IMG/VR virus record: IMGVR_UViG_2671180427_000005
Strand: one strand, 5' to 3'
Source: a virus
Lineage: Duplodnaviria > Heunggongvirae > Uroviricota > Caudoviricetes
DNA: 5,480 nucleotides
In this document: in pieces, positions 1 through 5,480 of the stretch
Layout: each line of letters starts with the position of its first letter
Numbering within the stretch: position 1 is the first letter of the stretch
Notes under the pieces: model-generated
Told to the model about the DNA's origin: nothing
Database searches by the model: none
The model's input: the letters and a program-made list of their open reading frames with translations, nothing else
Translations under genes and position numbers: made by a program

Positions 1-294
1 GCAGCCGGTGGTTTTTCTGCCACCACGATGCTGTTTTCACTGGGGGCCAGCATGATACTGGGTGGTGTGGCTCAGATGCTTGCCCCGAAGGCTAAAGTAC
101 CGGAGTACAAAAGCACGGATAACGGTAAACAGAACACGTACTTTTCCTCGCTGGATAACATGATTGCCCAGGGGAACCCGATGCCGGTGCCTTACGGTGA
201 AATGCTGGTTGGCTCCCGGCGAATCTCTCAGGACATCAGTACCCGTGATGAAGGCGGTGGCGGGAAGGTCGTGGTTATCGGGCGGCAGAGGTAA
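1..294 (+). CDS. I: Tail assembly protein I, C-terminal part (5' end lies upstream of the window)
   Basis: Frame 1 is open from base 1 to TAA at 292-294. The translation (...MLFSLGASMILGGVAQMLAPKAKVPEYKSTDNGKQNTYFSSLDNMIAQGNPMPVPYGEMLVGSRRISQDISTRDEGGGGKVVVIGRQR) closely matches the C-terminus of lambda gpI as I recall it. Its position directly upstream of J fits lambda gene order. Confidence 0.85.
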   Translation, partial: AAGGFSATTMLFSLGASMILGGVAQMLAPKAKVPEYKSTDNGKQNTYFSSLDNMIAQGNPMPVPYGEMLVGSRRISQDISTRDEGGGGKVVVIGRQR

Positions 295-334
295 AAAGAA
301 TAAAAAAATCCCGCAGTGTTGCGGAGCTGCGGGA
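295..334 (-). terminator. Intrinsic (rho-independent) terminator for leftward transcription
   Basis: Inverted repeat CCCGCAG (310-316) / CTGCGGG (327-333), extendable to 8 bp with T309/A334, around a 10-nt loop. On the minus strand the stem is followed by UUUUUUUAUUCUUUUU (complement of 295-308). On the plus strand the stem is followed by GAGTTACG, so it is unidirectional (leftward). Confidence 0.5.
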
Positions 335-393
335 GAGTTACGAAGATTAACTATAGAGAATTATTCTTATGTCACGACAAAAAACATTAACGC
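301..393 (-). ncRNA. Candidate small non-coding RNA (about 90-95 nt) in the I-J spacer; hypothetical
   Basis: Bounded by a candidate minus-strand promoter (400-427, predicted start near 393) and the minus-strand terminator (295-334). No ORF longer than 12 codons with a ribosome-binding site on either strand. Predicted RNA: 5'-GCGUUAAUGUUUUUUGUCGUGACAUAAGAAUAAUUCUCUAUAGUUAAUCUUCGUAACUCUCCCGCAGCUCCGCAACACUGCGGGAUUUUUUUAU-3'. Boundaries are inferred, not measured. Confidence 0.3.
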
Positions 394-399
394 AGAGAA

Positions 400-460
400 A
401 TTATTAGCGCCACAGTCAGTTTGTGAAAATGTGAAGATATTCAGAATTTTTATTCAGTCA
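400..460 (-). promoter_or_regulatory. Candidate sigma70 promoter on the minus strand with upstream A/T-rich tract
   Basis: Read on the minus strand: -35 TTCACA (complement of 422-427, 5/6 to TTGACA), 16-bp spacer, -10 AATAAT (complement of 400-405, 5/6 to TATAAT). An A/T-rich UP-like tract lies upstream (complement of 441-460, TGACTGAATAAAAATTCTGA). No equally good hexamer pair was found on the plus strand in 295-465. Confidence 0.35.
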
Positions 461-464
461 TGAT

Positions 465-496
465 ACAGGCATCCTCCGGGATGCCTGTTGTTTTTG
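465..496 (+). terminator. Intrinsic terminator for rightward transcription, 34 bp upstream of the J start
   Basis: Perfect 9-bp stem CAGGCATCC (466-474) / GGATGCCTG (479-487) with tetraloop TCCG, followed by TTGTTTTTG (488-496). The minus-strand reading has no U-tract after the stem, so it is unidirectional (rightward). Confidence 0.6.
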
Positions 497-529
497 TGCG
501 TAACAGTTATCACAGTAAAGGGTGAGACA

Positions 530-3500
530 ATGGGCAAAGGTGGCGGCAAGGCGCACACGCCGGTAGAGGCAAAGGACAATCTTAAGTCCACGCAGATGAT
601 GAGCGTGATTGATGCCATTGGTGAAGGGCCGATTGAAGGTCCGGTGAAGGGGCTGCAGAGTATCCTGGTGAACAAAACCCCGCTGACGGACACGGACGGC
701 AATCCTGTGATACATGGTGTGACAGCGGTCTGGCGCGCCGGGGAGCAGGAGCAGACACCACCTGAAGGCTTTGAGTCCTCCGGGGCGGAAACCGCACTGG
801 GCGTGGAAGTGACGAAGGTAAAGCCGGTGACGCGCACCATTACGTCCGCGAACATTGACCGCCTGCGGGTCACCTTCGGGGTGCAGTCACTGTTGGAGAC
901 CACCTCAAAGGGCGACCGTAATCCCTCTTCTGTCCGACTGCTGATTCAGTTGCAGCGTAACGGTAACTGGGTGACGGAAAAGGATGTCACCATTAACGGC
1001 AAGACCACCTCACAGTACCTGGCGTCGGTGATTCTGGAGAATCTGCCTGAGCGGCCCTTTAACATCCGGATGGTCCGGGAGACAGCGGACAACACCTCGG
1101 ACCAGCTGCAGAATAAGACGCTCTGGTCGTCATACACCGAAATCATCGATGTGAAACAGTGCTACCCGAACACGGCGATTGTGGGGTTGCAGGTGGATGC
1201 GGAGCAGTTTGGCGGTCAGCAGATGACGGTGAACTACCATATCCGCGGTCGCATCATCCAGGTACCGTCAAACTATGACCCGGAAAAACGCACGTACAGC
1301 GGCATCTGGGACGGCAGCCTGAAACCGGCATACAGCAACAACCCGGCCTGGTGCCTGTGGGACATGCTGACTCACCCGCGCTACGGCATGGGAAAACGTC
1401 TGGGGGCGGCAGACGTGGACAAATGGGCGCTGTATGCCATTGCGCAGTACTGCGACCAGACGGTCCCGGATGGTTTCGGAGGGACAGAGCCGCGGATGAC
1501 CTTTAATGCGTACCTGTCACAACAGCGTAAGGCGTGGGACGTTCTCAGTGATTTCTGCTCGGCGATGCGCTGTATGCCGGTATGGAACGGCCAGACGCTG
1601 ACGTTCGTTCAGGACCGCCCGTCGGATGTGGTGTGGCCGTACACCAACTGCGATGTGGTGGTGGATGATAACGGCGTGGGGTTTCGCTACAGCTTCAGCG
1701 CCCTGAAGGACCGCCACACGGCGGTGGAGGTGAATTACACCGACCCGCAGAACGGCTGGCAGACCTCCACGGAACTGGTGGAAGACCCGGAAGCCATACT
1801 GCGCTACGGGCGCAACCTGCTGAAGATGGATGCGTTCGGTTGCACCAGTCGCGGTCAGGCCCACCGTGCCGGGCTGTGGGTGATAAAGACCGGACTGCTG
1901 GAAACGCAGACGGTGGATTTCACGCTCGGGTCACAGGGGCTGCGTCACACACCCGGTGACATTATTGAAATCTGTGATAACGACTATGCCGGGACCATGA
2001 CCGGCGGACGTATCCTGTCCATCGATGCCGCCAGCCGCACCCTGACACTGGACCGTGAGGTGACCCTGCCGGAGACAGGTGCCGCCACGGTGAACCTGAT
2101 TAACGGCAGCGGTAAGCCGGTGAGCGTGGCCATCACTGCACACCCCGCGCCGGACCGGATACAGGTCAGCACCCTGCCTGATGGTGTGGAGACATACGGT
2201 GTATGGGGGCTCTCCCTGCCGTCACTGCGTCGTCGCCTGTTCCGCTGTGTCTCCATCCGGGAAAACACGGACGGCACCTTTGCCATCACGGCGGTGCAGC
2301 ACGTACCGGAAAAAGAAGCCATCGTGGATAACGGGGCCAGCTTTGAGCCGCAGTCAGGCACCCTGAACAGCGTTATTCCACCGGCAGTGCAGCACCTGAC
2401 GGTGGAGGTGAGCGCGGCTGACGGTCAGTATCTGGCACAGGCGAAATGGGACACGCCGCGGGTGGTGAAGGGTGTGCGCTTCAGTCTGCGCCTGACCAGT
2501 GGAAGCGGTGAAAACAGCCGCCTGGTGACCACCGCCATCACCGCAGACACGGCGCACCGTTTCAGTGGCCTGCCGCTCGGGGAATACACCCTGACAGTCA
2601 GGGCAATTAACAGTTATGGCCAGCAGGGCGAACCGGCCACCACCACCTTCCGGATTAACGCGCCAGCAAAACCCGCCACCATTGAACTGACGCCGGGGTA
2701 TTTTCAGATAACGGCGGTCCCGCGTCTTGCGGTGTATGACCCGACGGTACAGTTTGAGTTCTGGTTTTCGGAGACAAAAATCGCAGACACATCTCAGGTG
2801 GAAACCTCTGCCCGTTATCTGGGGACCGGCAGTCAGTGGAGTGTATCCGGCCCGCACATTAAGCCCGGGAAGGATTTCTGGTTTTACGTGCGCAGCGTCA
2901 ACCTGGTGGGGAAATCTGCGTTTGTGGAAGCCAGTGGCCGGGCCAGCAATGATGCAGAAGGGTATCTGGGGCTGTTTCGGGAAAAAATAGGAAAACTGCA
3001 TCTGGCTCAGGGGCTGTGGGAGCTGATAGACAACAGCCAGCTTGCGGATGAGATGGCGGAGATGAAGACCACCATCACCGAAACCCGCAATGAAATCACA
3101 CAGACGGTCAACAAAACACTGGAGAACCAGAGCGCCACCATACAGCAGATACAGCGCGTGCAGAAGGACACAAATGATGACCTGGCTGCACTTTACATGC
3201 TGAAGGTACAGAAAACAAAAAATGGCATACCCTATGTTGCCGGTATTGGAGCGGGGATTGAGGATACTGATGGCCAGCCACTGAGCAACATACTGCTGCT
3301 GGCTGACTGTATCGCGATGATAAATCCGGAGAGCGGCAACAGCACTCCGTTATTTGTGGCGCAGGGGAATCAGCTGTTCATGAACGACGTGTTCCTGAAA
3401 CGACTGTTTGCGGTGAGCATCACCTCGTCCGGCAATCCCCCAGCATTTTCCCTGACGCCGGAAGGAAAGCTGACGGCAAGGAACGCGGATATCAGCGGAG

Positions 3501-4006
3501 CAATTACCGCGAATACCGGCACGCTCAATAATGTCACCATTAACGAGAACTGTGTCATCAGAGGGAAACTGTCTGCAAACCAGATTGAAGGCGACCTGGT
3601 GAAGACGGTGGGGAAAGCCTTTCCCCGGAATAACAGTTATGCCAGCGGTACGGTAACCGTCACAGTTTACGATGACCATGGCTTCGACCGGCAGATTATC
3701 ATTCCCCCGGTGCTGTTTCGCGGGACGAAACACCAGAATTTCAACAGCCCGAATCAGCAGTCGTACTGGTATTCCACCTGTAAGCTACAGGTGCTGAAGA
3801 ACGGGGTTGAGATTTTCCATGAACCGGCAACGGATGTCAGCCGGGTGTTCTCATCGGTGATAGATATGCCGGCAGGGCGGGGTCATGTCACCCTGACGTT
3901 TAATGTGTCGTCGGCCGGTGCGAACAACTGGACGCCGACAACGTACATCAGTGATTTACTGGTTGTGGTCATGAAAAAATCCACGGCAGGGATCAGTATC
4001 AGCTGA
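530..4006 (+). CDS. J: Host specificity protein J (tail tip / central tail fibre), 1158 aa
   Basis: ATG at 530 preceded by a Shine-Dalgarno-like AAGGGTGAG (518-526); stop TGA 4004-4006. The N-terminus [39 protein letters not shown]... matches lambda gpJ ([22 protein letters not shown]...) as recalled. There is long collinear similarity including fibronectin-III-like repeats (about 2380-2940) and the conserved ...[19 protein letters not shown]... C-terminal block. The track's TTG at 488 is an upstream in-frame artefact that begins inside the terminator hairpin. Confidence 0.95.
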
Positions 4007-4025
4007 CGGTTTATTAACCCGGACG

Positions 4026-4049
4026 GGCACCTCAGGAGGTGCCTTTTTT
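4026..4049 (+). terminator. Intrinsic terminator downstream of J
   Basis: 7-bp stem GGCACCT (4026-4032) / AGGTGCC (4037-4043), loop CAGG, followed by TTTTTT (4044-4049). It starts 20 bp after the J stop. Confidence 0.7.
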
Positions 4050-4074
4050 ATTGACTGAAAACAAAGAGGTAATC

Positions 4075-4698
4075 ATGCGGCATTTATACGCAACGATATT
4101 ATTGTTTACTACCCTGCTGGCAGGAATTGCCTTTCCTGCACAGGCTGAAAGCGGACACGGTGCATTTTCCGTGGGATATGCTCAGGTTCACCCGGGCGGC
4201 GTACCGGCATTGTCCGGTACCGGTGCGCGTGCAGGTGATTTAAAAGGGATTAATGTGAAATACCGTTATGAGTTCACGGATCACCTGGGCGGCATTGTCG
4301 CGCTGAGTTATGCATCGGTGAAGAAAAGTGACACGATGCAGACGGGTGAAAATACCTTCCATTATGAAAGCCTGCGCGGTCGTTATGTCAGTCTGATGGC
4401 CGGCCCTGTCTGGCAGCTCAGTGAGCGGGTCAGTCTCTATGGCATGGCCGGGATGGCGTACACCCGCTGGTCTGACAGTGTTCAGGATTACCGGCGTGAT
4501 GAAGTGAAACCGGGGTATGTGAAGGAGACCACCACCGCCAGTGATGGTCATACTGCGCGTCATCTGTCGCCGGCCTGGAATGCCGGGATTCAGTTCAGTC
4601 CCGTAGAGACGGTGGTTATTGACCTTGCTTATGAAGGTTCCGGCAGTGGCGACTGGCGCACTGACGGGTTCATCGTGGGTGTTGGCTATAAATTCTGA
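4075..4698 (+). CDS. lom: Lom outer-membrane protein (Ail/Lom/PagC/OmpX family 8-stranded beta-barrel), 207 aa; prophage moron
   Basis: ATG at 4075 with Shine-Dalgarno AAGAGG (4064-4069) 5 nt upstream; stop TGA 4696-4698. Predicted signal peptide MRHLYATILLFTTLLAGIAFPAQA with cleavage after AQA. The mature protein is collinear with lambda Lom (conserved GINVKYRYE, FHYESLRGRYVS, AYEGSGSGDWRTDGFIVGVGYKF with C-terminal Phe). The track's GTG at 4039 lies inside the J terminator hairpin and is rejected. Confidence 0.9.
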   Translation: MRHLYATILLFTTLLAGIAFPAQAESGHGAFSVGYAQVHPGGVPALSGTGARAGDLKGINVKYRYEFTDHLGGIVALSYASVKKSDTMQTGENTFHYESLRGRYVSLMAGPVWQLSERVSLYGMAGMAYTRWSDSVQDYRRDEVKPGYVKETTTASDGHTARHLSPAWNAGIQFSPVETVVIDLAYEGSGSGDWRTDGFIVGVGYKF

Positions 4699-4724
4699 TT
4701 AGCCAGGTAACACAGTGTTATGAC

Positions 4725-4751
4725 AGCCAGCCGATTCAGGCGGGCTTTTTT
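4725..4751 (+). terminator. Probable intrinsic terminator downstream of lom
   Basis: Imperfect stem AGCCAGCC (4725-4732) / GGCGGGCT (4739-4746) with one A-G mismatch and loop GATTCA, followed by TTTTTT (4746-4751). Weaker than the other hairpins. Confidence 0.5.
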
Positions 4752-4762
4752 GTGGGGTGAAT

Positions 4763-5480
4763 ATGGCAGTAAAGATTTCAGGTGTACTGAAAGACGGTAC
4801 AGGAAAACCGGTAGAGAACTGCACCATTCAACTGAAAGCCAGACGGACCAGCAGCACGGTGGTGGTGAACACGGTGGCCTCTGAAAATCCGGATGAAGCC
4901 GGTCGTTACAGCATGGACGTTGAGTACGGTCAGTACAGCGTCATTCTGTTGGTGGAAGGATTCCCGCCATCACATGCCGGAACAATCACAGTGTATGAAG
5001 ATTCTCAACCCGGTACGCTGAATGATTTTCTCGGTGCCATGTCGGAGGATGACGTCCGGCCGGAGGCACTGCGTCGTTTTGAACTGATGGTGGAAGAAGC
5101 GGCGCGTAACGCAGAGGAGGCGAAGAAGAATGCCGGAGAGGCGGAGACATCAGCGAGGAATGCCGGCATATCAGCCAGTCAGGCAGAAGAGAGCGCTGCA
5201 AATGCTGACACTTCAGCAGGGGATGCATCGGAGTCAGCCCGGCAGGCGGCAGAAAGTGCAGCCGCTGCAAAGCAGTCAGAGGAGGCGTCCTCGTCCTCGG
5301 CCTCTGCGGCCGCTCAAAAAGCCAGTGAGTCATCACAAAGTGCAGCAGATGCTGAATTGTCAAGAAAGACGGCAGAAAGTGCAGCCGGTAATGCAGCCAG
5401 GGATGCAACGACCGCAACAGAAAAAGCCCGGGAGTCAGCAGAAAGCGCACAGTCAGCGGAACAAAGCAGGATAGCGGCGG
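4763..5480 (+). CDS. stf: Side tail fibre protein Stf, N-terminal part (continues beyond the window's 3' edge)
   Basis: ATG at 4763; frame 2 is open to the end of the window (last complete codon ends at 5479). It is missing from the ORF track only because it has no stop in the window. Translation MAVKISGVLKDGTGKPVENCTIQLKARRTSSTVVVNTVASENPDEAGRYSMDVEYGQYSVILLVEGFPPSHAGTITVYEDSQPGTLNDFLGAM... matches the conserved N-terminus of lambda Stf (orf-401) as recalled, followed by an Ala/Ser/Glu-rich low-complexity region. Confidence 0.85.
   Translation, partial: MAVKISGVLKDGTGKPVENCTIQLKARRTSSTVVVNTVASENPDEAGRYSMDVEYGQYSVILLVEGFPPSHAGTITVYEDSQPGTLNDFLGAMSEDDVRPEALRRFELMVEEAARNAEEAKKNAGEAETSARNAGISASQAEESAANADTSAGDASESARQAAESAAAAKQSEEASSSSASAAAQKASESSQSAADAELSRKTAESAAGNAARDATTATEKARESAESAQSAEQSRIAA

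Follow-up and report, generated by a model that had tools for sequence, protein, structure and literature searches.

The spacer between tail genes I and J of this lambdoid prophage very probably carries, on its minus strand, an expressed member of the PasB/EcOnc22-24 family, which would be an Hfq-dependent small RNA (sRNA) that acts in trans by base pairing. The element lies in a 5,480-nucleotide stretch of viral DNA, referred to here in its entirety as the window, and its features are collected in Table 1. The sequence-only reading had proposed that a leftward promoter, a short noncoding body, and an intrinsic terminator in this spacer make up a prophage sRNA, possibly one bound by Hfq. That proposal is borne out by homologues at the same position, for which experiments have established RNAs of this kind. 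Since the family has already been detected experimentally, the feature itself is no novelty, and the window copy is a diverged allele.

Table 1. Features at the I-J junction of the window, with positions counted from its first nucleotide
Feature	Positions	Strand	Basis or remark
Tail assembly gene I, 3' end	1..294	+	ORF 28..294, stop codon 292-294
Predicted sRNA, PasB/EcOnc22-24 family allele	302..393	-	Covariance model
Intrinsic terminator hairpin	309..334	-	8-bp GC-rich stem 334-327/316-309, 10-nt loop; energy-minimised fold
UUAAUCUUC, candidate seed, single-stranded, just 5' of the terminator	342..350	-	Alignment, consensus fold
AAGAAUAAU, three consecutive A-R-N triplets, candidate Hfq distal-face site	360..368	-	Inside the hypervariable middle
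Conserved 5' leader GCGUUAAUG, then U-run	379..393	-	Alignment
-10 hexamer AATAAT	400..405	-	Motif scan
-35-like hexamer TTCACA	422..427	-	Motif scan; restricted to some allele classes
Palindrome TCTGA-N6-TCACA, candidate activator site	430..445	.	9/10 positions of the CRP core
Terminator-like hairpin (465-488), then TGTTTTTGTG, just upstream of the J ribosome-binding site	465..498	+	Scan, 10 pairs
Tail tip/host specificity gene J	530..4006	+	ATG at 530; Pfam

The I-J spacer occupies window positions 295-529 (235 bp) and is poor in open reading frames. Its GC content of 0.383, compared with 0.56-0.58 in I and J, agrees, as do the coordinates and the ORF list, with the earlier description of a 235-bp, AT-rich gap that holds no credible ORF. 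The homologues of the window I ORF in E2348/69 and Sakai are annotated as tail assembly proteins (tblastn identity of 93-95%). The J product matched 7 Pfam families, 6 of them above the curated cut-off and all 6 of these J or phage-tail domains, and it contains the full set of lambda gpJ Pfam domains. The gap between I and J in lambda, given in the sequence-only reading as ∼60 bp, is indeed short, measuring ∼54 nt when extracted from a locus that is 100% identical to J02459.

For comparison with other prophages, 106 I-J junctions were collected, and a covariance model (R1) was built from PasB, EcOnc22, and other allele classes, with all window-type alleles left out. R1 matched window 302-393 on the minus strand over the full length of the model (68.9 bits, E = 2e-11). 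The same model recovered 83 copies in 100 related loci, all of them antisense to J, and it found no copy in the lambda-type loci searched, in which the spacer is 54 nt long. Single motifs of the kind that make up the unit occur in the window at chance frequency (promoter-like sites, 3 versus 3.2 expected; terminator-like sites, 8 versus 4.6 expected in the scan), so the case rests on comparison with other sequences, and it is the homology detected by R1 that places the unit above chance.

The spacer is widespread. Of 5426 complete E. coli genomes, 1662 gave Megablast matches to it, with at least 80% of the spacer covered in 382; matches were also obtained in 149 phage records, mostly those of Stx-converting phages. 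The window allele itself recurs in many E. coli genomes at 97-99% identity; strain 377323_2f (NZ_CP039404), for instance, carries a spacer that is 99.1% identical. Almost none of these matches carry an annotated feature over the spacer in the RefSeq/GenBank records inspected. Homology to a described RNA had been left open in the sequence-only reading; the homologous I-J units are PasB and EcOnc22/23/24. A cmscan of the whole window against Rfam at an E-value threshold of 1 returned nothing in the spacer, and no Rfam family matches the element. The one weak hit, to Atu_C8 at 3940-4059 (E = 0.18; 24 bits, with a gathering score of 50), corresponds to the J terminator and was treated as a chance match.

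PasB of EPEC O127:H6 E2348/69 is an 83-nt, Northern-validated RNA encoded on the minus strand from 1466343 to 1466261 (Pearl Mizrahi et al. 2021, PMC8550237 Tables S2, S5, and S6). In that genome I ends at 1466255 and J starts at 1466496. The study that reported PasB also found log2FC values of -6.8 and -2.4 for it in Δhfq cells, 37 RIL-seq interactions with core and accessory genes in non-induced cells, and a higher PasB level under the non-activating condition (PMC8550237). The window element has the same I-J slot and orientation as PasB, antisense to the tail genes, and its 3' end likewise lies a few nt past the I stop codon. Both have a terminator made of the arms CCCGCAG and CTGCGGG followed by a U-tail, a leader of GCGUUA plus a U-run that is common across the family, and an A-rich ARN tract. 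Each also has its own promoter at the conserved distance, with the AATAAT of the window in the same alignment column as the consensus TATAAT of PasB. The seed-like blocks are related (UUGAUCUUC in PasB and UUAAUCUUC in the window). At 75% identity, the two differ in the middle 25-30 nt and in the terminator loop.

The PasB Northern probe (AATCCCGCAGTGATCGCGGAGCT; PMC8550237 Table S6) aligns with plus-strand window 307-328 with 1 substitution and 1 deletion, and the PasB and EcOnc22-24 Northern probes both fall on the element that corresponds to window 307-358. Variants of PasB are said to differ by only a few nucleotides (bioRxiv 10.64898/2026.05.13.724894; Zhu, Shabalina & Storz 2026), so the PasB set of that preprint probably does not contain the window allele class. 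A search of the literature found no individually validated PasB target.

EcOnc22/23/24 were reported as Hfq-CRAC peaks in prophages Sp15/Sp14/Sp11 of O157:H7 Sakai (Tree et al. 2014, PMC4104026 Table S2), with a Northern band of ∼85 nt that is destabilised in Δhfq cells (PMC4104026). When placed on NC_002695.2, all three map to I-J spacers and are encoded opposite to the tail genes, as the window element is. The probe shared by EcOnc22-24 maps just 5' of the terminator hairpin in the three copies with 3 differences, which probably have their source in PDF text extraction. EcOnc22-24 share with the window GUUAAUCUUC, the terminator, and the -10 hexamer AATAAT. In contrast, they have another middle, a shorter 5' leader, and an unrelated -35 region (TCCGGC), and their identity to the window allele is 77%; that between PasB and EcOnc22 is 74%. 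The targets of EcOnc22 are listed as unknown in PMC7873438.

The Sakai coordinates in PMC4104026 Table S2 are offset from NC_002695.2 by +137 to +143 at 1.94 Mb, as calibrated with AgvB1. Used directly on NC_002695.2, the 2014 coordinates misplace sRNA peaks, and the EcOnc22 peak lands upstream of the promoter. Once corrected for the offset, the EcOnc22 CRAC peak would span the body of the sRNA together with the 5' terminator arm. Near 2.9 Mb, the EcOnc42 and EcOnc06 probes lacked the precision needed to confirm the offset.

By sequence and position, PasB and EcOnc22-24 belong to one family. A link between the two was found neither in PMC8550237, where the Note column of Table S6 is empty, nor in the preprint, which does not contain "EcOnc". 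The link appears to be unreported and is a small new point.

The minus-strand promoter proposed earlier was recovered at the same coordinates by the motif scan, with a 16-nt spacer between the hexamers and a match at 10 of 12 positions. Nearly every one of 35 distinct spacers retains the -10 position (AATAAT in 13, TATCAT in 9, TATAAT in 7, GATAAT in 2, and AATAAC in 2), whereas the -35 hexamer TTCACA is found in 17 of the 35, the others having TTCTGT or TCCGGC. Several allele classes have a weak -35 or none, so the strength of the promoter may depend on an activator.

The transcript predicted from this promoter would start at 393 and have a length of ∼92 nt, or ∼78 nt if its 5' end is the equivalent of the annotated PasB end (window ∼379). 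Relative to the start that the -10 implies, the annotated PasB 5' end is displaced ∼14 nt downstream, and because the two disagree, the assignment of the primary 5' end to 393 or ∼379 is uncertain. A literature search for transcription-start data at the I-J sRNA locus returned nothing usable.

At the other end of the unit, the fold agrees with the GC-rich hairpin and long U-tract described in the sequence-only reading, and the U7 tail (T7 at 308-302) directly follows the stem. The motif scan reports a terminator-like hairpin followed by ATTTTTTTAT, the stem of which is an inner alternative (325-310). The terminator 3' arm CTGCGGG can pair with either CCCGCAG at 333-327, the family-conserved partner, or TCCGCA at 325-320, the partner in the scan's stem. 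Both the energy-minimised fold of 393-302 and the family-conserved stem correspond to the hairpin first described and not to the inner stem of the scan. Across 40 distinct variants, the 7-bp core of the family terminator is 99.3% paired, and its stem contains 2 covarying pairs (CG to UA and GC to AU) in one lineage; the hairpin is therefore kept in homologues and shows compensatory changes of the sort that had been sought.

The sRNA body is unstructured outside the terminator. RNAalifold found no conserved structure beyond this hairpin, and single-sequence fold z-scores were weak, with the Sakai allele excepted. A long-range GUUAAU/GUUAAU pairing was rejected, since by eye it fails across the alleles in the alignment.

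The blocks along the body differ in how well they are conserved. The most variable segment of the spacer, the one with the highest column entropy, is the 15 nt at 365-379. At least three ARN repeats are present in 35 of the 40 distinct family variants, versus 4.7% of shuffled bodies. The UUAAUCUUC block hardly varies among the aligned sequences and is left single-stranded by the consensus fold, and the seed of PasB is likewise placed just upstream of the terminator (bioRxiv 10.64898/2026.05.13.724894). The window allele keeps the -10, the leader, the ARN tract, UUAAUCUUC, the stem, and U7. At the sequence level it has the features of an Hfq class II-like sRNA, namely an internal (ARN)≥3 tract (AAGAAUAAU, 368-360) and the terminator U7 (308-302).

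The most conserved part of the spacer is 425-500, upstream of the promoter. The palindrome in this region, flanked by an A/T tract at 446-456, is the sole CRP-core match in the window, where 0.23 are expected and at least one occurs in 41 of 200 shuffles. It is kept in 34 of 35 distinct spacers, varies only at the centre of its 6-nt spacer, and is more conserved than the sRNA itself. Its centre (437.5) lies at -44.5 relative to a start at 393 and at approximately -58.5 relative to 379, and the canonical CRP positions are -41.5, -61.5, and -71.5. Because its distance to either 5' end is non-canonical, control of the sRNA promoter by CRP through this candidate site is only a lead. The higher level of PasB under the non-activating condition does not by itself test the CRP idea. 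The presence of a near-invariant CRP-like palindrome upstream of the sRNA appears to be unreported in the literature.

The sequence-only reading mentions neither this palindrome (445-430) nor the hairpin on the plus strand at 465-488. The latter is followed by TGTTTTT and is conserved among relatives, with a compensatory change from T-A to C-G and one T.G intermediate. The motif scan found no plus-strand promoter for it. Lambda has a different, unrelated hairpin and T-run (AAACCGCCTGCGGGCGGTTTTGTC) at the same position before J, and for this reason the plus-strand hairpin looks like an ancestral feature of the junction. The sRNA unit looks like an insert between this hairpin and the I stop codon. 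The plus-strand hairpin may act in termination of non-antiterminated transcription or in mRNA stabilisation.

In the mechanism that we propose, the gene would be a "moron", a complete unit from promoter to terminator inserted between I and J of a lambdoid prophage. Its own sigma-70 promoter (-10 at 405-400) would drive leftward transcription, opposite to that of the late operon, so that lysogens could produce the sRNA even with the tail genes silent. The transcript would end at the intrinsic terminator with its U7 tail, and this U-tail, together with the internal (ARN)3 tract, would load the RNA onto Hfq. A U-tail and an ARN tract fit the proximal and distal faces of Hfq, respectively, in the Hfq sRNA classes. 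The unpaired UUAAUCUUC would base-pair in trans with host and prophage mRNAs, and the allele-specific middle segment perhaps pairs with targets too. ARN motifs are among the Hfq sites reported by Tree et al. (PMC4104026).

A broader reading, which we consider possible but rather doubtful, is that PasB, EcOnc22-24, the window allele, and at least two further allele classes make up one modular sRNA family spread by recombination of tail modules. In such a family, the leader, the seed UUAAUCUUC, the terminator, and the near-invariant upstream region with its CRP-like palindrome would form a constant scaffold, and the ARN-containing hypervariable middle would retarget or re-tune each allele, in analogy to the variable domains of the anti-sRNAs. 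Some phages would amplify the modular unit in tandem or couple it to sodC, and on induction the late I-J mRNA would be a perfect sponge for the sRNA.

It is rather improbable that the sRNA is mainly cis-acting, that is, that it is fully complementary to the I-J intergenic part of the late mRNA, is transcribed convergently with it, and modulates tail-gene expression at induction. Such modulation could involve duplexes cleaved by RNase III, transcriptional interference, or titration by the late mRNA, and a role in trans would be compatible with any of these. In all 83 copies found, the unit sits within the late operon but on the other strand, and read-through of the late genes necessarily yields the exact complement of the sRNA. 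From the arrangement of the genes, a cis-antisense geometry on I-J read-through mRNA during induction would be unavoidable. However, PasB forms chimeras on Hfq with many unlinked RNAs in non-induced cells (the 37 interactions cited above), and lambda and its close relatives express I and J without the element, both of which argue against regulation in cis as the main role.

It is improbable that the unit in this prophage is instead a silent remnant or only a pair of transcription insulators from which no stable sRNA accumulates. In the insulator version, the two hairpins, one on the minus strand and the other on the plus strand (465-488), would stop stray transcription around the I-J junction, a function that is consistent with the presence of only a plus-strand hairpin at the lambda junction. 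The chance frequency of promoter-like and terminator-like motifs in the window also fits a silent unit, as do some relatives in which a PasB-like 3' module lies downstream of sodC with no promoter of its own. Against this reading, the window allele retains every conserved block, the same allele is present in many E. coli genomes at 97-99% identity, and homologues with the same layout are expressed.

A small protein, in place of a noncoding RNA, is a very improbable product of the spacer: the ORFs available for it are one of 24 aa (316-390) and one of 21 aa (460-525), both on the plus strand and the only ones of at least 20 aa wholly inside the spacer, and a 6-codon ATG ORF inside the sRNA, the remaining listed ORFs being run-ins from I or J, but no Shine-Dalgarno sequence was seen by eye before any short ORF. 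Homologous spacers have a hypervariable middle and indels that differ in length by non-multiples of three, so no reading frame is conserved, and the conserved protein that the sequence-only reading had named as evidence against its proposal is absent.

Other prophage sRNAs were compared with the element. AgvB/AsxR were rejected as I-J RNAs, because these anti-sRNAs lie 3' of PR', and their Rfam families (RF02702/RF02703) gave no match to the spacer by cmscan at an E-value threshold of 1. Like PasB and EcOnc22-24, AgvB/AsxR are short and Hfq-bound, and they have several alleles with a conserved 3' part and a variable upstream part (Tree et al. 2014). Unlike these RNAs, AgvB/AsxR are 51-60 nt long and occupy the PR' moron site downstream of Q, whereas the window locus is in the tail operon; they have anti-sRNA activity, which neither PasB nor EcOnc22 is known to share. 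HnrS (EcOnc10/11/12; PMC13502914), a repressor of hha with several prophage copies, is also an Hfq-associated sRNA and encoded in late regions of EHEC and EPEC lambdoid prophages, but it was rejected as the identity of the element since it is set apart by its loci (prophages Sp9/10/12), its EcOnc group, and its size (66 nt).

From these results, we conclude that raw sequence, when read for a promoter, a body, and a terminator, can reveal a real prophage sRNA that experiments support. Linking PasB of EPEC to EcOnc22-24 of EHEC merges two separately named RNAs, and the merged family exposes allele classes that published BLAST-based surveys probably missed and that matter for target mapping of these RNAs in pathogenic E. 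coli. The additions made here are modest and comprise the unified family, its allele architecture, the conserved upstream palindrome, and the I-J junction as a moron hotspot. Their value is in annotation and in hypotheses (the seed, the ARN tract, and the CRP-like site), with no new mechanism.

The view of the I-J junction as a moron hotspot comes from variant loci among the relatives, in which tandem arrays and sodC-linked copies occur. Twelve of the loci compared have I-J spacers of 851 nt. Each of these contains a minus-strand ORF, read from its translation as a Cu/Zn superoxide dismutase (sodC), and this ORF has a terminator-like hairpin of its own; next comes a PasB-like 3' module without the family promoter. 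Such a sodC-linked sequence might be a remnant; alternatively, read-through from sodC may account for its expression. In one viral contig (L085, positions 575-1500), the I-J spacer is 926 nt long and holds four tandem, diverged PasB-like modules antisense to J, with scores of 35.9-99.5 bits. The tandem and sodC-linked copies appear to be unreported in the literature.

Two further observations concern sequences around the junction. The same I-J junction was also present in contigs from many assemblies whose source taxa are unrelated (Streptomyces, Bacillus relatives, Pseudomonas, Bradyrhizobium, and others), and the coverage of these contigs is often low. A single such junction was checked and is 100% identical to phage lambda, and these occurrences look like contamination of the assemblies with lambda DNA. 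Downstream of J, the window has a strong terminator on the plus strand (4025-4044) and next, as in lambda, a gene for an outer-membrane protein of the Ail/Lom family (4075-4698; Pfam E = 1e-50).

Follow-up and report, generated by a model that had tools for sequence, protein, structure and literature searches.

Late genes of lambdoid prophages and Stx phages depend on antitermination by Q (PMC7547250), and Q-modified polymerase from pR' resists terminators (PMC7547250, introduction). Among the intrinsic terminators that such polymerase is expected to override are those of the tR' / 6S RNA / StxS system (PMC7547250). Late operons of phages also harbour morons, cassettes consisting of a promoter, a gene and a terminator (Juhala et al. 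2000, summarised in PMC3594210). Small RNAs have been described from the same surroundings. PasB, an 83-nt Hfq-dependent sRNA of prophage PP6 in EPEC strain E2348/69, is encoded between E2348C_1436 and E2348C_1437 (PMC8550237, table S6); its Northern probe is AATCCCGCAGTGATCGCGGAGCT (PMC8550237), and its level is higher in the non-activating than in the activating condition (PMC8550237). EcOnc22, EcOnc23 and EcOnc24 of EHEC Sakai are about 85 nt long and destabilised without Hfq, with a probe that begins GGGAGAGAACGATGAAGATTAAC (PMC4104026, tables S2 and S3).

The stretch of DNA analysed here, 5,480 nt of a tailed phage (IMG/VR record IMGVR_UViG_2671180427_000005) and referred to below as the window, carries a hairpin followed by a U-tract at 465-498, between the tail genes I and J (Table 1). 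By analogy with lambda, this element is probably a Rho-independent-type terminator, internal to the operon at the I/J boundary, that Q-modified polymerase would read through and that would stop unmodified polymerase. It appears to be the local version of a hairpin and U-tract that mark the pre-J boundary in lambda-like and T1-like siphophages. As such it is of a well-known, ordinary kind, a new member and not a new mechanism, and the sRNA next to it has already been published. With the tR' system it shares the property of being an intrinsic terminator that Q-modified polymerase is expected to override; tR' stands directly 3' of an active promoter and gives rise to an abundant sRNA, whereas neither a promoter nor a short transcript is apparent 5' of 465-498.

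The I-J junction and its leftward sRNA

The hairpin is set among lambdoid late structural genes, on their coding strand, with I and J on either side and an Ail/Lom-family gene after J. I and J are separated by 235 bp. The ATG of J, at 530-532, is in the frame of ORF 488..4006, which stops at 4006, and its product has the Pfam domains Ig_J, FNIII-A_GpJ, Phage-tail_3, Phage_Tail_Tip and Ig_GpJ_C. Two overlapping ORFs 3' of the Lom-like gene, 4986-5450 on the minus strand (154 aa) and 5130-5474 on the plus strand (114 aa), gave no Pfam match. The close relatives in which the hairpin was seen belong to the lambdoid prophages and the Stx phages. Junctions almost the same as this one are present in Stx-converting phages and in prophage Sp15 of Sakai, annotated as lambda-like, where the hairpin is on the minus strand at about 2,902,741-2,902,764 of NC_002695.2. 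A second terminator-like hairpin, beyond J, corresponds in position to the one between J and lom in lambda, in a gap that mirrors that of lambda; it overlaps the GTG mechanically assigned as the start of the Ail/Lom-family ORF.

Table 1. Coordinates of the features discussed; positions are those of the window unless a locus or genome is named
Feature	Position	Strand	Basis or remark
Tail assembly gene I, 3' part	1..294	+	ORF list; stop codon 292-294; homologous places are 'tail assembly protein' in RefSeq
Leftward sRNA gene, PasB/EcOnc22-24 member by sequence	302..393	-	PasB/EcOnc probes; 5' end predicted only
Leftward sRNA terminator	stem ~334..309, T-run ~308..303	-	terminator scan
Predicted sigma-70 promoter of leftward sRNA	400..427	-	TTCACA-16-AATAAT, 10/12 matches
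CRP-consensus-like palindrome	427-448	.	AAATGTGAAGATATTCAGAATT; 2 mismatches in 16 specified bases; 0.01 expected by chance
21-codon upstream ORF	ATG 460 to TGA 525	+	crosses the hairpin, stops 4 nt before the J ATG
Terminator-type stem-loop	465..488	+	ACAGGCATCC / UCCG loop / GGATGCCTGT; 10 bp, 6 G-C pairs
U-tract	489..498	+	TGTTTTTGTG, 7 U in 10
J leader	499..529	+	Shine-Dalgarno-like AAGGGTGAG; one of at least 4 unrelated leader classes 3' of the same hairpin
J, tail-tip attachment / host-specificity protein, 1158 aa	530..4006	+	ORF and Pfam
Second terminator-like hairpin	4025..4052	+	just past J stop; GGGCACCT-CAGG-AGGTGCCT then TTTTTATT
Ail/Lom-family gene	4039-4698	+	directly after J
Antisense lipoprotein-like ORF (MKCKIIAAIAMLTAASCG...)	L008 about 840-1400	-	
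Sense lipoprotein-like ORF	L135 284-634	+	
Sense lipoprotein-like ORF	L304 100-645	+	
95-aa ORF	L240 379-666	+	ATG overlaps stop codon of I
Lambda D-E gap hairpin	lambda 6099-6116	sense	
Lambda E-FI gap hairpin	lambda 7163-7180	sense	
Lambda I-J gap hairpin	lambda (NC_001416) 15461-15484	sense	
Lambda J-lom gap hairpin	lambda 18920-18935	sense	
Lambda lom-stf gap hairpin	lambda 19612-19633	sense	

The leftward unit of the spacer is, judged by its sequence, a member of the published PasB/EcOnc22-24 family. Both the Northern probe for PasB and the terminal 33 nt at the 3' end of that RNA align to window 333..302 at 94%, and the genes that flank PasB, E2348C_1436 and E2348C_1437, are annotated in RefSeq as tail assembly protein and gpJ. 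The EcOnc22/23/24 probe, for its part, has its match in the Sp15 I-J spacer on the strand that reads from I to J; the Sakai sRNA, too, therefore runs antisense to the tail genes. Sakai has copies in Sp15, Sp14 and Sp11. PasB and EcOnc22-24 make up one family, a kinship that neither PMC8550237 nor PMC4104026 appears to remark upon. Within the leftward sRNA only the terminator and the GAAGATTAAC block are well conserved, the 5' half having diverged from that of E2348/69 PasB, and a search of Rfam at E ≤ 1 gave no match in the spacer. At the place of the window's AATAAT, E2348/69 has TATAAT. Upstream of the sRNA promoter, between it and the hairpin, the CRP-like site lies within the best-conserved block of the spacer; its TGTGA-N6-TCAGA core is invariant in four aligned junctions and its centre is at about -44.5 from the predicted sRNA start, the ideal being -41.5.

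Two other assignments were rejected. HnrS (EcOnc10-12), which is multicopy in late genes, was considered as the spacer RNA and maps between the lysis and terminase genes. The published peak coordinates of EcOnc22 raised the idea that it lies on the hairpin itself; they refer to NC_002695.1, whose offset from version.2 we infer to be about 128 bp, and the Northern probe puts EcOnc22 on the PasB-like body. A further observation concerns nucleotides 11-21 of E2348/69 PasB (ACAAAAACAAC), which are complementary to GTTGTTTTTGT in the U-tract region, window 487-497 (11/11, E 0.14); for the sRNA of the window, G·U wobbles would allow its tract, CAUAAGAAUAAU, to pair with this region. Since the A-rich tract resembles the (ARN)n motif of Hfq, this complementarity is probably a low-complexity coincidence.

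Structure and conservation of the hairpin

On the plus strand, 465-498 reads ACAGGCATCC-TCCG-GGATGCCTGT and then TGTTTTTGTG. The stem, closed by the UCCG loop, is perfect and is followed on its 3' side by UGUUUUUGUG; with the closing A-U pair open, the U-tract becomes UUGUUUUU, with seven U in eight. In a terminator scan, 465-488, with 10 pairs (six of them G-C) and a 4-nt loop, has the longest stem among the window's eight terminator-like sites. The hairpin alone has a folding energy of -18.8 kcal/mol, and with its flanks it reaches -19.9 kcal/mol (z = -4.64), a value matched by none of 200 shuffles. Directly 5' of the stem lies an AU-rich single-stranded stretch, 449-464. The minus strand continues past the stem as ATCATGAC, with no T-run, and the hairpin is therefore unidirectional, in the sense of J. 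The element thus combines the features by which intrinsic terminators are recognized, namely a G+C-rich stem of 5-15 bp, a short loop, and a U-tract on the sense strand only.

An earlier note, made from the letters alone, had described a strong intrinsic terminator pointing rightward within the late tail operon, immediately 5' of J; a terminator-type hairpin of that strength, direction and position is confirmed. The perfect 9-bp stem that it described is the same helix, from which it had omitted the closing A-U pair; and the position just 5' of J is right, the distance from base 496 to the J start codon at 530 being 33 nt where the note gave 34 bp. The pattern alone is not rare, in that eight terminator-like sites in the window compare with 4.6 +/- 2.3 in shuffles. 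What lifts this hairpin above chance is its conservation, the structure-preserving nature of its substitutions, and its recurrence at the same position in other phage lineages.

For conservation we used a homologous set of 80 IMG/VR loci whose J N-terminus is 93-100% identical to that of the window. Most of them carry the same hairpin, which is found 5' of at least four unrelated J leaders; the earlier note had counted lack of conservation in homologous I-J junctions as grounds for abandoning the hairpin, and most of the junctions have it. Across 12 distinct homologous variants, 98.3% of the stem cells are standard pairs, a share that falls to 33-47% with slid 3' partners. In pair 8, C-G and U-A alternate, and pairs 1 and 9 undergo changes from A-U to G·U and from C-G to U·G. 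The wobbles of pairs 1 and 9 pair only in plus-strand RNA, the minus strand having A·C mismatches, which points to selection as J-sense RNA. Covariation is thin, with one double-sided change only, and the observed pairing score was reached by 8 of 500 shuffles; at such low variation, the data are supportive of a helix maintained as plus-strand RNA, but not strongly so. A run of 4-5 T is kept in every homologous variant.

In 18 of 79 window-type junctions no terminator was scored. Fourteen of these have an antisense lipoprotein gene (MKCKII...) between the 3' part of the sRNA and J, and no hairpin within 150 nt of J. In two others, L032 and L034, the hairpin, ACAGGCACCC-TCCG-GGATGCCTGT, is chimeric, and its stem contains a C·A mismatch. 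As the hairpin is missing from this minority of junctions, it must be dispensable. In L032 and L034 a left arm of Sp15 type is joined to a right arm and leader of window type, a mixture that indicates a recombination breakpoint inside the hairpin.

The pre-J position in other phages and the contents of the I-J gap

In lambda the equivalent hairpin is AAACCGCC-TGCG-GGCGGTTT plus TGTC, 24 nt before the J ATG, in an I-J spacer of 60 bp that has no sRNA gene. The two hairpins are on the same strand and in the same place, 3' of I with 20-65 nt left to J; each is built of a G+C-rich stem, a tetraloop and a U-tract and stands in the late tail-gene block. They have no detectable sequence homology, and that of lambda is unannotated. 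The window's has 10 bp and -18.8 kcal/mol, compared with a score of -15.2 for the lambda stem, of whose 10 pairs only five are G-C. Unlike lambda, the window has about 175 bp with an sRNA gene inserted between I and the hairpin; for both hairpins function is inferred. HK446, which is HK022-like, has GGCCACC-TTCG-GGTGGC plus T6-7 before J, and mEp043 has AAAGGTGC-TTCG-GCAC plus T7, abutting the J ATG; mEp043-type loci present at least seven different stems plus T6-7 at this same place. In Klebsiella phage KLB29, whose J is 40% identical, the annotators marked a terminator immediately 5' of the J ribosome-binding site; a query of viral contigs with the KLB29 J found no relatives. A literature search for a described terminator between I and J returned nothing specific.

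We surveyed about 80 loci per lineage for a plus-strand terminator-like site within 120 nt 5' of J, with coding windows as controls. Such sites were present in 61/79 window-type loci (controls 6/243), in all 79 lambda-type loci (14/264), in 78 of the 80 HK446-type loci (43/472) and in all 78 mEp043-type loci (39/349), the control rate being 2-11% across the four surveys. In the lambda late operon itself (L331), every true intergenic gap of more than 20 nt has a sense-strand hairpin with a T-run (Table 1), which assigns the pre-J hairpin to a common class. Beyond the lambdoid phages, virulent T1-like JMPW2 (L332 290-375) and Tls-like Sephi301i (L337 281-370) carry AACCCGC..GCGGG plus T6-8 right after I, followed, about 10-15 nt past the terminator and still within the I-J gap, by a TATAAT or TACAAT box. 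To judge from these motifs, the gap of T1-like and Tls-like phages looks like a true operon boundary, and J may begin a separate transcription unit. In three virulent J-bearing phages (a Webervirus, a Dhillonvirus and a Lanavirus) I and J overlap and no hairpin was found.

The hairpin and the leftward sRNA vary independently. In many E. coli genomes the similarity to the window covers 280-453 and breaks off at 453/454; locus L033, for example, keeps the sRNA and the CRP-like site as far as TTTTTAT (window 452) and continues with another segment that has a different hairpin. Strain 90-3040 matches only window 425-496, its sRNA body having diverged; L001 keeps the hairpin beside a diverged sRNA body. 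Lambda, HK446 and mEp043 have the equivalent pre-J hairpin and no leftward unit. The spacer is that of PasB/EcOnc22-24, and the published probes match its leftward unit; the hairpin, however, is no part of that gene or family, since it is on the opposite strand (hairpin plus, sRNA minus 393..302) and upstream of the sRNA promoter, and each of the two occurs without the other. This disposes of the notion, put forward in the earlier note, that the hairpin belongs to the module of the leftward unit: three phages have a hairpin without the unit, and a large class of junctions retains the unit up to 453 and replaces the hairpin. The same note's picture of an insulated spacer survives in part. The spacer is bracketed by the leftward terminator (334..303) and the rightward hairpin, and with terminators at both edges, transcription that starts inside it would be unable to leave either way; the hairpin, on the other hand, is resident at the junction and not in the insert.

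The I-J gap is, on comparison of these loci, a recurrent slot for accessory genes, with a terminator nearly always kept at its J-proximal edge. The inserted sense ORFs of L135, L240 and L304 end right at the pre-J hairpin, giving a layout of accessory gene then terminator. In HK022, the I and J homologues are numbered gp21 and gp24, implying two genes between them. The arrangement shares with moron architecture an independently transcribed accessory unit in the I-J gap and a terminator before the next essential gene, and in L135, L240 and L304 a sense ORF that is directly followed by the pre-J hairpin. It differs in that the window's accessory unit runs antisense and is closed at its far end by a terminator of its own, so that the pre-J hairpin is not its terminator. 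Moreover, because the pre-J hairpin is also present in 'empty' junctions, it looks resident, not imported with an insert. This comparative pattern is of use in annotating prophage spacers; it delimits the PasB/EcOnc22-24 module, whose right edge would be at about window 453, and helps in designing sRNA deletions that spare tail-gene expression.

Possible roles of the hairpin

As an operon-internal terminator, the hairpin would act as follows. Polymerase unmodified by Q would release its transcript in the U-tract (490-498), before reaching J; this would apply to any polymerase starting inside the late region of a repressed prophage, for example at accessory-gene promoters between I and J or, divergently, within the AT-rich DNA that holds the promoter of the leftward sRNA. 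In the lytic cycle, polymerase arriving from pR' with the Q modification would pass through; Q and pR' lie outside the window, and read-through is taken over from established lambda biology. The hairpin would keep J strictly Q-dependent and would close the right edge of the I-J gap, and this closure may be why the gap tolerates accessory inserts, here a leftward sRNA of the PasB/EcOnc22-24 type, elsewhere a sense or antisense lipoprotein gene. Carried in the read-through late mRNA, it may in addition protect the upstream tail-gene segment from 3' exonucleases. A promoter scan of the window gave no rightward match 5' of the hairpin, and the polymerase to be stopped in the lysogen is thus hypothetical. 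The homologous I and J show almost no expression in EPEC lysogens (baseMean 4.8 and 15, as against 482-1082 for PasB), and silent tail genes beside an expressed PasB fit insulation but do not prove it. A terminator here would explain the silence of J and the Lom-type gene in the lysogen in spite of an active sRNA promoter about 100 bp away.

The alternative that fares best, tentative in our estimation and compatible with a terminator, is a role at the level of RNA. As an intercistronic stem-loop in the Q-antiterminated late transcript, the hairpin might block 3'-to-5' exonucleases, thereby stabilising the tail-gene segment 5' of it, or mark a processing site, and in this way fix how much of the upstream tail proteins is made relative to J. 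Should Q-modified polymerase disregard the hairpin, any role in lytic growth would indeed be post-transcriptional, and retention of such an element among lytic genes suggests a use of this kind. That lambda has hairpins with T-runs in all its late-operon gaps, including those after D and E, which encode the most abundant proteins, points the same way, as does the AU-rich single-stranded 449-464 ahead of the stem. An exonuclease barrier, however, has no need of a U-tract, yet this is always kept; the T1-like phages combine the hairpin with a downstream promoter-like box, as would be expected of real termination; and I is not an abundant protein.

The terminator reading can be extended into a broader proposition that we consider unlikely as a whole. 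Hairpin and U-tract before J would form a boundary element of ancient origin that J-type siphophages actively maintain, whose stem turns over while its position is kept; as a ready-made terminator it could make the I-J gap a safe landing pad for accessory genes, sRNAs and lipoproteins among them, and in some lineages, where U7 abuts the ATG and there is no Shine-Dalgarno, it could also be part of the J initiation signal. In L088 (about 415-446) and in mEp043-type L251-L330, the hairpin and 6-7 T do stand directly against the J ATG (e.g. GGCACCTTTTTTTATG), with no Shine-Dalgarno, an arrangement which suggests that the mEp043-type lineage tolerates or uses an unusual context for starting J translation.

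Translation might instead govern the stem itself, with a ribosome on the 21-codon ORF melting it and being handed over to J, as in an attenuator or a translational coupling device. We hold this to be quite improbable. It is true that the ATG at 460 is kept in all variants, that the frame is uninterrupted in four unrelated leader classes and ends near the J start or overlaps it, and that lambda, read by eye, has an analogue that opens with TGATG on the stop codon of I and closes with a TAA overlapping the start of J. No Shine-Dalgarno precedes ATG 460, however, and in HK446-type and mEp043-type junctions the hairpin is not traversed by an ORF of this kind; by a rough estimate, four open frames would arise by accident with a probability of ~0.05-0.1, and the nucleotides are too conserved for a test of selection at the codon level. 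The ORF is probably incidental.

Nor do the data favour a plus-strand RNA with its 3' end at the hairpin, a possibility raised in the earlier note. Here the hairpin would serve as the terminator and Hfq-binding 3' module of an sRNA, either transcribed from a promoter divergent from, and near, that of the leftward sRNA or cut from the 3' end of I mRNA. About 40 nt 5' of the stem are highly conserved, and the succession of U-rich stretch, hairpin and poly-U tail resembles an Hfq-binding module. The conserved block is better explained by the CRP-like site and the promoter-upstream region of the leftward sRNA, the scan showed no plus-strand promoter-like site, Rfam gave no match, and the junctions of lambda, HK446 and mEp043 leave no room for such a gene. 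At the Sakai junction the Hfq-CRAC list has the antisense sRNA only, with no plus-strand signal, and there is no I-J intergenic entry among the RIL-seq rows listed; absence from these lists is weak evidence against a plus-strand sRNA. Taken with the rest, it leaves this origin highly improbable.

The least probable reading makes of the hairpin a DNA operator, an inverted repeat belonging to the sRNA module and bound by a dimeric regulator of the leftward promoter, as its perfect 10-bp palindrome with a 4-bp spacer some 70-95 bp upstream of the predicted sRNA start might suggest, but the G·U-type changes break the DNA palindrome and keep the plus-strand RNA helix, the loop grows from 4 to 6 in E2348/69, the T-run is conserved, and equivalent hairpins occur without the sRNA as does the sRNA module without this hairpin.

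A last observation concerns the stretch from the hairpin to the J GTG in Sp15-type leaders (e.g. L026, L083 and L085), which contains a 7-nt unit, CAGACAT, in a variable number of tandem copies (ATTCAGACATCAGACAGG versus ATTCAGACATCAGACATCAGACATCAGACAGG); the copy number shifts the distance from hairpin to start codon from about 50 to 65 nt.

Follow-up and report, generated by a model that had tools for sequence, protein, structure and literature searches.

Does the 3′ third of a prophage J gene, where similarity to lambda breaks down and GC content falls, record an import of DNA from elsewhere and, with it, a change of receptor? This question is raised by a 5,480-nucleotide stretch of viral DNA (IMG/VR record IMGVR_UViG_2671180427_000005; hereafter, the window), a lambdoid prophage tail segment that runs from the last part of I through J and lom into the first part of stf. 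A preliminary description made from the letters alone had judged positions 2941–4003 to be mosaic and suggested that the phage may use a receptor other than LamB. The J gene occupies 530..4006 (this and all other features lie on the + strand) and encodes 1158 amino acids plus a stop codon, identical over all 1158 residues to RefSeq WP_053919442.1 from E. coli Z1323HEC0108. Six gpJ Pfam domains—FNIII-A_GpJ, Phage-tail_3, Ig_J, Ig_J_second, Phage_Tail_Tip, and Ig_GpJ_C—scored above cut-offs in the order found in lambda gpJ, similarity to the lambda gpJ chain 8iyk_J was full-length and collinear (E = 0, 1712 bits), and annotations of records 96–99% identical place tail assembly gene I on the 5′ side of J and lom and the side tail fibre gene on its 3′ side. 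Domain set, collinearity, and neighbourhood thus all identify J as a lambda-type tip attachment protein, or central tail fibre; by analogy with lambda structures, it would form a trimer at the tail tip and trigger DNA ejection on receptor binding (PMC11101478). Just beyond the stop codon, a pattern scan alone picked out a terminator-like hairpin (4025..4044; 8-bp stem with 5 G-C pairs, and a T-run), and in phage 21 a terminator is annotated at the equivalent relative place. Searched against Rfam, neither the whole window (gathering thresholds) nor positions 250–560 (E up to 10) gave a credible match.

We compared J with lambda gpJ (P03749; PDB 8iyk, 8xcj, 8xck), which shares the six-domain architecture, the I-J-lom-stf order, the fold of the receptor-binding domain (RBD), and the GC step described below. 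Residues 1–814 align collinearly at 61–82% identity with only two 1-residue indels; identity then falls to 18% with gaps counted, or 27% over aligned residues, across aa 815–897 (nt 2972–3220), recovers to 67% across aa 898–996, and drops again to 47–50% across aa 997–1158 (nt 3518–4003), where two loops carry indels. The alignment bears out the preliminary description on three counts: the N-terminal two-thirds is nearly collinear with lambda, central and C-terminal segments diverge, and conserved blocks flank them. Over the last 150 residues identity to lambda does not exceed 90%, and the claim of divergence stands. At 47–50%, the C-terminal domain also lacks the high identity to lambda gpJ aa 970–1132 that would mark a lambda-type, LamB-binding allele. 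The divergent blocks are known gpJ domains—the alpha-helical shaft (AHS), the beta-prism fibre, and the Ig-like RBD—for which we follow the shaft and straight fibre naming of PMC11101478.

What had been described as the central divergent segment is the AHS of J (aa 815–897; 2972..3220), which lies between the second FNIII/Ig-like domain (FN3-2) and Phage_Tail_Tip, at the position of the lambda AHS (PMC11101478). It is a long-form shaft, 28 residues longer than that of lambda, and not a receptor determinant. In alignments, the additional residues (aa 837–864, four heptads; 3038..3121) are missing from the J proteins of lambda, 434, and Fels-1, and they fall within a confidently predicted helix: single-sequence AF2 gave one helix across aa 836–890, with pLDDT of 86–94 over aa 840–879 and 58.8 overall. 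The helix call rests on this locally confident model, as an ad hoc score of its heptad register gave no clear answer. The long form matches 163 phage records; the shafts of phage 21, 1H12, and PPompW align with it at 58% identity without indels, that of phage 21 being of equal length. Downstream follows the central straight fibre (CSF), a beta-prism at aa 898–996 (3221..3517), with the Pfam Phage_Tail_Tip match at aa 871–998. All structure models here are of monomers of a trimeric fibre.

The C-terminal RBD cassette (aa 997–1158; 3518..4003) is matched by Pfam Ig_GpJ_C over aa 1035–1158 and was modelled by AF2 with 10-residue block mean pLDDT of 67–97 over aa 1021–1150, all but one block reaching at least 77. 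The top Foldseek matches were the A8 gpJ structures 9wca and 9wcb (OmpC-bound) and the lambda gpJ structures 8xcj and 8xck (LamB-bound), which, together with Ig_GpJ_C, supports the earlier designation of the J C-terminus as the receptor-binding determinant. RBD alleles fall into discrete identity classes relative to the window: at least 99%; 80–90% (85–87% among the matches listed); 60–80%, within which the listed matches cluster near 75–77% and 61–63%; and below 60% (about 46–52%). By amino acid identity, BP-4795 and Stx1 phages stand at 99.4%, phage 21 at 88%, A8 at 78%, the 1A2 class at 62–63%, and lambda at 47%. Taking at least about 85% identity and equal loop lengths as marks of the phage 21 / BP-4795 class, the window RBD belongs to it, phage 21 and 1H12 both aligning at 88% without indels; it lies outside the A8 / phi330 class, whose natural members are 99–100% identical, since it differs from A8 by 35 substitutions. 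Variation is concentrated in four hypervariable patches, which are, by mean pairwise nucleotide identity, aa 1030–1039 (3617..3646; 36%, a loop in the model), aa 1070–1079 (3737..3766; 22%, a model loop with indels between classes), aa 1090–1109 (3797..3856; 39–49%, a model beta-hairpin with its turn at aa 1102–1103), and aa 1130–1139 (3917..3946; 42%, within a model loop at aa 1131–1142). These four may be the counterparts of the lambda receptor loops L1–L4.

The RBD allele is carried by Stx1 and Stx2 prophages of EHEC; the cluster that contains the 100%-identical domain has 1033 member sequences, and 26 phage records carry an RBD at least 99% identical. In BP-4795 ORF72 and in the J protein of Stx1_14040, one of the Stx1a/Stx2a-converting phages, the remainder of the protein is 94–100% identical to the window as well; the J genes of these two and of WP_053919442.1 depart from the window only by scattered nucleotide differences, clustered in small patches. 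The closest characterised allele is that of phage 21 (OL657228), whose J is only 58–82% identical to the window's outside the RBD. Between the two RBDs we counted 73 synonymous and 19 non-synonymous codon differences (dN 0.085, dS saturated), and 9 of the 19 fall in hypervariable patches; where phage 21 has I1025, the window carries Leu, which is a conservative replacement, and not Thr. Codon comparison with phage 21 indicates that the RBD is under purifying selection, and dN/dS against JNE122137 was 0.108.

We then considered base composition, for which the preliminary description had reported a fall from about 65–67% GC to about 43–53% from position 2941 onward. The hand count was correct for the 60-nt windows named (65.0% at 1561–1620 and 66.7% at 2401–2460), and those across 2941–3240 come to 48.3, 60.0, 46.7, 53.3, and 43.3%. 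Over all 60-nt windows in J, mean GC is 59.7% before 2941 (n = 41) and 53.1% after it (n = 16; Mann-Whitney p = 4e-4). The profile is therefore not uniform and the drop is real, but its size was overstated, the named windows being extremes, and its start lies about 200 nt further upstream: a single change point fits best at nt 2748 (60.4% before, 52.7% after; z = 4.4), inside FN3-2 (aa 714–814, Pfam Ig_J_second; 2669..2971). Lambda J has the same step, from 59.3% to 53.2% at its aa 725, and 15 of 15 J genes—the window's and 14 others—have 59–61% GC in the 5′ part and 49–54% in the 3′ part, whatever their RBD class. As a marker of mosaicism, the GC drop consequently fails. The step lies about 700–800 nt upstream of the RBD breakpoint, and we found no allele-specific GC shift coincident with that breakpoint, such as a compositionally foreign segment would show. 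Because the step is present in lambda J and in each of the 14 other J genes compared, it is no evidence of import; the lower 3′ GC is a family-wide trait of J genes and not a sign of a recent acquisition.

Mosaicism itself is shown on other grounds. We located breakpoints by sliding-window identity against 14 comparison genes, excluding the first 22 residues of J from codon statistics since the J start was mis-set in six panel genes and only partly corrected (in Stx2a_1447 the mis-set start adds 40 residues). Stx1a_99E13, YYZ-2008, Stx2a_JNE122137, and 1720a-02 are 86–99% identical to the window at the nucleotide level in every segment of aa 23–996, and these same four relatives fall to 55–70% in the RBD, with about 40% identity at third positions; against Stx1a_99E13, dS is 0.02–0.38 upstream and saturated in the RBD. 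It is this jump in synonymous divergence at the CSF/RBD junction that shows the 3′ third of J to be mosaic, as the preliminary description had proposed. PPompW_EH1992 changes elsewhere: it matches the window at 99% identity through aa 600 and resembles phage 21 beyond about aa 700. Across phage records the shaft and RBD types assort independently. Identity to relatives collapses within aa 940–1009 (3347..3556), the block with the highest nucleotide conservation in the 3′ third and a likely crossover site for RBD exchange: among 8 allele classes, mean pairwise nucleotide identity is 67–88% here and 22–71% inside the RBD. Engineers have placed the junction of gpJ chimeras at lambda aa 964, equivalent to window aa 990 (PMC11338833, methods); the natural breakpoint is thus a junction already in use, including in the A8 gpJ chimera (PDB 9wca/9wcb). 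J homologues are present in 4966 of 5426 complete E. coli genomes, at a median of 3 and a maximum of 17 places per genome, an abundance that we count as substrate for recombination. Exchange of 3′-third modules of J among lambda-like phages is routine, and in this respect the window is ordinary and of a kind already known.

The same comparisons define how the window relates to phages with known receptors. The natural A8 class (Stx1a_99E13, YYZ-2008) shares the window's J backbone family, at 86–99% nucleotide identity over aa 23–996, and a common RBD fold; A8 and Stx1a_99E13 J have C-termini that are 100% identical, and 16 of the 35 differences between the A8 and window RBDs fall in hypervariable patches. 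Phi330 lies in the same identity band (75–78% to the window RBD). The 1A2 chimera class (PPompW_EH1992, Stx2a_JNE122137) also has the window's backbone family and carries its RBD cassette at the window's junction, with differing loop lengths and 66–68% identity over aligned residues. The published 3′ end of 1A2 gpJ, a machine-read supplement sequence with frameshift errors, is about 67% identical to the panel by nucleotides, which permits no class assignment, and tblastn puts it in the PPompW/JNE122137 class. We also considered whether the amino acid similarity to phage 21 might reflect a recent transfer of the RBD, and rejected this on account of 76% nucleotide identity and saturated synonymous sites. 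Saturation implies that the alleles parted long ago and, as the RBD does not surpass the hub domains in nucleotide identity to phage 21 (75–81% for the hub domains), points to an old, shared allele class.

These results bear on two histories that differ from the one we favour. A recent import of the 3′ third from a lower-GC donor, with the GC drop marking both the import and a switch away from LamB, might be expected from the fall in GC along J, from an RBD so dissimilar to that of lambda, and from the use of OmpC by two related RBD classes. We nonetheless consider it improbable: lambda J shows the step at the homologous place, as does each of the 14 other J genes compared, the step is well separated from the RBD breakpoint, and the nearest characterised RBD belongs to a phage that uses LamB. 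Still harder to sustain is an origin of the divergent segments in place, by an arms race and positive selection within one lineage and no recombination. The J proteins of lambda and phage 21 do gain receptors through a few C-terminal substitutions in the laboratory (PMC11336670), and RBD variation is concentrated in loops, but point mutation could not, within single gene pairs, make dS leap to saturation at the junction, and neither the independent assortment of shaft and RBD types nor the low RBD dN/dS agrees with such a history, which we regard as very unlikely. We instead hold with good confidence the reading of the locus as a lambda-type distal fibre, a mosaic of a backbone and an old RBD cassette, that would bind a porin receptor and that carries a family-wide GC step.

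Which porin is bound is a separate matter, and in the literature searched no receptor has been reported for J proteins of the BP-4795 class. The native receptor of phage 21 is LamB, known within its allele class for phage 21 alone, and the substitution I1025T adds OmpC (PMC11336670); OmpC is used by A8 (PMC11338833), for which the complex has been solved (PDB 9wcb), by phi330 (PMC12502783), and by 1A2, in the EDL933-type form and not that of K-12 (PMC11338833). Judging from sequence, the receptor of the window phage is most likely LamB or OmpC. Within the mosaic architecture favoured above, OmpC is a strong possibility, if not quite a probable one: the allele resides in EHEC Stx1 and Stx2 prophages, the setting of A8-class (Stx1a_99E13, YYZ-2008, phi330) and 1A2-class phages, its RBD resembles that of A8, and phage 21 is one substitution away from OmpC use. 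However, the RBD is closer to phage 21 than to A8, and the window lacks Thr at the switch position. Moreover, the A8 and phage 21 RBDs are 82% identical and differ in native receptor, so identity at such a level does not predict which receptor is used. LamB is a substantial possibility too, given close identity to its nearest characterised relative under strong purifying selection, although about half of the differences from phage 21 lie in the four probably receptor-facing patches and single substitutions alter receptor use in this class. It is unlikely, though conceivable given an allele lying between LamB-using phage 21 and OmpC-using A8, that the BP-4795 / window RBD is a natural dual binder of LamB and OmpC, or binds a porin not yet assigned in the clade.

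In our reading, nt 2941–4003 encode, in order, the last part of FN3-2, a long AHS (+28 residues), the beta-prism straight fibre, and the Ig-like RBD, and a J backbone of 'EHEC-prophage' type (aa 1 to about 996) was probably joined within aa 940–1009 to a BP-4795 / phage 21-class RBD cassette that appears old and selectively conserved. By analogy with lambda, the distal loops of three RBDs would enter a trimeric outer-membrane porin, and opening of the RBDs would twist the prism, flip the helical shaft, and open the tail tip for DNA ejection.

These findings carry two cautions for the family. An intragenic GC step says nothing about import when every homologue carries one, and an RBD diverged from that of lambda need not mean another receptor: the phage 21-class RBD compared here is only about 47% identical to that of lambda and phage 21 uses LamB all the same, so divergence from lambda alone predicts no receptor change. 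This RBD allele is widespread among EHEC prophages, Stx-converting ones included, and knowledge of its receptor would aid host-range prediction for long-tailed Stx phages and give lambda-based delivery tools a further cassette. Should the domain prove to bind both porins, or another one, it would be a natural counterpart of the generalist J proteins evolved in the laboratory.

Tail assembly gene I, of which only the 3' end is present, runs to nt 294 of the window; a 235-nt spacer (295–529) separates it from J (530–4006, 1158 aa). Further downstream lie a lom homologue (about 4074–4697) and, from about 4762, the beginning of a side-tail-fibre gene. Among the matches listed, full-length Stx1a- and Stx2a-converting phage records were 94–97% identical to the whole window, and BP-4795 reached 94% identity across 90% of window length. 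The closest genome, a prophage of E. coli Z1323HEC0108, was 98.8% identical, and RefSeq already lists its J protein (WP_053919442.1), which is 100% identical to that of the window. Of 5426 complete E. coli genomes, 4966 contain homologues of J, at a median of 3 and a maximum of 17 places per genome. The feature investigated here, the modular distal end of lambdoid J genes, is well known; the preliminary description of it was largely right in observation and partly right in interpretation.

Global alignment with lambda gpJ, together with a panel of 15 J genes made up of the window's own and 14 others, bore out the proposed divergence of central and C-terminal segments from lambda. Residues 1–814 (nt 530–2971) are collinear with lambda gpJ at 61–82% identity, with two 1-residue indels. 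Beyond this point, where the Pfam domain Ig_J_second (aa 714–814) ends, we adopted the names given to the domains past FNIII-2 in lambda cryo-EM structures: alpha-helical shaft (AHS), central straight fibre (CSF, a beta-prism), and receptor-binding domain (RBD) (PMC11101478). The “central” divergent segment is the AHS (aa 815–897, nt 2972–3220), with 18% identity to lambda including gaps (27% over aligned residues) and 28 extra residues at aa 837–864. The CSF (aa 898–996, nt 3221–3517; Phage_Tail_Tip, aa 871–998) retains 67% identity, and the RBD (aa 997–1158, nt 3518–4003; Ig_GpJ_C, aa 1035–1158) 47–50%. Single-sequence AF2 predicted one continuous helix over aa 836–890 (pLDDT 86–94 for aa 840–879), within which the extra residues, equivalent to four heptads, would sit. 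This long form of the shaft is not unusual: it matched 163 phage records, and the AHS of phage 21, 1H12, and PPompW has the same length (58% identity), whereas lambda, 434, and Fels-1 have a short form.

A drop in GC content had been taken as a further mark of mosaicism. Hand counts for the individual 60-nt windows quoted were correct on recount, though those windows are extremes; the drop exists, but at about half the size described and with its onset in the second FNIII domain, some 200 nt upstream of the stated position. Across J, 60-nt windows averaged 59.7% GC 5' of nt 2941 and 53.1% 3' of it (p = 4e-4). The single change point that fitted best was nt 2748 (60.4% upstream, 52.7% downstream), and the shift involves GC2 as well as GC3 (about 0.74 to 0.65). 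Lambda J shows a matching step (59.3% to 53.2%) at lambda aa 725, and the lower level runs on through lom in lambda and the window alike. All 15 J genes compared have a 5' part of 59–61% GC and a 3' part of 49–54%, regardless of C-terminal allele. Because lambda J and the whole panel share it, the drop is a family-wide trait and no sign of foreign DNA gained by this phage.

Judging from sequence comparison, the 3' third of J is indeed mosaic, but the marker is synonymous divergence, which leaps at the RBD, and not GC. Stx1a_99E13, YYZ-2008, Stx2a_JNE122137, and 1720a-02 are 86–99% identical to the window at the nucleotide level in every segment of aa 23–996, as compared to 55–70% in the RBD, where third-position identity is about 40%; dS between Stx1a_99E13 and the window is 0.02–0.38 upstream of the RBD and saturated within it. 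Identity of the window to its relatives collapses at about aa 975–1000. Up to aa 600, PPompW_EH1992 matches the window at 99% identity; a phage 21-like FN3-2, AHS, and CSF then follow, with yet another RBD. Across phage records, shaft type and RBD type assort independently, and RBD alleles sort into discrete identity classes. Directly upstream of the RBD, nucleotide conservation within the 3' third peaks at aa 940–1009 (mean pairwise identity 67–88%), a block that would be an obvious crossover site for RBD exchange; the junction chosen for engineered fusions of foreign RBDs to lambda gpJ, lambda aa 964 (PMC11338833), corresponds to window aa 990 within this block.

Differences from the closest genome are also clustered, a patchiness typical of gene conversion. 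Ten fall in the 200 nt at about 3201–3400; all are synonymous, they account for nearly all J differences, and the patch looks like a short gene conversion from another J copy. Stx2a_JNE122137 is 96–99% identical to the window over aa 871–915. Another 47 of 69 lie in nt 4001–4400 (the J–lom spacer and the 5' half of lom, mainly the latter), and lom is therefore probably patch-mosaic as well.

The AT-rich I–J spacer (about 39% GC) spans 235 nt, as compared to 60 nt in lambda and phage 21. On its minus strand, a promoter-like site (427–400) and a terminator-like hairpin (325–310) would bracket a transcript of about 80–90 nt; this strand contains no long ORF, the spacer has no Rfam match, and its predicted RNA fold is of unremarkable stability (z = -1.5). 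A 176-nt core is kept at 72–91% in 149 EHEC-type phage records, largely without annotation, apart from a few that mark just a hypothetical protein or the final part of gene I there. The spacer may itself be an exchangeable module, since 91 of the 204 differences from the otherwise 96.5% identical Stx1_14040 pile up in nt 201–600 (the end of I plus the spacer). Plus-strand terminator-like hairpins lie directly before the J ribosome-binding region (465–488) and directly after the J stop codon (4025–4044); phage 21 has annotated terminators at both relative places.

In the comparison with phage 21 J, no part of the window protein is better conserved than the RBD (88% amino acid identity versus 58–82% elsewhere). 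Codon differences in the RBD comprise 73 synonymous and 19 non-synonymous ones, with a dN of 0.085, saturated synonymous sites, and 46% third-position identity. High protein identity combined with synonymous saturation suggests that RBD classes are old, stable cassettes; they appear ancient and under strong purifying selection, as opposed to fast-drifting tails. Variation between classes sits in four patches (aa 1030–1039, 1070–1079, 1090–1109, and 1130–1139), which the AF2 model places on loops or a hairpin tip and which probably correspond to lambda's four receptor loops, the distal RBD loops that enter LamB (PMC11101478). In the model of aa 951–1158, mean pLDDT of 10-residue blocks was 67–97 over aa 1021–1150, with all blocks but one at 77 or above. 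Its best structural matches were 9wca and 9wcb (A8 gpJ, closed and open with EDL933 OmpC; 78% identity), followed by 8xcj and 8xck (lambda gpJ with and without LamB).

By analogy with the docking and opening sequence drawn from lambda structures (PMC11101478), three RBDs would land on a porin trimer and their distal ends splay; the CSF would twist and compact, the AHS flip and partly refold, and the FNIII strings come off as the hub opens. If fully helical, the longer shaft would add about 4 nm to the length of the closed fibre (28 residues × 1.5 Å; our calculation).

RBD identity was also set against known receptors. The window RBD is 47% identical to that of lambda (LamB), 46% to 434 (OmpC), 78% to the lambda gpJ chimera A8 (OmpC; PMC11338833; PDB 9wcb), whose C-terminus matches that of Stx1a_99E13 J at 100% identity, and about 63% to the 1A2 chimera class (EDL933-type OmpC). 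Phage phi330 (OmpC; PMC12502783) would belong to the A8 class, a placement made via its 75% identity to the window RBD, equal to that of YYZ-2008. Phage 21, at 88%, natively uses LamB and gains OmpC through I1025T (PMC11336670); the window has Leu at this switch position, neither Ile nor Thr, and 9 of the 19 RBD differences from phage 21 fall in the hypervariable patches. Native receptors differ between A8 and phage 21 (OmpC versus LamB) despite 82% identity, and identity at such a level is thus no predictor of receptor. The target is probably a trimeric porin, with LamB and OmpC about equally plausible, and the sequence neither confirms nor rejects the earlier suggestion of a receptor different from lambda's. 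It is notable that an RBD of the phage 21 class, only about 47% identical to that of lambda, still takes LamB.
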